Below are positions 1 through 64,000 of a DNA stretch of 64,000 bases, in pieces. Made by a program: the position numbers and the translations under genes. The notes under the pieces were generated by a model that was not told where the DNA came from, did not search any database, and saw only the letters and a list, made by a program, of their open reading frames with translations. Numbering within the stretch: position 1 is the first letter of the stretch; each line of letters opens with the position of its first letter. The stretch comes from Thermoflavifilum sp. (GTDB taxonomy: Bacteria; Bacteroidota; Bacteroidia; Chitinophagales; Chitinophagaceae), in contig NZ_CP063141.1 in assembly GCF_014961315.1 (NCBI RefSeq), positions 2,591,123 to 2,655,122 on the forward strand, given 5' to 3'.

Positions 1-1
1 G

Positions 2-181
2 CAGGACATCCATCGTATTTATGCTTATGAACAGGCATACGCGGGTCCGGCTGATAGGCTGATGATGCATGTGTACGATGCGTTTTTAAAAGCCAATCAC
101 CAGCGCCGGGGTATTCATAGCTATCAACAGGTGATTGCATTGCTCATCCAGTATCGCAGACAACTCAGGGTACGCGCGTGA
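2..181 (+). CDS. 3' end of an unidentified gene (partial, runs off the window start)
   Basis: Open frame from base 2 to TGA at 179-181 (..QDIHRIYAYEQAYAGPADRLMMHVYDAFLKANHQRRGIHSYQQVIALLIQYRRQLRVRA*). It is convergent with pyk and overlaps it slightly. No family recognised. Confidence 0.3.
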   Translation, partial: QDIHRIYAYEQAYAGPADRLMMHVYDAFLKANHQRRGIHSYQQVIALLIQYRRQLRVRA

Positions 182-1646
182 TTTTAAGCATATTCGTGGG
201 CAAATGTTCATGTACAGGAATACTGCCCGTATTCACCACCACATCGCCCGAAGAAATGAAGCCGCGTTCTTTTAAGATTTGAATCTGATCGAAAATGATG
301 GAATCCACACTTTCTTCTTCTGCATAATAAAATGCACGTACACCCCAGCTCAGGCTCAGCTGATTGACCAGCGAAGGCACTTTGGTGAATACATACAGGG
401 GAGCCTTTGGCCTGTAGCTGGAGAGCATGAATCCGGTGTATCCGCTTTGCGTCATGCCAATCAATGCATCGGCCTTCACATCCTCGGCAATCCGGCAGGC
501 ATTGTAACAAAGTGCATCGCTCAAAAACGAAGGCGAATGAGGTTGGGGGATGAGGTTGCGGTTGTAAATGATATCTTCTTTCTCTACTTCTTCAATAATT
601 TTTTTCATCGTTTCCACAACCAGTACAGGATGTTTTCCTGTGGCGGTTTCTGCACTTAGCATCACGGCATCGGCTCCTTCCAGCACGGCATTGGCTACAT
701 CGGTAATCTCACTGCGATTGGGTTTGGAACGTTCAATCATGCTTTCCATCATCTGCGTGGCTACAATGACGGGCTTTGCCCGATGGATACACTTGCGAAT
801 GATGTTTTTCTGAATCATCGGAATCTGCTCCACCGGCAATTCCACACCCAGATCGCCCCGGGCAATCATAATACCATCCGATTCGAGAATGATTTCCCGG
901 ATATTATTTACCGCCTCTGGCTTTTCAATCTTGGCAATGATCTTAATCGGACTGTTTTTTTCTTTCAATTTATTCCGCAGGATGATGATATCGTTTACAC
1001 TGCGTACAAACGAAAGTGCTACCCAGTCTAATTGTTGTTCAATAATAAAATCCAGGTCCTGCAAATCTTTCTCGGTGAGGCATGGCAAAGTGCTTTTGGT
1101 ATCGGGCAGGTTGATGCCTTTTTTAGATGAAAGCACACCCCCGATAATAACCTTAGCTTTCACCAGATTATCGGCCGTAATTTCCACCACACGGGTTTCT
1201 ATTTTTCCGTCATCGATGAGGATTTTATGACCCACCTTCACATCCTTGTGAAAATCGGGATAGGATACATAAATTTTTTCGCGCGTGCCTATACATTTTT
1301 CATTGGTGAAGGTGAGGATATCCCCCGGATTGACTTCAAGATGATTATTTTCGATATCGCCGATTCGGAGCTTAGGTCCCTGCAAATCGGCCAGTAAGGC
1401 AATGTTATACGGTTCTGATTCATTGATACGACGCACATGGCGAATAACCTCAAGTTTATCTTCGTAAGTGCCATGTGAAAAATTGAGCCGGAATACGTTT
1501 ACACCGGCTTTCACCAGCGCCAGCAGCTGGTCGTAGGTGTTACAAGCCGGGCCTACGGTGGCAACAATTTTGGTTTTATGCGTGGAATGCTGCTTGGCAG
1601 CACGATGATCCATTTGTTTGTGGAGATATTTGGAAATGTCAGACAT
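165..1646 (-). CDS. pyk: pyruvate kinase
   Basis: 493 aa. N-terminal KTKIVATVGPA..VNVFRLNFSHG, then LADLQGPKLRIG and MIARGDLGVE, all typical of the pyruvate kinase barrel, followed by a C-terminal alpha/beta domain. Confidence 0.95.
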   Translation of the reverse strand: MSDISKYLHKQMDHRAAKQHSTHKTKIVATVGPACNTYDQLLALVKAGVNVFRLNFSHGTYEDKLEVIRHVRRINESEPYNIALLADLQGPKLRIGDIENNHLEVNPGDILTFTNEKCIGTREKIYVSYPDFHKDVKVGHKILIDDGKIETRVVEITADNLVKAKVIIGGVLSSKKGINLPDTKSTLPCLTEKDLQDLDFIIEQQLDWVALSFVRSVNDIIILRNKLKEKNSPIKIIAKIEKPEAVNNIREIILESDGIMIARGDLGVELPVEQIPMIQKNIIRKCIHRAKPVIVATQMMESMIERSKPNRSEITDVANAVLEGADAVMLSAETATGKHPVLVVETMKKIIEEVEKEDIIYNRNLIPQPHSPSFLSDALCYNACRIAEDVKADALIGMTQSGYTGFMLSSYRPKAPLYVFTKVPSLVNQLSLSWGVRAFYYAEEESVDSIIFDQIQILKERGFISSGDVVVNTGSIPVHEHLPTNMLKITRVP

Positions 1647-1658
1647 GGCCTACAATTT

Positions 1659-2642
1659 TTAACTGGCTAATATGCGAATCATCTGAAACCATTCCGAATC
1701 TATGCCCTGTGTGGCTTTTACGGCTTTTTCCAGCGGTGTGTAATGCAGTTGATTATTCACAATGCCGATCATGCAATTATGATGTTTACCTTCCATCAAG
1801 GCCTGCACGGCAGCATAACCCAATCTGCTGGCAATCACGCGGTCCATGCAGGTGGGCGATCCGCCCCGTTGAATATGTCCAAGGATACACACCCGCGTAT
1901 CAAAATGTGGCAGCTGCTCTTTGATGGCGCGGGCTACCTCATTGGCACCGCCTGATTCATCGCCTTCAGCCACAACGATGATATTGACCAGCTTTTTACG
2001 ACGCTCATTGGCCTGAAGTTCGTTGATGATGTCCTGAATTTTTGTGGGTCGCTCAGGCAACAACACATGCTCTGCACCGGTGGCAATACCACTGTGCAGG
2101 GCAATATAGCCAGCATCCCGACCCATAACTTCCACAATAAACAAACGGTCGTGTGCTTCGGCCGTATCACGAATTTTATCGATGGCGCGTACAGCCGTGT
2201 TCACAGCCGTATCAAAACCAATGGTGAAATCCGTACCGTCGATATCCTTATCTATCGTGCCCGGCAAACCAATGCAGGGAATATCAAATTCTTTGCTGAA
2301 TGTATCGGCTCCTTTAAACGTCCCATCACCACCAATAACAATCAGGCCATCGATCTGGTATTTTTTTAATTGCTCGTATGCCCTTTGACGGCCTTCATAG
2401 CCGAAAAATTCCTTACAGCGAGCGGTTTTCAATATGGTACCCCCACGTTGAATGATATTGGCTACCGAACGGGAATCCATTTTCATGATATCGCCATTGA
2501 TCAGGCCACGATAGCCGTACATCACGCCATACACATTGAGCTGAAAATAATTTCCGGTTCTGACGATAGCCCGAATCGCAGCATTCATGCCCGGTGCATC
2601 ACCACCAGAAGTGAGAACAGCAATATTCTTTACTTTACTCAT
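1659..2642 (-). CDS. pfkA: ATP-dependent 6-phosphofructokinase
   Basis: 327 aa with IAVLTSGGDAPGMNAAIRA, VIGGDGT and PGTIDKD motifs. Lies 13 bp upstream of pyk on the same strand. Confidence 0.95.
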   Translation of the reverse strand: MSKVKNIAVLTSGGDAPGMNAAIRAIVRTGNYFQLNVYGVMYGYRGLINGDIMKMDSRSVANIIQRGGTILKTARCKEFFGYEGRQRAYEQLKKYQIDGLIVIGGDGTFKGADTFSKEFDIPCIGLPGTIDKDIDGTDFTIGFDTAVNTAVRAIDKIRDTAEAHDRLFIVEVMGRDAGYIALHSGIATGAEHVLLPERPTKIQDIINELQANERRKKLVNIIVVAEGDESGGANEVARAIKEQLPHFDTRVCILGHIQRGGSPTCMDRVIASRLGYAAVQALMEGKHHNCMIGIVNNQLHYTPLEKAVKATQGIDSEWFQMIRILAS

Positions 2643-2944
2643 ATCCTTGGTTTCAGGGTAAATGGGCCTCTTTGCTAAAACGGCACAAAATTAGGGTTTT
2701 GCTTTTGTTTTCCTACATTCTCTCACGGGAACTATATGAATATTTTTCCGGTAAATAAATAAATTATTAAAAAACTTTAAATGATATTTGTTTTTCCTTG
2801 CATACCATCAACGCGCTTTTCGATCCTGCGGATGTTTTCGATTTTATTGCAAATGCAATTTTTCGTTCGATGTTTCATGCCTTTGCCAGCTGTATGCTCA
2901 ATAAAATAAAAGAGGTTTAATACATTTGCGCCAATCCTGATCCA

Positions 2945-3847
2945 ATGCGCATACTTCTTACTGGTGCTAATGGCTTGCTGGGGCAGCATATACTTGCGCG
3001 GGTGGCGGCGCACCCCGCACACGAATGGATTGCCACAGGTAAAGGTCCATGTCGATTTTCGTGTAATGAACCTATCGTTTATGAATCACTCGATATTACG
3101 GATCGGGAGGCCGTCCGGGCATTATGGAATCGTTACAGGCCAGATGCGATAATTCACGCTGCAGCGATGACCCATGTGGATGCGTGTGAGCAACAAAAAG
3201 CCACCTGCTGGCAAATCAATGTGGAAGGCACCCATCATTTGATAGAGGCTGCCCGGGCTACCAGTAGCTTTTTTCTGCTTGTCTCTACGGATTTTATTTT
3301 CAATGGTGAAGCAGGCCCGTATACGGAAGAAGATGTACCGGAGCCTGTAAATTATTACGGCCTGTCAAAGCTCTGTGCTGAGCAACTGGTACGGGCCAGT
3401 GGTTTACCCTGGGCTATTGCCCGAACCGTGCTGGTGTATGGAAATATACCGGGCCGGGAAAAAAGCAATATCGTGCACTGGATCGTGCAACAGCTCCAGC
3501 AGGGCCACTCCATCCGCATGGTCGATGATCAATGGCGAACGCCCACCTGGGCCGCCGATCTGGCCGAAGGCTGCTGGCAGATTGTATCGCAACAAGCATG
3601 CGGCGTTTTTCATCTGGCAGGCCCCGATATGCTTACCCCATACGCTATGGCACAGCAGATTGCCGAAGTATGGCATCTGCCCGCCGAACTCATCCAGCCG
3701 GTTAATAGCCTCAGCTTTCAGCAGCCGGCCCGCAGGCCGCCCCGCACCGGACTCATCATCCAGAAGGCCATCCAGCAACTCCACTACCAACCGCATGCAT
3801 TTACCGAAAGTTTGCACATCATCCATAAACAGCTCAATCAAACATGA
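2945..3847 (+). CDS. SDR-family NAD(P)-dependent sugar-nucleotide reductase, RmlD-like (dTDP-4-dehydrorhamnose reductase family)
   Basis: MRILLTGANGLLGQ Rossmann N-terminus, YGLSKLCAE (YxxxK), length of 300 aa typical of RmlD-type proteins. Confidence 0.7.
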   Translation: MRILLTGANGLLGQHILARVAAHPAHEWIATGKGPCRFSCNEPIVYESLDITDREAVRALWNRYRPDAIIHAAAMTHVDACEQQKATCWQINVEGTHHLIEAARATSSFFLLVSTDFIFNGEAGPYTEEDVPEPVNYYGLSKLCAEQLVRASGLPWAIARTVLVYGNIPGREKSNIVHWIVQQLQQGHSIRMVDDQWRTPTWAADLAEGCWQIVSQQACGVFHLAGPDMLTPYAMAQQIAEVWHLPAELIQPVNSLSFQQPARRPPRTGLIIQKAIQQLHYQPHAFTESLHIIHKQLNQT

Positions 3848-4458
3848 ATATCGAAAATATCATCTTCGACTTAGGTGGCGTACTCATTGATTGGAATCCG
3901 CGTTATCTGTTTAAAAAAATCTTTTCCACTGAAGAGGAAATGGAATATTTCCTCAACCATGTGGCCACTTCCGAATGGAATGCCGAGCAGGATGCCGGCC
4001 GTTCACTACAGGAAGGAACGGCATGGCTTATCGAGCGCTTTCCACAATATAGCGACGCCATCCGGGCTTATTATGAGCGATGGGAAGAAATGCTGGGCGG
4101 AGAAATAAAAGCAACAATAGATATATTTTATCGCCTGAAAGCCATGCGCACTTATCGGTTGTACGCGCTCACCAACTGGTCGGCCGAAACATTTATCATC
4201 GCCCGACAGCGCTTTGCTTTCCTGCAAGATTTTGATGGAATTGTAGTTTCAGGCGAAGAAAAAACCCGAAAACCCTTTCTGGATATTTATCAGCGACTGA
4301 TCGATCGTTTCCAGATTCTTCCCGAACGCAGCTTGTTTATTGACGATGTACCAGAAAATATTGAAGGTGCAAAACAGGCGGGCCTGCACACCTGTTTGTT
4401 TGTTTCGCCAGATGTACTCGAACAACAACTGACTGCCATGGGCATTTTAAAGGGATAA
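3844..4458 (+). CDS. HAD-superfamily hydrolase (subfamily IA-like)
   Basis: IIFDLGGVLIDW motif I, LTNWS motif II, KP..IY and FIDDV motif IV. Its start overlaps the preceding stop by 4 nt. Confidence 0.8.
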   Translation: MNIENIIFDLGGVLIDWNPRYLFKKIFSTEEEMEYFLNHVATSEWNAEQDAGRSLQEGTAWLIERFPQYSDAIRAYYERWEEMLGGEIKATIDIFYRLKAMRTYRLYALTNWSAETFIIARQRFAFLQDFDGIVVSGEEKTRKPFLDIYQRLIDRFQILPERSLFIDDVPENIEGAKQAGLHTCLFVSPDVLEQQLTAMGILKG

Positions 4459-4842
4459 AGCCGCCTCCTTACTGAAAGGCTTGTTGATAAACCGTTTCAC
4501 GCTTTCATGCTGCTTGATGCGCTCCAGGTCATACGGATCAATGGTGCTGGAAAGCATTACAATTTCGCAATGCTCCCGAATGGCAGCGGGTAATTTGCCG
4601 AAAGCTTCCAGAAATTCAAAGCCGTCCATGCCCGGCATGCGAATGTCAAGCAAAATAATTTCGGGTACAGATGCAGGGGAGGAGAGATGAGTTTGTAGAT
4701 ATTGCAGGGCTTCAGATCCTGATTCTAATGATAAAACCTGTTCGCATACCTGAAGTTTTTTTAAACAGGACTCGGCCACGTATCGATCAATATAATTATC
4801 ATCTACAATCATAATAAGATGATACTTGGCTGCGGCATTCAT
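4447..4842 (-). CDS. stand-alone response regulator receiver (CheY-like, no output domain)
   Basis: 131 aa. IMIVDDN, ILLDIRMPGMDGFEFL and INKPF receiver signatures. Its ATG overlaps the kinase stop (ATGA at 4839-4842). Confidence 0.9.
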   Translation of the reverse strand: MNAAAKYHLIMIVDDNYIDRYVAESCLKKLQVCEQVLSLESGSEALQYLQTHLSSPASVPEIILLDIRMPGMDGFEFLEAFGKLPAAIREHCEIVMLSSTIDPYDLERIKQHESVKRFINKPFSKEAALSL

Positions 4843-7061
4843 GTGATCACAAGGTTTTTCTGGTTAGGAATGGTTAACGCAAACCGGGTGCCCACGCCAG
4901 GTTCAGAATGTACGGTAATTTCGCCTTCCAGCTTGTTCAGCATTTCTTTGACGATATACAGGCCAAGACCTGAACCTGGCACCTTACTGTTGGCCCGGTA
5001 AAACATTTCAAAAATACGACTTTGTACGGTATGATCAATACCCATTCCCTTATCTTCGATAACCAGCGTGCATTGCTGATCATTTGCCTGTACTAACAGA
5101 AAAACCTCGTTTTTATTACGCTCCGGATGCTTGTGCAGAACGGCATTAAAAAGCAGCTTCTGCAAAATGGTTTTGATCCGATATGCATCAGAATAAAATT
5201 CATCGGTTTGTTCTACATATTCAAAATGTATGTCCACATCTCGATGATAAACGGCCGGTATGCTGTTGATGACCTCTTCTACGAGCGATGACCAGATGAT
5301 GGGCGACTTATTGACCGGCATCCTTGCATTGTTAGAATAATGCATGACATCGGTGATAAAATGATCCAGCCGTTTGAGGGATTCCCGAAGCATGCTGAAA
5401 TGATGCTTGTTTACCTGCGGATCGGTTTCTTCCTCGCATAATTGCACAATACCCATCATAGAAGCAATAGGGGAGCGCAAATCGTGCGATATGCTATAAA
5501 TGAAGCGATCCAGTTCCTGATTTACTTTTTCCAGTTCGCGGTTTTGTTTTTCCAGCAACTTTTCCTTTTCAATCCGCTCCGTTACATCCTGGGCAATGCC
5601 ATATACACGATTGATAGTTCCATCCTGTGTCTGGCCGATATAACCTTTTACAAAAATCACCTTATCTTTTCCATTTACCATGGTTTGATGGTAAAAGCTA
5701 AACCCTTTTCTGGACGACAGCGCTTTCTTAAACAAACGTTTGACTCGCACGCGGTCTGCTTCATCGATCAACTCCATAAACCGTGCTAAAGTGATTTTTT
5801 CATCAGACCTGCAACCATAAATCCGATACATTTCATCAGACCAGACCATCCGGTTATCGGCAACATTCCATTCCCAGTTTCCAAGATGTGCGAGTTGCTG
5901 GGCTTCACTGAGCAAATATTCCTTTCGCATCAGCTCCACCTGCATCTGTCGCAGGTCTGTGATATCTTTTCCCACCCAGAGTGTGGCAATAATCCGACCG
6001 TTATTGATCAGCGGGCGTACAGCGAAATGCATCTGTCTGATGCCCGATGGAGTATGTAAGGCAATATCAGGCAGGTTAGATTCTTTACCTGCCAGCGCTT
6101 GATCATGAGCTTCCAGCAGATGCTGCAAATGACGAGCATCAGCAGCTTTAAAGAGTTGATGAAATGGCCGGGATGCCGATGAAGCACCACTTATGCCTAA
6201 TACATATTGCCCATAATTATTCAAATAGGCCGCAAAACCATTAGGCATGACACAACAAACCAGTACAGGCACCTCCGACATCACCAGTTCTTCTTCGATC
6301 AAATCCCTGGGCTGAAACAATTGATATTTTTTCAGGGCGATAAATGTACAGCATACCGATACCGTCATGAAGCTCGAAGTAACCGGATAACTGGGGGTAT
6401 GCCACAACAATGGAATCAGAAACTGCACAATCACACCGGCGATTGCAGGCATGCTCACCGCAAGGGTGATCAACAGGGCTTGCTTGAACTGTACGGGATG
6501 ATGCCTCACCGCTATGGTATAGCGAATCATGTTCCAGGTTGCTACCCATACCAGCAAGGATATCCAGCTCAGCTGGATAACTGAAACCCAGGGCTTGCTG
6601 ATATCCTTCACCCAGCCCCATGAAGGGATGTATGTAAATACATGCGGATAAAGATCCATCTGATACAAACTGAGCAGGAAAAATGATGGCAAATACAACA
6701 ATAGCAATACATGCGGCGCCCGATGCCGATGAAAAAAACGCGTATAATACCACACAAAATGCAAGCATACCGGACCAATAAAATTCCAACCCATACTGGT
6801 AAGCCGATCAAAAAAGCTGGCCGTTTGCACATTTGCACTCAGATGGGTGAGCAAATCGTTCAACTGCCATAATATGCCCGTCAAGCCCAGCAGCAGATAA
6901 AGCCTGACGAGTGTATTTTGCGGAAAACGTAAATAAATGTAGAAGATTAAAGAAACCCCAACCAGGAAAGAAAATATGGTTGCCCAGAAGCCAAATCCCT
7001 GTTGAAATTGAAATTGTAGATCCAACCCCATAAGCTGATAACCTAAAACTGTATGGCTCAT
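4839..7061 (-). CDS. PAS-domain sensor histidine kinase with a multi-pass membrane N-terminus
   Basis: 740 aa. The first 250 aa or so are strongly hydrophobic with multiple TM segments. The middle is PAS-like (NWEWNV..MVWSDEMYRIYG). H-box is YSISHDLRSPI. HATPase_c G-boxes are DKGMGID and GSGLGLYIVK. Confidence 0.9.
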   Translation of the reverse strand: MSHTVLGYQLMGLDLQFQFQQGFGFWATIFSFLVGVSLIFYIYLRFPQNTLVRLYLLLGLTGILWQLNDLLTHLSANVQTASFFDRLTSMGWNFIGPVCLHFVWYYTRFFHRHRAPHVLLLLYLPSFFLLSLYQMDLYPHVFTYIPSWGWVKDISKPWVSVIQLSWISLLVWVATWNMIRYTIAVRHHPVQFKQALLITLAVSMPAIAGVIVQFLIPLLWHTPSYPVTSSFMTVSVCCTFIALKKYQLFQPRDLIEEELVMSEVPVLVCCVMPNGFAAYLNNYGQYVLGISGASSASRPFHQLFKAADARHLQHLLEAHDQALAGKESNLPDIALHTPSGIRQMHFAVRPLINNGRIIATLWVGKDITDLRQMQVELMRKEYLLSEAQQLAHLGNWEWNVADNRMVWSDEMYRIYGCRSDEKITLARFMELIDEADRVRVKRLFKKALSSRKGFSFYHQTMVNGKDKVIFVKGYIGQTQDGTINRVYGIAQDVTERIEKEKLLEKQNRELEKVNQELDRFIYSISHDLRSPIASMMGIVQLCEEETDPQVNKHHFSMLRESLKRLDHFITDVMHYSNNARMPVNKSPIIWSSLVEEVINSIPAVYHRDVDIHFEYVEQTDEFYSDAYRIKTILQKLLFNAVLHKHPERNKNEVFLLVQANDQQCTLVIEDKGMGIDHTVQSRIFEMFYRANSKVPGSGLGLYIVKEMLNKLEGEITVHSEPGVGTRFALTIPNQKNLVIT

Positions 7062-7273
7062 GCCTGTTTATGTCTGGCAAACAAGATACATGAAAACAAA
7101 TCAGATTTGCAAGTATTTTTTTATGAAACAATTTACCCTACTGCACATCATCTTTTTCTTCTGAATCATCAACATCAACAGCTATTCACGATACGTTTAC
7201 ATACGATGATTTGCATTTTTTAGATGCAACATCTATTTTTATTTTTCGATTATCACCTAAAAAACCAACCGAT

Positions 7274-9694
7274 ATGCTTTACCCGAAATCACATCTGCAA
7301 TGGTCATGCTTCTTTGCCCGACTGATTCAGCGCATCTTTCAGGCCTGTATGCTGGGCATGATCAGTTGCTATCCGTTGTGGGTTAATGCCCAGCAAAAAT
7401 TAAACGCTTCAACATGGCAACAGATTGTGCACCAGATGACGCTCGATGAAAAAGTGCACACGGTTGTGGGGATGGGGATCTATTTGCCGCCTGCCGCCAT
7501 GGAACAGTTGCGCCGCGCCCTACACGATACCAGCATGCTGCACAATTTTCATTTCCCTCCCATGGATACAAATGCCTTAAAAATCCCGGAAAAAGTACCC
7601 GGTGCGGCCGGGCGAACTTATGCGCATGCGCGATGGGGTATTCCTTCACTTACATTTTCCGATGGCCCTGCCGGCGTACGCATCAATCCGATTCGCAATA
7701 ACGATAGCAGCCATACGTATTATGCCACAGCCTTTCCAGTAGCTACCCTGCTGGCTTCCAGCTGGGATACTGGCTGCGTATATGCCGTAGGACAGGCAAT
7801 GGGAAATGAAGTAAAAAATTATGGTATTGATGTGTTGCTCGGCCCCGGTATGAATATCCAGCGTAATCCCCTCTGCGGGCGCAATTTTGAATATTATTCC
7901 GAAGATCCCGTCATTACCGGACAAATGGCGGCTGCAATGGTTTCAGGTATTCAATCCAACGGCGTAGGCGCCTGTATCAAACATTTTGCCTGTAATAATC
8001 AGGAAACCAATCGCAATTCCATCGATGTAATCGTGAGTGAGCGGGCCCTGCGCGAGATTTACCTGCGTGGTTTTGAAATTGCCGTCAGGCAGGCACAACC
8101 CTGGACGGTGATGAGCTCTTACAATAAAATCAATGGCACCTATACTTCGGAACGACACGACCTGTTGACAACCGTTTTGCGCGATGAATGGGGCTTTCAG
8201 GGCATGGTGATGACCGACTGGTTTGGGGGAAAAGATGCTGTGGCACAGATGCAGGCGGGGAATGACCTGTTGATGCCCGGTACACCCCTGCAAATGCAGG
8301 CTATTGAACAGGCTGTACGCAAAGGCGAACTCGATACCAATGTGCTTAACCGCAACGTAGAAAATGTACTGCGATTGGTGTTGAAATCGCCTACCTTCCA
8401 CCACATAGCTTATTCGGATCATCCCGATCTTCAGGCACATGCGCGTGTTGCCCGATGGGCGGCCACACAGGGCATGGTGTTGTTGAAAAATCAGGGTGAT
8501 GCCCTGCCATTATCTTCAAAAATCCATCAGGTAGCTTTATTCGGTACATCGGCCTATCATCTCATCCCCGGCGGCACCGGAAGCGGTACTGTACATGCAC
8601 CTTACACCATTTCGCTGGCACAGGGACTGCACGATGCCGGCTTTAAACTGGATACCAACCTGCAAAACACCTATCAACACTATATCCATGCCCACAATCC
8701 CACTCCAAAAAATCCTATGGCTGCCTTGTTTGGCGCTCCCCCCATTCCGGAAATGCCTGTCTCAGCCGAAGCAATCGCAAAAGCAGCCACAAGAAATGAT
8801 GTGGCTATCCTATCCATCGGACGCGAATCGGGCGAAGGTGCCGATCGACATATCACCGATGATTTCGAACTATCGGACACCGAACAGGCAATAATTTCAG
8901 AAGTTTGTCGTGCATTTCATGCGGCCCATAAACCCGTTATAGTGGTATTGAATATTGGCGGAGTGATTGAAACGGCTTCGTGGCGCGAGAAACCCGATGC
9001 CATCCTGCTTGCCTGGCAGCCCGGCGAGGAAGGTGGACACGCCATTGCAGATGTGCTGACCGGCAAAGTGAATCCCTCTGGCCGACTGGCTGTGACTTTC
9101 CCGGTAAAATATGCAGATGAACCTTCTGCTCAAAACTTTCCGGGCACGCCTCCCGAACATCCAGAAAAGGTTGTATATCAGGAAGGCATTTATGTGGGTT
9201 ACCGGTATTTCCATACTTTTCACGTGCCTGTAGCTTATCCGTTTGGCTATGGACTATCGTACACCAGCTTCCAGTATGGTAAACCCCAGCTTAAAGAGGG
9301 ACCCCATGCGCATAGCTGGGAATTGAGTGTCGTGGTGACTAATACCGGCAAACGCGCCGGCAAAGAAGTCGTGCAACTGTATATTCATGCCCCGGCATCG
9401 CAACTGGACAAACCAGCAATTGAATTAAAAAAATTTACTAAAACAAAGCTGCTTGCGCCCGGAGAGTCTGAAACCCTGCACTTTGTGTTCACACCCGATG
9501 ACCTGAGCTCCTTTGATCCGGAACGCTCGGCCTGGATAGCCGATGCCGGCACCTATACCGTTTACCTGGCTAAAAATGCCGAGCAGATGATTGCATCCGT
9601 ACAGCTGAGCCTGCCCGAAGCCATCATCACCGAAAAGGTGCATCGCGTATTGCAGCCACAAGAACAAATTCAGGAATTACATCCTGAACGTTGA
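7274..9694 (+). CDS. bglX: glycoside hydrolase family 3 beta-glucosidase
   Basis: GH3 motifs GPGMNIQRNPLCGRNFEYYSEDP, KHFACNNQE and the VMTDW nucleophile region, with a C-terminal FnIII-like tail. I chose ATG 7274 (MLYPKS.. with signal-like ..LWVNAQQ) over the TTG at 7211 in the ORF track. Confidence 0.9.
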   Translation: MLYPKSHLQWSCFFARLIQRIFQACMLGMISCYPLWVNAQQKLNASTWQQIVHQMTLDEKVHTVVGMGIYLPPAAMEQLRRALHDTSMLHNFHFPPMDTNALKIPEKVPGAAGRTYAHARWGIPSLTFSDGPAGVRINPIRNNDSSHTYYATAFPVATLLASSWDTGCVYAVGQAMGNEVKNYGIDVLLGPGMNIQRNPLCGRNFEYYSEDPVITGQMAAAMVSGIQSNGVGACIKHFACNNQETNRNSIDVIVSERALREIYLRGFEIAVRQAQPWTVMSSYNKINGTYTSERHDLLTTVLRDEWGFQGMVMTDWFGGKDAVAQMQAGNDLLMPGTPLQMQAIEQAVRKGELDTNVLNRNVENVLRLVLKSPTFHHIAYSDHPDLQAHARVARWAATQGMVLLKNQGDALPLSSKIHQVALFGTSAYHLIPGGTGSGTVHAPYTISLAQGLHDAGFKLDTNLQNTYQHYIHAHNPTPKNPMAALFGAPPIPEMPVSAEAIAKAATRNDVAILSIGRESGEGADRHITDDFELSDTEQAIISEVCRAFHAAHKPVIVVLNIGGVIETASWREKPDAILLAWQPGEEGGHAIADVLTGKVNPSGRLAVTFPVKYADEPSAQNFPGTPPEHPEKVVYQEGIYVGYRYFHTFHVPVAYPFGYGLSYTSFQYGKPQLKEGPHAHSWELSVVVTNTGKRAGKEVVQLYIHAPASQLDKPAIELKKFTKTKLLAPGESETLHFVFTPDDLSSFDPERSAWIADAGTYTVYLAKNAEQMIASVQLSLPEAIITEKVHRVLQPQEQIQELHPER

Positions 9695-9775
9695 ATGAAA
9701 AGTAAAAAGCTTGCAAACGGATAAAAACCATCCTGCAGCATTGAATAAAACGGATGAATTGCTTATTTTTCATCC

Positions 9776-10444
9776 ATGCATTTCTCGTGGGAAGGCTGGA
9801 AGAGAAATGGTTTCATGGGCATGATGTTTTTTGCCGGCTTCATCAATACAAAAGCATTCGTGCATGCCCAGAACCTTCCGCATCAACAAGCCCTGAAATA
9901 CTGGACTGTGGTGTGGGATGGAGAATATCGGCCGGGTGAGGAAACGGATGATACCATTTATTACAGTCCTCTGCGACCGCTGCAATGGCGTGATTTCACC
10001 GGTCATCCACCACCGGGCGTGCATCGCAATGCAGCGGTTACCTATAGCAGCTTTGGATTTACAGGTTCGGCCGTCACGCATCACGATACGCTGGAAGTGC
10101 ACCTGCAACTGCAGGTGTTCTTCGTAAAAAGCGCTTCCTATGTAATCCCTGCAGCATTACCCGGTCCGGATGCTCTGGCGCATGAGCAACTGCATTTCGA
10201 TTTAACCCGCATCAGTGCAGCTCATTTTCAGCAGCTGGTGCTGGAAAATAAAAAAGACATTCAGCCTGAGGATGCAGATAGCTATATCCAGTATCAATAT
10301 TTAGAAGCCTTTCGGTACATGAATCATATTCAGGATCAATTCGACAGTGAAACCCAGCATGGCACCAATAAAGCCGAAGAAGCAAAATGGGCTGCATTTG
10401 TGCATCAACAGCTGAGGGTTATCTATCCGCAATTCAATTTTTAA
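9776..10444 (+). CDS. secreted DUF922-like putative zinc metalloprotease
   Basis: 222 aa with a signal-like N-terminus (MGMMFFAGFINTKAFVHAQ). The HEQLHFDL (HExxH) context resembles the DUF922 family. Assigned from memory of that family. Confidence 0.55.
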   Translation: MHFSWEGWKRNGFMGMMFFAGFINTKAFVHAQNLPHQQALKYWTVVWDGEYRPGEETDDTIYYSPLRPLQWRDFTGHPPPGVHRNAAVTYSSFGFTGSAVTHHDTLEVHLQLQVFFVKSASYVIPAALPGPDALAHEQLHFDLTRISAAHFQQLVLENKKDIQPEDADSYIQYQYLEAFRYMNHIQDQFDSETQHGTNKAEEAKWAAFVHQQLRVIYPQFNF

Positions 10445-11664
10445 TATACACCCTGCTGATGGAGCATTTTTCTGCGGGTGATTTCTTGTTGAATCAACCT
10501 CAATTCCCGACTGGTTTGTCCGGCCACAGATGTATTTTCCTGCGCACGGCGCATCAGGTATGGAATCACATCTTCCAGCGGACCATAAGGAAGATATTTA
10601 CAAACCCGATATCCATGCCTGGAAAGATTAAAACTGATATGATCGCTCATGCCATAGAGTTGTGAAAAATATACATGTGGATGATCAGGAGCGATTTGTT
10701 TTTCTTCCATCAGCTGAATGGCCAGCTGACAACTTTTCTCATTGTGGGTGGCTATGCAACAGCAAACATCTTGAAGATGAGCCAGACAATATTGAATGGC
10801 TTCGTTATAATCCTCATCCGTGCGATTTTTATTTGCATGTACAGGACTGGGATATCCTTTTTCAACAGCCCGCTTTCGTTCTTTCTCCAGATAAGCTCCG
10901 CGCACCAGTTTGGCTCCAAGTACGAATGCTTTTTCCTTTGCTTCCAGAATATGGGATTTTAATACCTCAAGCCGATCCGTGCGATAAAGTTGATAGGTTT
11001 GAAAAAGTACGGGCTTTTGTCGATTATAGGATTGCATCAACTGCATAACACATGCATCAATCGGCGATTGAATCCAGCTTTCTTCTGCATCGACCATCAC
11101 GCCAATATGATGCTTGGTAGCCTCCTGCACAATGCGCTCCAATCGTTGGCAAGCGCGCTGCCATTCCGCCTTTTCTGATTCAGTAAGGTTTTGCCGCTCA
11201 TGCAATTTTTCCAGCAATTGTGTACGTGCCAGTCCTGTCATTTTCACGGCAATAAACGGAATATTGGGTTTGCGCGTCGCATAGGTGATCATGCGAACAT
11301 ATTCCGCACAGGTGTGTTCAAATACCTCTTCTGTTTCTTTCCCTTCCACGCCATAATCTAAAATGATGTGCATGCCTGCGTGAGCGAGTCGATCTGCAGT
11401 TTGCATCACATGCTCAAGTGTTTCCCCTCCACAAAATTGTTTGTACAGGGTATCATAGATCCACTTGCGAACGGGCAAATGCAAACGAATCACAACAGGA
11501 ATCAAATATTTCGCAAGATGCGTGAGCCATCCCAGATTCATCAGCCAGAATAACCAGTACATGCGGCTTAATTCGCGATCATCGCGGAAAGAAAAAGCAG
11601 CAGCCGTGTCATCGAAAGATACACGCGGAGAAGTAACTGACATACCAAGCAGGCTTTGCAGCAA
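10441..11664 (-). CDS. proline dehydrogenase family protein
   Basis: 407 aa. The overall pattern (..HIILDYGVEG.., VKMTGL.., VMVDAEESW.., LVRGAY.E.E, ATHN) is typical of monofunctional PutA-like proline dehydrogenases of Bacteroidota. Confidence 0.8.
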   Translation of the reverse strand: MLQSLLGMSVTSPRVSFDDTAAAFSFRDDRELSRMYWLFWLMNLGWLTHLAKYLIPVVIRLHLPVRKWIYDTLYKQFCGGETLEHVMQTADRLAHAGMHIILDYGVEGKETEEVFEHTCAEYVRMITYATRKPNIPFIAVKMTGLARTQLLEKLHERQNLTESEKAEWQRACQRLERIVQEATKHHIGVMVDAEESWIQSPIDACVMQLMQSYNRQKPVLFQTYQLYRTDRLEVLKSHILEAKEKAFVLGAKLVRGAYLEKERKRAVEKGYPSPVHANKNRTDEDYNEAIQYCLAHLQDVCCCIATHNEKSCQLAIQLMEEKQIAPDHPHVYFSQLYGMSDHISFNLSRHGYRVCKYLPYGPLEDVIPYLMRRAQENTSVAGQTSRELRLIQQEITRRKMLHQQGVY

Positions 11665-11800
11665 AGATAGGAGTTAATGCAATACCAATCAGGCACAATA
11701 TGTTTTCTAAATAGATGTGGAGCATAAATTGAAAATATACAATCAGATCCGCACGATATCAAAAAATTGTACATCAAAAACAATATAAAACTAAACGGAT

Positions 11801-12271
11801 TTATCTTTTATGATCCGGTGGTTGCATGCTATCCAGCGAAGCAAGGTCAAACCAGTTCACCATCCATGCAGGGATCAGTTGCACCTTCACCCTGGTGATG
11901 CCTCTTGCTTTGAAACCGAGCTTACGAGCTGCAGCTTCTGATACATCAATCAATCGCTGATTGTCTGGAGCCATTCGATCGTTAATTCTCACCACAACTT
12001 TTCTTCGGTTGCGCAGGTTGGTTACCAGTACATAACGATCCATGGGCAGCTGATTACTTGCTGCGGTGAAATAATGCGCGTAAAAAGTATCCCCACTAGC
12101 TGTTAATTGTCCATTGAATGTGGCATCATAATAACTTGCAATTCCATAAAAAGCTATGCTGTCCTGTTCAGCCTGGCTTTGCCCACAGGCGGGAATAGCG
12201 ATACACAAAGCCGATGAAAGCAAACACGTAGATATGAAAATGGCTTGATAAACCATATCGCTTATCAACAA
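11801..12271 (-). CDS. rlpA: septal-ring lytic transglycosylase RlpA-family protein (DPBB domain)
   Basis: GIASYYDATFNGQLTASGDTF..VLVTNLRNRRKVVVRINDRMAP..RLIDVSEAAARKLGF is the classical RlpA double-psi beta-barrel. Has an N-terminal signal. Confidence 0.85.
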   Translation of the reverse strand: MLISDMVYQAIFISTCLLSSALCIAIPACGQSQAEQDSIAFYGIASYYDATFNGQLTASGDTFYAHYFTAASNQLPMDRYVLVTNLRNRRKVVVRINDRMAPDNQRLIDVSEAAARKLGFKARGITRVKVQLIPAWMVNWFDLASLDSMQPPDHKR

Positions 12272-12340
12272 TGTTTACAAATTACAATCACTATGCTAAA
12301 AAATCAAGATGCCTGCAAAAAATGCTGATGCTTCATCCAT

Positions 12341-13597
12341 TCATTGAAACGTTTTTGCCTGTATCTGCTGACGAATCCGATGACCGGAATAACCATAGTA
12401 GGCCACAACCAGAAAACAGATGAAAGGTACCACAAATGCTTGCGCGGTGCTGTGTTGATGATCGGCAATCCATCCCATCAACAAAGGACTGAGCGCACCG
12501 CCCACTATCGACATGATGATGAATGATCCGCCCTGCCGGGTGTGCTTGCCGAGATTACGAACGCCTAATGCGAATATGGTGGGAAACATAATGGATTCAA
12601 AAAAGAAAATAATCATCAATGCCAGCACGGCGATTTCTCCATGAAGGGAAATAACCATCATGCAAAGTAACATATTGATGATGGCATAAACCATAAGCAA
12701 TTTTTCGGCGGCTATCCATTTCATCAACAAAGTGCCCATGAATCGCCCCACCGTAAATAATATCAGGCTCACACCCAGCAATATGGCGGCCAGACTGCTG
12801 GAGGCCTGCTGCCAATTCTCAATTACATAATTGATAAAAAACGCTGCTATACCCACCTGCGCCCCAACATAAAAGAACTGAGCAACCACGCCCAATATAA
12901 AATGCCTGTTCTGAAACAACGGTCGGGAATGGATATGTGCTTCTTGATGTAATTGCACTTCTTCGTTAATCTCTGGAAGGGGCGTGAAATAAAATAAACA
13001 GGCTATGCATAACACCACAATTGCTATAACTAAATAAGTGTATTGTACGGATTGTAAGGAACTGTTTGGTACGCTATGTTTGAAAAACAGCTGAGAAGCC
13101 AGAAATGGACCGAGAAAAGAACCCACGCCGTTGAACGATTGCGCCAGGTTAATACGAAAAGCCGCACCATGCCTTGGGCCAAGCACCGTCACATAGGGAT
13201 TGGCTGCTGTTTCCAGGCAACATAAGCCACAGGCAAGAATAAAAAGTGCTATTAAAAAGGCATTGAAACTATGCCACTGAGCAGATGGGTAAAAGAAAAA
13301 AGCACCAATTGCATATAAACTCAATCCAATAAGAATACCTCGTTTATATCCGAATAACTTCATGATGAAGCCCGCCGGTAAAGCCATCAAAAAATATCCA
13401 CCAAAATAAGCCGCCTGCAGCCAGGCCGAGCGTAGTTTAGTGATTTGAAAAATATCCTGGAAATGTTTATTCAACGAATCCAGTAAGCCGTAAGCAAAAC
13501 CCCATAGAAAGAACAAGCTGGTTACCAGTATAAAAGCAAAACGCATATTGACTGCGGTTGATGATTGGCTTTCATCTGAACGGATCATGGTGGGCAT
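12341..13597 (-). CDS. sugar MFS transporter (FucP / glucose-galactose transporter-like)
   Basis: 418 aa with about 12 hydrophobic segments and a FucP-like N-terminus (FILVTSLFFLWGFAYGLLDSLNKHFQ). Adjacent to the GH31 gene. Confidence 0.85.
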   Translation of the reverse strand: MPTMIRSDESQSSTAVNMRFAFILVTSLFFLWGFAYGLLDSLNKHFQDIFQITKLRSAWLQAAYFGGYFLMALPAGFIMKLFGYKRGILIGLSLYAIGAFFFYPSAQWHSFNAFLIALFILACGLCCLETAANPYVTVLGPRHGAAFRINLAQSFNGVGSFLGPFLASQLFFKHSVPNSSLQSVQYTYLVIAIVVLCIACLFYFTPLPEINEEVQLHQEAHIHSRPLFQNRHFILGVVAQFFYVGAQVGIAAFFINYVIENWQQASSSLAAILLGVSLILFTVGRFMGTLLMKWIAAEKLLMVYAIINMLLCMMVISLHGEIAVLALMIIFFFESIMFPTIFALGVRNLGKHTRQGGSFIIMSIVGGALSPLLMGWIADHQHSTAQAFVVPFICFLVVAYYGYSGHRIRQQIQAKTFQ

Positions 13598-13768
13598 GTT
13601 TGCATCATTTATCAGGCTAAATGTATAAAATCCTGATTTTTTCTAAAACACCCGCCTGGCTTTTAAGCTACGCACAAAACATATCTTATCCACAGCAAAA
13701 GTGCTCGGAATTTGCGTCGATCTGTGAAAAACCGTATGTATGCAATATTTCGCGAGGCAGGCAACGAT

Positions 13769-16174
13769 TTAACGAATGATGATTTCCTGAAAATCGGCCG
13801 GGATATTCAATTTCAACCTGCCTATGGCTGTAGATGAATGTGCACTGGCAGGAATGGAAAAAGTCCTGCCATCAATTTCATAAGCTGCAGGCTGGAAGGG
13901 CAATCCATGGCAAACCAAACGATATTGTTGATAACCCGGCTGGAAATCACCCGTACAGCTGCGCTGAATGGACAACCGATCAGGTTGTCCATGAACCGTG
14001 AAATGAATTACCCTGCATTGCCCATCCCGATAGCCATAACCATCTCCCGCATCCTCGTACAACACACTTTGAAGTGTGCCATGGATAAAATAAGTATCCA
14101 GTATCATTTCCTGAAATTGCAATGATTCAGGAACATATTCCATCGGCGGAAATTGAGGAATCACAGCACCCGCACGTACAAAAACGGGGATTTGCGTCAT
14201 AGGCGTTCGTACTTCCACCTGTTGTTTTCCCTGCACGAGTTGATTGTTCCAGAAATTATACCATTCGCCTGCAGGAAGATAAACCGTCTTCGATTGCATA
14301 CCTGCTGCATGTACGGGGCTAATCAACAGGTGATCGCCCAGCATGAATTCCTCTGCACGGTTGTATGTATCGGCATCGTGTTGATCCACAAACACCAGAG
14401 GCCGCAGCATGGGAAATCCATAGGTGCTGTATTGCCAGAAGGTGGTGTAAAAATAAGGCAGAAGCCTGTAACGCAGTTTGATGAATTTGCGGGCGATGAA
14501 TTCGTTTTTTTGTCCGAATGCCCAGGGTTCCTGATGAAAATTGGTTTCGTTGCTCGCCGAATGTGTACGCATAAACACATGAAAGGTGGCCATCTGTAAC
14601 CAGCGCACATACAACTCGGGCGTGGGTTCTCCGATGAATCCGCCAATATCACTTCCGGCAAAAGAAATACCTGAAATCGACAAACGCAGGCATTGAATGG
14701 CGGCGATGAACAAATGTTCCCATGAAGCCGTATTATCGCCCGTCCACACGCTGGTCCATCGTTGTGCGCCGGCATAACAGGAACGCGTTATCACAAACGG
14801 ACGATGAGGCATCAAATAACGGGAAACGCCTTCCGCCGTGGCTTTACTCATGAGATGGCCATACACATTATGTGCTTTGCGATGGCTGCAAGGATCACCG
14901 TCATAATCATGCCGTACATCATCCGGAAAGGTTCCGATTTCAAATACCGCCGGTTCATTCATATCATTCCATACACCGCGAATGCCGGCATCGGTTAAAT
15001 GTTTACACAACCTGCTCCACCATGCACGTACACGGGGATGTGTAAAATCAGGAAATACACATCTTCCAGGCCATACATCGCCTTCCATCAATGCCCCATC
15101 GCCTCGCTTGCAGAAATAATCTCCTTCAATACCCTGTTGATATACAAAATAATGCGGATCTACTTTGATGCCCGGATCAATGATTGCCACTACCTTAAAA
15201 CCCATCTCAGCTAACTCGCGCATCAATCCTGCTGGATCGGGAAATCCCTCAGGATGAAAAGTAAAACAACGAAATCCATCCATGTAGTCGATATCCAGAT
15301 GAATCACATCACAGGGAATCTTACGCTTGCGAAATTCCTGTGCAATTTCTTTTACCCGGCTTGCGGGATAATAACTCCACCTGCTTTGATGATAGCCCAG
15401 ACTCCATAATGGCGGAAGTTCGGGTGTTCCCGTTAACTTTGCATAACGGGCTGCAACATCCATCAAAGAAGGCCCGTAAATAAAATAATAACACATTTCT
15501 CCGCCATGCGCCCAGAAGCTGCACACATCCGCACGCTCCTGGCCAAAGTCAAAGAAGGTACGAAAGGTATTGTCCAGAAAAATGCCATAACCTATGCCAT
15601 GATGTAATCCATAATAAAACGGAATATTCTTGTACAGCGGATCAACATGCCAGCCATAACCGTAACGATCCATCCCGTAATTTTCCAGCCTTTTGCCTCG
15701 CAATTGAAAGTCGGTAGGCTTATCACCCAATCCATAGAAACACTCATCCTGCTGGATATACTTGCTGCAGTACACAATCTTACCACCCTTTTGCTGGTAA
15801 TGTTGCCAGTGATATCCTTTTTCATCCTGATTAATGAGCCGACCCTGTGCATCCAGCAGGGTTATCAGCAAATGCTGTCGATCAATTTTAATCTGCAATT
15901 GTTCCGTGAAAATACTGATATATGCTGCATCTTCAGTACTATACAAACGGGTTATAGATTCCTTAAATGCTGGATTCACCGCATAAGAAAAATCACGCTG
16001 AAACCGTCCATCAGGCGAATACCTGAAACGTACGATATGATTGGATATGACTTTTACTTCGAGTACTACATCATGCGTGTAGAAATAAAAGAAATTTCCC
16101 TCGCGTTCCCATCGTAGAACGGCTTCCGGATAATATTTAATGGAATAAACATTCGTAGGTGCTGAAGGTTGCAT
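13769..16174 (-). CDS. glycoside hydrolase family 31 alpha-glucosidase
   Basis: GH31 catalytic signature GVWNDMNEP, and later WTGDN and GSDIGGF. The start is set at the internal ATG (MQPSAPTNVYS..). The ORF track extends to 16309. Confidence 0.9.
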   Translation of the reverse strand: MQPSAPTNVYSIKYYPEAVLRWEREGNFFYFYTHDVVLEVKVISNHIVRFRYSPDGRFQRDFSYAVNPAFKESITRLYSTEDAAYISIFTEQLQIKIDRQHLLITLLDAQGRLINQDEKGYHWQHYQQKGGKIVYCSKYIQQDECFYGLGDKPTDFQLRGKRLENYGMDRYGYGWHVDPLYKNIPFYYGLHHGIGYGIFLDNTFRTFFDFGQERADVCSFWAHGGEMCYYFIYGPSLMDVAARYAKLTGTPELPPLWSLGYHQSRWSYYPASRVKEIAQEFRKRKIPCDVIHLDIDYMDGFRCFTFHPEGFPDPAGLMRELAEMGFKVVAIIDPGIKVDPHYFVYQQGIEGDYFCKRGDGALMEGDVWPGRCVFPDFTHPRVRAWWSRLCKHLTDAGIRGVWNDMNEPAVFEIGTFPDDVRHDYDGDPCSHRKAHNVYGHLMSKATAEGVSRYLMPHRPFVITRSCYAGAQRWTSVWTGDNTASWEHLFIAAIQCLRLSISGISFAGSDIGGFIGEPTPELYVRWLQMATFHVFMRTHSASNETNFHQEPWAFGQKNEFIARKFIKLRYRLLPYFYTTFWQYSTYGFPMLRPLVFVDQHDADTYNRAEEFMLGDHLLISPVHAAGMQSKTVYLPAGEWYNFWNNQLVQGKQQVEVRTPMTQIPVFVRAGAVIPQFPPMEYVPESLQFQEMILDTYFIHGTLQSVLYEDAGDGYGYRDGQCRVIHFTVHGQPDRLSIQRSCTGDFQPGYQQYRLVCHGLPFQPAAYEIDGRTFSIPASAHSSTAIGRLKLNIPADFQEIIIR

Positions 16175-16432
16175 AAGACATGTGTTTGCCGATTTAAAAC
16201 TTGCAAACGACAAAAATAAGGCTAATCTTTTAATCTTGCGCGAAACATTTTCCTGTGTAACTGAGAAAGGTGGATATGCAGCACGGACAGGCATATCAGG
16301 TGGATGCATTAGCCCACAGCAGGCAATCGATCGTGTGTATAAAATGTGATGAATGTTTAATAAATATCCACCAAAATACAGGCGAAATCCTAATTTTGCT
16401 TCATTCGGAATTTGGGTGTGTGCTAAAAATCA

Positions 16433-18352
16433 ATGGCTATGTCTGAGCATCAAACATTACTTCATGCCTACGACGAAGCTTCTATTCGCTCGCTTGACTG
16501 GCGCGAACATATCCGCCTGCGCCCGGGCATGTATATTGGGAAAACGGGCGATGGTTCGAGCATGGACGATGGTATATATATCTTGCTAAAAGAAATCATC
16601 GATAATGCCGTAGATGAATACCTGATGGGATTTGGCAAACGCATTGAAGTGAAAATCACCGACCATGCCGCCACCGTACGCGATTATGGACGGGGTATTC
16701 CTCTGGGCAAACTGGTAGATGCCGTTTCAAAAATCAATACCGGTGCGAAATATGATAACCGCGTATTCCAGAAAACCGTGGGCTTGAACGGTATTGGTAC
16801 CAAAGCCGTGAATGCGCTTTCTTCACGTTTTCATATCAAAAGCTTTCGAGAAGGAAAAGCAGCGGAAGCCGTTTTTGAAAAAGGTATATTGATTGAACAT
16901 CATACCGATATCCTCACGCAGGAACCCGACGGCACCTGGGTGTATTTCACGCCCGACCCGGCTATTTTCAAGCATTTTCGTTTTATTCCCGAGTTCATCG
17001 AAACCCAGATTAAAAACTATTGCTTCCTGAATGCAGGATTGCAAATTGTGCTGAACGGACAAACATTTGTTTCAAAGCATGGCTTGCTCGATCTGTTGCA
17101 AAGCAAAATCAATGAAGAAGAGCAACGTTATCCCATCATACACCTGAAACAAGAAGATGTTGAAGTGGCCATCACGCATGGCAATCATTACGGTGAAGAA
17201 TATTATTCGTTTGTCAATGGCCAGTATACCACACAGGGCGGCACGCATCTGTCGGCATTCCGGGAGGCATTCGTGAAAACCATTCGCGATTTTTATAAAA
17301 AAGATTATGATGCAGCCGACATTCGTGCGTCTATTTGCGCGGCCATCAGCATCCGTGTACAGGAGCCCGTATTTGAATCGCAAACAAAAACCAAATTAGG
17401 TTCCGTTTATCTCTATGAAAATGGCCCGAGTATAAAAAACTTCATAAGCGAATTTTTAGCTAAAGAACTGGATAATTTTTTACATAAAAATGCGGCTGTT
17501 GCGGATGCGCTCAAAAAGCGGATTGAACAAAGTGAGCGTGAACGTAAAGAATTAAGCGGCATCAAAAAACTGGCTAATGAACGGGCGAAGAAAGCCAACC
17601 TGCATAACCGTAAATTGCGCGATTGCCGCATTCATTTGAATGACGACGACAAGCAGGATCCGGAGTTTCAGGCAAAAAAATTAGAAACGACTTTATTCAT
17701 TACCGAGGGCGATTCGGCCAGCGGCTCCATTACCAAATCCAGGAATGTGGAAACACAGGCGGTATTCAGCCTGCGTGGTAAACCACTGAATTGCTATGGC
17801 CTGAGTAAAAAAGTAGTATATGAAAATGAAGAATTCAATTTGCTACAACATGCATTGAATATTGAAGACGGACTGGATGGATTGCGCTACCATCGCATCG
17901 TGATCGCCACCGATGCCGATGTGGACGGCATGCATATTCGCCTGCTGATGCTCACTTTTTTCCTGCAATTCTTTCCCGACCTGGTACGCAGCGGACATCT
18001 GTATATCCTCGAAACACCGTTGTTCCGTGTACGCAATAAACAACAAACTTTATATTGCTATTCCGAAGAAGAAAAACGTGAGGCCATAAAGAAATTGGGC
18101 GGTAAGCCCGAAATTACACGCTTTAAGGGACTGGGCGAGATTTCGCCGGAAGAATTCAGTTATTTCATCGGAGAAAATATGCGTTTGCAACCCGTGATCA
18201 TCGGCAAGGATACACAAATTCATAAGCTACTCGATTACTACATGGGAAAAAATACCACATCACGACAGGACTTTATCATCGAAAATTTACGATATGAAAA
18301 AGATGTGGTGGAAGAAACCATGGCTGCCGAAACACAGACAACGGAGGCTTGA
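16433..18352 (+). CDS. parE: type IIA topoisomerase B subunit, probably topoisomerase IV ParE
   Basis: 639 aa. GHKL ATPase N-terminus ([31 protein letters not shown]) and Toprim ([24 protein letters not shown]). Assigned to topo IV rather than gyrase because it is clustered with the A subunit. A TAATTTTG box at 16391-16398 is a possible -7 promoter element. Confidence 0.88.
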
Positions 18353-18393
18353 TAGATTCCTGAATTTATTTTTGAATACAAAACGGCAATCCA

Positions 18394-19248
18394 GTGGAAC
18401 GAATTGTGCATATATTATTTGACCCTGATGCGGCAATTGCCCTGCAGCAAGCATTCGACATCGACCCCACGCTGCGCGACGAAATCCTTGTGCTGGAAGA
18501 TGATTATCGATATGGCCCCATCATCACAATTCCCGATGCATGGGAAACAAGAAATGTTTGGTTAAAAACGCATCTTTTCCCCCAACAGGAAGATGGTAAC
18601 AGCGCAATATTTCAGGAAGAGAAGCTGCGCCGGCAACTGCGCGAACGTATGGAAACTGATGATCAGCTGCATGTATGGATCTGGATGACCAATCATCTGC
18701 GTGAAGTGTGTGGATATTTCTCGCTGTTGCCCTGGATCAGCGAATTCGATCAACGAGTGGAATTGATTTACCTGCATAATTTGCCTTTCCTGAATGAGAA
18801 ATATCAGCTTTTCTTTCCAGAAAAATTATCCTCGATTCCCGCGCGTGAATATCCGAAAGCCAAGCGCCTGGCCACGCCTCTTTCGTCGGAAGAAATGATG
18901 GCCGATAATGAAGAATGGCAAAAATTACAAGCACAAAACAGCTTGCTGCGTGGGACAGCGGGGGAAAGAAAATGTAAGGATATGGCAGTGGATAGTTATG
19001 ATGATCAGTTGATGAAATGTTGTACACCCGACTGGATAAGATTAACCCGATTGCTGAACGTTTTTCGGCAGCAATCCGGAATCGATATCCAGGATGCATT
19101 CTGGATCTGGCGATTACAACAATTAGCCGCCAATGGCCTCATACAGGTGCAGGGCGAGTGGTTTCAAAAACCCATGATTCGACTGGCTAAAAACGAACAA
19201 CAAACAGCGGCTGATGATGTATCGGCTCATCAATTGAAAAATAGTTAA
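18394..19248 (+). CDS. DUF1835/DUF3658-like protein of unknown function
   Basis: 284 aa, GTG start in the ORF track. The N-terminus IVHILFDPDAAIALQQAF resembles DUF1835 proteins. Sits 41 bp after parE and 13 bp before parC. Confidence 0.55.
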   Translation: MERIVHILFDPDAAIALQQAFDIDPTLRDEILVLEDDYRYGPIITIPDAWETRNVWLKTHLFPQQEDGNSAIFQEEKLRRQLRERMETDDQLHVWIWMTNHLREVCGYFSLLPWISEFDQRVELIYLHNLPFLNEKYQLFFPEKLSSIPAREYPKAKRLATPLSSEEMMADNEEWQKLQAQNSLLRGTAGERKCKDMAVDSYDDQLMKCCTPDWIRLTRLLNVFRQQSGIDIQDAFWIWRLQQLAANGLIQVQGEWFQKPMIRLAKNEQQTAADDVSAHQLKNS

Positions 19249-19261
19249 ATAACCCGGTGCT

Positions 19262-21772
19262 ATGCATGAAGAGAAAATGTACAATCAGGAAGAAACATTA
19301 CATAATATCACGGCGGTAAGCGGATTGTATGAAAACTGGTTTCTGGATTATGCTTCGTATGTAATTCTGGAACGTGCCGTGCCGGCTATTGAAGATGGGT
19401 TAAAACCCGTGCAAAGGCGCATCCTGCATGCCATGAAAGAAATGGATGACGGCAGGTTTAATAAAGTGGCCAACATCATCGGTCAATCCATGCAATATCA
19501 TCCACACGGCGATGCTTCCATCGGCGAGGCTATCGTGAACCTGGGACAGAAAAACCTGTTGATCGAAACACAGGGCAACTGGGGCGATATCCGTACGGGC
19601 GATGAAGCAGCAGCACCCCGTTATATCGAAGCGCGTCTTTCTAAATTCGCCCTCGAAGTGGCTTTCAACCCCAAAACCACTACCTGGCAGCTGAGCTACG
19701 ACAGCCGTAAATACGAACCCCTCACGCTGCCCATGAAGTTTCCCCTGCTGCTGGCACAGGGCGTGGAAGGCATAGCCGTCGGGCTCTCCACACGCATCCT
19801 GCCTCATAATTTCTGCGAAATCATCGACGCGGCAATCGCTTACTTGAAAAACAAACCGTTTGAACTATATCCCGATTTCCCTACCGGCGGCATGATCGAT
19901 GTGTCGCAATACCAGGACGGCAAAAGGGGAGGACGCGTGAAAATCCGCGTTCACATCGAAGAACGCGATAAAAAAACCTTAATCATCCGCGACGTGCCCT
20001 ACGGCGTTACCACCACGCAACTCATCGATTCAATTATCAAAGCAAATGATGCCGGGAAAATCAAAATCAAAAAGGTAATTGATAACACGGCGAAAGATGT
20101 GGAAATTGAAGTGCAGCTGGCGCCCGGCGTGGATACCGAAATGACCATCGACGCACTATATGCCTTCACCGATTGTGAAATCAGCATCTCGCCCAATGCC
20201 TGCGTGATCATCAACGATAAACCCCACTTTGTAAGCATCAGCGATATCCTGAAATACAATGTCGATCACACGGGATCGCTGCTGCAAAAGGAACTGGAAA
20301 TCAAGTTACAGGAATTAGAAGCGGAATGGCATTTTGCAAGCCTGGAAAAAATCTTTATCGAAAAACGAATCTATCGGGAAATTGAAAAAGCCGAAAGCTG
20401 GGAACAGGTACTGTCTGAAATCCGCCAGGGTCTGCAGCCTTACCTGCATCTCCTGCACCGCCCGGTGACCGATGAGGATATCGTGAAACTCACAGAAATC
20501 AAAATCAAACGCATCTCGAAATACGATATCCAGAAAGCGGAAGAAAATATCCTGCATATTGAACAACAAATGCAGGAAACCCGTTACAACCTCGATCACC
20601 TGACCGAATATACCATTCGTTATTTTGAAAATCTGAAAAAGAAATACGGAAAAGGCAGAGAACGCCTCACGGAAATCCGTGTGTTCGATACCATACAGGC
20701 TACGGCCGTAGCCATGGCCAATACAAAGTTGTACATGCAACGCGAAGAGGGATTCATCGGTACTTCCCTGAAAAAAGATGAATACGTGTGCGATTGTTCG
20801 GATCTGGATCAGATCATTGTCTTTCGTAAAGATGGTATTATGCTGGTGACGCGCGTGAGCGATAAAGCTTTTGTGGGCCGTCAGATCATGCATGCCGGTG
20901 TATTTCATAAAGACGATAAAACCATTTACCACATGATTTATACCGACCTGGAATCGGGCATCACCTATGCGAAACGTTTTCAGGTGGGCGGCATTACGTT
21001 GAATAAGGAATATGCGCTGGGTAAATCCCAGCGTACACGTGTGCATTATTTTTCCGCCAATCCAAATGGGGAAACCGAAATCGTGCAAATCACCTTGAGT
21101 CCGTCGTGTGCGGCAAGAAAAAAGGTTTTTGAATTCAATTTCGCCGATCTCGATGTAAAAGGCCGCTCTGCACAGGGCAATCAGGTAACGCGTTATCCGG
21201 TGAAGCTCGTCAAGCTGAAAGAAAAAACGGCCGGCGTGGTGCAGGCTGAAGATCGGTGGTACGACCCGGAAATAGGCCGACTGAATACGGAAGGGCGCGG
21301 CCAGTATCTCGGCAGTTTTTATCCAGATGAAAAAATCCTGATTATCTATCAAAACGGCAGCTATGAACTCAACGATGTCGCCCTGACTCATCGTTATGAT
21401 CCAACAACGGTGATGTGGATTGAAAAATTCGATCCGGCAAAGCTGATCACGGCCATCTACTACGACGGCGAAAAACAGAGTTGCTTTGCCAAACGTTTTC
21501 ATATTGAAACGCAGAGTGAAGACACGGTATTCAACTTTATTCGGGAACATGCCGATTCGCGCCTCTTGCTGGTGAGCACCGAACCCGAGCCTGTGGCCGT
21601 GATGGTAACGGGTAAAAAACGGTCGGAAGCCCGACAGGAAATCATTTCCTTACGCGATATTCCGGTGACCGGCTGGAAAGCCGTAGGTACCCGCCTGTGC
21701 TCAGGTATGCCGGCCAGTATCGCATGGCAATCCGCACTGGGAAAAAATGAGCAAACCGCTTCTTTATTTTGA
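19262..21772 (+). CDS. parC: type IIA topoisomerase A subunit, probably topoisomerase IV ParC
   Basis: 836 aa. RAVPAIEDGLKPVQRRIL, HPHGD and the active-site region AAPRYIEARL, followed by a C-terminal beta-pinwheel-like domain. Confidence 0.9.
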   Translation: MHEEKMYNQEETLHNITAVSGLYENWFLDYASYVILERAVPAIEDGLKPVQRRILHAMKEMDDGRFNKVANIIGQSMQYHPHGDASIGEAIVNLGQKNLLIETQGNWGDIRTGDEAAAPRYIEARLSKFALEVAFNPKTTTWQLSYDSRKYEPLTLPMKFPLLLAQGVEGIAVGLSTRILPHNFCEIIDAAIAYLKNKPFELYPDFPTGGMIDVSQYQDGKRGGRVKIRVHIEERDKKTLIIRDVPYGVTTTQLIDSIIKANDAGKIKIKKVIDNTAKDVEIEVQLAPGVDTEMTIDALYAFTDCEISISPNACVIINDKPHFVSISDILKYNVDHTGSLLQKELEIKLQELEAEWHFASLEKIFIEKRIYREIEKAESWEQVLSEIRQGLQPYLHLLHRPVTDEDIVKLTEIKIKRISKYDIQKAEENILHIEQQMQETRYNLDHLTEYTIRYFENLKKKYGKGRERLTEIRVFDTIQATAVAMANTKLYMQREEGFIGTSLKKDEYVCDCSDLDQIIVFRKDGIMLVTRVSDKAFVGRQIMHAGVFHKDDKTIYHMIYTDLESGITYAKRFQVGGITLNKEYALGKSQRTRVHYFSANPNGETEIVQITLSPSCAARKKVFEFNFADLDVKGRSAQGNQVTRYPVKLVKLKEKTAGVVQAEDRWYDPEIGRLNTEGRGQYLGSFYPDEKILIIYQNGSYELNDVALTHRYDPTTVMWIEKFDPAKLITAIYYDGEKQSCFAKRFHIETQSEDTVFNFIREHADSRLLLVSTEPEPVAVMVTGKKRSEARQEIISLRDIPVTGWKAVGTRLCSGMPASIAWQSALGKNEQTASLF

Positions 21773-21815
21773 ATAATCAGCTTTTCCTAACTTACAAGAC
21801 AAACACAAGCAGTTT

Positions 21816-22700
21816 ATGCAACGTTCTTCTTTTTTTCTGATGGGTTGTCTTGCGGCTCTGTTCCTTGCCGGCTGCGTCTCGCAGAAAAAATATGTGGATG
21901 CCCGCCTGCATGTGGCCAGCCTGTTGCAGGACAGCCTTACACTCACCCGCAACCTGCAGATCTGCAACGATACGGTTGCCGGGCTCCGAAGCCGTAATGC
22001 AGCATTAAACGACCAGCTTAACCGCTACATCCAGGCGGCTGCCACCGAGCTGTCTTCCAAGCAAAAAGAACTGCTTTCTTCACAACAACTCATCGAGGCG
22101 CAGCAACAACGCCTTACCGAACAGGAACGCCAGCTTCGTCACCTGCAGGAAATCCTTCATCAACAACATGCACTGATGGATAGCCTCCGCGGAGCCATCG
22201 CCCGGGCATTGATCGGGTTCAGTCCCGACGAGCTAAGCGTGCAGATGAAAAACGGCAAAGTGTATGTCTCCCTGCAGGAAAAACTCTTATTCAAATCGGG
22301 CAGCGCCGTTGTAGAGCCTAAGGGCGTACAGGCCTTATCCAAACTGGCTCAGGTGCTGAATCAGAACCCCGATCTGGATATTGAAATCGAAGGACATACC
22401 GACTCGATACCGATTCACGGGCGTTATCCTGATAACTGGGCTTTGAGCCTGGCTCGCGCCGCCTCGGTGACCCGCATCCTGATCAACGACTACCATGTGA
22501 GTCCCCTGCATATCACCGCCGCGGGCAGAAGCTGGTACGATCCTGTAGCTTCCAACAGCACACCCGAAGGGCGGGCATTGAATCGACGCACCGATATCAT
22601 CATTACGCCCCGACTCGATGTGCTGTATCGGCTCATCGAGCAAAATGGAGCGTTACCTCCTGAAAACACCGATGCTGCCAACTCATCATCTTCCCCATGA
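21816..22700 (+). CDS. OmpA-family lipoprotein with a coiled-coil linker
   Basis: Lipobox LFLAGC, a Q/L-rich coiled-coil segment, and a C-terminal OmpA_C domain (FKSGSAVV.., GHTDSIPI.., NWALSLARAASVTRIL, GRALNRRTDI). Confidence 0.85.
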   Translation: MQRSSFFLMGCLAALFLAGCVSQKKYVDARLHVASLLQDSLTLTRNLQICNDTVAGLRSRNAALNDQLNRYIQAAATELSSKQKELLSSQQLIEAQQQRLTEQERQLRHLQEILHQQHALMDSLRGAIARALIGFSPDELSVQMKNGKVYVSLQEKLLFKSGSAVVEPKGVQALSKLAQVLNQNPDLDIEIEGHTDSIPIHGRYPDNWALSLARAASVTRILINDYHVSPLHITAAGRSWYDPVASNSTPEGRALNRRTDIIITPRLDVLYRLIEQNGALPPENTDAANSSSSP

Positions 22701-23866
22701 AATGGTTACTGGCCTTCAACAGTTTCAAAAACAGCCTGTCGGCCGTCGATGCTGTTAAAGCCTTTGCCAGAGGTTTGCATAAAGGTGGAGTAAAAGAAGA
22801 TGATATCGTTCTTTTCCCGATCGCCGATGGGGGCGACGATACCGCCCGTTGTCTGCAATTCCATCTGGGCGGCAGGTTGATCCGCGTACCCTGCCACGAT
22901 CCTCTGCAACGGCCTATCAGCGCCTCTTTTCTGTGGATGGCTCATCGCCGCACTGCCGTGGTGGAAATGTCGGCCGCTTCGGGCTTGCGTTTGTTGAAGC
23001 CGGCCGAACGCAATCCCCTCCACACCGATACCTTCGGCACGGGCGAACTTCTCCTGGCCGCTCTTCGACGCCAGCCCGACGAGCTGTTGATCGGGGTGGG
23101 AGGGAGCGCCACCATCGATGGGGGTGCCGGTTTACTCCGGGCCCTGGGGGCTCGTTTGCTCGATCGCCAGGGACGCGAGCTCACCGACTTCCCCTTTCAG
23201 CTCAACCGGCTTCACCGCATCGATGACACCCGGCTGCAGCCTCTCCGCCGTAGCACCCGCTGGAAAGTGCTCTGCGACGTGGATATTCCCCTGTTAGGGA
23301 GCCACGGCACCGTCAGGCGCTACGGCGCCCAGAAAGGAGCCAGTCCCCGCATGATAGGCCCACTGGAAGCGGCTTTAGCACAACTGGCCGAGGTAAGCTT
23401 GCAGCAAACAGGCATTGCCCTGCACCGCCTGCCGCGCGCTGGTGCTGCAGGCGGCGTGGCCGGCACCCTCCATGCCTGGCTGAACGCCGAATTGCTGCCC
23501 GGAGCACAGAGCTTCCTGGAATATACCGACTTCTCGCACGCGCTCAGCTCCGCAGCTATCGTAGTCACCGGCGAAGGCCGGATCGACAACCAGACTTTAG
23601 ACGGCAAAGCACCCCTCATCGTCGCCCGTCAAGCACATGACAGAAAAATACCCGTCATCGCACTTGCCGGCGATATTCCAGCACAAATCTCTCCTGCACT
23701 ACAACAACCTTTCGACGCCCTCTTTTCCATCCTCAACGGCCCGGGCGAGCTAAGCCAGCATATCGCCCTCACCCGTCAACACCTGATGCGCACCGGCTCC
23801 CAGCTGGCCCGCCTTATCCTGCACCTATTCCCCGACCTACCTGGTGAAAAAGATTTGGTGCCTTAG
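22697..23866 (+). CDS. glxK: glycerate kinase
   Basis: 389 aa. FPIADGGDDT, VGGSATIDGGAGLLRALG and VVTGEGRIDNQTLDGKAP signatures. Its ATG overlaps the ompA-like stop (ATGA). Confidence 0.9.
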   Translation: MKWLLAFNSFKNSLSAVDAVKAFARGLHKGGVKEDDIVLFPIADGGDDTARCLQFHLGGRLIRVPCHDPLQRPISASFLWMAHRRTAVVEMSAASGLRLLKPAERNPLHTDTFGTGELLLAALRRQPDELLIGVGGSATIDGGAGLLRALGARLLDRQGRELTDFPFQLNRLHRIDDTRLQPLRRSTRWKVLCDVDIPLLGSHGTVRRYGAQKGASPRMIGPLEAALAQLAEVSLQQTGIALHRLPRAGAAGGVAGTLHAWLNAELLPGAQSFLEYTDFSHALSSAAIVVTGEGRIDNQTLDGKAPLIVARQAHDRKIPVIALAGDIPAQISPALQQPFDALFSILNGPGELSQHIALTRQHLMRTGSQLARLILHLFPDLPGEKDLVP

Positions 23867-23980
23867 TATTCCATTTATCAGCGATATATTGAATCATCAC
23901 CTAAAAGAGTGATAATCCCCGTCATCACCCAGGGTAAGCATATTTGGATAAACCGAAGGGTAACAGTAGTTTTGGAAACT

Positions 23981-24592
23981 ATGATTGCTGTGATCACGGG
24001 TGATATAGTACACTCCAGGGTCTTGCCGGCCGATCGGTGGATGAACCCGCTCAAGACAGCCCTGCAGCGCATGGGGCGAACACCGGGCGACTGGGAAATC
24101 TTTCGGGGTGATAGCTTTCAGGTAAAAATAGCCGAAGCGGCCGAAGCCTTTGAGCAGGCCGTGTATATCAAAGCATGCCTGAAAACATTGAAAAAAATAG
24201 ATGTCCGCATGGCCATCGGCATTGGAGAGATCGATTATGCTGCTGAACGGATTAGTGAAAGCAATGGCAGTGCTTTTTCATTTTCTGGAAGTCGGTATGA
24301 GCGGCTGAAAAAAGATAAGCAGCTGCTGGCCATACAATCGGCCTGGCCGGAATTCGACGAAGAAATGAACCTCTATTTTAAGCTTGGTTTGATTGCCATG
24401 AATGCGTGGACGCCCAAATCGGCCGAAGTGGTGAAGCTGGCACTCGAGCATCCCGATGCCTCTCAGCAAGCATTAGGAGAGAAGCTGCATATCCGGCAAC
24501 ATGCCGTGAGCAAGCGCCTGAAAACCGCTTATTTCCATGAGATCAGGGAGCTGGACCGGTGGTTTCGCAAAAGACTAAAACAGTTTTCTTGA
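23981..24592 (+). CDS. SatD-family protein (function unknown)
   Basis: Start moved to ATG 23981 (MIAVITGDIVHSR), which matches the usual SatD N-terminus. The C-terminal part is HTH-like. Family assignment is from memory. Confidence 0.55.
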   Translation: MIAVITGDIVHSRVLPADRWMNPLKTALQRMGRTPGDWEIFRGDSFQVKIAEAAEAFEQAVYIKACLKTLKKIDVRMAIGIGEIDYAAERISESNGSAFSFSGSRYERLKKDKQLLAIQSAWPEFDEEMNLYFKLGLIAMNAWTPKSAEVVKLALEHPDASQQALGEKLHIRQHAVSKRLKTAYFHEIRELDRWFRKRLKQFS

Positions 24593-25308
24593 TGTTGTTC
24601 GTACGCTTACTGATAGCGCATTGCATGGGCGATTTCTTTTTACAGCCCGGCAGCTGGGTGCAGGCCCGGGAAGAAAAAGGATGGCGCGCTACAGCGCTAT
24701 ATCTTCACCTGGGGACACACATCGTACTGCTGTGGCTATTGAGCGGACAATGGGCTTTTGGTTACTGGGCCCTGGCGCTGGGCGTAGTACACGGCGGTAT
24801 AGATATGGGAAAAACAGCACTCAGGAAACGACTGCCTGCCAGCACCTTATTCCTGCTCGACCAGGCCCTGCACCTGCTCAGCTTATGGATAGCCGCTCGA
24901 TGGTATGCGCATGAGATGGTATTTGTGCCCGGCTGGATAACGCCTGCGGTCACCATCTGGATAGCTGCCTTGCTGCTGCTCACCCTTCCGGCGTCAGTAG
25001 CCATACGTATGAGCATCGCCCGCTGGACACCGCAGATTCGCGACAGGGCATCGCTGCTGCATGCCGGGCAATGGATAGGCATCCTCGAGCGTTTGCTGAT
25101 CTTTGTCTTCATCATGATCGGCCAGTGGCAGGGGGTTGGATTTTTATTCGCCGCAAAATCTATTTTCCGGTTCGGCGATCTGAAAGATACCCACGATAGG
25201 CAGCTCACTGAATACGTGATGTTGGGCACGCTGCTGAGCTTCTTCTGGGCCATAGCCACCGCACTCCTTACCCGGTGGGCCCTGCAATCCTATCAGACTG
25301 GAAATTAA
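24592..25308 (+). CDS. DUF3307-family integral membrane protein
   Basis: MLFVRLLIAHCMGDFFLQ is the DUF3307 hallmark (AHxxGDFxLQ). Has multiple TM segments. ATG 24592 shares one nucleotide with the SatD stop (TGATG). Confidence 0.65.
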   Translation: MLFVRLLIAHCMGDFFLQPGSWVQAREEKGWRATALYLHLGTHIVLLWLLSGQWAFGYWALALGVVHGGIDMGKTALRKRLPASTLFLLDQALHLLSLWIAARWYAHEMVFVPGWITPAVTIWIAALLLLTLPASVAIRMSIARWTPQIRDRASLLHAGQWIGILERLLIFVFIMIGQWQGVGFLFAAKSIFRFGDLKDTHDRQLTEYVMLGTLLSFFWAIATALLTRWALQSYQTGN

Positions 25309-25361
25309 ATTAAACCAGACTCCTCGATTTTCCTGAAATTTACCCCATAAAATCATGAACC

Positions 25362-26243
25362 ATGGCTGACAAGCGCATAGGATTTATAGGAGCCGGAAAC
25401 CTGGCACAGCCGCTGATCACCCATTTGCTGGAAGCAGGATACGAATTGTTTCTGTACAACCGCACCAGCTCGCGTTTATCTCCCTTTGCCGATAAGGCAC
25501 AGATATGCGCCTCGCCGGCCGAGCTGGGTAAACAGGTAAACATCGTTTTTTCACTGGTAGCCGACGATGCCGCCCTACAAAACATTACCGAAGGGCTGCA
25601 AGGCGTGCTTTCGGGTCTACAACCCGGCGGCATACATGTTTCAATGAGCACCGTATCTCCCGCATGCATTGCACGACTGCATCAGGCACATCAACAGAAG
25701 GGCTGTATCCTGTTGTCGGCACCCATCATGGGTCGACCCGAAGCCGCTCGAAATCGAGCGATCCATATCTGCGTGGCCGGCGATGAAACAGCGAAGCAAC
25801 AGGTAGAGCCTATATTCCGGGATATGGGAGCCCGACAAATCTTTGATTATGGAGCCGACCCCACCCATGCCAGCGTGGCGAAACTGGGCATCAACTTTTT
25901 ACTGGCTTCCGCTATCGAAGCCATGGCCGAAGCTTTTCGTCTGGTAGAAAGCAACGGCATATCTACCGAAACCTTTTATCGGATGATCACCAGCACCCTC
26001 TTCAGCTGTCCCGCCTACCAGGGCTACGGTCGGCTGATCCTGGATCAAGGATATGAACCGGCCCAGTTTTCCCTGCGCCTCGGACTCAAGGATATTCGTC
26101 TGGTACAGGAGGCGGCTGCAAGCCAGCAGGTGCCGGTGCCGCTGGCCGAAATCATCGCGCAACATCTCAAACAGGCACTGGAAAAGGGATGGGGAGAAAA
26201 AGACTGGAGTGCATTCACCGCCCTGGTGATGGGTAAAGCCTGA
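25362..26243 (+). CDS. NAD(P)-dependent beta-hydroxyacid dehydrogenase-family oxidoreductase
   Basis: IGFIGAGNLAQPL Rossmann motif and the 6-phosphogluconate-dehydrogenase-like NAD-binding fold pattern (KLGINFLLAS). Confidence 0.85.
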   Translation: MADKRIGFIGAGNLAQPLITHLLEAGYELFLYNRTSSRLSPFADKAQICASPAELGKQVNIVFSLVADDAALQNITEGLQGVLSGLQPGGIHVSMSTVSPACIARLHQAHQQKGCILLSAPIMGRPEAARNRAIHICVAGDETAKQQVEPIFRDMGARQIFDYGADPTHASVAKLGINFLLASAIEAMAEAFRLVESNGISTETFYRMITSTLFSCPAYQGYGRLILDQGYEPAQFSLRLGLKDIRLVQEAAASQQVPVPLAEIIAQHLKQALEKGWGEKDWSAFTALVMGKA

Positions 26244-26253
26244 AGGAAAGCTA

Positions 26254-26286
26254 TATCCCGCAAATCTATGGTACCTTTGCGGGATA
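26254..26286. terminator. perfect 11-bp stem hairpin after the oxidoreductase gene (no clear U-tract)
   Basis: tatcccgcaaa (26254-26264) pairs with tttgcgggata (26276-26286) across an 11-nt loop. It starts 11 bp after the stop at 26243. Confidence 0.35.
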
Positions 26287-26298
26287 AATTGCAGCAGC

Positions 26299-27609
26299 TT
26301 GAAAACGAAATCATTCCGGCCTAACAAAGTGAATATCATTACGCTGGGTTGCGCCAAAAACCTGGTGGATAGTGAGGTGTTGAGTGCGCAGCTCCAGGCC
26401 AACGATATTGCCGTCACACATGAAAGCCGCAAGTCCGATCACGACGTGGTGGTGATCAACACCTGCGGATTTATCGAAAAAGCCAAGGAAGAGTCGATTC
26501 AAACCATCCTCCAGCAAGTCGAAAGAAAGAAAAAAGGTAAGGTGGAAAAGGTGATCGTGACAGGCTGCCTGAGTGCCCGCTATCAACAGGAATTAGAAGC
26601 CGAAATACCCGAAGTGGATGCCTGGTTCGGCTCACAGGCCTTCCGCGAAATCCTGCAGCTCATGCAGGCCGACTATAAAACCGAGCTGGTCGGCGAGCGT
26701 TTGCTATCCACACCTAAACACTATGCCTATCTCAAAATCAGCGAGGGTTGTAACCGCACCTGCGCCTTTTGTGCCATTCCCCTGATGCGCGGCAAGCATG
26801 TGTCGAAGCCCATGGAAGAAATCCTCCAGGAAGCACGCAAGCTGGCCGAAAGGGGAGTGAAAGAACTGCTGCTCATCGCCCAGGAGCTCACCTATTACGG
26901 ACTGGACCTCTACAAAAAACGCAGCCTGCCCGCCCTGCTCGAGCAGCTCGCCACCATACCGGGAATCGAATGGATTCGCCTGCATTATGCTTATCCGGCT
27001 CAATTCCCGATGGATTTATTGCGGGTGATGGAGGCTCATTCCAACATCTGTAAATACCTCGACATGCCCCTGCAGCATATCAACGACCGTATCCTGCAGG
27101 CCATGCATCGCCAGACCGACCGGGCTTATATTGAACGTCTGATCAACAATATCCGCGAAGCAATCCCCGATATCTGCCTGCGTACTACTTTCATCGTGGG
27201 CTTTCCCGGTGAAACGCCCGCCGATGTGGAGGAGCTGATCGCTTTCATGGAAAAAACGCGTTTCGATCGGGTAGGGGTGTTTACCTATTCCCATGAAGAT
27301 CATACGCAGGCGTATCGTTTGCCCGATACCGTAACTCAGGAAGAAAAAGAACGCCGGGCGGAACTCATCATGGAATGCCAGCGGGAAATTTCCTATGAAA
27401 AAAATCTGCAGCGCGTGGGGCAGGTGATGAAAGTAATCGTCGATCGGCGAGAAGCCGGACGTTATGTGGGCAGAACGGAATTCGACTCGCCGGAAGTGGA
27501 TAATGAAGTCATCATCCACACCGATAAACGATTGCGCCCCGGCGATATGATACAGGTGCGCATCAGCGAGGCTTATGATTACGACTTAGCAGGCCAACCG
27601 ATTGATTAA
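26299..27609 (+). CDS. rimO: ribosomal protein S12 methylthiotransferase
   Basis: MTTase N-domain (VNIITLGCAKNLVDSE), radical-SAM CNRTCAFCAIP, and a C-terminal TRAM domain. TTG start per the ORF track. A GTG at about 26329 is an alternative start. Confidence 0.9.
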   Translation: MKTKSFRPNKVNIITLGCAKNLVDSEVLSAQLQANDIAVTHESRKSDHDVVVINTCGFIEKAKEESIQTILQQVERKKKGKVEKVIVTGCLSARYQQELEAEIPEVDAWFGSQAFREILQLMQADYKTELVGERLLSTPKHYAYLKISEGCNRTCAFCAIPLMRGKHVSKPMEEILQEARKLAERGVKELLLIAQELTYYGLDLYKKRSLPALLEQLATIPGIEWIRLHYAYPAQFPMDLLRVMEAHSNICKYLDMPLQHINDRILQAMHRQTDRAYIERLINNIREAIPDICLRTTFIVGFPGETPADVEELIAFMEKTRFDRVGVFTYSHEDHTQAYRLPDTVTQEEKERRAELIMECQREISYEKNLQRVGQVMKVIVDRREAGRYVGRTEFDSPEVDNEVIIHTDKRLRPGDMIQVRISEAYDYDLAGQPID

Positions 27610-27633
27610 TGATTTCAAAAGCAGTATTCGTTC

Positions 27634-29232
27634 ATGGACTGTCAGATACAGCACGTTCCTTACGCAGCAACCGGCTATTTTTCTTCTCTTGTGATTGACT
27701 ATTTACATGAAAAAGAAACGTTGCAACCTTTCTATGCTTATTCTCCCCGGCAACTCGATTTCACACAAATCATCCAGCAACGCAATCAATTTCCTTTTTA
27801 TCGAGCATTACTGGTGGATGAATTATCGAAACAATATGCCATCATCGACCCGCACGATCGAGTGAAAGCAAATATTCAATCGCTGAAAAATCCCCATACA
27901 TTCACCGTTTGCACGGCTCATCAGCCCAACCTGTTCACCGGCTTCCTGTATGTGATTTATAAAATTGTACACGCCATTAAATTATCCGAAACACTGAATA
28001 AACAATATCCCGCATATCATTTTGTGCCGGTCTATTTCATGGGCAGTGAAGACAATGACCTCGACGAACTGGGCAACGTGTTCATCGCCGGGCGACACCT
28101 GCGCTGGGATACCCGACAGCAGGGGGCTGTAGGAAGAATGCATGCCGACGATGCTTTGAAAAATCTCATCGAACAAATCAGCCAGCTGCTGCCGGCAACT
28201 GTGCATACACGTGAGCTGATGGAGCTGTTTCGCAAAGCTTATCTGGAACATGCAAACATTCAGCTGGCAACGTTATACCTGTTGAATGCATTGTTTGGTG
28301 CATACGGGCTGGTGATTTTCATTCCCGACCGTCGGGCATTTAAAGAAGCCATGATTCCGGTTTTCGAAGAAGAACTCTTGCATCAACGTACGCATGCCGT
28401 TGTCCAGCAAACGATACAACAGTTATCCATCCATTATCCTGTGCAGGCGCATCCACGAGAAATCAACCTGTTTTATTTAAATGATCAAATCCGGGAACGC
28501 ATCGTAAAAAATGGATCGCAGTGGAAAGTATTGCATACGGATCTAAGCTGGGATGAAGCCGGATTAAAAAACTGGATAAAGCAATATCCCGAACAGATCA
28601 GTCCGAACGTGATGTTGCGCGGATTGATGCAGGAAAAACTTTTACCGAATATTGCCTTCATTGGCGGTGGCGGGGAGCTGGCTTACTGGCTGGAGTTGAA
28701 AGACCTGTTTAAACATTTTGGGGTGCACTATCCGCTACTGGTGCTGCGTTCTTCGTGGCTATGGATTCCGGAAAAAACTTACCGGACTATGCAGCGCTTG
28801 CATATCGGCTGTGCAGAAGTGTTCCAGCATCCGGATGCGCTTATCAGGCGATATGTGATGCAGGAAGCAGGCTCGGAAATCAGTTTGCAAACACATCGAA
28901 CACAAATCGAACAGATTTATCAACAGATGCTTCATCGGGCAGAAACTATTGATCCCACGCTGGCTGCTTCCGTGCATGCCGCGCGTGTGCGTACCCTGCA
29001 TATGATCGAGAACCTCGAATTGAAAATGCTACGCGCACAGAAAAGAAAAATGCAAATACAAACCTCGCAAATTCAACGCATCCATCAACAATTATTTCCA
29101 CAAAACCAGTTGCAGGAACGGATCGAAAACCTGTCGGACTACTACGCGAGCTACGGGAAAACATTTATCGAAACCCTGCACCATCATCTGGATCCCTTGC
29201 TGCATGCATTTACCGTGGCGGTGTATGCTTGA
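27634..29232 (+). CDS. bshC: bacillithiol biosynthesis cysteine-adding enzyme
   Basis: 532 aa. The overall pattern (N-terminal YL......LQPFY, central MGSEDNDLDE, C-terminal coiled coil) is typical of BshC. Assigned from family knowledge. Confidence 0.8.
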   Translation: MDCQIQHVPYAATGYFSSLVIDYLHEKETLQPFYAYSPRQLDFTQIIQQRNQFPFYRALLVDELSKQYAIIDPHDRVKANIQSLKNPHTFTVCTAHQPNLFTGFLYVIYKIVHAIKLSETLNKQYPAYHFVPVYFMGSEDNDLDELGNVFIAGRHLRWDTRQQGAVGRMHADDALKNLIEQISQLLPATVHTRELMELFRKAYLEHANIQLATLYLLNALFGAYGLVIFIPDRRAFKEAMIPVFEEELLHQRTHAVVQQTIQQLSIHYPVQAHPREINLFYLNDQIRERIVKNGSQWKVLHTDLSWDEAGLKNWIKQYPEQISPNVMLRGLMQEKLLPNIAFIGGGGELAYWLELKDLFKHFGVHYPLLVLRSSWLWIPEKTYRTMQRLHIGCAEVFQHPDALIRRYVMQEAGSEISLQTHRTQIEQIYQQMLHRAETIDPTLAASVHAARVRTLHMIENLELKMLRAQKRKMQIQTSQIQRIHQQLFPQNQLQERIENLSDYYASYGKTFIETLHHHLDPLLHAFTVAVYA

Positions 29233-29323
29233 ATAGCTGAAGGAACAGATATTTTTTTAGCAAATTTCTGGCATTTTTTATCCATTTCGGTAAATATCCC
29301 AACAGGCTGTATAATTTTACCGC

Positions 29324-32161
29324 ATGGATCATTGTTTATATCCCTGCCATAGAAGATTCGCTTACCATCATTGCTGGAAACGATTTGTTGCGTTTTTGAT
29401 AGGAATAGCTTTATGCAACATTTCTTCAACGGCACAGGTTATTCCACAACAAGTGGAGCTCCAACCATTTCATTTACTGTCTTCTGCTGTAGCTGGCGAT
29501 GATGGACACTTGCTTTCAGACCCGGCTTACTTGCCTCAGGATTACTGGTTCCCGGCCGTTGTGCCAGGAACGGTGCTCACCACGCTCGTAAAGCATCATA
29601 TTTACCCGGATCCGCACATAGGCATGAACAATATGCTGATTCCCGATGCCAATGATTCTTTCAACCTCCAGTATGGCTTATCGAAATACAGCTATCTTCC
29701 CCATGTTTCCAATCCCTGGAAAAAGCCCTACTGGTATCGAACCGTGTTTGACGTACCGGCGAGCCGGAAAGGGCAACAGGTACAGCTTATTTTCAAAGGC
29801 ATCAACTACCGGGCGGCTGTCTGGCTGAACGGCCACCAGATTGCCGACACGGCTACCATGGTGGGCATGTTTGCCGAATATGCTTTCGATGTTACCGACC
29901 ATATTCGTTTTGGTGAGAAAAATGCGCTGGCGGTGGAAATATTTCCTTTAGACTATCCGGGCATGCCCTCGCCGCCCCAGCTACACGCGCTGGGCGATTT
30001 TTATCCCAATGGAGGACCCACAGGCGATATCGGAAAAAATGTAACCATGCTGTGTTCGGTGGGGTGGGACTGGATACCGGAGGTGCATGACCGCAATATG
30101 GGCATCTGGCAGCCGGTTTATCTGCGGTTTACCGGCCCGATGGTCATTCAACAGCCGCAGGTCATCACCACGCTACCCGACCTGCCCGATACCTCCACGG
30201 CTCATATTGCCCTACACCTCACCCTCCACAACTTGCAGTCGCGCCCGGTAGCAGGTAAGCTGATTGCCACTTTCAGTGGAGAAGGATTTGAAAGTACACC
30301 CATCACCCTCACGCAGGCCGTTCACCTGCGTCCGCAAGCCCAGACATCCATTACACTGGATGCCACACATGACAAGCAGCTGATCTGGAAACATCCCCGG
30401 CTGTGGTGGCCCAATGGATATGGAATGCCCAACCTGTACCGCCTCAGGCTGCGCTTGCTTACAGCCGATGGGCAGGTTTCAGATGATACCTCGTTTTTAT
30501 TTGGCGTACGCGCGGTGAGCTCACGGGTTACGCTGGTCGATGGCTGGCCGCGCAGAGATTTTTATGTAAACGGACAACGCATCGCCATCACGGGCGGGGC
30601 CTGGGTACCCGATATGATGTTGCAGGAAGACTCGCTGCGGTTCGATCGTTCGCTTCGTCTGTGCCGCGATGCCCATCTGAACCTGATCCGTATCTGGGGT
30701 GGGGGTGTGGCGCCACCGGATGTGTTTTTCGATATTGCCGATCGCTATGGCTTGCTGGTATGGCAGGACTTCTGGATCACCGGCGATACACAGGGTGAAT
30801 TTAAGGGATCGCCCGACTGGCCTCTGCAGGGCGATGTGTTCATCCGAAATGTAATCAGCACCATCCTGCGCCTGCGTAATCATCCCAGCCTGCTGGTGTG
30901 GACTGGCGGCAATGAAGGCCATGCCCGAAAAGACCTCTATGATGCCATGCGCAATGCCGTAGCCCAACTCGACGGCACCCGCCCTTTCATTCCCAGCTCA
31001 TCCGGCTTTGCCAGGCTGCCCGCCGGCTGGCCTGCATCCTGGCCCGACAATCAGCCGGCGGGTGTGTATAGCGGTGGACCGTACACCTGGCAGAAGCCGG
31101 CACATTATTTTGAACTGGCCGATCGGGGGCGCGACTGGGTGTTTAAAGACGAAACTGGCATCCCTTCCCAGCCGCCGTATGCCATCCTGCCGAAAATCAT
31201 TCCCGACCTGGTGCCCGATACAGCCTTGCCCTTCCCGCTCAATAACACCTGGGGCTACCACGATGCCTGCACGGGCAACGGTCATTATGAATTATATTAC
31301 CAGCAAATGGTAGCACGCTATGGGGCGCCTACCAGCATCCGCGATTTCAGTCGCAAGATGCAGCTCATGAATGCCGAAGCCTATCGGGCCATCTTTGAAT
31401 CGGTAGGCCATCGGCTGAACGACCGGGGTGGCGTCATGCTGTGGAAGCTTAATGCCGCCTTTCCGAGTGTCATCTGGCAGATCTTCGACTGGTATCTGGA
31501 ACCCAATGCAGGATATTATTTCATCCAATCGGCCTGTGCTCCTTTGCATATTCAGTTTAACACCGACGATTCCACCCTCACCCTCATCAATCGTACGTAT
31601 CATCGCCAAACCGTGCGAGCCAGCATCATGTGGCTGGACAGCACCGGGCATCCCCTGCTCGCGCTCCATTCGCCCGTATTGCATCTTTCCCCTTCATCCG
31701 TGACGCCGATCACCGAGTTTCGTTCCCGCCTGGCCGGCTATCGAGGCATCTCGTTTCTCCATTTGAAGCTGATGGATGCCGAAGGGACAACCATAGATGC
31801 AAACACCTACTGGCTGAGTTCCGACGATCATTTTCATGGATTTTCTTCCCTACATCCCACCACATTGCAATGCCGGTTGGTGGGTCATGAACAGCGCCAG
31901 GGAAGGGTATTCTGGAAATTTAAACTGGAAAACACGGGCGCTTCCTTAGCCTTTTTCATCCACCTGCGGCTCATCGACACGCGCAATGGGAATGATATTT
32001 TACCCACCTACTGGACGGCCAACGACTGCTCGCTGGCCCCCGGTGAAAGTCGCATGCTGAGCGTAAGCACCGACCGGCTTGCCCTGCAGGATGTACCATC
32101 CCTGCAGCTACGTGTGGAAGCCTGGAACAGTGCACCCCAACAGATTCCTGTTCTCCGATAA
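29324..32161 (+). CDS. glycoside hydrolase family 2 (beta-mannosidase / exo-beta-glucosaminidase-like)
   Basis: 945 aa with a signal-like N-terminus, a GH2 sugar-binding-domain pattern (YWYRTVF..INYRAAVWLNG), a TIM-barrel region (NLIRIWGGG, WQDFW, GGNEG) and C-terminal Ig-like domains. Confidence 0.8.
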   Translation: MDHCLYPCHRRFAYHHCWKRFVAFLIGIALCNISSTAQVIPQQVELQPFHLLSSAVAGDDGHLLSDPAYLPQDYWFPAVVPGTVLTTLVKHHIYPDPHIGMNNMLIPDANDSFNLQYGLSKYSYLPHVSNPWKKPYWYRTVFDVPASRKGQQVQLIFKGINYRAAVWLNGHQIADTATMVGMFAEYAFDVTDHIRFGEKNALAVEIFPLDYPGMPSPPQLHALGDFYPNGGPTGDIGKNVTMLCSVGWDWIPEVHDRNMGIWQPVYLRFTGPMVIQQPQVITTLPDLPDTSTAHIALHLTLHNLQSRPVAGKLIATFSGEGFESTPITLTQAVHLRPQAQTSITLDATHDKQLIWKHPRLWWPNGYGMPNLYRLRLRLLTADGQVSDDTSFLFGVRAVSSRVTLVDGWPRRDFYVNGQRIAITGGAWVPDMMLQEDSLRFDRSLRLCRDAHLNLIRIWGGGVAPPDVFFDIADRYGLLVWQDFWITGDTQGEFKGSPDWPLQGDVFIRNVISTILRLRNHPSLLVWTGGNEGHARKDLYDAMRNAVAQLDGTRPFIPSSSGFARLPAGWPASWPDNQPAGVYSGGPYTWQKPAHYFELADRGRDWVFKDETGIPSQPPYAILPKIIPDLVPDTALPFPLNNTWGYHDACTGNGHYELYYQQMVARYGAPTSIRDFSRKMQLMNAEAYRAIFESVGHRLNDRGGVMLWKLNAAFPSVIWQIFDWYLEPNAGYYFIQSACAPLHIQFNTDDSTLTLINRTYHRQTVRASIMWLDSTGHPLLALHSPVLHLSPSSVTPITEFRSRLAGYRGISFLHLKLMDAEGTTIDANTYWLSSDDHFHGFSSLHPTTLQCRLVGHEQRQGRVFWKFKLENTGASLAFFIHLRLIDTRNGNDILPTYWTANDCSLAPGESRMLSVSTDRLALQDVPSLQLRVEAWNSAPQQIPVLR

Positions 32162-32228
32162 ATCGTAAAAATGGGTGGAATGGCATGGTACGCACATACC
32201 CTGCGTAGCTCGGGCATAAGTTTGCCTG

Positions 32229-32483
32229 ATGAATCTGCCTGTCATGATGCCCGTTTCCATGTATTTCTCTCCTGACCCGGTTTGCGCTTCCTGTGGGACA
32301 AGTTATACCGAAGCAGAAGGCTGGCGATTGACGGATATGGTATGTGTCTGCTTCCAACAGCAATTCCGGGTGTGCCCACCATGTCGAAAAAAGCCCTGCT
32401 CATGCGGGCATTTACCCTTTGAAAAATGGTGGCTGGCCGAATCGGATTGCCCGGGATATTTCCTCGACCTGCTGAACGAATGA
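32229..32483 (+). CDS. possible small cysteine-rich protein (zinc-ribbon-like), uncertain
   Basis: 84-aa ORF in a 375-bp gap that is not AT-rich like the other intergenic regions. Has CASC....CPPC pairs plus further Cys. No family recognised. Confidence 0.25.
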   Translation: MNLPVMMPVSMYFSPDPVCASCGTSYTEAEGWRLTDMVCVCFQQQFRVCPPCRKKPCSCGHLPFEKWWLAESDCPGYFLDLLNE

Positions 32484-32535
32484 ACAAGCATGGCGTCGGG
32501 CATACGATTATTGTACCTTTGTTAGAAAAACAGCT

Positions 32536-34428
32536 ATGGCTTACAGCAGCCTCCGGCAATTCATTGAACGTCTGGAACAGGCCGGCGAGCTCTATCGCAT
32601 CAAGGCCTATGTGAACCCCTGTCTCGAAATTGCGGAGATTACCGACAGGATGAGTAAATCGCCCGGAGGAGGGAAAGCCTTGCTCTTTGAAAACACGGGT
32701 TATGATTTTCCGGTGTTGATCAATGCCATGGGCAGCTACCGACGCATGTGCATGGCCTTAGGTGTAGACGACCTGAATGTCATTGGCCGGGAAATGGAAG
32801 CCCTGTTCAAAAGTCTTGCCGTACCTCGTAGCTCGCTTGTAGAAAAACTCAGCCTGCTGCCTACCCTGGGTAAACTTGCTTCCTGGATGCCCGTACGCAT
32901 CAAAGGACGGGGTGCCTGCCAGGAAGTCGTGATGCCCGAACCCGACTTATACCGCCTGCCCATTCTCACCTGCTGGCCTAAAGACGGCGGCCCTTTCATC
33001 ACGCTGCCCATCATCCATACCCGAGATCCCCATACGGGCATCCGCAATGTAGGCATGTATCGCATGCAGGTGTTTACCAAAGACATGACGGGCATGCACT
33101 GGCACAAACACAAAGTTTCGGCCCGCCATTTTCAGGCCTACCAGGCTTTAAAACAAAAAATGCCCGTGGCCGTAGCCCTGGGCGGCGATCCGGTATACAC
33201 CTATGCCGCAACGGCTCCTTTGCCCGACAACGTAGATGAATATATGCTGGCCGGCTTTCTTCGAAAAAAGAAGGTGGAACTCGTGAAATGCCTGACTCAG
33301 GATATCGAAGTGCCCGCCGATGCCGATATTGTTATCGAAGGATATGTAGATCCGGAGGAGGCCTTCATCTGGGAAGGGCCTTTCGGCGATCATACCGGCT
33401 ATTATTCGTTGCCCGACTGGTATCCACGCTTTCATGTTACTTGCATCACACATCGCAAAGATGCCGTGTATCCCGCCACCATTGTGGGCATCCCTCCTCA
33501 GGAAGATGCCTGGATCGGCAAAGCCACCGAACGCATTTTCATCACGCCAATCAAAATGACCATGTTGCCCGAGGTGGTGGACATGGATATGCCCATCGAA
33601 GGCGTATTTCACAACCTTACCATCGTGAGTATCCACAAACAATATCCCGGCCATGCACAAAAGGTCATGAACGCCATGTGGGGTGCGGGACAGATGATGT
33701 TCAATAAAATGCTGGTCATCGTAGACGGCGAGCTGAATATCCATGATTACGAAACCCTGGCCCGTGAAGCATTTGCACATTGGCGTCCCGAACAGGATAC
33801 CTATTTCAGCCAGGGCCCCATGGATGTACTCGACCATGCTTGCAGCAAGCCTGGTATCGGTGGTAAAATGTGCATCGATGCCACCCGCAAATGGGAAGAA
33901 GAAATCACGGAAGAAGCCCCAACGCCCATCAACCCCGCACTGCTACCCGATATGCAGCAGCTCCAGCAGCAATTTCCAGAAATTCGGGACATCAATACCC
34001 GTTTGCTCGACCGACAGATACCCTGCATCATGATGGCCGTTCAGAAAAACCGTAAGGGCCATATCCATCAGCTCCACGAGGCCTGTGCACCGCTATTTGC
34101 CAGGGTGGGTGTGAAAATGATCCTGTATGCCGAACATACGGTACCCGTGAACGACCTGCCCATTGCACTCTGGCGAATCTGCAACAACCTCGATCCCCGA
34201 CGCGATCATGTTTTTGCCGCAGGCATCCTGGGCCTGGATGGCACACGCAAAACCCGGGAATTCGACGGATTCCAGCGGGAATGGCCTAACATCATCGTGG
34301 CCGATGAAGCCACCATACGGACCGTGGATGAAAAATGGAATACCCTACAGATCGGTCCCTTCATTCCTTCCCCTTCACTTAAATTCCGTAAGCAACTCTA
34401 TGGCGAAAATGCTGTGGCTCAGCCTTGA
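32536..34428 (+). CDS. UbiD-family (menaquinone biosynthesis-type) decarboxylase
   Basis: 630 aa. UbiD signatures across the protein (LLFEN, GMYRMQV, ALGGDP, GPFGDHTGYY). Confidence 0.9.
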   Translation: MAYSSLRQFIERLEQAGELYRIKAYVNPCLEIAEITDRMSKSPGGGKALLFENTGYDFPVLINAMGSYRRMCMALGVDDLNVIGREMEALFKSLAVPRSSLVEKLSLLPTLGKLASWMPVRIKGRGACQEVVMPEPDLYRLPILTCWPKDGGPFITLPIIHTRDPHTGIRNVGMYRMQVFTKDMTGMHWHKHKVSARHFQAYQALKQKMPVAVALGGDPVYTYAATAPLPDNVDEYMLAGFLRKKKVELVKCLTQDIEVPADADIVIEGYVDPEEAFIWEGPFGDHTGYYSLPDWYPRFHVTCITHRKDAVYPATIVGIPPQEDAWIGKATERIFITPIKMTMLPEVVDMDMPIEGVFHNLTIVSIHKQYPGHAQKVMNAMWGAGQMMFNKMLVIVDGELNIHDYETLAREAFAHWRPEQDTYFSQGPMDVLDHACSKPGIGGKMCIDATRKWEEEITEEAPTPINPALLPDMQQLQQQFPEIRDINTRLLDRQIPCIMMAVQKNRKGHIHQLHEACAPLFARVGVKMILYAEHTVPVNDLPIALWRICNNLDPRRDHVFAAGILGLDGTRKTREFDGFQREWPNIIVADEATIRTVDEKWNTLQIGPFIPSPSLKFRKQLYGENAVAQP

Positions 34429-34496
34429 TGCCAGAACCAGCGCTTTACACATTTCTTTTTACCTTTGGCTTCCTAAACACCTAAAAATCATTTCTT

Positions 34497-35903
34497 ATGG
34501 CTTATGATGTCATCGTTATCGGAAGTGGTCCCGGCGGATATGTTGCCGCTATCCGGGCTTCACAATTGGGATTTAAAACGGCCATCGTTGAACGGGAATC
34601 GCTGGGAGGCATTTGCTTAAACTGGGGATGCATCCCCACCAAAGCCCTGTTGAAAAGTGCACAGGTGATGGAGTATGCCCAACATGCGGCAGATTATGGC
34701 GTGAAAATCGAAAAAGCCAGTCCCGATTTTCCGGGAATGATTCAGCGCAGCCGGGCTGTAGCCGATAAGATGAGTAAAGGCGTGCAATTCTTAATGCGAA
34801 AAAATAAAATCGATGTCATCCAGGGCACCGCTAAGCTCGTGGCTAAAGGCCAGATCAGCGTAACCGATGCCGGTGGTAAATCCACCACCTACGAAGGCCG
34901 ACATATCATCATCGCTACAGGCGGGCGTAGTAAAGAATTACCCAGCATGAAAATCGACCACGAAAAAATCATCGGCTATCGCGAAGCCATGGTACTGCCC
35001 AAACAGCCGGCATCGATGATTATCGTGGGATCGGGAGCCATCGGGGTGGAGTTCGCTTATTTTTACCACAGCATCGGCACCAAGGTTACGATTGTAGAGT
35101 TTTTACCCCGCATCGTTCCCAACGAAGATGAAGATATCTCACGTGAGCTGGAAAAAATCTACAAGAGAAAAGGCATCGACATCATGACCAGTTCGGAAGT
35201 CACTGCTGTCGATACTTCAGGCAAAGGCGTGAAAGCTACAGTGAAAACGCCCAACGGCAACGTTACCCTCGAAGCCGACATCCTGCTGAGCGCCGTAGGT
35301 ATCGTGGCCAATATCGAAAACATCGGGCTGGAAACGCTGGGCGTGAAAACAGAAAAAGGCAAAATCGCCGTCGATACCTATTATCAGACCAATGTGCCGG
35401 GCATCTACGCCATCGGCGATTGTATTCCCGGACCTGCACTGGCTCATGTGGCATCGAAAGAAGGCATTGTGTGTGTGGAACATATCGCTTTCCAGGAAAA
35501 GAAATACGCCCGCAAACCCGAACCCATCGATTACCACAATATTCCCGGCTGTACCTATTGTTCACCCGAAATCGCTTCGGTGGGATATACCGAAAAAGCA
35601 GCCCGGGAAGCAGGTTATGAAGTGAAAGTGGGTAAATTCCCCTTATCGGCTTCCGGTAAAGCCACTGCCGCAGGAGCCAACGAAGGATTTATTAAAGTGG
35701 TATTTGACGCAAAATACGGCGAATGGCTGGGCACCCACATGATTGGCTATAATGTCACCGAAATCATTGCGGAAACGGTCGTTGCCCGTAAGTTAGAAAC
35801 CACCTATCAGGAAGTACTCGACTCCATTCATCCGCATCCCACTATCAGCGAATCGGTGAAAGATGCCATTGAAGTGGCTTATGGCGAAGCCATCCACCTG
35901 TAA
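34497..35903 (+). CDS. lpdA: dihydrolipoyl dehydrogenase
   Basis: VIGSGPGGYVAAIRA FAD motif, redox-active CLNWGCIPTK, second Rossmann VGSGAIGVEFA, C-terminal dimerisation HPHPT. Confidence 0.95.
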   Translation: MAYDVIVIGSGPGGYVAAIRASQLGFKTAIVERESLGGICLNWGCIPTKALLKSAQVMEYAQHAADYGVKIEKASPDFPGMIQRSRAVADKMSKGVQFLMRKNKIDVIQGTAKLVAKGQISVTDAGGKSTTYEGRHIIIATGGRSKELPSMKIDHEKIIGYREAMVLPKQPASMIIVGSGAIGVEFAYFYHSIGTKVTIVEFLPRIVPNEDEDISRELEKIYKRKGIDIMTSSEVTAVDTSGKGVKATVKTPNGNVTLEADILLSAVGIVANIENIGLETLGVKTEKGKIAVDTYYQTNVPGIYAIGDCIPGPALAHVASKEGIVCVEHIAFQEKKYARKPEPIDYHNIPGCTYCSPEIASVGYTEKAAREAGYEVKVGKFPLSASGKATAAGANEGFIKVVFDAKYGEWLGTHMIGYNVTEIIAETVVARKLETTYQEVLDSIHPHPTISESVKDAIEVAYGEAIHL

Positions 35904-35935
35904 AAAGGTGTCGGTGCAGACCGTATATGAACTTT

Positions 35936-35977
35936 AAGGGCTCCAGTGAATCATCTGTCTGGGGCCCTTTTGATTTA
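35936..35977 (+). terminator. intrinsic terminator of lpdA
   Basis: aagggctccag (35936-35946) pairs with ctggggccctt (35959-35969), with one G-U, followed by tttgattt. Confidence 0.6.
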
Positions 35978-36016
35978 ATCAAAAACATTGCATACTTAAA
36001 AGGGTGAGAGATGCAC

Positions 36017-36589
36017 TCACATTAATTTTTTGGCTTCTTTACGAAGCACGTCCAAGGCCACCTGCAGGGGAGAAGGTTGTTGTTTCAGATGCTCGGCGAG
36101 AAGTTGTTTGCACAAAGTGGCGCTGCGGGCCTCCGCAGGTAACTGGCTGATTAATACGTTCAGCTGGCTGATCATGTATTCTTTAGCGTGCACCACCGCA
36201 TCCCAGGCTACCTGCGAAACATATATTTGCTGACTCACGTTGTGGGCATATTCTTCGCGGATATCCTGTATCATCAATGCATATAATTCCCCCGCCGGAA
36301 GATCAATCTTGCCCAACCGATAGACCAGTTGTTCAGGCGAAATACGCTCAATGAAAACCACCAGCCGTTCATACGCTTGCAATTGCAACGGCAAGGTATA
36401 TTGCCGGGGCGCAAATGTATCGGCCGCAACTGTAGTTCGGGATGATTTTTTTCGCCTGGAGACCAGATCGCGAACCAGCGAATAGAGGATAACCACACCG
36501 CCAATAGCTATCAGTATTTCTAACCAAAGCAGCGAAGAGCCCATCATAATCCTTTCATAATGACGGATAAAGATAGGGAAATGGTTCAC
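36017..36589 (-). CDS. hypothetical membrane-anchored protein
   Basis: 190 aa with a single N-terminal TM (LLWLEILIAIGGVVILYSL), then a soluble helical domain. No family recognised. Confidence 0.55.
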   Translation of the reverse strand: MNHFPIFIRHYERIMMGSSLLWLEILIAIGGVVILYSLVRDLVSRRKKSSRTTVAADTFAPRQYTLPLQLQAYERLVVFIERISPEQLVYRLGKIDLPAGELYALMIQDIREEYAHNVSQQIYVSQVAWDAVVHAKEYMISQLNVLISQLPAEARSATLCKQLLAEHLKQQPSPLQVALDVLRKEAKKLM

Positions 36590-36656
36590 ATTTGCACCAT
36601 TCCTGTGAATGACCTACCACCTGTGGAGATGCGCTCATTTATTTTGCTTAAACCAT

Positions 36657-37604
36657 TCATCCTGCATGTTTTTCAACCTTCACCATGCGAATATTTCGCT
36701 GGAGGCCCTGCCAGCCTGCACGCTTCAGGGCCGATCGGCCGAAGATCTCTACAAATTTTTCTTCCGTAAGCCTTTCCCAGTCGGCGGTACGAAAATTCAA
36801 TATTTCCGGCAGGGGAGTGAAAGCCGGCTCTGTTGCGGGTTTGCTGAAGCGGTTCCAGGGACAAACATCCTGGCAGATATCACAGCCGAATATCCAGTTT
36901 TGCCATTTTCCTTCGGCCTCGGCAGGCATCATGTGTTCCCGGAGTTCGATAGTATAGTACGAAATACATCGACTGGCGTCGATCACCTTATCGGGCAGGA
37001 TGGCCTGCGTTGGACAGGCATCGATGCAGCGGGTACAACTACCGCAATAATCTCTGGCAAAGGGATCATCATATTCCAGCTGCAGATCAGTAATCAGCGT
37101 GGCAATAAACAGAAATGAACCCTGCCTGCGTGTGAGCAAATTCCCGTTTTTACCAATCCAGCCCAATCCCGAGCGTACAGCCCAGGCGCGCTCCAGCACC
37201 GGCCCACTGTCCACAAAGCCCCGACCTTCAATTTCACCAACCTGCTCGCGCAGGCTTTTTAAAAAAATTTTCAACTTCTTTTTAATAACCCGATGATAAT
37301 CTTCACCATAAGCATATTTTGCAACCTGATAACCATCCGCTCGTTGCTTTTGAGCAGGATAGTAGTTCATGAGCAGGGTGATTACCGATTTCGCTCCGGG
37401 CACCAGTTTCCGGGGATCAATACGCAGATCAAAATACCGCTCCATATACGCCATTGTACCATGATAACCCTTGCTGAGCCAGGCTTGCAACCTTCGGGCA
37501 TCCTCACTCAACTGGGTTGCACGGGCAATGCCACAATAATCAAAACCCAGCGCACGGGCCAGTTGCTTCACGACAGCCGTATGTTTTGCCTCAACCGGAT
37601 TCAT
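36657..37604 (-). CDS. queG: tRNA epoxyqueuosine reductase
   Basis: 315 aa. Two 4Fe-4S ferredoxin motifs (CGSCTRCIDACP, CDICQDVCPWN) in the QueG context, with C-terminal HEAT-like repeats. Confidence 0.9.
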   Translation of the reverse strand: MNPVEAKHTAVVKQLARALGFDYCGIARATQLSEDARRLQAWLSKGYHGTMAYMERYFDLRIDPRKLVPGAKSVITLLMNYYPAQKQRADGYQVAKYAYGEDYHRVIKKKLKIFLKSLREQVGEIEGRGFVDSGPVLERAWAVRSGLGWIGKNGNLLTRRQGSFLFIATLITDLQLEYDDPFARDYCGSCTRCIDACPTQAILPDKVIDASRCISYYTIELREHMMPAEAEGKWQNWIFGCDICQDVCPWNRFSKPATEPAFTPLPEILNFRTADWERLTEEKFVEIFGRSALKRAGWQGLQRNIRMVKVEKHAG

Positions 37605-37918
37605 AGCTTTTCAATATACAAAAGTAGATATCCTGCTCTATGTGCTGATCAAAAGCCTGTGATGGTTGTGGCATGGAACCGATATGAACGGGAGTTTAGC
37701 TTCGTGTAAGTATGCTGCCACATCGCTATGGGCGAAAAGGAGCCGAACATCCTTTAAAGAACCGCGGAGATGAACAAATCGGAAAAATTAACAGTTAGGC
37801 ACCGCATGGAGCTGAAATTCAGGCAGGGAAAGCAATCGCGATATGACATCCTTTCGGAATTGAAACAGCTGGAGTTAAATTTGATGCATTCAGGTAAGTT
37901 TTTTAAAAAAGTCGGAAT

Positions 37919-40561
37919 ATGAATTTGAATGAATTCACCATTAAGTCACAGGAGACGATTCAAAAAGCTCAACAGCTGGCTTTTGAAGCACGGAACCCGG
38001 CCATCGAAACGGGACATTTGCTGAAAGCCTTGCTGGATGAGAATCCAGATACCATGGAATACTTACTGAAGAAAAATGAGGTCAATCTCAATTTTCTCCA
38101 AGCCCGACTGAACGATATCCTGAAACGCTATCCCAGATTGGAATCAGGCGAGGGTGGCCAGACGATCAGTCGTGATTTGAACAATGCCCTGATGCGGGCT
38201 TCCACGCTTATCAAAGAATTCAAGGATGAGTTTGTGAGTGTCGAACACCTGTTGCTTGCGCTGCTGATGGGCAATGACGATGTTGCCAGCTTGCTGAAAG
38301 ATGCAGGCATGACGGAAAAGGGTTTACGTGTAGCTATCGCCGATTTACGCAAGGGAAGCACCGTAACCAGTCAGACGGCCGAATCGCAGTTCAATGCCCT
38401 GCAAAAATATGCCCGCAACCTGAACGAGCTGGCCGCAGCAGGTAAACTGGATCCGGTCATCGGCCGCGACGAAGAAATCCGCCGCACCCTGCACATTCTT
38501 TCCCGGCGTACGAAAAACAATCCTATCCTGGTGGGCGAGCCTGGCGTGGGGAAAACGGCTATCGTGGAAGGGCTGGCCCATCGCATCATCAATGGCGACG
38601 TGCCGGAGAACCTGAAAACCAAAGTTATCTATGCGCTTGATATGGGCGCCCTTATGGCCGGCGCTAAATATCGTGGCGAATTTGAGGAACGCCTGAAAGC
38701 CGTGATCAAAGAAGTTACCGAAAGCAACGGCGAGGTGATTCTCTTTATCGATGAAATCCATACGCTGGTGGGCGCCGGAGCCATGGAAGGGGCCATGGAT
38801 GCCGCCAACATCATGAAGCCGGCACTGGCTCGAGGTGAATTGCGGGCGATAGGTGCCACAACATTAAACGAGTACCAGAAATATTTCGAACGCGACAAAG
38901 CACTGGAACGTCGCTTCCAGAAAGTGATGATCGACGAGCCCAGCGTAGAAGATGCGATATCTATTCTACGTGGCTTGAAGGATCGCTACGAAACCCATCA
39001 TCACGTCCGCATTAAAGATGAAGCGATCATCGCAGCCGTGGAACTGTCACATCGATATATAACCGATCGGTTTTTGCCGGATAAGGCCATAGATTTGATA
39101 GATGAAGCTGCCGCAAAGCTCAGGCTGGAAATGAATTCCATGCCGGAAGAATTAGATGAACTGGAAAGAAAAATCAGGCAGCTGGAAATTGAGCGTGAAG
39201 CCATTAAGCGGGAAAACGATCAACAAAAACTTGAAGAACTGAGTCGCGAAATCGCCGAACTTTCAGAACAACGAAATGCCCTGAAGGCTAAATGGCAGCA
39301 GGAAAAAGAAATTGTCGATAAAATTCAATCGGCCAAAGCCACAATCGAGAATTTGAAAATTGAAGCCGAGCAGGCCGAACGTAACGGCGATTATGGCCGT
39401 GTGGCTGAAATTCGTTACGGAAGGATTCGTGAACAGGAAAACCTGGTGAAACAATACACGCAGGAACTGGAAAAACTTTCGGCCGATAAAAGATTACTGA
39501 AAGAAGAAGTTGACGCCGAAGATATTGCAGAAATTGTGTCAAAAGCAACCGGCATTCCCGTAACACGCATGATGCAAAGTGAAAAAGAAAAACTCTTGCA
39601 CCTGGAAGACGAATTGCACAAGCGCGTAGTAGGCCAGGATGAGGCCATTGAAGCCGTAGCCAACGCCATTCGTAGAAGCCGTGCAGGGTTGCAGGACGAG
39701 CGCAGACCCATCGGTTCCTTCATCTTTCTCGGTACCACGGGCGTAGGAAAAACGGAACTGGCCAAGGCGCTGGCCGAATGTCTGTTTGATGATGAGCGCA
39801 TGATGACCCGCATCGACATGAGCGAGTATCAGGAAAAACACACCGTTAGCCGCCTTATTGGTGCACCTCCCGGATATGTAGGTTACGAAGAAGGGGGACA
39901 ACTCACCGAGGCGGTGCGCCGCAAGCCCTATTCGGTGATTTTGCTGGATGAGATTGAAAAGGCACATCCCGATGTCTGGAATATTCTGCTCCAGGTGCTG
40001 GACGATGGTCGCTTAACCGATAATAAAGGTCGTGTCGTGAATTTCAAAAATACCATTATCATCATGACCAGCAACCTCGGAAGCCATATCATCCAGGAAA
40101 ACTTTAATCAGCTCACGGATGATAATAAAGAAGAAATCATAGAACGCACCCGGGCCGAAGTCATGGCATTACTTCGCCAGACGATAAGGCCTGAATTCCT
40201 GAATCGGATCGATGAAATCATCCTCTTCCAGCCACTCATGAAAGAACAGATTCGCGAAATCGTGAATATCCAGCTCAATCACCTGCAGGAACAGATGCAG
40301 AAGAACGGCTATCAGGTAGATTTCACCGATTACCTGATCGACTACCTCTCTGTGGCTGGATATGATCCTCAGTTTGGAGCGCGGCCGCTCAAACGGGTCA
40401 TTCAAAAAGAAATTGTCAACCCCCTGAGCAAAAAAATAATAGCCGGCGAAATTGAGAAAAACAAACCCGTGCTCATCGACGTGTTCGATGGCGTGGTGGT
40501 GTTCCGTACCAATCACCACGAGCACGCATCCGTGGAATCCACAGGCCACGCTGTTCGATAA
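37919..40561 (+). CDS. clpB: ATP-dependent chaperone ClpB
   Basis: 880 aa. Clp_N repeats, two AAA+ modules (Walker [10 protein letters not shown] and GTTGVGKTE), and a long coiled-coil middle domain. A TAAATTTG box at 37876-37883 is a plausible -7 promoter element. Confidence 0.97.
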
Positions 40562-40603
40562 AACGGAATAGAAGAATTACCTGGCAACCGCTCTCATACA
40601 AAA

Positions 40604-40629
40604 AGCCCCGCATCAAGCGGGGTTTTTTG
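40604..40629 (+). terminator. intrinsic terminator of clpB
   Basis: agccccgc / gcggggtt stem with a tcaa loop, followed by a T6 run. Confidence 0.8.
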
Positions 40630-41142
40630 TTAATTCAATTTTCACAGATGGCGAAAAAATTTTTTTAAAAAAAATTTGAAAATATCATTTCATTACATAT
40701 CTTTAAGCTGTCATTTGAGATAAAGTTGTTATTTAACCAAACCATTGCCTATGAAAAACCAGCTCTCCTGGATAGTTATACCCATTTTGATCATCTTTTC
40801 CCCTCTCATAAGCTGGAATGATATTCATCTCCCGGGAACGGGCTGGATGCCTGTTCCCCTGGATGACGAACCCTATGACCATATCCGGAAAAACCCCCTT
40901 TATGGGTATGTTGCCTGTCAAAAACAACCTGTAAGGAAACGAGTGTGGGCTTTCTGATTGAGGGGAAGGCTCATGATTAAAGGGTTACTGAACACCCGGT
41001 ATAAGTCTTTATACCGGGGCTATTTTAACCTGAAAATCCGGCGAATCCTCTCAAAACGACATCGGCATTAAACATATGGATTCGCATACCAGATATTGAG
41101 AAATTCCGAGCGTGCGTTGACCTGTTTTAACCTGAAAAGATG

Positions 41143-41174
41143 AGCGGGGCTACAAAAGCCCCCATTTTATTTTT
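41143..41174. terminator. hairpin terminator, probably bidirectional, serving the DUF3606-like gene
   Basis: ggggct (41146-41151) pairs with agcccc (41157-41162). The + strand has T-rich attttattttt downstream and is A-rich upstream. It lies 10-40 nt beyond the stop of the minus-strand gene at 41184. Confidence 0.5.
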
Positions 41175-41183
41175 CCTTGAACC

Positions 41184-41402
41184 CTATTCAGGAGAAGCAG
41201 CTGTAAATTGCCTGCCAGGATGCCGACAGATATATTTCTCAACCTCGGCTACAACGGTCGAGCCCACTGCCTGAATGGTGGCCTGTAGCTCATCCAGCGT
41301 CATACGATATCGCTCAAGCCAGTAGGCCGCCGTGAGTGGGTCATCAAGTTGAATACGCGCCCCATCCCGGGTATTGGAAAAAGATACAATATTCCTTTCC
41401 AT
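41184..41402 (-). CDS. DUF3606-like small protein
   Basis: 72 aa. The ..RIQLDDPLTAAYWLERYRMTLDELQATIQAVGSTVVAEVEKYI pattern resembles DUF3606 (xxVNxxDxxEVxYWxxxxGxSxxxLxxAVxxVG). From memory of the family. Confidence 0.5.
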   Translation of the reverse strand: MERNIVSFSNTRDGARIQLDDPLTAAYWLERYRMTLDELQATIQAVGSTVVAEVEKYICRHPGRQFTAASPE

Positions 41403-41694
41403 AGCCGTAAGGTTTAATGGTTGTGAAAAAAATGCCGGCGGTGAGCTGAGAAGGAGTACCTAGCTGAATGAACTTAATCCCTTTTCAAAGTTAACTACTT
41501 CTGTACAGAAAAAATATTTTTTTAAAGTAAAAATTTTTTGAAATTCAAATTGCGTAATGATTACACAATCATGTTCGTATCAAAAACGCAGGTAGAAAAA
41601 TGAAAAAACAAGGAGGTGTTGAATCATCATGCCATGTACATCCTGTTTATGAAAATGATCTACATCAAATTTTTGAAAAAAGTTTGTGCTTCTC

Positions 41695-43335
41695 TTATTC
41701 TCGTATGAATACTTGTTCAGGCTTCAGGGGTTCAGATTGAATAACCCTGTCGGGCAGACTCGCCGGTATGTATATCTGGCTGCAATTTGTACCCGATATA
41801 ACAAGTTGTGAAGTTGATGTTGATGAAAAAGAAAACCCGGTTAAATCAATATCCGCTGCATGCTCCAGCGTTATCAGTGGTGAAATTGCGTTTTTGATTT
41901 CTACATTTCTGAAAGCGATATTTTTTACGAAAGCAAGTTGCATTCCCGCATCGGCTTGCAGATGCATATCGGTAAAAAATATGCGTTCCACGGGCATTTC
42001 TGGAAGGCCACGCATGACAATTGCTGAAGCTGCACCACGCACCTGAATATCGCTGAGATGAAAGTCTGTAAAACGAGGCGTTTCGGCTGTTACAGGTCTG
42101 GCCAGGGTATCTATTGATGATGATTGTTCATAATAGGTATCAAATAAAATAGCTTCGTGGGCAATATCATGCATGTAAATACGGTCGATATAAATATCCC
42201 GTACCCAGCCGCCGCTGCCGCGCCTGCTCTTGATACGGATGCCGATATCGGTATTGATGAAATCACAATTGGTTACATAAATGTTTTTGATGCCACCATC
42301 TGTATTGCTCCCGATGACAAATCCACCATGGCCATGATACACAATACAATCGGCTATCAACACATTTTGTAATGCCGCAGAAGAATCGGCGTAACGACTG
42401 GGACTCGATTTCATGCAGATGCCATCATCGCCGGCATTTACTGTGCAGCGGTAAATAATGATATGCTTTCCTCCGCTGATATCGATGCCATCGCCATTCT
42501 GTGCCCACCACTCATTATTCACCTTCACATCTTTAATCATCACCTGTTCACAATAATTAGGGTAAAGTGCAAACTTAGGTGAGTTTTTCAGGGTTATGCC
42601 TTCAATCCATACATTTTTGCAACGCACCAGCAACACCATATAAGGACGCATATAGTCTCTTGCAGGCAGAAAATCGGCCGCCGTGAGTTTCTTACCGGAT
42701 TGCTTTAATTGTTTCAGGTATTGTTCGCCATCGCGTGCTTCAGCCGTAGGCCACCACATGTTTCCATTATCACTGAGCACTCCTCCTTTTTTCAACAAAT
42801 CTTTCCATTGTGCAGCCGTTTGTTTTTCTTTTTTCACGGGTCGCCAGCTATCACCCGACCCATCAATGATTCCTTCTCCTGTAATTGCCACATCTTCTAA
42901 ATCATAGCCCGAGATCGGTGAAGCTACCACAAAGCTGGAAGAACGAGGGGGTTGAATGATGGGATACTGGCTGTGATCCGGAGTAAACAATAATATCGCT
43001 CCCCTATCGAGATGAAGCTCAATGTGGCTGCGAAGCGTTATCGGACCTGTAAGCCACAGTCCCGGCGGAACCACAATTACACCTCCACCAGCTGCTGCAC
43101 AGCTATCAATAGCCTGCTGAATAAAATGCGTGTTTAAGGTCTGCCCATCAGGGCGCGCACCGAATTGAACAATATTGAAAACACGTTCGGGTATCACGGG
43201 TTTTTCCCAGAGCGAAAAAGAAAACGGAGCAGCATGCACATAATCCGCAAGGCTGCGTTCATGCACAATTCCCTGCGCGTACCCGGCAGCAGAAAAACTG
43301 ATTAAACAGAAGAATAAGCAAAGATGTTTCATACC
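41695..43335 (-). CDS. glycoside hydrolase family 28 (polygalacturonase-like)
   Basis: GH28 motifs NGDGIDI, GDDGICMKS, GHGGFVIGS and RIKS, with a parallel beta-helix repeat pattern. Signal peptide MKHLCLFFCLISFSAAGYAQG. Start taken at that ATG. Confidence 0.85.
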   Translation of the reverse strand, partial: GMKHLCLFFCLISFSAAGYAQGIVHERSLADYVHAAPFSFSLWEKPVIPERVFNIVQFGARPDGQTLNTHFIQQAIDSCAAAGGGVIVVPPGLWLTGPITLRSHIELHLDRGAILLFTPDHSQYPIIQPPRSSSFVVASPISGYDLEDVAITGEGIIDGSGDSWRPVKKEKQTAAQWKDLLKKGGVLSDNGNMWWPTAEARDGEQYLKQLKQSGKKLTAADFLPARDYMRPYMVLLVRCKNVWIEGITLKNSPKFALYPNYCEQVMIKDVKVNNEWWAQNGDGIDISGGKHIIIYRCTVNAGDDGICMKSSPSRYADSSAALQNVLIADCIVYHGHGGFVIGSNTDGGIKNIYVTNCDFINTDIGIRIKSRRGSGGWVRDIYIDRIYMHDIAHEAILFDTYYEQSSSIDTLARPVTAETPRFTDFHLSDIQVRGAASAIVMRGLPEMPVERIFFTDMHLQADAGMQLAFVKNIAFRNVEIKNAISPLITLEHAADIDLTGFSFSSTSTSQLVISGTNCSQIYIPASLPDRVIQSEPLKPEQVFIRE

Positions 43336-43468
43336 ATAACTACGTTTATGCAATGGATTTCAAAACTAAGCAAATCAACTAAATTTTATACATGATTAAC
43401 GATTCATTTTAGGCTTCAGCGTATGCATAGAGGTTTTCAAATGTATAAAATGCTTTACCTTAGTACGC

Positions 43469-45364
43469 ATGAAATCAATGCTATACATGAAATCACGTTT
43501 ATCCTTTTCGTTCATCCTGTGCTTGATGCTGGCCCTATACAAATGGGCATCGGCACAGGATACCCTACCCTTACCCCGGAATGTTGCCATTGCTTATGAA
43601 AAGGGAACGCGAAATAATAATGGTCAACCGGGCGTACATTACTGGCAAAACTTCGCCAGTTATCATATTAACGTGCATTTCACACCGGATACAAGACTTA
43701 TCTGGGGAAAAGAAAACATTTTGTATATCAATAACAGTCCGGATACCTTATCTTATTTCTGGTTCAAACTGTATCCGAATTTTTACCAGCGCGGAGCGGT
43801 ACGAAACACCGCAGTGCTTCCGCAGGACCTTACGGATGGCGTGCAAATAGGAAGCTATGCAATAGATGGCGTGCCACAGGATGCAGATCGACTCAACATC
43901 CGGGGAACGAATATGATTATGCCGGCTCCAAGGCCCTTGCTACCGCACGATTCTGTACGGATTGAAATAGCGTTCAGTTATGTGTTAAACAAAACATCGC
44001 ATCAGCGGACAGGTGAAATTGAAGACGGTGCTTATTTTATCGCGTATTTCTTCCCCCGACTGGCTGTGTATGATGATATTGACGGATGGAATACCTTTCC
44101 TTACAATGGACTGCAGGAGTTTTACAATGATTTCTGCGATTTTGATGTACAGATTCATGTGCCGGATGGATACGTAGTCTGGGCAACGGGCAACCTCCTG
44201 AATGCTGATGAAGTGTTGCAACCGCAGATTGTGCAGCGCCTTCATTTAGCTGAGCAAGAAGATGAAATACGCTTTGTGATTGATAGCATTGACCTGCAAC
44301 AGAAAAATGTAACCCAGCATCATCCCGTTAATACATGGCATTATCAGGCAAATGATGTTACCGATTTCGTATTTGCCACCAGCAATCGTTATGTCTGGCA
44401 ATCGACCAGCCTGATTGTGGATTCAACAACAGGTCGAAGAACCCGTGTCGACGCCGTATATGACCTCCGGCATAAAGATTATGAAGAAGTGATTGATTTT
44501 GCCCGTAAAACCGTAAAGGGCATCAGCTACTATTTTCCACACTGGCCATATCCCTATCCGCATGAAACCGTAGTCGATGGACTGGACCAGATGGAATATC
44601 CCATGATGGTAAACGATAATCCACTAAGTAATCGCGCATCAACAATTGAATTAACCGATCATGAAATTTTTCATACCCTGTTTCCTTTTTTCATGGGCAC
44701 AAACGAAACCAAATATGCCTGGATGGATGAAGGATGGGCAACACTGGGTGAATGGATCTTAACACCCTATATTGACAGTACCATACAGGATACTTACGGC
44801 ATACAGGCCTACGATCATTTTGCCGGAACAGAAGTGGACTTACCCATAATGACGCCGAGTACACAGGAAGAAGGAACGGATTATTATTTAAATTCCTATC
44901 CCAAGCCCGCGCTCGGATATTTGTATGTACGCGATATGCTGGGCCATGCCCTATTTGAAAAAGCCCTGCATCATTACATGCAAACCTGGCACGGCAAGCA
45001 TCCTATTCCGTATGATTTTTTTAATGCTATGAATGCGGGTGCAGGCAAAAACTTAAACTGGTTCTGGAAAAAATGGTTCTTTGATCCGGGATTTCCCGAC
45101 CTGGCTATCGATCGGGTCATGCATCATGGCAATCAATATCGAGTGGTGATTCGTGCAGTAGGTAATAAACCCGTGCCGATTGACTTGAAAGCATATTTGC
45201 AAAATGGCGATAGTATACAGATACATAGAGACATATCATGCTGGGAAAAGGGTAATCGGGAGGTGCTTATCCCCATCAAAAGTTCGGTTCGCATTACCCG
45301 CCTGGTATTAGGTGGTCTGTATGATGCAGATGTAAATAAATCCAATAATACCTACACCTTTTAA
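43469..45364 (+). CDS. M1-family zinc metallopeptidase
   Basis: HEIFH (HExxH) followed by WMDEGWATL, the gluzincin third ligand. Has a signal peptide ending ASAQ. Confidence 0.85.
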   Translation: MKSMLYMKSRLSFSFILCLMLALYKWASAQDTLPLPRNVAIAYEKGTRNNNGQPGVHYWQNFASYHINVHFTPDTRLIWGKENILYINNSPDTLSYFWFKLYPNFYQRGAVRNTAVLPQDLTDGVQIGSYAIDGVPQDADRLNIRGTNMIMPAPRPLLPHDSVRIEIAFSYVLNKTSHQRTGEIEDGAYFIAYFFPRLAVYDDIDGWNTFPYNGLQEFYNDFCDFDVQIHVPDGYVVWATGNLLNADEVLQPQIVQRLHLAEQEDEIRFVIDSIDLQQKNVTQHHPVNTWHYQANDVTDFVFATSNRYVWQSTSLIVDSTTGRRTRVDAVYDLRHKDYEEVIDFARKTVKGISYYFPHWPYPYPHETVVDGLDQMEYPMMVNDNPLSNRASTIELTDHEIFHTLFPFFMGTNETKYAWMDEGWATLGEWILTPYIDSTIQDTYGIQAYDHFAGTEVDLPIMTPSTQEEGTDYYLNSYPKPALGYLYVRDMLGHALFEKALHHYMQTWHGKHPIPYDFFNAMNAGAGKNLNWFWKKWFFDPGFPDLAIDRVMHHGNQYRVVIRAVGNKPVPIDLKAYLQNGDSIQIHRDISCWEKGNREVLIPIKSSVRITRLVLGGLYDADVNKSNNTYTF

Positions 45365-45462
45365 CCTGCTTCGCGTATTTACCAGACACCACATGATCGC
45401 CAGGGAAGCCATACATGCTAAAAACGGCGTTATTGCTATCTTTGCGGAAATCAGCAACACGT

Positions 45463-47262
45463 ATGCCGCGTTTGGAGACGATTCGTAATTTTTGCATCAT
45501 TGCCCATATTGATCATGGCAAAAGCACGCTGGCCGATCGCCTGCTGGAATATACCCATACACTCTCAGCGCGCGAAATGCAGGAGCAGGTGCTGGACGAC
45601 ATGGAACTGGAGCGGGAAAAAGGCATTACCATCAAGAGCCACGCAATTCAAATGCAATATGCCTATGGGGAACAAACCTATACCCTGAATCTGATTGATA
45701 CCCCGGGGCATGTAGATTTTTCTTATGAAGTATCGCGCGCACTTGCCGCATGTGAAGGGGCGCTATTGCTCGTAGATGCCACACAGGGTATTCAGGCGCA
45801 AACCATATCCAACCTGTATCTGGCACTGGATCATGATCTGGAAATCATCCCGGTCATTAATAAAATTGATATGGAAGGTGCGATGATTGAAGAAGTTAAA
45901 GAACAGATCATCGATCTGATTGGCTGCCGGGAGCAGGATATTTTGCTGGCATCGGCCCGCACGGGTGAGGGAGTGGAAGAGATTCTGAAAGCTATCGTGG
46001 AAAAAATACCGCCCCCTGAGGGGGATCCGGATGCGCCTTTACAGGCGTTGATTTTCGACAGTATGTATAATTCCTTTCGCGGAGTGGTAGCTTATTACCG
46101 GGTGTTCAACGGCACCCTGCGAAAAGGCGATAAAGTAAAATTTGTGAACACGGGCCGGGAATATGATGCCGATGAGGTGGGTATCCTTCGCCTGCGGCTG
46201 GAGCCACGCGATCAAATCAGTGCGGGAAATGTAGGTTACATTATCACAGGCATTAAATCGGCCAGTGAGGTACGTGTAGGTGATACCATCACGCTGGTGA
46301 GCAATCCCTGCAAAGAAGCCATCAAAGGCTTTGAAGAAGTAAAGCCCATGGTATTTGCCGGCATTTTTCCCGTGAACACAGAAGATTATGAAGAGCTACG
46401 CGATTGTATGGAAAAACTAAAGCTCAATGATGCAGCCCTGACCTTTGAGCCAGAAACCTCACAGGCACTGGGATTTGGATTTCGTTGTGGATTCCTGGGC
46501 ATGCTGCACATGGAGATTGTGCAGGAACGTCTTGAACGCGAGTTTCACCAGAGTGTAATCACCACCGTACCCAACGTAAGCTTTATTGCCTACACCACAA
46601 AAGGCGAAAAAATCATCGTGAATAATCCGTCTGAAATGCCCGACCCCAGCCGGCTTGATAGGGTAGAGGAACCATTTATTCGCGCACAAATCATTACCAA
46701 ACCCGAATATATTGGCAACATTATGACGCTTTGTCTGGGCAAACGCGGTACACTCATCAACCAGCATTATTTAACCCCCACACGCGTGGAACTCATTTTT
46801 GAAATGCCACTTACCGAAATTGTGTTTGATTTTTACGATAAACTCAAAAGCCAGACCCGCGGCTATGCTTCATTCGATTACCATCCGATCGGTTATCGGG
46901 AGAGTGATATCGTGAAAATGGATATTTTGTTAAATGGCGATAAGGTAGATGCCCTCAGCGCATTGATTCATCGCAGCCGTGCACAGGAGTTGGGCCGCAA
47001 ACTTTGCGAGAAACTGAAAGAATTATTGCCCCGTCAACAGTTCCAGATTGCTATTCAGGCCGCCATCGGTTCTAAAATCATTGCCCGGGAAAACATCAGT
47101 GCCCTGCGCAAGGATGTCACCGCCAAATGTTACGGTGGTGATATTACACGAAAACGCAAACTGCTGGAAAAACAAAAAGAAGGGAAGAAACGTATGCGGC
47201 AGATCGGCAGCGTGGAAGTCCCTCAGGAAGCATTTTTGGCTGTGTTGAAAATAAATGAATAA
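45463..47262 (+). CDS. lepA: translation elongation factor 4
   Basis: [30 protein letters not shown] and NKID GTPase motifs, plus the LepA-specific C-terminus. Start moved to ATG 45463 ([10 protein letters not shown]). Confidence 0.95.
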
Positions 47263-47284
47263 AACGGGAAGATTAAATACGGTT

Positions 47285-47563
47285 CTAATCCCAGCATGTA
47301 TCAAAAAGAATATATTTCACAACCGTAGCCACAAGAATGCCTCCAACCAGCAAAATCCTGTTCCATTGTGCGAATTTAAAACGAATCACTTGCAAGGCTT
47401 TTGCAATATGCTTTTCTACTGTAGAAACAGAAATCTGCATCCGTTGTGCAATTTCTCTATAAGATAATTGTTCTTCTCTACTTAAAAGAAAAGCCTCGCG
47501 GCATTGGGGAGAAAGAGAAGCTATGGCTTCTTGCAGAAAAAGAATTATTTTATTCAGATACAA
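47285..47563 (-). pseudogene. 3' fragment (region 4) of an ECF-type sigma-70 factor, fused to 8 codons derived from the insertion
   Basis: ..FLQEAIASLSPQCREAFLLSREEQLSYREIAQRMQISVSTVEKHIAKALQVIRFKF is a sigma-70 region 4 HTH. Regions 1 and 2 are missing here and lie 1.1 kb away (48604-48990). The first 8 codons (MYLNKIIL) lie in the inserted DNA. Confidence 0.8.
47499..47539. repeat. left copy of a perfect 41-bp direct repeat
   Basis: cggcattggggagaaagagaagctatggcttcttgcagaaa is identical at 48629-48669. Bases on both sides of each copy differ. Confidence 0.95.
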
Positions 47564-47582
47564 TGATTAATGTGACAGGATT

Positions 47583-47831
47583 CTAACTATTTTCTGACTT
47601 ATGGTTTCTCTCTTTTAGCTTCAAAACTAAATTTCGAACTGAAAATATAGCGCCTATGAACAATACTATTGCTAAAATAATAAACGAAGTCTTATCCCAT
47701 TCACCAATTATTATAAGGCGTACAAAGAAAAATATGTATAAAGCTACGGATAGAATCCACAATACCTTTAATAAATATGATAAGTTAGGAGGCATACTAA
47801 GCTGCTTTTTAATCAAAATACAAAAAATCAC
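47583..47831 (-). CDS. small 2-TM membrane protein, candidate immunity protein
   Basis: 82 aa. Two hydrophobic helices (LLKVLWILSVALYIFFFVRLIII, SFIILAIVLFIGAIFSV) and a basic C-tail. Lies 74 bp downstream of the second peptide gene on the same strand. Function inferred from position only. Confidence 0.55.
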   Translation of the reverse strand: MIFCILIKKQLSMPPNLSYLLKVLWILSVALYIFFFVRLIIIGEWDKTSFIILAIVLFIGAIFSVRNLVLKLKERNHKSENS

Positions 47832-47905
47832 ATTCCATGATTAAATATTCATGAATTTGGAACTAATACTTCTCTTAAGGCAACACTTATATTCATTGCT
47901 TATTT

Positions 47906-48103
47906 CTAATCTGTCGCATGTGCTATTGCATACACTTCACAAGCAACGGTACCTGCTATTAAAACCGCTGCGCCAACCCCGGTCAAGGCTAAAAAACTTC
48001 CCACTAATTCAAGAGCACCCACTGCAGCACAGGCTCCATTCCAAAAAGGATCAGTTTTGCCGCCTACAATGTTTACCATTTCTTGATTTGATAATGTTTT
48101 CAT
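47906..48103 (-). CDS. double-glycine-leader bacteriocin-like peptide (paralog 2)
   Basis: MKTLSNQEMVNIVGG|KTDPFWNGACAAVGALELVGSFLALTGVGAAVLIAGTVACEVYAIAHATD. 15-aa GG leader and a Gly/Ala-rich hydrophobic core with 2 Cys. Confidence 0.8.
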   Translation of the reverse strand: MKTLSNQEMVNIVGGKTDPFWNGACAAVGALELVGSFLALTGVGAAVLIAGTVACEVYAIAHATD

Positions 48104-48182
48104 AACTGCATGTTTTAAATATTAATAAATAATTTCCTGGGATCTAATTAATTGATTTCAATTAATACCTCACGATAATACC

Positions 48183-48374
48183 TTACGAAGGACCACAACC
48201 ATCTGCTAATCCTGCTATACACACCACACCTGTTGCTCCTGCCAAAGGGGCAAAGATGGTTGAAAAGGCTAAAATTACGGTCGCTGTACACATGGCGCCT
48301 GTAAAAGCCTGGCATTTAGGATCTGTCGTTCCTCCTTCCACCCTTTCCATCTGTTCAAAGCTTAATGTTTTCAT
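48183..48374 (-). CDS. double-glycine-leader bacteriocin-like peptide (paralog 1)
   Basis: MKTLSFEQMERVEGG|TTDPKCQAFTGAMCTATVILAFSTIFAPLAGATGVVCIAGLADGCGPS. The same MKTLS..QEM..V.GG.TDP leader as paralog 2, and a core with 4 Cys. Confidence 0.8.
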   Translation of the reverse strand: MKTLSFEQMERVEGGTTDPKCQAFTGAMCTATVILAFSTIFAPLAGATGVVCIAGLADGCGPS

Positions 48375-48396
48375 GACTTTAAAATTTTAAAAGTAG

Positions 48397-48414
48397 CCTT
48401 TCAATATTGAAAGG
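48397..48414. promoter_or_regulatory. perfect 18-bp palindrome upstream of peptide gene 1 (candidate operator)
   Basis: cctttcaat|attgaaagg, lying 23-40 bp upstream of the ATG at 48374 (minus strand). Confidence 0.4.
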
Positions 48415-48467
48415 TAATGTAAAATTGAAAAGGATCTTTTAAATTTACAACAAGCTGACCTTATAAT

Positions 48468-48486
48468 TTATAACTTAAAGTTATAA
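48468..48486. promoter_or_regulatory. perfect 9-1-9 palindrome in the divergent intergenic region (candidate operator)
   Basis: ttataactt a aagttataa, located between the peptide operon and the HTH remnant. Confidence 0.35.
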
Positions 48487-48674
48487 TTTTTTCATTAAAT
48501 CTCCTATTTTCTCATGAAAACACCTCATCCACCAAAAAATCTAAAAAGCAGTTTCTGTCGCTGGCACAACGTATTTTGCAATACCGGTTGCAGCGGGAAT
48601 TTACGCAAAGTGTTGTGGCTGCGTATCTCGGCATTGGGGAGAAAGAGAAGCTATGGCTTCTTGCAGAAATGTAG
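48474..48674 (+). pseudogene. remnant of an XRE-type HTH regulator gene (frameshifted and 3'-truncated)
   Basis: This frame reads ..KKSKKQFLSLAQRILQYRLQREFTQSVVAAYLGI, an XRE-like helix-turn-helix N-terminus, then runs into the repeat and stops at 48672-48674. The only ATG (48514, MKTPHPP) is in another frame and could be joined by a 1-nt change in the A6 run at 48534-48539. Confidence 0.4.
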
Positions 48675-48990
48675 CCATTGCTTTTTCTGATAAGCTTTCA
48701 TCAACTGATGGTTGATTCATGCCTGTCGATAATTCCCTAATTTTATTTTGAATATATTTCCGATTCCTTTCAGAACGTAAAATATATAAAATTTTATTTC
48801 GGAGTGTCGCATAAAGATAAGCCTGTATGTTCCCATGACTATCCAGCTGATTAGCCTTTTAAAGAAGAAGGGGCTTAAATCCCGAATCCATGAAAAAGTA
48901 TATCGGGCATTCTATCCGGCAAAAGCGATATTCCCTATATATTAAAATTCTTTGAAACTTGATCTTTAATCCCCTAACGTTCCTCTGTGC
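48604..48990 (-). pseudogene. 5' fragment (region 2 and linker) of the same ECF-type sigma-70 gene, with an in-frame stop
   Basis: Minus-strand frame reads ..KANQLDSHGNIQAYLYATLRNKILYILRSERNRKYIQNKIRELSTGMNQPSVDESLSEKAMATFLQEAIASLSPQC, then RDTQPQHFA* (stop at 48601-48603). An in-frame TAA at 48859-48861 interrupts the region-2 part, and I see no usable start codon. The upstream end near 48990 is approximate. Confidence 0.7.
48629..48669. repeat. right copy of the perfect 41-bp direct repeat
   Basis: Identical to 47499-47539. Confidence 0.95.
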
Positions 48991-49022
48991 TATCTTTCGG
49001 AATTAATGTTTTCTTTGAAAAA

Positions 49023-49913
49023 TCAATCGGAAGGGGGATAGGAGTGGGGCCCTGATTTTCGGGAAATACTTTTGCTCACATGTACCCATTTGCCATTCTT
49101 CCATTTAAAACCTTCATAATTGCCATCCGGTACATACGTATTTTTTTTCTCGGGTTCATGATGCAGCGGCACCAATTCATCATATACAATCATTTTCAAT
49201 TCATCATCATAATTCATACCTGCATCTCCATCTTTTTTATATTCCAGTACAAAACGATTCCGATCAGCACCAGGAATGGAATCTTCAGCAAAACTGAAAA
49301 TAGGCGCACCGAATACAGGCTCGCCATGAGGGAAAGTAAGCGGCTCCAGAATCTTCTTATTGCTTAACAATGAATTTCCATTAAAACCAAATAAAGTGTA
49401 ATATTTCTGATTCTTAAAACGGGTTTCTATCAATCGATAATAAATACAACCGATCCATCCACGCGGACCGGTAATTGTATCCTCCAGATGATAGGTGAAT
49501 TCAGAATTATCGAACAAGGGGAATAACTTCAGCTGTCCATCTCGCGTATTCATTTGAATAGCCCCATAATAGCGATAAGAGCCAAAGCTACGTGGAAATT
49601 GCCAGCTGAAAACACGAAAGCTGCTATCCGGTGCATATAGAATCGATATTTGGCGTAAAGAATCAAACGGATAATAAAATGAACCCCGAATTTTTAATGC
49701 ATTCACCAGATGCGGAATAAAGGCATCATTTGCTTGCCTGCGAATCAGTTCATCTCTGCCGTTTACCAGCGTGTATGCCAGTAATTTAAGGCTATCTTCT
49801 TTTTGTTGCAATTCTTTCCATGCAGTTGCAGATGGCCTGTATTGCCCTCTTGCCAGGGGTGCTATCAACATCAGCATAAGCGTGAGCCAGCATGTAAAAC
49901 CAACGCGCAACAT
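49023..49913 (-). CDS. hypothetical secreted protein
   Basis: 296 aa with signal peptide MLRVGFTCWLTLMLMLIAPLARGQ. No family recognised. Confidence 0.65.
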   Translation of the reverse strand: MLRVGFTCWLTLMLMLIAPLARGQYRPSATAWKELQQKEDSLKLLAYTLVNGRDELIRRQANDAFIPHLVNALKIRGSFYYPFDSLRQISILYAPDSSFRVFSWQFPRSFGSYRYYGAIQMNTRDGQLKLFPLFDNSEFTYHLEDTITGPRGWIGCIYYRLIETRFKNQKYYTLFGFNGNSLLSNKKILEPLTFPHGEPVFGAPIFSFAEDSIPGADRNRFVLEYKKDGDAGMNYDDELKMIVYDELVPLHHEPEKKNTYVPDGNYEGFKWKNGKWVHVSKSISRKSGPHSYPPSD

Positions 49914-49948
49914 GAGTTAAATCTAAGAAGTTTGGTTGTTAATAATGA

Positions 49949-50509
49949 TTAAAATTTTTGTAAATGTTGTTTCAGGCTATGAGCCCAGGCCAGCAAACTG
50001 GGATAACAAACATCTACCAGAGGATGGGGTGTGGAAAAAGATTCATCAGCAGGAGCAATGAACACGGTGTACATTCCCAGCTGCTTACCGAATTGCATAT
50101 CGGAAAAATGATTGCCTACCATCACAGAGCGATGAAATGCAATATCCGGGAAATCCTGTCTGGCTCGCAAAGCCATACCTGTCTGCGGCTTCCGGCATGG
50201 ACTGTCTTCTTCCACATCAGGACAATAATAAATGCGATCAATGCGCCCGCCATGATTTTCAATTTCCTTGCACATCCAGCGATGCAGGGCATCCAGCTGT
50301 TGTGTGGTGATCAAACCCTTACCCACACAACGCTGATTGGTAACAACAAGCACATGTCCGAAAATCGTCTGCAGAAGCCGAAGTGCTTCAAAAACGCCAG
50401 ATTCAAAATAAAATTCCTCCTGACTTAATACATATCCATCTTTTTTCTCCACATTGATCACACCATCACGATCCAGAAACAACGTCCAGCTTTTATCAAA
50501 CCCGGGCAT
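49949..50509 (-). CDS. gmhB: D-glycero-D-manno-heptose 1,7-bisphosphate phosphatase (HAD-IIIA)
   Basis: LFLDRDGVIN, VVTNQ, YYCPD....CRKP and GN.FSD motifs. Start moved to the internal ATG (MPGFDKSW). Confidence 0.85.
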   Translation of the reverse strand: MPGFDKSWTLFLDRDGVINVEKKDGYVLSQEEFYFESGVFEALRLLQTIFGHVLVVTNQRCVGKGLITTQQLDALHRWMCKEIENHGGRIDRIYYCPDVEEDSPCRKPQTGMALRARQDFPDIAFHRSVMVGNHFSDMQFGKQLGMYTVFIAPADESFSTPHPLVDVCYPSLLAWAHSLKQHLQKF

Positions 50510-51230
50510 AGGCAGGGATGGTTGTCTGTGCACGAATATAATCTTCCGGTATACCCATATCAATAAAAAATTGGCGAGCCTGAAAAACCGCTACGGGTGA
50601 AGGCTTTGTATGATTCAATATATGCTCCAGCACTTCTTTTTCAAAAGAGAATACTTCCGGAAAGGATTGCGCCATCCACCACGCACGGTCAATACAATAT
50701 ATGCCGGCATTAATCCATCCGGCATTTCGTTCCTGTTTTTCCTGAAAAGCCCTAACCAGATGCTGCGTTTCATCGATCTCCAGCCTACCATAACGACCGG
50801 TGTCCTGCAGATAGCAGGCTGCGAGCGTGATGGGCTTTTTCATGCATTGATGCAGTTGTTCCATTTCTGATAAGGAAATTGGAAAATACGTATCCCCGTT
50901 CAACACAAATATTGTTTCTGCAGTCGTCTGGTGCATCGATAAACGTATAGCCCCTCCAGTGCCCAGTGGAGATGGTTCTACAACAGGTGTTATTTCAAAA
51001 GGGAATGCATGAGACGCTGATTGGTTCAGCCATTGTAGCACATACTGGTGTTGATAACCCAGTGCGAGCACCACCCGGCTCACGCCCTGATCAGCAAGAT
51101 AATGCAGCAGATAATACAAAAAAGGATGCTTACCGATAGGAGCCATGACTTTAGGCTTATCGGCTATTACGGCCCGAAGTCGTGTACCCAGGCCACCTGC
51201 AAGAATGATAGCTTCACGCGTCATATTCAA
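50496..51230 (-). CDS. hddC: sugar-1-phosphate nucleotidyltransferase, HddC-like (heptose-1-phosphate guanylyltransferase)
   Basis: AIILAGGLGTRLR...KPKVMAPI NTP-transferase signature. Specificity is inferred from operon context. Confidence 0.75.
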   Translation of the reverse strand: MNMTREAIILAGGLGTRLRAVIADKPKVMAPIGKHPFLYYLLHYLADQGVSRVVLALGYQHQYVLQWLNQSASHAFPFEITPVVEPSPLGTGGAIRLSMHQTTAETIFVLNGDTYFPISLSEMEQLHQCMKKPITLAACYLQDTGRYGRLEIDETQHLVRAFQEKQERNAGWINAGIYCIDRAWWMAQSFPEVFSFEKEVLEHILNHTKPSPVAVFQARQFFIDMGIPEDYIRAQTTIPAYARV

Positions 51231-51807
51231 ATAGGGCTTGTTCGGTAAGCTGACAGATGGTGTGCCCGATTAACATGTGTGCTTCCTGAATACGTGGCGT
51301 ATCATCAGAAGGTACGTTGATGAGATAATCGCACATGTGTTTCATGGCGCCACCACTTTTGCCCGTAAAACCTATGACACGCACAGGTATCTGCTGAGCC
51401 GTTTCAATGGCACGGATCACATTTCGTGAGTTACCCGAAGTAGAAAACGCCAGCAGTAAATCGCCCGGTTGCGCCATAGCCTGCAACAAGCGGGCATATA
51501 CTTCTTCGTAACTGTAATCATTAGCAACAGCCGTCAAATAAGAAGTGTTGCAATGCATGGCCTCGGCAGGTAAGGGCTTGCGGTCAATATAAAATCTTCC
51601 CGATAATTCAGCCGCCAGATGTTGCGCATCGGCAGCACTTCCGCCGTTACCGCAGAAATACACCCGATGCCCCTCCCGAAAAGTGCTTACCATGAGATCA
51701 ACGACTTCTTCGATGATGGCTATTAATTCGGGATGATGCAGCATCTCCGATTTCACCCGAATGGATTCCTGAAAAGCTTTGTGAATGGATTCGCTGAGCT
51801 TGCGCAT
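51214..51807 (-). CDS. gmhA: D-sedoheptulose 7-phosphate isomerase (SIS domain)
   Basis: 197 aa. CGNGGSAADAQHLAAEL, FSTSGNS and the histidine-containing C-terminal region typical of GmhA. Confidence 0.9.
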   Translation of the reverse strand: MRKLSESIHKAFQESIRVKSEMLHHPELIAIIEEVVDLMVSTFREGHRVYFCGNGGSAADAQHLAAELSGRFYIDRKPLPAEAMHCNTSYLTAVANDYSYEEVYARLLQAMAQPGDLLLAFSTSGNSRNVIRAIETAQQIPVRVIGFTGKSGGAMKHMCDYLINVPSDDTPRIQEAHMLIGHTICQLTEQALFEYDA

Positions 51808-51832
51808 AATCGCTGTATTTTAGCGGATAAAG

Positions 51833-52858
51833 TTACATACTCCAGGTGGTTAACCCCTGTTGTACAAATTGATATTTATGAAAACTGCCTCCAAATACTT
51901 TCAACGCTTCCATCACCCGGTAACGCGTGTTGCCCGGGCAATACAAAATCATAAAACCTCCACCACCGGCGCCTGATATTTTACCACCGGTTGCACCGGC
52001 CTTTTTGGCGGTTTCATAAATTTCATCCAGTTGCGGATTCGAAATACCGCTGGCCATACGACGTTTGTGCTGAAAGCCGAAATCCAGAATCTCACCGATT
52101 TCATCAATGCGTCCCTTGAGTAGCGCTTCTTTCATGAGTATAGCCTGTTCTTTCAACTGATGCATAGCCTCAATGGATGATGTATTTTTCTGTATCACAT
52201 TTTTTCGTTGTTCTTCGATAATCAACGACGAAATTCGGCTGGTAGCCGTGTAATAAAGTAATAAATTGTTTTCCAGTTCATCCAGATAATGTTGCCGGAT
52301 ACGGAGCGGATTGACAATCACTTTTTCATCCGCAAAAAACTCCATAAAATTCACACCTCCGAATGTAGCCGCATATTGATCCTGCCGCCCTCCGGCCATT
52401 CCCAGATCGTGACGTTCAATTTCATACGCCAGTCGAGCTATATCATATTCGCCAAGGGGCAATTTCAACCATTCGGCAAAAGCACCTACCACGGCCACCA
52501 CCAGCGTAGAAGAAGTACCGAGCCCCGATCCCGGAGGCGCATCCACATAGGTAGTAAGCCTGAAAGATAGCGGTTGATGCGTGAAATCTTTCACAATCCG
52601 ATTGTAAACGCCTTTCAACAACAATAACTCCCCATCAGCAGGATGCTCTGGTTCTGCCGGTAGTAACAGATACTGTCCACGATCCACGGCATGTAATTCA
52701 ATACGCGATTCACGCAAGGGCTCTATGGATGCATACGCAAAAAGAGAAAGCGTAGCGTTTAATACTGCACCATGATATAAATCAGCATATGGACTTACAT
52801 CGGTGCCTCCGCCCGCCAGTCCAATTCGCAATGGTGCTTTGCTTCGGTGAATCATCAT
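51833..52858 (-). CDS. hddA: GHMP-family sugar kinase, HddA-like (heptose 7-phosphate kinase)
   Basis: APLRIGLAGGGTDVSPY N-terminus and the GHMP motif PPGSGLGTSSTLVVA. Specificity is inferred from context. Confidence 0.78.
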   Translation of the reverse strand: MMIHRSKAPLRIGLAGGGTDVSPYADLYHGAVLNATLSLFAYASIEPLRESRIELHAVDRGQYLLLPAEPEHPADGELLLLKGVYNRIVKDFTHQPLSFRLTTYVDAPPGSGLGTSSTLVVAVVGAFAEWLKLPLGEYDIARLAYEIERHDLGMAGGRQDQYAATFGGVNFMEFFADEKVIVNPLRIRQHYLDELENNLLLYYTATSRISSLIIEEQRKNVIQKNTSSIEAMHQLKEQAILMKEALLKGRIDEIGEILDFGFQHKRRMASGISNPQLDEIYETAKKAGATGGKISGAGGGGFMILYCPGNTRYRVMEALKVFGGSFHKYQFVQQGLTTWSM

Positions 52859-52898
52859 GCGTTTATCAAATGATAAAATAATATAACAAAATGGTTGA

Positions 52899-54089
52899 TC
52901 ATCGCTGTACTACAAATGGTGAAAGATGTGCAAGCTGCAATATTTGTTCACAAAGATATTCCCAGCTGAAGCGTTTTTTTTCAATTTGCAAGAAACGGAT
53001 AAATGCCGTTTGATCTCCTGTAAAAAAACGTACGATTGCATTTGCGATAGCGGCGGGGTCCGGTTCACAGATGAATCCGGTGCGTTCGTCAAGCACCATT
53101 TCGGGTAAACCACCCACACGTGTTACGATCATAGGTTTTTCAAAATGATAAGCAATCTGCGTAATACCGCTTTGCGTAGCGCTTCTGTATGGCTGGATGA
53201 CCACATCAGCCGCACAAAAATAATATTTCACTTCATCATCCGGGATGAAATGCGTGTGCAGGATGATGCGTTCTTGCAGCTTCAGCTCCTGGATCAGGGC
53301 AAGATAAGGTTCCGGAGATTCGTAAAATTCACCCGCCACAAGTAAGTGTACATCAGATAGTTGGCCCATTGCTGGTGAGGCAAAAGCACGCAGCAGTAAA
53401 TCCAGCCCTTTATATGCCCGGATAAAACCAAAAAACAAGGCATATCGTTTCTGCGGATCCAATCCTAAATGCTTACAGGCCGTGCCTTTATCGACTGGAG
53501 CGCCATACACATCATAAACAGGATGAGGCACCAGTCGTGCTGGTTTCTGTGTAAAACGCCGCAAATCATGGAGTACCTGCTCACTCATGGCAATAAAAGC
53601 ATCAACGGGTTTTAAGAAATAACGCGTGAGTAAGCCGTCCAGCAGATGATGCTCATGTGGGGTTACGTTATCCAGAATGCAAATGATGCGTGTATGACGA
53701 TTACGGCGAATAAGCCTCAGGATAGTACCCAGGCAGGGCGACATAAACGGCAGCCAGTATTTGACCACAACCACATCGAGGCGGCGTCGGGAAAGCATCA
53801 GGCCCACATGAATCCAGTTGATTGGATTCAGCGAATGAATACAGCGTACAATCTTCAAATCTTCCGGCGGAGGCGCATCGACGTATTGCGTTTTTCCGGG
53901 AAATAAAAATGCTGGATACTGCACGGTGAAAGTATAGATCACCACTTCATGAGCAGTTATATCGCTATCCGACGATGGCAATGTTTGGTCGATTTTTGCT
54001 TGTTGAAATGCTCTTGCCAGCCGCTCGTTATAAGCAGCAAGTCCGCCTCTGAACGGATAAGCCGTGCCTATGATGCCAATGCTCGCCAT
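52899..54089 (-). CDS. glycosyltransferase family 4 (GT-B fold)
   Basis: 396 aa. C-terminal Glycos_transf_1 pattern (LLVAGE...., RSATQSGITQIAYHFEKPMIVTRVGGLPEMV). First gene of the heptose operon. Confidence 0.85.
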   Translation of the reverse strand: MASIGIIGTAYPFRGGLAAYNERLARAFQQAKIDQTLPSSDSDITAHEVVIYTFTVQYPAFLFPGKTQYVDAPPPEDLKIVRCIHSLNPINWIHVGLMLSRRRLDVVVVKYWLPFMSPCLGTILRLIRRNRHTRIICILDNVTPHEHHLLDGLLTRYFLKPVDAFIAMSEQVLHDLRRFTQKPARLVPHPVYDVYGAPVDKGTACKHLGLDPQKRYALFFGFIRAYKGLDLLLRAFASPAMGQLSDVHLLVAGEFYESPEPYLALIQELKLQERIILHTHFIPDDEVKYYFCAADVVIQPYRSATQSGITQIAYHFEKPMIVTRVGGLPEMVLDERTGFICEPDPAAIANAIVRFFTGDQTAFIRFLQIEKKRFSWEYLCEQILQLAHLSPFVVQR

Positions 54090-54224
54090 AAATTTATGAA
54101 ACCTGCTTAATTGACCTGTGATTGCTGCAATTTACCGGAAAAAGATCAGAAACCATTTTTCCGAATGGACAAATAGCTTACAAATACAAGACAGGAAATT
54201 TGACTTGTTTGAAAAGAAATGTAC

Positions 54225-54232
54225 TATCTTTG
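54225..54232 (+). promoter_or_regulatory. candidate Bacteroidota -7 promoter box for the riboswitch transcript
   Basis: TATCTTTG matches TAnnTTTG. A TTTG sits at 54199-54202, 22 bp upstream, as a possible -33 element. Motif match only. Confidence 0.3.
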
Positions 54233-54276
54233 CCGCAGAAACTGCAACAGATAAAAAAGATTTTCTGCAACGCAGT

Positions 54277-54362
54277 TTCTCCTCGGGGTGCCTTACTGTC
54301 AGGCTGAGATCATACCCGTTGAACCTTGACCAGGTAATGCTGGTTAGGAAAAGGTAAGAGAA
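54277..54362 (+). ncRNA. TPP (thiamine pyrophosphate) riboswitch aptamer
   Basis: ttctcctCGGGGTGCcttactgtcaggCTGAGAtcatACCCgTTGAACCTtGAcCAGGTAATGCTGGtTAGGAAaaggtaagagaa contains the conserved GGGGUGC, CUGAGA and ACCC-UUGAACCUGA-C-GG-UAAUGC-GG-UAGGGA blocks. P1 is ttctc/gagaa. A possible terminator stem aggtaag/cttacct plus gatttt follows at 54352-54383. Confidence 0.9.
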
Positions 54363-54548
54363 ATCCCTCCCTTACCTGATTTTATGGCTGAGTACCGCAA
54401 CTGATGCGGCATCACCATGATGCGGCTAACAGTTGCTGTGTACGACAACATCAACACGTTTTGCTTTCACCATCCACGCCGGCAGATGGTGTAGCACAGC
54501 TGTTGTTTGATTTCAACATCCTATGGTTTGAACACAAAATTGTTTGAC

Positions 54549-56931
54549 ATGAAAAAGATCTGCAGCCTGTTGTTGCTGTTGCTATCCACACAGGCTTATG
54601 CGCAAATTTCATTAAGCGGAGCAATTATCGATACTGCTCAACATCCTGTTTCAGGTGCTACCATTCGCCTTTTGCAGGCCGGCCGCCATCAGGTATTGCA
54701 AGGAACGGTGAGCAACACCGATGGCCAATTTCAATTGCAAGGATTGCAACCGGGCGATTATACCCTGATGGTTTCTTCGGTAGGATATGATACCTACCGA
54801 TCAACATCTGAAACTTGACCAAAGTACGTATCTACACATCCAGCTCCATCCCACCACATTGCTTATTACGCCACTTGAAGTGGTGGCTACCCGTGCTGGA
54901 GCCAATGCACCATTTACCAAAGATAATATCAGCGCTAAGGCATTGAATCAATATAACTTAGGAGAAGATATGCCTTATCTGTTAAGCCTTCAGCCATCGG
55001 TTACCACCACTTCCGATGCCGGCACGGGCATAGGCTATACCGGCATCCACATTCGAGGCACCGATGCTTCACGTATCAATGTTACCATCAATGGGATTCC
55101 GGTTAATGATGCCGAGGATCAGGGCGTGTATTGGGTGGATATTCCCGACCTGGCTTCATCAGCTTCATCCATTCAAATCCAGCGCGGCGTGGGCTCTTCC
55201 ACCAACGGTGCAGGGGCGTTTGGCGCAACTATCAACATCAGTACACACGAATATCACCCCGATCCATACGCATCATGGGAAAGCAGTGCTGGCTCGTTTA
55301 ATACCTGGAAGAATACGGTGAAGGTGGGTAGTGGCTTGCTTAATCACCATTTCAGCGTGGATGCCCGATTGTCGAAGATTTCCTCAGATGGATACATCGA
55401 TCGTGCATTCGCCGATTTGAAATCCTTTTATTTATCAGGTGCTTACTATGCCGATAAAACTTCCGTGTTATTTAACATCATATCAGGAAAAGAACGTACT
55501 TATCAGGCATGGAATGGCGTGCCCGAAGATTCCTTGGCCAAACACCGTACCTACAATGGCCTGGGACTGATGCCCGACGGAAATTATTATCCCAATCAAA
55601 CCGATAATTACCAGCAGGATTATTATCAACTATTCTTTAATCATGCCGTCAATCATCAACTGAACTATTCGCTGGCATTGTTTTTAACCAATGGAAAGGG
55701 ATATTATGAAGAATATCAGATGAATCAGGCTTATACGGATTATGGCTTACCTGATCCGGTGATAGGACAGGATACCATCCGTACCACCGATCTCATCCGC
55801 GATTTATGGCTCGATAATCGATTTTACGGAATTATTTTTTCTGTCAATCATACGGGTAGGCTTAACTGGACGGTTGGCGGAGGGGCCGATCAATACGACG
55901 GTAAGCATTTTGGGAATGTACAATGGGCACAATATGCCATTCCTAAAGATTATCAATATTATTTCAATGTAGCGCATAAAAAAGATGCCAATATATTCTG
56001 GAAAGCTGATCGGTCAATTACAGATTGCCTTAACGCTTATCTGGATATCCAGTATCGTTTTGTACAATATCATATCAATGGTTTTGACGACAATCCGGAT
56101 TTGATTCAACACAACACCTATCACTTTGTGAATCCCAAGATAGGCTTGAACTGGCAATTAAATCCGCACGCCAGGCTGTATGTATCTTATGCCATTGCGC
56201 ATAAAGAACCAAACAGAAATGATTATGAAGCCAATCAAGCGCAAACACCACATCCGGAAATACTGTATGACTGGGAGGCGGGTTATGAGGGTCAACAATC
56301 AAAATTCCAATGGCATGCAGGCCTGTATTACATGAACTATCATAATCAGCTGGTGCTAACGGGCAAAATCAACGACGTAGGCGAATACACCCGAACAAAT
56401 GTACCTTCCAGCTACCGTGCAGGGATAGAGCTGGCCGGTGGGTATGCATTGAGCCACTGGCTGCAAATTCAGGCCAATGTGACCTATAGCCAGAACAAAA
56501 TCAGGAACTTCACTGAGTATATTGATGATTATGACCAGGGCAATCAGAAAGCGATTCCTCACGGTACCACTGATATTGCATTTTCACCCGACTGGATTGG
56601 TGCAGGCATTTTGCGGGTTAAACCGATAAAACAGCTGGAAATCGACTGGACGGCTAAGTACACCGGTTTGCAGTATTTAGACAATACCAGCAATCGCAAT
56701 CGCGCACTATCGGCCTATATGGTGCATAACCTGATTTTCAACTATCAGCTGCATCCTGCATGGATACAGGACTTGCAATTGAAACTGATGATAGAAAATC
56801 TGTTCAACAAGAAATACGAAAACAACGGTTATACCTATTCCTATATTGAAAATGGCACCCTGCATACCGAGAATTATTATTTTCCACAGGCAGGTTTTCA
56901 CATATTAGGTGGCATTCAGGTGAATTTTTAA
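54549..56931 (+). CDS. TonB-dependent outer-membrane receptor (thiamine-related by riboswitch context), with an apparent +1 frame break near 54787-54818
   Basis: ORF 54507-54818 encodes a signal peptide (MKKICSLLLLLLSTQAYAQ, ATG 54549) and a CarboxypepD_reg domain, then stops. ORF 54787-56931, one frame over, continues with the plug (ITPLEVVATRA.., IHIRGTDASRINVTINGIPVND) and a 22-strand barrel ending in an aromatic residue (..GIQVNF). Confidence 0.8.
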
Positions 56932-56948
56932 ATCATGCATCTTTAGCT

Positions 56949-57023
56949 TAAACAGGTTATCCATTGAGCGTGGGAAACAGCATCCGATACAGGCATGCAT
57001 ACCCGTTCAGGATAACCTGTTTA
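56949..57023. terminator. long inverted repeat (14-bp stem, 47-nt loop) between the receptor gene and folB
   Basis: taaacaggttatcc (56949-56962) pairs perfectly with ggataacctgttta (57010-57023), followed by caaattttt. Starts 18 bp after the receptor stop. Confidence 0.4.
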
Positions 57024-57073
57024 CAAATTTTTGCTATGAAAAATAAGCTTCCGAATTTTGGGAAAGTGTTGAT

Positions 57074-57442
57074 ATGGATGAACAAATCACCATACGATTG
57101 AATGGGATGCGATTTCAGGGGGCTTATGGTTATTATCCGGAAGAGCAACGATTGCAGCAGGAATGGATTGTAGATGTCGCCGTTCACTTCCATGCCATTC
57201 ATGCGCTCAGGTCCCTGCACGACACTTTTGATTATGAGCTGATGTACCGCAGTGTGAAACAATTGATGGAACAACCCGCTGTGTTGATGGAAACCCGTGC
57301 CCAGGAAATAGCCGATATGCTTTATGATCAATTGCAACATGTGGCACATATTGAAGTGGTGATTACCAAACCCTGTCCGCTACTGGGGGGTGAGGTGGAA
57401 AGCTCGCAGGTACATATCAGCAGAACGTATGCCGAAAAGTAA
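57074..57442 (+). CDS. folB: dihydroneopterin aldolase
   Basis: 122 aa. ITIRLNGMRFQGAYGYYPEEQRLQQEWIVDVAV is the typical FolB N-terminal strand pattern. Confidence 0.85.
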   Translation: MDEQITIRLNGMRFQGAYGYYPEEQRLQQEWIVDVAVHFHAIHALRSLHDTFDYELMYRSVKQLMEQPAVLMETRAQEIADMLYDQLQHVAHIEVVITKPCPLLGGEVESSQVHISRTYAEK

Positions 57443-57454
57443 AAAACCTGTCCT

Positions 57455-58216
57455 GTGTATAAACATCTGCTCTGGTTGTCCGTCTGGCTTGGCTGGGCGA
57501 TGGCCGTAACGGCACAACAACCTTCTGCTTATCCAGAAGAACAACAGGCCGAGCAACTCGTTGCAGAAATGCATGAGCCTGAAGCCCTGAAGGCATACGA
57601 GCGGGCCATTGCACGATATCCACATGAAGCCAGGCTCTATGCACGGGCCAGCCTCCTGGCCTCGCATCTGGCATGGATTACCGATAATCCATCCGAAAAA
57701 AAATCCTGGTTGCAACTGGCTATTCCGTATGCCGATTCCGCCCGACGCCTGAATCCCAACCTGGTAGCAGGTAAACTGGCTCTTGCTGAAGCCGTATTTC
57801 AACAGGCTTTGCTTTCCGGCGCAAAGGAAAAAATCAATGGCTTGAAAACCGCGCTGACGGATGTGCAACAACTCCTTGCCACAGATAGCCTGAATGCACA
57901 GGCATGGAATCTGCTCGGACGCATTCAACTGCAACTGGCCAGCATGAGTGTGGTTGAACGTTCGGCTGCACGCCTGCTTTTTGGACAAATCCCCGAAGCC
58001 TCTTTGCCGCAGGCCATCCGCAGCTTTCAGCGCTGTATGCAACTTGACCGACGGATGATCAGCAACTACTACGATCTGGCAACCGCTTATCATGCAAATG
58101 GGCAGGACGAACTGGCCATCCAGACGGCTCAACAGGCCTTGAGGCTGAAAAGCATCAGACAGGGTGATGATGGATGGAAACAACGCTGCCAAACGCTTAT
58201 GAAAAGCCTGCAATGA
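57455..58216 (+). CDS. secreted helical-repeat (TPR-like) protein
   Basis: Signal peptide ..WAMAVTAQQ, then an alpha-helical repeat-like sequence (AYERAIARYP, DLATAYHANGQDELAIQTAQQAL). Confidence 0.6.
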   Translation: MYKHLLWLSVWLGWAMAVTAQQPSAYPEEQQAEQLVAEMHEPEALKAYERAIARYPHEARLYARASLLASHLAWITDNPSEKKSWLQLAIPYADSARRLNPNLVAGKLALAEAVFQQALLSGAKEKINGLKTALTDVQQLLATDSLNAQAWNLLGRIQLQLASMSVVERSAARLLFGQIPEASLPQAIRSFQRCMQLDRRMISNYYDLATAYHANGQDELAIQTAQQALRLKSIRQGDDGWKQRCQTLMKSLQ

Positions 58217-58264
58217 GATAGATTTGCAATAAATTTTTGTTATCATTGTGCTGAACCCATCATC

Positions 58265-59170
58265 ATGCAAATCACACCGGCTATACAACCTATTTATTCC
58301 GTTGACGACCCGATCATGCTTCAGGCCGACACCTCCTGCTGGACCCTGCTGGTCCAGGTGGGTGACCATCATCTTTCTTATGCAATAAAAAATCAAGACA
58401 ACACCTTCATCAACTTCAAAGCCTACCAGTTACCCTCCCATAACACATCCCGGGAACATGCCGTTGTAAGCGACGGAGACATACAATCCGGCGTAACAAG
58501 CACACTCGAATTTTTTCTGGAACATGATGGCGTATTGCGCTTGCCCTATCGGGACGTGCATATTGGCTATGATGATCCGGCCCATACAGTGGTACCCATT
58601 GATGCTTATGTGGAAGAAGCACAACAAGCATATTTTACCCCCATTGATCTACTAAAAGCGGATGATATCGTGCAGCGCGATCGGGTTGAAGACTGCGCAG
58701 CTTTTAACCTTTTTGCTGTAGAAGCTCATTTCTTGAATTTGCTGAGAAAGGAGTTTCGCAAATTTCACCTGCATCATATTTCGACTGCCTTTCTACAGGC
58801 TATTTTTAAACTCTACCCCGACAGGCGCGGGGAACAATTGTTTATCTGTTTTCATCAGCATCATGCCTACTTTCTGGCAAGACGACACGAACAGTTGCTT
58901 TATTTTCACCGTCTGACATTTACATCAGAAACCGATGTGCTTTATCATGTGCTGGCTGTGGTGAAACATTTTCAAATGGATTTATCGACCATGCGATGTG
59001 TGTTAGGGGGTGAAATTACCCGTCAATCCAGGCTTTACGAGCTGCTTTATGCTTATATTCCGATTATCCAGTGGCTAAGCCGTCCCCGACCTTTTGGATA
59101 TGTGGAAGCGTTCACCCATTATCCCGGTCATTTCTTTTTCTTAAACCTTGCACTGGGCTTATGCGAATAA
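58265..59170 (+). CDS. DUF3822-like protein
   Basis: 301 aa. Assignment rests mainly on the conserved Bacteroidota neighbourhood directly upstream of rsmD-coaD, from memory. Confidence 0.5.
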   Translation: MQITPAIQPIYSVDDPIMLQADTSCWTLLVQVGDHHLSYAIKNQDNTFINFKAYQLPSHNTSREHAVVSDGDIQSGVTSTLEFFLEHDGVLRLPYRDVHIGYDDPAHTVVPIDAYVEEAQQAYFTPIDLLKADDIVQRDRVEDCAAFNLFAVEAHFLNLLRKEFRKFHLHHISTAFLQAIFKLYPDRRGEQLFICFHQHHAYFLARRHEQLLYFHRLTFTSETDVLYHVLAVVKHFQMDLSTMRCVLGGEITRQSRLYELLYAYIPIIQWLSRPRPFGYVEAFTHYPGHFFFLNLALGLCE

Positions 59171-59736
59171 TCAGTGGCATCTGGAAGGGTAGAAAATTCG
59201 CACCTCCTGCTGGCTTCCACAGCAGACCCACGAGCGATAGAGCCAGAGAAGGCCTGTTTAACATTCTGCAGCACCGGCTCGATCTGCAGCAGCTGGAGGC
59301 ACTCGACCTGTTTGCCGGTACGGGCAGCGTGGGCTATGAACTGGCCTCACGGGGTGCGCGGCGTGTAGTGATGGTCGATCATCAGCGAAGCGTGGTGCAG
59401 TTCATCCGGAAACAAATCCGACAGTGGGACATGCGCGTGTGTGAGGTGGTGCAGGCCGATGCCTGGTATTTCATTAAACACGCTCCGGATCAATTCGATC
59501 TCATCTTTGCCGATCCGCCTTATCAAATGGAAGATGTGCGTTTGCTTCCCGATGCTATACTCGAACGCGGATTGCTGAAAAAGAATGGCTGGCTGGTGCT
59601 CGAACACGAAGCCAGAATACATTTTGATCATCATCCACACCTGTTGTTCAGCCGGCGTTATGGGAAAACCATGTTTTCGTTTTTCCAGGATAAGCCCGTT
59701 GCATCCAGCCCATCGCCATCCTCAGTCAATTCCTGA
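59161..59736 (+). CDS. rsmD: 16S rRNA (guanine966-N2)-methyltransferase
   Basis: MRIISGIWKGRKF..RPTSDRAREGLFNIL N-terminus, DLFAGTGSVGYE SAM motif, FADPPY. Start moved to ATG 59161, overlapping the previous stop. Confidence 0.88.
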   Translation: MRIISGIWKGRKFAPPAGFHSRPTSDRAREGLFNILQHRLDLQQLEALDLFAGTGSVGYELASRGARRVVMVDHQRSVVQFIRKQIRQWDMRVCEVVQADAWYFIKHAPDQFDLIFADPPYQMEDVRLLPDAILERGLLKKNGWLVLEHEARIHFDHHPHLLFSRRYGKTMFSFFQDKPVASSPSPSSVNS

Positions 59737-59740
59737 TGCT

Positions 59741-60214
59741 ATGGAAAACATCTGTGTATTCCCCGGAACCTTCGACCCCATCACACTCGGCCATGTGGAT
59801 ATTATCCAGCGCGCCCTGCAACTGTTTGATCGGGTCATCGTGGGAGTAGGCGTGAATGCCCTGAAGCAACCCATGTTCAGCATCGAGCAAAGGATAAACT
59901 GGATTAAAGCGGTGTTTGCAAATGAACCTCGTGTGGAAGCAGAGGCTTATGAGGGACTGACCGTGGCTTTTTGTCGAAAAAAACACGCACGCTTTATCCT
60001 GCGTGGCATTCGTTACGTGAGCGATTTTGAATATGAAAAGTCGATTGCGGACATGAATCGTGCACTGGCACCCGAAATTGAAACGGTTTTCCTTACTTCC
60101 ACAGCTGCTTATGCAACCACCGCCTCCACCTTAATCCGGGATGTGATCCGTAACGGAGGCGATATTTCGGCATTCGTGCCCGAAGTGGTATATCGTTCAT
60201 TGCAGGCAGGATGA
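59741..60214 (+). CDS. coaD: phosphopantetheine adenylyltransferase
   Basis: MENICVFPGTFDPITLGHVDII (T/HxGH), ..RGIR..SDFEYE.., ISSTLIRD-like STLIRDV. ATG at 59741. Confidence 0.95.
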   Translation: MENICVFPGTFDPITLGHVDIIQRALQLFDRVIVGVGVNALKQPMFSIEQRINWIKAVFANEPRVEAEAYEGLTVAFCRKKHARFILRGIRYVSDFEYEKSIADMNRALAPEIETVFLTSTAAYATTASTLIRDVIRNGGDISAFVPEVVYRSLQAG

Positions 60215-60223
60215 AGAAGAGCC

Positions 60224-61582
60224 TTATTCTTCAATGGGTTCCAGTTGAAACTGATTGAGAAACTGCGTGGTAAATTCGCCACGGCGAAATGCTTCGTTGC
60301 GCATGAGCTGCAGGTGAAAAGGAATGGTGGTTTTAATGCCTTCGATGACAAATTCGCTCAATGCACGTTCCATGGTAGATATGGCCTCTTCGCGCGTCTG
60401 CGCCACCGTGATCAACTTGGCAACAAGCGAATCATAAAAAGGAGGAATTACATAACCGGCGTAAATATGTGAATCTACCCGCACACCATGACCGCCCGGC
60501 ACATGCAGGGTAGTGATGCGACCCGGACTTGGACGGAAATCGTTGAATGGATCTTCGGCATTGATACGGCATTCAATGGCATGCATCTGAGGATAATAGT
60601 TTTTTCCGGAAATGGGCACGCCAGCCGCAATTTTAATTTGCTCTTTAATCAAATCGAAATTGATCACTTCTTCTGTAACCCCATGCTCCACTTGAATGCG
60701 CGTATTCATTTCCATGAAATAGAAATTGCGATACTTATCCACCAGAAACTCAACCGTACCCACACTTTCATAGTTGATTGCCTGGGCAGCGCGAACGGCC
60801 GCTTCGCCCATTTTTTCCCGCAGCTCAGGCGTCATGAAGGGAGAGGGGGATTCTTCTACGAGCTTTTGATGGCGGCGTTGAATAGAACAATCTCGTTCAC
60901 TGAGATGACAGACCCGGCCATATTGATCACCGGCAATTTGAAACTCAATATGTCGGGGCTCTTCAATGTATTTCTCCATGTATATGCCGTCGTTGTTGAA
61001 CGCCGCTTTCGCTTCGGCACGGGCTACCTGAAATTGCTTTTCCAGTTCAGCTTCTTCCCATACCACCCGCATACCCTTTCCTCCGCCACCGGCGGTTGCT
61101 TTTAAAATGACGGGATATCCAATTTCTCGCGCCAGCGACCTGGCCTCATCCAGGCTGCTCAACAGCCCTTCCGACCCGGGAATAACCGGCACCCCCGCAG
61201 CAATCATGGTTTCTTTGGCCGTCATTTTATCACCCATTTTGCGAATCATCTCGGCCGTTGGACCAATGAATTTGATGCCATGCTCGGCACAGATCTCCGC
61301 AAAACGGGCATTTTCGGCTAAAAAGCCATATCCCGGATGAATGGCATCGGCATTGGTGATTTCAGCCGCAGCCATAATATGAGGGATATTCAGATACGAT
61401 TCCGTACTGGCAGGCTTGCCAATACATACGGCTTCATCGGCAAATTTCACATGCAGGCTTTCCCGATCTGCAGTAGAATAAATGGCTACCGTTTTAATAC
61501 CCATTTCCTTACAGGTGCGAATGACCCGCAGGGCTATTTCTCCTCGATTGGCTATCAGTATTTTCTTAAACATGTCGTTCAC
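60224..61582 (-). CDS. accC: acetyl-CoA carboxylase biotin carboxylase subunit
   Basis: 452 aa. [19 protein letters not shown]-grasp [20 protein letters not shown]. Confidence 0.97.
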
Positions 61583-61591
61583 TTAGCTTGA

Positions 61592-62095
61592 TTATACCGG
61601 CTCAACAAGAAACAACGGTTGGTCAAATTCAACCGGAGAAGCATCTTCCACCAACACCTTCACGATTCTGCCCGAGACCTCACTTTCAATTTCATTAAAC
61701 AATTTCATCGCCTCAATGATGCACACCACCTGCCCGGGCTTCACCTCATCGCCCACATTCACAAAAGGCGGCTTATCGGGCGATGGACTTCGGTAAAAAG
61801 TGCCAATCATGGGCGATTTTATGGTGATATAATTTTCTTCTCTGGGTGCGGCTGCTGCGGCTGGTGCAGGCTGTGTTGCGGGTTGTGGAGCGGGTGATGC
61901 CGGCGGGAGGGAAGAGGGGGGCATAGCAGCTACAGGCGGAACCATGGCATAAGCAGGCTGCACGAGTGGAGCCCCTTCACCGGAATGATCCTTCTGCTTA
62001 ATGGTAATTTTGAAATTTTCCTCTTCAATACTGATTTCACTGATGTTGGATTTGCTGACCAGCTTGATGAGCTCCTGAATCTGTTTAAAGTCCAT
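61592..62095 (-). CDS. accB: acetyl-CoA carboxylase biotin carboxyl carrier protein
   Basis: Pro/Ala-rich linker and the biotinylation motif [13 protein letters not shown]. Confidence 0.95.
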
Positions 62096-62146
62096 GTATG
62101 TAGGTTTATGTGAACAATCACACGATCCGTTGACCGGAATCGGCTA

Positions 62147-62713
62147 TTATGCTTTTACACGCTCGACATATTCTCCTGTGCGCGTATCCACCCGTATCAG
62201 CTCATCATTATCCACAAACAAAGGCACCATAATCGTAGCTCCCGTTTCAACCTGAGCCGGTTTCATGGCTCGCGTAGCCGTATCGCCTTTTAACCCGGGT
62301 TCGGTATACGTCACGCGCAAAACTATTTTATCGGGCAATTCCACACTAATCGGTTGATCGTTTTCGGTATTGATAAGCATAAAACATTCCTGACCCTCCT
62401 TGTAAAATTCAGGCCGATCGACCTGTGCTTCATTCAGCGCAATTTGTTCATACGTGGTATTGTCCATGAAATAATAAGCAGTTTCATCTTTATATAAAAA
62501 CTGACAGGGTTTTTTTTCAATTCTAACGGGATAAATGGTATCGCCCGAATTCCAGGTATGCTCAATGGTTTTACCTGTTTCCACACTTTTTAGTTTAGCC
62601 CACACCTTTGCAGCAGCTCGTGCGGTTTTATTCTGCCCGAAATCTACAACTTGATAAAGTTCATTGCCTAATTTAATGGTGAGACCCATGCGAATGTCTG
62701 CAGTCGTTGCCAT
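62147..62713 (-). CDS. efp: translation elongation factor P
   Basis: MATTADIRMGLTIKLGNELYQVVDF.. and ..KPAQVETGATIMVPLFV. Start moved to the internal ATG, giving 188 aa. Confidence 0.95.
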   Translation of the reverse strand: MATTADIRMGLTIKLGNELYQVVDFGQNKTARAAAKVWAKLKSVETGKTIEHTWNSGDTIYPVRIEKKPCQFLYKDETAYYFMDNTTYEQIALNEAQVDRPEFYKEGQECFMLINTENDQPISVELPDKIVLRVTYTEPGLKGDTATRAMKPAQVETGATIMVPLFVDNDELIRVDTRTGEYVERVKA

Positions 62714-62905
62714 AGTTTCATGAATTAAACAGCAAATAAAATGCGTTAAGGATTCGCAAAGGTAAAAAAGAAAAATTTTTTCCAACCCTCTCTATACCTG
62801 AAGCTACTGCTGGTGTGAACTTACAAAACGATTAACAATATTCAAAAAAGAATTTACCAAAAACCCTTTAACTTTACCCATTATTCTGTCAGAAATAGAA
62901 AAGAT

Positions 62906-63436
62906 ATGCAATCCTTTCGTTTGACGGCATCCATGACTTGTTTATTAACAGTAGCTACATGGCTCATTTCCGGTACTGCTGCATGTGCGCAGGATAATGC
63001 CGGCGATCAACCCCTGTTTCTCAGATATCCGACGATACCACATTTCACTGTCATTACAGCCGATGGAAAGAGCTTCACGGAAAAAGATTTAAAGAAAAAC
63101 ACTCCCACACTTATTTTCCTGTTCAGTGTGGATTGCGAACACTGTCATCATGAAACGGAAGATATCGTGCAACATATCCATCAATTTAAAGGCACTCAAA
63201 TCCTTATGGTTACACATTTCCCTGTGAATGATATGACTCAATATGCACATGATTATCACCTCGATCAATATCCCCGCATCATCACGGTGGCAACCGATGA
63301 AAAACGATGGCTGTTGAGTTTTTATCGATTACACTTCTTTCCAGGATTGTATATTTACAATGCAAATAACCAGCTCGTTTACCATGCGGAAGGTACAAGG
63401 CCTGTAGATACGCTTTTGCATTATTTGAAGCCTTGA
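62906..63436 (+). CDS. thioredoxin-fold (TlpA/redoxin-like) protein
   Basis: Signal-like N-terminus and LIFLFSVDCEHCHHE with a CxxC motif in the usual thioredoxin-fold position. Confidence 0.7.
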   Translation: MQSFRLTASMTCLLTVATWLISGTAACAQDNAGDQPLFLRYPTIPHFTVITADGKSFTEKDLKKNTPTLIFLFSVDCEHCHHETEDIVQHIHQFKGTQILMVTHFPVNDMTQYAHDYHLDQYPRIITVATDEKRWLLSFYRLHFFPGLYIYNANNQLVYHAEGTRPVDTLLHYLKP

Positions 63437-63528
63437 TTCAGTATTCCGTTAAAATCCACAAATGGCTTTTGCATTCAGCTATAAAGGGCTAATTTTGTGC
63501 CCGTGTTATTTCATTCCATCCATTTTAA

Positions 63529-64000
<472 letters not shown>

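Follow-up and report, generated by a model that had tools for sequence, protein, structure and literature searches.

The island described here lies within a 64,000-nt stretch of Thermoflavifilum DNA (the window) and is bounded on one side by the conserved gene lepA (45415..47262, plus strand), whose homologous genes carry LepA_C and related domains, and on the other by a conserved gene of 296 aa (49023–49913, minus strand). Between these borders are two pieces of an ECF sigma-factor gene, both on the minus strand. The first, at 48629..48860, is the middle part of the gene, corresponding to approximately codons 63–139 of the copy in the relative L001 (L001 10185–10419, 98.7% identity). It is cut at both ends and has a stop codon directly upstream; at its 5′ break, 48860/48861 (junction J1, also present in L071, L108 and L111), homology to L001 ends and a spacer that is not sigma-derived begins (48861..49022), extending to the 296-aa gene. 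The second piece, at 47285..47539, is the 3′ part of the gene, encoding region 4 (Pfam Sigma70_r4_2, E = 1.7e-17) and a hydrophobic C-terminal tail, and is 95–96% identical to L001 and L002. It is followed at 47224..47284 by a segment, here called the tail, which comparison with relatives defined as the sigma–lepA intergenic sequence plus the last ∼39 nt of lepA; in relatives this tail accompanies every sigma copy, adjoining there an HTH gene rather than lepA. The L001 copy is an ECF sigma factor (TIGR02985, 142.9 bits versus a cutoff of 126.4) accompanied by FecR, SusC and SusD, and the closest match of the full-length sigma in species-representative genomes had 56% identity. Exact look-ups of the 92-aa ORF of the 3′ sigma piece and of a 58-aa junction ORF gave no match. 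The sigma copies of L001, L003 and L031 carry a TAA nonsense codon, with additional 1-nt deletions in L003 and L031, and across the window and its relatives sigma copies are truncated at the 5′ side at three points, 48860, the equivalent of 48766, and 48669.

The sequence common to the two sigma pieces, CGGCATTGGGGAGAAAGAGAAGCTATGGCTTCTTGCAGAAA, is 41 bp long, and a repeat search found exactly two copies in the window, the left at 47499..47539 and the right at 48629..48669, the latter inside the first sigma piece. The second sigma piece has its 5′ break at the start of the left copy, at 47539/47540 (junction J3). No further copy with up to three mismatches was found in the window, nor in 100 shuffles, and beyond the two copies likeness continues for just 2 of 3 bases on one side. 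The 41-mer holds a small palindrome, AGAAGC-CATA-GCTTCT, seen on direct reading. The bracketed DNA is 1,089 bp with 34.5% GC versus 47.1% for the window; no transposase or integrase was found among its ORFs or among the 30 large ORFs of the window, no terminal inverted repeats were found at its ends (the best end-to-end alignment score, 6, was below the shuffle mean of 6.75), and an Rfam scan of 46900–49300 returned chance-level matches only. To this extent the preliminary description, which reported exact repeats with mismatched surroundings around an AT-rich insert lacking a recombinase, is confirmed. It had also described a minus-strand sigma gene split by this insert, and region 4 is indeed found below the left copy and the linker and region 2.4 above the right copy, but the sigma sequence stops at J1. 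Similarly, removing 1,130 bp does yield one continuous frame, as had been claimed, but the product is no more than a 5′-truncated fragment, since the sigma sequence ends at J1 and is immediately preceded there by a stop codon; the fragment begins at that stop codon and lacks the start codon and regions 2.1–2.3, equal to the first 62 codons of L001. The copies are identical at 41/41 positions in the window versus 38/41 in L110, a relative with both copies in a single contig, and the left copy in L003 and L031 has a 1-nt deletion; perfect copies in the window beside 2–3 differences in relatives call for a recent conversion or else for one particular history of recombination.

The bracketed DNA carries two short peptide genes and a gene for a small membrane protein, all on the minus strand. 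The first peptide, pep63 (48183..48374, 63 aa), pairs a leader of the double-glycine type, MKTLSFEQMERVEGG, with a hydrophobic core that contains Cys; its homology to the unit in L002 stops at 48329, which is the predicted GG cleavage site, and neither curated families nor exact look-ups gave a match. Its paralogue pep65 (47906..48103, 65 aa) has the leader MKTLSNQEMVNIVGG, with L at −12, S at −11, E at −8, M at −7, I at −4 and G at −2 and −1, and is 100% identical to NCBI QOR75852.1 from a Thermoflavifilum sp. MAG. Matches of pep65 to known families stayed below threshold (Bacteriocin_IIc, 19.1 bits versus 27.1, E = 0.0013; TIGR04149, 16.5 versus 25). On direct reading both leaders fit LSxxELxxIxGG, and one allele has RG for GG. 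The two-helix membrane protein (47583..47831; the ORF has 82 aa, and in relatives the protein is called from the ATG at 47795, giving 70 aa) is a putative immunity protein. The peptide and membrane-protein ORFs are intact across all 5–7 alleles and are probably functional cargo. The GG-leader peptides, the adjacent small membrane proteins and an ABC transporter suggest toxin and immunity roles for the cassettes, and no C39-peptidase ABC exporter was found among the large ORFs of the window. Upstream of pep63 is a divergent control region (48375..48513), with palindromes at 48397–48414 (CCTTTCAATATTGAAAGG) and 48465–48489 that may serve as operators; in L002 the region is conserved ahead of another cassette. 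Scanning for sigma-70 promoters and terminators with a model not built for Bacteroidota promoters gave background-level signals.

On the other side of the control region is the remnant of an XRE-type HTH gene (48514..48635, plus strand), comprising the first ∼42 of 79 codons with 96% identity to L002 and L109, cut within the HTH_3 domain and bearing an extra 1-nt deletion near 48529; in L046 the gene is truncated as in the window but without the frameshift. The full-length 79-aa protein of L002 and L109 matches Pfam HTH_3 (E = 3e-9), and a word-indexed protein search with it gave no matches. We considered whether its C-terminus was derived from the 3′ end of lepA and rejected this, as HTH_3 reaches residue 72, the C-terminus is native-looking and clear sharing with lepA is confined to the last ∼26 nt. 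The remnant meets the first sigma piece at 48628/48629 (junction J2, also in L046, L108, L109, L110, L111 and L112), and alignment of the window to the sigma and HTH sides of L002 located there a microhomology, AATGCCG on the minus strand (48629..48635), which belongs to the sigma and HTH genes alike (7 nt, 9/10). In L002, L109 and L110 a complete sigma 3′ end and tail are contiguous with the full HTH gene; compared with these, ∼374 bp between two AATGCCG heptamers are absent from the window, and the truncated HTH gene is fused to sigma. This alignment argues strongly that the inner edge of the right 41-mer is a deletion junction. Since the right end of the insert is thus a truncated and frameshifted gene, the insert is not the discrete element that had been supposed. 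A second microhomology deletion, at CGCATACC, was found in L109 and L110, where ∼324 bp including the FecR/sigma promoter region are gone. J3 shows no clear microhomology; it is common to L003, L004, L005, L029, L030, L031, L110 and L116–L119. The nonsense codon and 1-nt deletions in sigma copies of relatives and the frameshift in the HTH remnant indicate that the sigma and HTH pieces of the window are dead relics.

All relatives come from metagenomes, as contigs that in many cases end within repeats, so some linkages between their parts are indirect. The island unit in these contigs consists of the sigma 3′ part and its ∼60-nt tail, a convergent XRE/HTH gene, a divergent control region, a conserved double-glycine leader and one or more variable peptide cores, which come with membrane or ABC ‘immunity’ genes; after each cassette stands a 5′-truncated sigma copy, broken at a different point every time. 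L110 holds the whole array in a single 14-kb contig, in the order truncated FecR, truncated sigma, HTH gene, cassette B, middle part of sigma, 41-mer, J2 and truncated HTH gene, followed by pep63, pep65, the membrane protein, J3, 41-mer, the 3′ sigma piece and lepA. Cassettes A, B and C are present in L109 and L110, and in L109 just 8–9 nt of the 41-mer follow the cassette found in the window before the sequence passes into other DNA. Cassette B occurs once in L109 and L110 and twice in L002, which contains 2.03 tandem units of 3,702 bp; the two units differ at six positions, and the third sigma copy bears the SNP of the chromosomal middle-part copy. In L003 and L031 cassette A is followed by the 3′ sigma piece, the tail and the 3′ end of the HTH gene. 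An undeleted precursor of the window unit, with a full HTH gene directly upstream of pep63, was found in no contig of the relatives. The window and L004 agree at every position over 47224–48342 (0 mismatches), whereas the neighbouring lepA is 86.6% identical, and divergence within the island is far below that of its flanks (pS 0.05–0.075 versus 0.34 in lepA). The edges of the exchanged block lie in the tail, which forms its left edge, and in the leader codons. This pattern strongly suggests that the island was recently exchanged between lineages through its conserved arms.

We conclude that the 41-bp repeat is very probably the overlap that survives between two broken copies of one ECF sigma gene in a rearranged bacteriocin-like island. 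The island itself appears to be an array of double-glycine-leader peptide and immunity cassettes separated by sigma relics and HTH genes, and its sequence speaks for a history of illegitimate joins, microhomology deletions and unequal crossover. The second sigma copy begins at the first base of the 41-mer, at the illegitimate join J3. The first copy has lost everything beyond the last base of the 41-mer, and the ∼374-bp deletion at J2 also took away the tail along with the HTH gene's 3′ half; its 5′ end was lost separately at J1. Hence the 41 bp would owe their length to two unrelated events, a join and a deletion, and not to target-site duplication or an att core as first proposed; the ‘duplication-insertion event’ that the preliminary description kept as a fallback came near to this. 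Against this reading count the lack of the undeleted precursor of the window unit in any contig (its existence is deduced from the cassette-B units and from L003 and L031), the indirect linkages in the relatives, the lack of clear microhomology at J3 and the perfect identity of the two copies in the window. The truncated downstream copies may have arisen as cassette units arrived or were duplicated, sigma homology anchoring one end while the other was joined illegitimately. This would be the homology-facilitated illegitimate recombination, or ‘displacement’, that has been put forward for the orphan arrays of Rhs/CDI/T6SS; the copies could alternatively stem from illegitimate tandem duplication, and a further possible history is that the compact form was derived from a long array by deletion. 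Later, the repeats would have been substrates for unequal crossover, consistent with the differing number of B cassettes, and for allelic replacement through the conserved arms.

A competing explanation, that of the preliminary description, was an att-like event, catalysed in trans, by which a discrete 1.09-kb cassette entered an intact sigma gene, with the 41-mer as an att core or an unusually long target-site duplication. The two perfect direct repeats, the AT-rich insert without a recombinase and the palindrome within the 41-mer fit such an event, as does L001, where the sigma gene is uninterrupted and has one 41-mer. A comparable case is the skin element of Bacillus sigK, in which foreign DNA flanked by direct repeats interrupts a sigma frame; that element carries a recombinase gene of its own, and a complete functional gene is rebuilt when it is excised, unlike at the present locus, where no recombinase is found in the insert or among the 30 large ORFs of the window and the rebuilt ORF still lacks its first 62 codons. 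Against an att-like event, truncation at a 7-nt microhomology has left only part of a gene at the right end of the insert, the absent half of this gene stands beside a complete sigma 3′ end in relatives, sigma is broken at other positions in other units, the interrupted gene is itself a fragment, terminal inverted repeats are absent, and the 30 large ORFs of the window include no recombinase. Moreover, the segment does not keep the same ends wherever it is present, as a transposable element would (the HTH gene is cut at the microhomology, and the L109 cassette continues differently), and the identical core expected at attL and attR is not kept at both junctions in L110, L003 and L031. This explanation is already largely refuted, and we regard it as very improbable. 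An assembly artefact, in which strain variants were joined chimerically at a k-mer they share, is even harder to credit. Many contigs of relatives stop at or near the 41-mers (L071 at 48637, L108 at 47555, L004 at 48499), indicating that the region tangles assembly graphs, but J1, J2 and J3 each recur in several independent assemblies from different samples, the L110 contig contains both copies together with lepA, and the 7 nt shared at J2 are too short for a k-mer join.

Integration of a circle could also produce sigma fragments on both sides of a unit. A circle formed by recombination between flanking sigma repeats would take with it a sigma fragment and the tail as well as the HTH gene and a cassette, and would integrate RecA-dependently into a resident sigma copy in the manner of Campbell and duplicate the shared segment, making the units recombinase-free mobile cassettes. 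The arrangement of sigma fragment, unit and sigma fragment is the expected product of a single crossover, and the tandem units of L002 and the low divergence of the island relative to its flanks are consistent with this. However, the six differences between the L002 units and the SNP in the third sigma copy fit a chromosomal tandem duplication and not a multi-turn circle (on the same grounds L002 was ruled out as a circular plasmid); the circle would itself first need an illegitimate join, replication and transfer functions are absent, and J2 would still require a separate deletion, so we consider this route unlikely. A broader proposal, somewhat less doubtful though still improbable in our view, is that the sigma relic with its tail and the HTH gene with its control region and leader codons are more than debris, being kept as the portable homology arms of a cassette system that has no recombinase. 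If so, bacteriocin-like units would be captured, amplified, deleted and swapped among Thermoflavifilum species at the lepA site by host recombination alone, possibly via excised unit circles, as on an integron-like platform without an integrase.

Under the preferred reading, that of an overlap between two broken sigma copies, the locus is a cautionary case, in which a long perfect direct repeat around recombinase-free DNA in a gene mimics a new insertion mechanism, while comparative data show it to be what a segmental duplication happened to leave after trimming by a microhomology deletion. It is also a clear natural example of how ordinary recombination stacks, amplifies and prunes competition-gene cassettes and swaps them between lineages, in a little-studied host group, the thermophilic Chitinophagaceae, where the island points to candidate peptide toxins and immunity genes. 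By analogy, the locus appears to work like Rhs/CDI/T6SS orphan-module arrays rather than to bear the mark of a novel type of mobile element. In Rhs/CDI orphan toxin/immunity arrays, for which ‘C-terminal displacement’ has been proposed (Poole et al. 2011, PMC3150448), tandem variable cassettes are each preceded by a conserved-gene fragment of varying homology to the full-length copy, modules are swapped between strains, and repeats support recombination, amplification and deletion; here too, tandem variable cassettes stand between fragments of one gene with differing truncation points. Unlike in those arrays, the repeated fragment is an ECF sigma regulator gene on the far side of the cassette and not the 5′ part of a toxin gene, so recombination does not supply a delivery protein with new toxin tips; the HTH gene, control region and leader-peptide codons form the conserved 5′ arm, and the cargo consists of small double-glycine-leader peptides.

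Sequential displacement by homology-facilitated illegitimate recombination is the mechanism put forward for the T6SS effector-immunity modules of Vibrio cholerae (Kirchberger et al. 2017, PMC5361080), where, as proposed here, one end is anchored in conserved sequence and the other is illegitimate, older genes are shifted downstream as remnants, and complex arrays are later moved by ordinary homologous recombination. The mechanism is inferred in both cases; the remnants there are orphan immunity genes, whereas here they are sigma and HTH pieces, and the present locus adjoins lepA instead of a secretion-system cluster. The cargo resembles class II double-glycine bacteriocin loci with mosaic cassettes such as the pneumococcal blp locus (PMC4517551). 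Unlike blp, the window contains no C39-peptidase ABC exporter among its large ORFs and no quorum-sensing genes, the peptides fall below curated Pfam/NCBIfam thresholds and the host belongs to a thermophilic Bacteroidota lineage; like blp, the island has strain-variable gene content at a fixed chromosomal site and places peptides with LSxxE(L/M)xx(I/V)xGG leaders beside small membrane ‘immunity’ proteins.

Searching the window returned two exact copies of the 41-mer (47499-47539 and 48629-48669) and no third match at up to 3 mismatches, with none expected by chance, and this was the only noteworthy long direct repeat family within the 64-kb window. The 1,089 bp separating the copies have a GC content of 34.5% versus 47.1% for the window, and, read on the minus strand, the right copy comes after sigma linker sequence and the left one before sigma region 4 (Pfam Sigma70_r4_2, E=1.7e-17). 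The preliminary description of perfect 41-bp repeats around an AT-rich insertion that splits a sigma frame was thus correct. Its claim that deleting 1,130 bp restores the sigma ORF held for the frame, which becomes continuous, but not for the gene: sigma sequence above the right 41-mer stops at 48860, with a stop codon directly upstream, so even this ‘restored’ frame is a fragment. The insert is AT-rich as described, but two small ORFs with double-glycine-type leaders, pep63 (48374-48183, minus strand) and pep65 (48103-47906, minus), a small membrane protein gene (TM; 47831-47583, minus) and the beginning only of an XRE/HTH gene, which runs on the plus strand into the right 41-mer, had been overlooked.

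Many metagenomic relatives were recovered by protein and contig look-ups, and a Thermoflavifilum sp. MAG (Chitinophagaceae) encodes a protein 100% identical to pep65; no close relative was found among species-representative genomes. Collinearity with the window extends from the peptide genes through lepA in contigs L004 and L116-L119, the right-hand junctions are spanned by L046, L108 and L111, and L109 and L110 hold whole arrays in single contigs. The uninterrupted sigma gene with a single 41-mer that had been anticipated in relatives is present in L001, where it is full length (TIGR02985 above cutoff) and adjoins FecR-SusC-SusD, but it has a nonsense codon (TAA) at position 157. Contig L002 contains two tandem units of 3,702 bp. 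In each, a sigma fragment and the tail (the sigma-lepA intergenic sequence and the end of lepA) are accompanied by an HTH gene of full length (79 aa) and by genes for a GG-leader peptide, a duplicated TM protein, an ABC ATPase and a permease; we call the cargo of these units cassette B.

The inner edge of the right 41-mer (J2, 48628/48629) is explained by these relatives. In L002, L109 and L110 the sigma 3′ end is followed by the ~60-nt tail and then by a complete convergent HTH_3 gene (E=3e-9), and the window copy is 96% identical to its first ~42 codons and then switches to sigma sequence at the heptamer AATGCCG, found in both partners (sigma ...CCCCAATGCCG/CGAGG; HTH ...GGAAATGCCG/AGATAC; the extended microhomology matches at 9 of 10 positions). 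Some ~374 bp have thus been deleted, comprising what remained of the sigma 3′ end, the whole tail and the second half of the HTH gene. The direction of this change is clear, since two recognised domains are cut in the truncated form. Six relatives' contigs (L046 and L108-L112) have J2 as well, so it is old; the HTH remnant has an additional 1-nt frameshift in the window that is absent from L046.

At the outer edge of the left copy (J3, 47539/47540), the AT-rich cassette end is joined to a second sigma copy, which is partial and has its 5′ end here; this junction is found in at least 10 relatives' contigs. The J3 join and the J2 deletion set the edges of the repeat, and thus its 41-bp length is an accidental distance from an illegitimate join to a microhomology deletion; prior to that deletion it would have measured ~316 bp (47539-47224). 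Other sigma copies break at other points: at 48860 (J1) in the window, L071, L108 and L111 and, following cassette B, at the 48766-equivalent in L002, L109, L110 and L112. A second microhomology deletion (CGCATACC, ~324 bp) in L109 and L110 took the FecR/sigma promoter region and the first ~41 sigma codons. The left 41-mer of L005, L030 and L116-L119 is followed by A (CCGAGAGG), like the right one (CCGAGATAC); this would make the repeat 44 bp if their right copy is the ‘B’ allele of L046/L108, and may be a trace of conversion between copies.

The full array order is given by L110, one 14-kb contig: FecR fragment, 5′-deleted sigma, tail, HTH, cassette B, sigma middle piece, 41-mer, J2, HTH remnant, pep63, pep65, TM70, J3, 41-mer, 3′ sigma relic (sigma C), tail, lepA and M1 peptidase. 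Between its two 41-mers on either side of the window-type cassette there are 3 differences in 41 positions. Further upstream, L109 has a second window-type cassette and also a third type of cassette, with a Cys-rich peptide and a duplicated TM protein on the opposite strand. The left end of L109 matches one end of the 2.49-Mb contig L111, in which J1 adjoins the 296-aa gene, at 100% identity. Given these multi-cassette arrays, the window carries a compact form, with one unit, of an island reaching ~11 kb in relatives. The third cassette (L109 1722-2359, equal to L110 322-~960; minus strand) encodes a Cys-rich 82-aa peptide that lacks an obvious GG leader, beside a 124-aa membrane protein with an internal tandem duplication (165-nt repeat, 87% identical). 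Likewise, the putative 134-aa immunity gene of cassette B (L002 1026-1421 and 4728-5123) itself consists of two tandem copies of a two-helix unit of ~67 aa (195-nt repeat, 93.8% identical).

The preliminary description had favoured an att-like or otherwise unusual insertion route. With the 41-mer as an att core or target-site duplication, such a model accounts poorly for an insert of which one end is a truncated gene, for sigma break points that vary and for repeats that are imperfect in relatives, and neither a recombinase, in the insert or among 30 large ORFs of the window, nor terminal repeats were found; it therefore fails. An assembly artefact is excluded, since every junction is seen in independent assemblies and again in L110. 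A Campbell-type circle is unlikely and is not needed for the units: cassette B is single in L109, L110 and L112 but occurs twice in L002, whose third sigma copy has the SNP of the chromosomal middle piece, as predicted by unequal crossover between sigma repeats, and this copy argues against a free circle.

The 41-bp repeat is hence a rearrangement scar, and the comparisons demonstrate two partial sigma copies, a microhomology deletion, truncation at variable points, changes in copy number and a recent allelic replacement. The truncated sigma copies could have arisen by homology-facilitated illegitimate recombination, the ‘displacement’ put forward for T6SS and Rhs/CDI arrays (PMC5361080, PMC3150448), or alternatively by illegitimate tandem duplication. 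The island adds a new example, from a new host group, to a known kind of cassette array, although here the repeated fragment comes from a regulator gene, whereas in known arrays it comes from a toxin gene; no description of it was found in the papers searched.

Over 47224-48342 (1,119 nt) the window and L004 show 0 mismatches, against 86.6% identity in the adjoining lepA. This block has its left edge in the common tail and its right edge in the pep63 leader codons, and window/L002 homology likewise stops at the predicted GG cleavage site. pS is 0.05-0.075 in the island versus 0.34 in lepA, and the island is 94-100% identical among organisms with flanking genes at only ~78-82%. Conserved arms, the sigma relic and tail on one side and the HTH, control region and leader on the other, thus supply, at least passively, the homology for cassette replacement. 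Window lepA and its upstream intergenic region (45256-47223) are ~85-87% identical to the allele of L004, L029 and L030 (~97% among themselves), whereas the genes just past lepA (37241-45256) are 96.3% identical between L030 and the window; recombination thus seems to have replaced lepA itself in one lineage, one edge of the replaced stretch lying at the island tail (47223/4). The 296-aa ORF (49023-49913, minus), conserved and the island boundary in all relatives, and a 338-aa ORF (57380-58396, minus) had no significant Pfam or NCBIfam match.

No intact gene of this sigma was found among relatives: copies in L001, L003 and L031 have a nonsense codon, and those in L003 and L031 have 1-nt deletions. 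The same CAA>TAA change (REIA*RMQ) occurs in the ‘full-length’ L001 sigma by FecR/SusC/SusD (10469-10471) and in the sigma C relics after the peptide cassette in L003 and L031, which suggests conversion or common descent among sigma copies in different contexts. By contrast, each of the 5-7 alleles keeps open ORFs for pep63, pep65 and the TM protein, whose pooled pN/pS are 0.34, 0.77 and 1.24, respectively (lepA, 0.02); the high values fit diversifying or relaxed selection and are no proof of function. Read directly, both peptide leaders match the double-glycine consensus; neither peptide reached the thresholds of curated family models, and no C39 exporter was found in the window. One pep63 allele (L046, L108 and L109) has RG in place of GG, its leader reading ...VERG (vs ...VEGG), and impaired double-glycine processing would be expected from this change. 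Between the HTH remnant and pep63, a perfect 18-bp palindrome (48397-48414, CCTTTCAATATTGAAAGG) and a 12+12 palindrome (48465-48489) are candidate operators of the now-dead HTH regulator, and this region is kept in L002 upstream of another cassette.

Follow-up and report, generated by a model that had tools for sequence, protein, structure and literature searches.

Double-glycine bacteriocins and the locus described here

Bacteroidetocins are made with a double-glycine (GG) leader of 15–16 amino acids and have a mature part of 42–53 amino acids that contains two or four cysteines. They constitute the class IIf bacteriocins of Bacteroidota, and their cysteines are thought to be disulfide bonded (PMC6671954; PMC8546649). 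Cleavage after the GG motif, activity, and the target, BamA, have been studied experimentally (PMC6671954; PMC8546649), and a set of four genes—encoding the peptide, a protein with about five transmembrane (TM) segments, a thiol oxidoreductase, and a C39-peptidase ABC transporter (C39-ABC)—has been shown to be sufficient for production (PMC6671954). The loci studied so far contain no immunity gene, and bacteroidetocins A and B are cationic (net charge +6 and +2, respectively), with 12–13 hydrophobic residues out of 42 (PMC6671954).

In class IIb bacteriocins of Firmicutes (lactococcin G and plantaricin EF/JK type), an adjacent pair of genes for GG-leader peptides, similar in size to those described here, shares an operon with a small membrane immunity gene. 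The peptides have helical cores with many small residues and are exported by a C39-ABC transporter, and their activity is optimal when both are present in roughly equal amounts. As a rule, class IIb peptides carry a positive charge and lack cysteines. Bacteriocin_IIc (PF10439), which we take to be the family of lactobin A and cerein 7B, likewise combines a GG leader with a hydrophobic core rich in Gly and Ala. Class II microcins of Proteobacteria, also Gram-negative, are unmodified GG-leader peptides with a peptidase-ABC exporter and a small immunity protein; they use MFP and TolC systems and fall into enterobacterial sequence families. A published microcin pipeline fails to recover bacteroidetocins (PMC12219008).

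The locus described here lies in the window, which is the whole 64-kb stretch of DNA that was analysed, from the hot-environment Bacteroidota genus Thermoflavifilum, and comprises two tandem peptide genes, pepA and pepB, followed by a gene for a small protein with two TM segments (2-TM). Of the systems described so far, the bacteroidetocin locus comes closest; the resemblance lies in leader, size, and cysteines and, for homologous loci, in accessory genes. It differs from bacteroidetocins of the same phylum in having two tandem peptides and a conserved 2-TM gene, in its very hydrophobic, acidic or neutral cores, and in that the window lacks the accessory genes. The trio is probably a pared-down version of an operon, conserved in Bacteroidota, that encodes a two-peptide GG-leader bacteriocin and a small membrane immunity protein. 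The pepA/pepB family itself is unstudied; a first-pass annotation of this DNA had called such peptides essentially uncharacterised in Bacteroidota, which overstates the case given the work on bacteroidetocins (PMC6671954; PMC8546649).

The peptides and the small membrane protein

Gene pepA (48183..48374, minus strand) encodes a 63-amino-acid precursor with a 15-residue leader, MKTLSFEQMERVEGG, and a 48-residue core that starts with TTDPKC after the cut site. Its partner pepB (47906..48103, minus strand) encodes a 65-amino-acid precursor in which the 15-residue leader MKTLSNQEMVNIVGG is followed, after the cut site, by KTDPFW at the start of a 50-residue core; pepB is identical to IMW88_11135, which bears a locus tag of a Thermoflavifilum sp. 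MAG. The near-identity of the two 15-residue GG leaders on paired minus-strand ORFs, noticed in the first-pass annotation, is confirmed by the ORFs and their sequences, and both leaders follow the double-glycine consensus, with hydrophobic residues at −4, −7, −12, and −15 and GG at −2/−1. Leaders of peptides exported by C39-peptidase ABC transporters generally have about 15–30 residues, end in GG (or GA, GS, or AG), and keep hydrophobic residues at −4, −7, and −12. The same annotation described Gly/Ala-rich hydrophobic cores of about 50 residues with four and two cysteines, and the computed values agree: Gly and Ala together account for 31% of the 48-residue core and 36% of the 50-residue core, and GRAVY is about +1.0 for both, which places their hydrophobicity on a par with that of membrane helices. 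The core of pepA is hydrophobic and acidic, with cysteines at C21, C29, C52, and C60, and that of pepB carries the family motif FW(N/D)GxC and two invariant cysteines (C25 and C55). Leaders of 15 residues, mature parts of 48 and 50 residues, and four and two cysteines all fall within the bacteroidetocin description. With pI values of 4.2 and 4.5 and net charges of −1 and −3, the mature peptides are acidic. Acidic, membrane-helix-like cores are atypical both of class II bacteriocins and of bacteroidetocins A and B, and this property was counted against the bacteriocin reading.

Conservation among homologues, which the first-pass annotation had proposed as a check on leader and cysteine positions, bears out both: the leader pattern is kept across 65 pepA-family and 27 pepB-family sequences; the inner cysteines of the pepA family are near-constant (59/65 and 61/65 sequences); and the two cysteines of the pepB family are constant. 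The outer pair of the pepA family tends to be present or absent as a unit—both cysteines in 22 sequences, neither in 37, and a single one in 6 (Fisher p = 3.5e-11)—and outer and inner cysteines are each 8 residues apart. AlphaFold (AF2) models, of low confidence (pLDDT 62 for pepA and 64 for pepB), show a helix-turn-helix hairpin. Taken with the co-variation of the cysteines, these low-confidence models suggest that both peptides are disulfide-stapled helical hairpins. Profiles of the two families retrieved no meaningful relatives from the PDB.

The small 2-TM protein (47583..47795, minus strand) has 70 amino acids when read from the ATG at 47795, and the alternative GTG start at 47831 would give 82 (47583–47831). 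The first-pass annotation described it as an 82-residue protein with two TM segments; both segments are strongly hydrophobic, and gene callers used the 70-residue version in three metagenomes (L001, L003, and L010). Genes located 3′ of pepB in L005, L011, and L013 encode its positional and weak sequence homologues (25%–31% identity), with which it has a (G/D)(E/K)W loop in common. Its position makes it a putative immunity protein.

Related loci linked to export genes

Relatives of pepA form 61 clusters (50% identity) at E ≤ 1e-3 and those of pepB form 27 clusters (90% identity), all with exactly two cysteines; almost none of these relatives has a name. The pepA–pepB pair, mostly with a small 2-TM gene, is found in several Bacteroidota lineages, and the family ranges over at least Chitinophagaceae, Bacteroidales/Rikenellaceae, and Flavobacterium. 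A pepB homologue directly follows the pepA homologue on its 3′ side in L005, L011, L012, L013, and L022–L026, and the order pepA–pepB–2-TM is kept in L005, L011, and L013, as well as in L012, where the contig end cuts the 2-TM gene. Homologue families conserved to this degree, with leader and gene order alike in distant genomes, lie far beyond chance, and on this comparative sequence evidence pepA, pepB, and the 2-TM gene are genuine genes, not chance ORFs.

In about eight independent loci, the pair lies beside genes for a protein with about five TM segments (5-TM), a thioredoxin-like protein, and a C39-peptidase ABC exporter. The peptide genes adjoin a homologue of the 215-residue 5-TM protein and the exporter in L005, L011, L012, L013, L016, and L017, and the thioredoxin-like gene was detected in most export-linked loci. 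L005 has all three accessory genes: one for the 215-residue 5-TM protein, one for a Redoxin/ResA-like protein, and one for a C39-ABC exporter, which contains the catalytic SDCG motif and matches TIGR01193 at E = 1e-105. For L022–L026, the exporter is assigned by Pfam matches, and the 220-residue and 170–173-residue gene products by size and position only. The bacteroidetocin accessory set thus recurs beside homologous peptides in L005, L011, L012, L013, L016, and L022–L026. None of the related complete loci has an HlyD-type partner, and wherever the neighbours in complete loci carry Pfam annotation, neither a radical-SAM nor any other modification enzyme lies next to the pair. In L022, an unrelated PqqD/ScmC cluster lies about 6 kb away on the opposite strand. 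It is the comparison with these C39-linked loci that upholds the core of the first-pass annotation, namely two paralogous GG-leader peptides with two-peptide bacteriocin architecture, a 2-TM protein where an immunity gene would be expected, and the lack of a nearby exporter, so that the module either depends on machinery encoded elsewhere or is a remnant.

Profile searches against bacteriocin models, also proposed at the outset, did not bear fruit: neither peptide passes any curated model. The matches to NF038035 and NF038034 (lactococcin G/enterocin 1071 type) cover the leader only, with scores of 13.0 and 12.8 bits where 37 is required (E = 0.08–0.11). With PF10439, pepB scores 19.1 bits over 55 residues, against a gathering threshold of 27.1 (E = 1.3e-3); there is no match for pepA, nor for the L005 and L004 relatives. 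TIGR04149, a model of radical-SAM-modified GG-leader RiPPs of the CFB group, gives 16.5 bits for pepB against a cut-off of 25 (E = 0.006). The first-pass likening to double-glycine two-peptide bacteriocins therefore stands as regards architecture, but membership of the lactobin A/cerein 7B family does not, the PF10439 score being below threshold. The gene arrangement itself is that of class IIb loci, with an adjacent peptide pair and a 2-TM gene whose immunity role is assigned by position; unlike class IIb producers, the bearer of pepA and pepB is a diderm bacterium.

Missing machinery in the window

None of the three bacteroidetocin accessory functions (5-TM protein, thiol oxidoreductase, and ABC transporter/peptidase) is encoded in the 64-kb window beside or away from the peptides. 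The window was searched by tblastn with queries from related loci: the C39-ABC exporter, two ABC ATPases, a DUF5687 permease, the 215-residue TM protein, and the thioredoxin-like protein. These returned nothing except a weak match to an AhpC/TSA-family gene at 62906–63436. Pfam scans of about 37 larger ORFs of the window found housekeeping functions or others with no relation to the export or modification of peptides. A single radical-SAM gene is present in the window (26299–27609; UPF0004, Radical_SAM, and TRAM domains); it lies 20 kb from the cassette, and its domain architecture is typical of MiaB/RimO-type methylthiotransferases. Both searches accord with the earlier statement that the 64 kb hold no C39/ABC exporter or modification enzyme. 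That statement had also listed the lack of an HlyD-type partner, which is true but uninformative, since the complete related loci have none either. Genetic linkage to a C39-ABC gene is accordingly absent from the 64-kb window and present for homologues in about eight loci elsewhere. The window copy is a stripped-down cassette, parted from its exporter, oxidoreductase, 5-TM protein, and XRE regulator.

Insertion site and control region

The cassette is lodged within an ECF-sigma pseudogene, with one copy of a 44-bp direct repeat on either side. The first-pass annotation described the ORFs correctly but overlooked the pseudogene, the repeats, and a truncated regulator. The upstream repeat copy (48626..48669) is part of the sigma gene and encodes FLQEAIASLSPQCR; the downstream copy (47496..47539) is 98% identical to it at a spacing of 1130 nt. 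Next to the upstream copy lies the middle part of the ECF sigma-70 pseudogene (48670..48859, minus strand), which by its translation spans approximately region 2.4 into the linker; the gene start and regions 2.1–2.2 are missing. The C-terminal part, with region 4 (47285..47495, minus strand), runs from the downstream repeat to the stop codon, adjoins the 3′ end of lepA, and matches Pfam Sigma70_r4_2 (E = 6e-18) and positions 101–159 of 162 of TIGR02985. When the 1130 nt are taken out in silico, the sigma sequence becomes a single open frame. This frame has about 147 codons and, like the middle part, is collinear with the sigma ORF of the close relative L004, from which it differs at about 8 residues. 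In L004 the regulator is intact and the sigma sequence unbroken, and there are additional cassettes with ABC genes.

Both cassette junctions show microhomology, which is typical of illegitimate recombination. The cassette lies in a variable island with a GC content of 0.32–0.39, against 0.43–0.49 in the flanks. Searches for a tie between the cassette and phages, plasmids, or integrative elements came out negative: the pepA profile yielded no confirmed relatives on viral contigs, plasmid DNA gave no matches, no tRNA lies nearby, and no Rfam family was found. L004 was considered as a circular element, but its ends overlap the same part of the window and yet differ in their pepB allele, indicating two copies. 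That the sigma gene is native to the site is doubtful, as the distant relative L031 has a different gene, encoding 123 aa, between the 296-aa gene and lepA, and L028 departs from the window sequence at 48890.

A conserved divergent control region (48375..48513, minus strand) separates pepA from the remnant of an XRE-type (HTH_3) regulator. It contains a near-perfect 25-nt palindrome at 48465–48489, AATTTATAACTT-A-AAGTTATAATTT, which is a candidate operator, and the 39-nt stretch that holds the palindrome is invariant in 5/5 aligned copies. The regulator remnant (48514..48641, plus strand) ends after residue 43 of 79 and is frameshifted by a 1-nt deletion at codon 6, seen in the alignment; over residues 6–43 it is 92% identical (tblastn) to the intact L004 regulator (3419–3658, minus strand; Pfam HTH_3). 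In L004, a block of regulator, promoter, and leader that is 96% identical to that of the window precedes a different peptide, pep68.

Between pepA and pepB there is an A/T palindrome (48147..48166, minus strand), first described as a hairpin with 9-bp arms. It is present, with an 8-bp A/T stem, but a role as terminator or attenuator was rejected because its folding energy is no better than that of shuffled sequences (z = −0.2), which also removes the significance first attached to it. The palindrome is kept in close relatives, though these diverge by only 3%–10%. A sigma-70 promoter and terminator scan, which is ill-suited to Bacteroidota promoters, gave background levels, and Bacteroidota-style TAnnTTTG motifs yielded imperfect matches only.

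Proposed function of the cassette and alternatives

We infer antibacterial activity, cleavage, the disulfide pattern, two-peptide synergy, and the immunity role, and the mechanism is drawn from complete loci in other genomes. An ABC exporter would use its C39 peptidase domain to recognise the 15-residue leader of each precursor, and the precursors would be cut after Gly14–Gly15 and then exported. A thioredoxin-like oxidoreductase encoded at such loci would staple the hairpins of some 48–50 residues through C21–C60 and C29–C52 in pepA and C25–C55 in pepB. The predicted monoisotopic masses of the mature peptides are 4614.20 Da for pepA with two disulfides (4618.23 Da reduced) and 4901.48 Da for pepB with one (4903.49 Da reduced). 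The two very hydrophobic peptides may then act jointly on the envelope of a neighbouring cell, with the producer protected by the 2-TM protein. As the exporter and accessory genes are absent from the cassette, the window copy would supply a toxin only if a compatible exporter is encoded elsewhere; otherwise, the immunity gene alone would be useful.

This last consideration leads to the foremost alternative, which we regard as unlikely: that the cassette serves immunity only, its 2-TM protein protecting against a toxin made by neighbours and its peptide genes being carried along without export, as in a 'cheater'. Orphan immunity genes are common in bacteriocin systems. The exporter, oxidoreductase, 5-TM gene, and regulator are indeed missing or broken, and the pepA leader of the L003/L004 lineage has VERG in place of VEGG, the change to RG hinting at relaxed constraint on processing. 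However, every copy recovered from five related metagenomic contigs (about 90%–97% nucleotide identity) has the three ORFs intact, pepA and pepB included, and pN/pS for pepA is 0.24–0.32. For the 2-TM gene, pN/pS ranges from 0.65 to 1.9, on very few sites, and pepB likewise offers few. The promoter and leader block is invariant, which also argues against peptide genes that are merely carried along, and the immunity role at the centre of this alternative is putative, the bacteroidetocin loci studied having no immunity gene (PMC6671954).

We consider it improbable that the trio is a non-functional remnant, the unexpressed and not yet degraded debris left by deletions in a once larger bacteriocin island. 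Its setting fits that description, among sigma and XRE pseudogene fragments in a variable low-GC island and with microhomology of the illegitimate-recombination type at both ends. Yet the copies on the five contigs contain zero stops or frameshifts over about 600 coding nt, even though the adjacent regulator is already frameshifted and the neighbouring sigma gene broken, and the control region has remained invariant.

Least credible is a role other than antibacterial (as exported signals, small membrane-resident proteins, or radical-SAM RiPP precursors resembling TIGR04149). In its favour are the uncharged or acidic, membrane-helix-like cores, which are atypical of toxins, the weak TIGR04149 match of pepB, and a longer leader of TIGR04149 style in some family members. 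Against it, no enzyme of peptide modification was seen next to the pair in those complete loci whose neighbours have Pfam annotation, the accessory genes are those with which bacteroidetocins are produced (PMC6671954), and the conserved downstream 2-TM gene suits a toxin/immunity logic.

A further proposal bears on how a reduced bacteriocin operon of this kind might be used, and we give it little credence: the cassette could be one unit of a leader-anchored shuffling system, a stored copy that recombination can reconnect to a locus for expression and export. Regulator–promoter–leader blocks of about 96% identity would stand ahead of unrelated core/immunity modules, and whole cassettes would be copied or deleted through homologies of 7–10 nt in the hypervariable island beside lepA. 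If true, this would diversify the repertoire of toxins and immunities, much as silent cassettes do in antigenic variation.

Implications for Bacteroidota

The pepA/pepB cassette is not a categorically new system. If the reading as a two-peptide bacteriocin operon is true, it would add a second type of product to the bacteroidetocin-style export machinery of Bacteroidota, consisting of two co-encoded, disulfide-stapled, acidic, membrane-like peptides together with a dedicated small protective protein. There is no Pfam or NCBIfam model for the pepA/pepB family, and routine annotation therefore misses it. The mechanism of the cationic bacteroidetocin A at the BamA surface is unlikely to apply directly to pepA and pepB, and their differing chemistry makes a new target or mode of action possible. 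The window copy would, moreover, represent a useful natural experiment in which a toxin/immunity cassette has stayed intact after the loss of its exporter and regulator, and it is relevant to the persistence of orphan immunity genes and 'cheater' cassettes in communities.

Two conserved peptide families and a small membrane protein

Three small genes lie on the minus strand: pepA (48183–48374, 63 aa), pepB (47906–48103, 65 aa), and a downstream gene (47583–47831) for a putative immunity protein, which is 82 aa long from a GTG start or 70 aa from an ATG at 47795, the start chosen by gene callers in three metagenomes. ORF translation returned the leaders and the xTDP motif exactly as read in the first-pass annotation (MKTLSFEQMERVEGG then TTDP in pepA; MKTLSNQEMVNIVGG then KTDP in pepB), and the computed composition gave cores past GG of 48 aa with four cysteines and 50 aa with two, respectively. 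Gly and Ala make up 31% of the pepA core and 36% of the pepB core; both are hydrophobic (GRAVY around +1.0) and acidic, with net charge and pI of −1 and 4.2 for pepA and −3 and 4.5 for pepB. The two transmembrane (2-TM) segments proposed for the third protein were recovered as two strongly hydrophobic stretches, and the protein carries a basic tail.

Both pepA and pepB are real genes of conserved, unannotated families. From 1.84 billion representatives, the pepA-family profile retrieves 61 clusters (50% identity) at E ≤ 1e-3, of which 23 reach E ≤ 1e-10, and the pepB profile 27 clusters, one named 'bacteriocin-like protein' by its source and the remainder unnamed or 'hypothetical'; pepB itself is 100% identical to a hypothetical protein on a 2.83-Mb contig of a Thermoflavifilum sp. 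MAG (Chitinophagaceae). Homologues of both families keep the 15-residue leader M-K-x-L-x-x-x-x-M-x-x-[IVL]-x-G-G, with a minority having a longer, TIGR04149-style leader or the cleavage dipeptide AG, GS, or NG. The likeness to class II bacteriocins drawn in the first-pass annotation found no backing in curated models: neither peptide reached the threshold of NF038035/NF038034, PF10439, or TIGR04149, nor any other curated cut-off, with pepB scoring 19.1 bits against Pfam Bacteriocin_IIc (PF10439; cut-off 27.1) and 16.5 bits against TIGR04149 (cut-off 25), and pepA giving no match. Describing the peptides as paralogous is reasonable because profile–profile comparison connects their families with a probability of 95%, but the match is short, being carried mainly by the leader and the first conserved cysteine.

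Complete loci in other genomes

Genomic context elsewhere decides how the cassette is to be interpreted. The contig L005 (50 kb) has a pepA homologue of 63% identity, with a pepB homologue and the gene of a 54-aa 2-TM protein behind it. The genes after these encode a 215-aa protein of some five TM segments, a thioredoxin/ResA-like protein, a DUF5687 permease accompanied by an ABC ATPase, and a 725-aa ABC transporter that bears both a Peptidase_C39 domain and the catalytic SDCG motif (TIGR01193, E = 1e-105); an XRE-type regulator lies upstream and is divergently transcribed. Scanning one genome per species placed the same neighbourhood in an unclassified Bacteroidota MAG (L011), a Rikenellaceae MAG (L012), a Flavobacterium genome whose record is flagged UNVERIFIED_CONTAM (L013), and two Bacteroidales MAGs (L016, L017). 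A pepB-like gene directly follows the pepA-like gene in L011, L012, and L013; the small 2-TM gene comes next in L011 and L013 and is cut by the contig end in L012. Five further loci (L022–L026) have the order 220-aa gene, 170–173-aa gene, C39-ABC exporter, 61-aa peptide, 62-aa peptide, the first two genes being without Pfam match and corresponding by size and position only. No HlyD-type gene accompanies the complete loci (L005, L011–L013, L016, L017, L022–L026).

A DUF5687-type multi-TM protein with an ABC ATPase, apart from the C39 exporter, recurs at L005:11892–14059, L016:8729–10142, and L004:4577–6714 (L004 being a close relative of the window), in each case inside a peptide locus; the pair may serve as an accessory transporter for immunity or efflux. 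A RiPP-like cluster (PqqD, ScmC, ABC membrane and ATPase genes, NTP_transf_5) lies at L022:11266–15762 (minus), around 6 kb from the pepA/pepB pair and on the other strand.

Cysteines and predicted fold

Among 65 pepA-family sequences, the inner cysteines are kept in 59 (C29) and 61 (C52), while the outer pair C21/C60 is complete in 22, wholly missing in 37, and represented by a single residue in six; this co-occurrence is significant (Fisher p = 3.5e-11), though the sequences are related and their independence is overstated. On each arm, the outer cysteine lies eight residues from the inner one. In the pepB family, the cysteine count is exactly two in all 27 members. AlphaFold2 models both peptides, at low confidence, as a short leader helix and a helix-turn-helix (pepA: pLDDT 62, helices 19–37 and 39–57; pepB: pLDDT 64, helices 19–34 and 42–63); solved structures include no sequence relatives of either family. 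From the cysteine patterns and these models, we therefore infer that both peptides would form antiparallel helical hairpins with nested disulfide staples. The staples would be made by the oxidoreductase of the locus, as proposed for bacteroidetocins.

The window copy lacks its machinery

The reported absence of an exporter holds: tblastn and Pfam searches found no exporter, oxidoreductase, or 5-TM homologue in the 64 kb, and Pfam scans of around 37 larger ORFs returned only genes without relation to export or peptide modification. The only tblastn match, a weak one (38 residues, E = 3e-5), is between the locus-type thiol oxidoreductase and the AhpC/TSA-family gene at 62906–63436. This gene, for a 176-aa thioredoxin-fold protein, lies 15 kb from the cassette, surrounded by housekeeping genes, and probably has no connection with it. 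The sole radical-SAM gene of the window (26299–27609) is ruled out as a peptide maturase by its UPF0004, Radical_SAM, and TRAM architecture, typical of MiaB/RimO-type methylthiotransferases.

The cassette is flanked by a 44-bp direct repeat (downstream copy 47496–47539, upstream copy 48626–48669; 98% identical) that is part of an ECF sigma gene, of which region 4 lies at 47285–47539 (Sigma70_r4_2, E = 6e-18) and the middle part, by translation, at 48626–48859. Removing 1130 nt in silico yields a single open frame of around 147 codons, collinear with the uninterrupted L004 sigma sequence and differing from it at around eight residues. The window gene is a pseudogene regardless of the interruption because its start and regions 2.1–2.2 are missing. 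The stretch separating pepA from the upstream repeat holds a 5′ fragment of an XRE regulator gene (48514–48641, plus strand) that is frameshifted and ends after residue 43 of 79; L004 has the full gene. The sigma/regulator junction shares a short AATGCCG, and the junction of the sequence 3′ of the 2-TM gene with the sigma gene shares TTT(C)TGCAA; both carry the hallmark of illegitimate recombination or template switching rather than that of transposase or integrase activity. Searches for tRNA genes, Rfam families, phages, and plasmids linked none of them to the cassette. GC content is 32%–39% across 47200–49000 and 43%–49% in the flanks (lepA, heptose-biosynthesis genes).

A variable island in relatives

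The interval between a conserved 296-aa gene and lepA varies among related contigs: L028 (89% nucleotide identity) departs from the window at 48890, and the island position is occupied by an unrelated gene of 123 aa in L031, a distant relative. A copy of the 44-bp repeat lies at, or immediately next to, the end of both L030 (2.58 Mb) and L003 (585 kb). Four independent metagenome contigs break inside or at the edge of the 1.6-kb island (in window positions, L003 ends at 47555, L030 ends at 48637, L001 starts at 48499, and L010 starts at 48392), which fits repeated sequence or strain heterogeneity in natural populations.

L004 contains further cassettes. A regulator–promoter–leader block, around 96% identical over around 300 nt (L004:3490–3870 against window 48300–48680 and L004:6820–7200), precedes two unrelated core peptides, pepA and a 68-aa peptide, pep68. 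The match breaks off directly behind the GG codons, suggesting that cassettes have been exchanged at the border of leader and core. Downstream of pep68 come a 136-aa membrane protein with an internal duplication, an ABC ATPase, and a membrane protein of 461 aa; a Bacteroidales MAG (L019) has the same peptide and membrane-protein module. Further toxin/immunity debris may lie at L004:1722–2939 (minus), upstream of a frameshifted sigma gene and on the strand opposite to it: a Cys-rich ORF of 82 aa in which no GG leader is obvious, a 132-aa membrane protein built from two nearly identical halves, and a fragment of a FecR-like anti-sigma factor. Some 33–44 nt identical to the lepA 3′ end (L004:3405–3448; window 47219–47262) follow the L004 sigma gene, overlapping the end of the XRE regulator gene; apparently, either the island acquired a copied piece of the lepA-adjacent site, or its insertion at the end of lepA came with a duplication. 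The arrangement in the window can safely be called a derived and reduced form of an L004-like island.

Signs of continued selection

None of the three ORFs is disrupted in any of the copies that five related contigs yielded (around 90%–97% nucleotide identity), in contrast to the broken regulator and sigma genes beside them. From few sites, pN/pS is 0.24–0.32 for pepA, 0–0.9 for pepB, and 0.65–1.9 for the 2-TM gene. A 39-nt core of the control region, including a 25-nt palindrome (48465–48489), is invariant in all five aligned copies. The intact ORFs, the pN/pS values, and the invariant core favour ongoing selection on at least part of the cassette; they fit export in trans as well as a role in immunity only.

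A perfect 18-nt palindrome (CCTTTCAAT/ATTGAAAGG, 48397–48414) lies around 23 nt 5′ of the pepA start codon. The window and the L004 pep68 cassette keep it intact, L001 has one substitution in it, and the L003 and L004 pepA cassettes have two. The A/T hairpin annotated at 48147–48166 is present as a palindrome but folds no better than shuffled sequence (z = −0.2). In the L003/L004 lineage, the pepA leader carries VERG in place of VEGG (Gly at −2 to Arg; L003:9726–9917, L004:7126–7317) and the core is one residue different from the window copy; processing may have been lost there.

Relation to known bacteriocins

Two GG-leader peptides and a putative immunity gene recall class IIb two-peptide bacteriocin operons, and by analogy the system would work like one. 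The closest described system is that of the bacteroidetocins, whose type of production genes, for a 5-TM protein, a thiol oxidoreductase, and a C39-peptidase ABC exporter, stands beside pepA/pepB homologues in other genomes. The bacteroidetocin locus is sufficient for toxin production, with cleavage of the GG leader confirmed by mass spectrometry (PMC6671954), and the target was later identified as BamA (PMC8546649). Leader, size, and cysteines agree with the bacteroidetocin description, whereas the neighbourhood in the window does not. The bacteroidetocins studied are one peptide, whereas the cassette has two and a dedicated 2-TM gene; its cores are acidic and membrane-like, whereas Bd-A and Bd-B have net charges of +6 and +2 (PMC6671954). 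Class II bacteriocins have been predicted in Bacteroidota by the thousand (4,494 unique sequences; PMC12648112), and the kind is therefore already known; the literature searched holds no description of the two-peptide pepA/pepB family. The window locus is of interest mainly as an orphan cassette.
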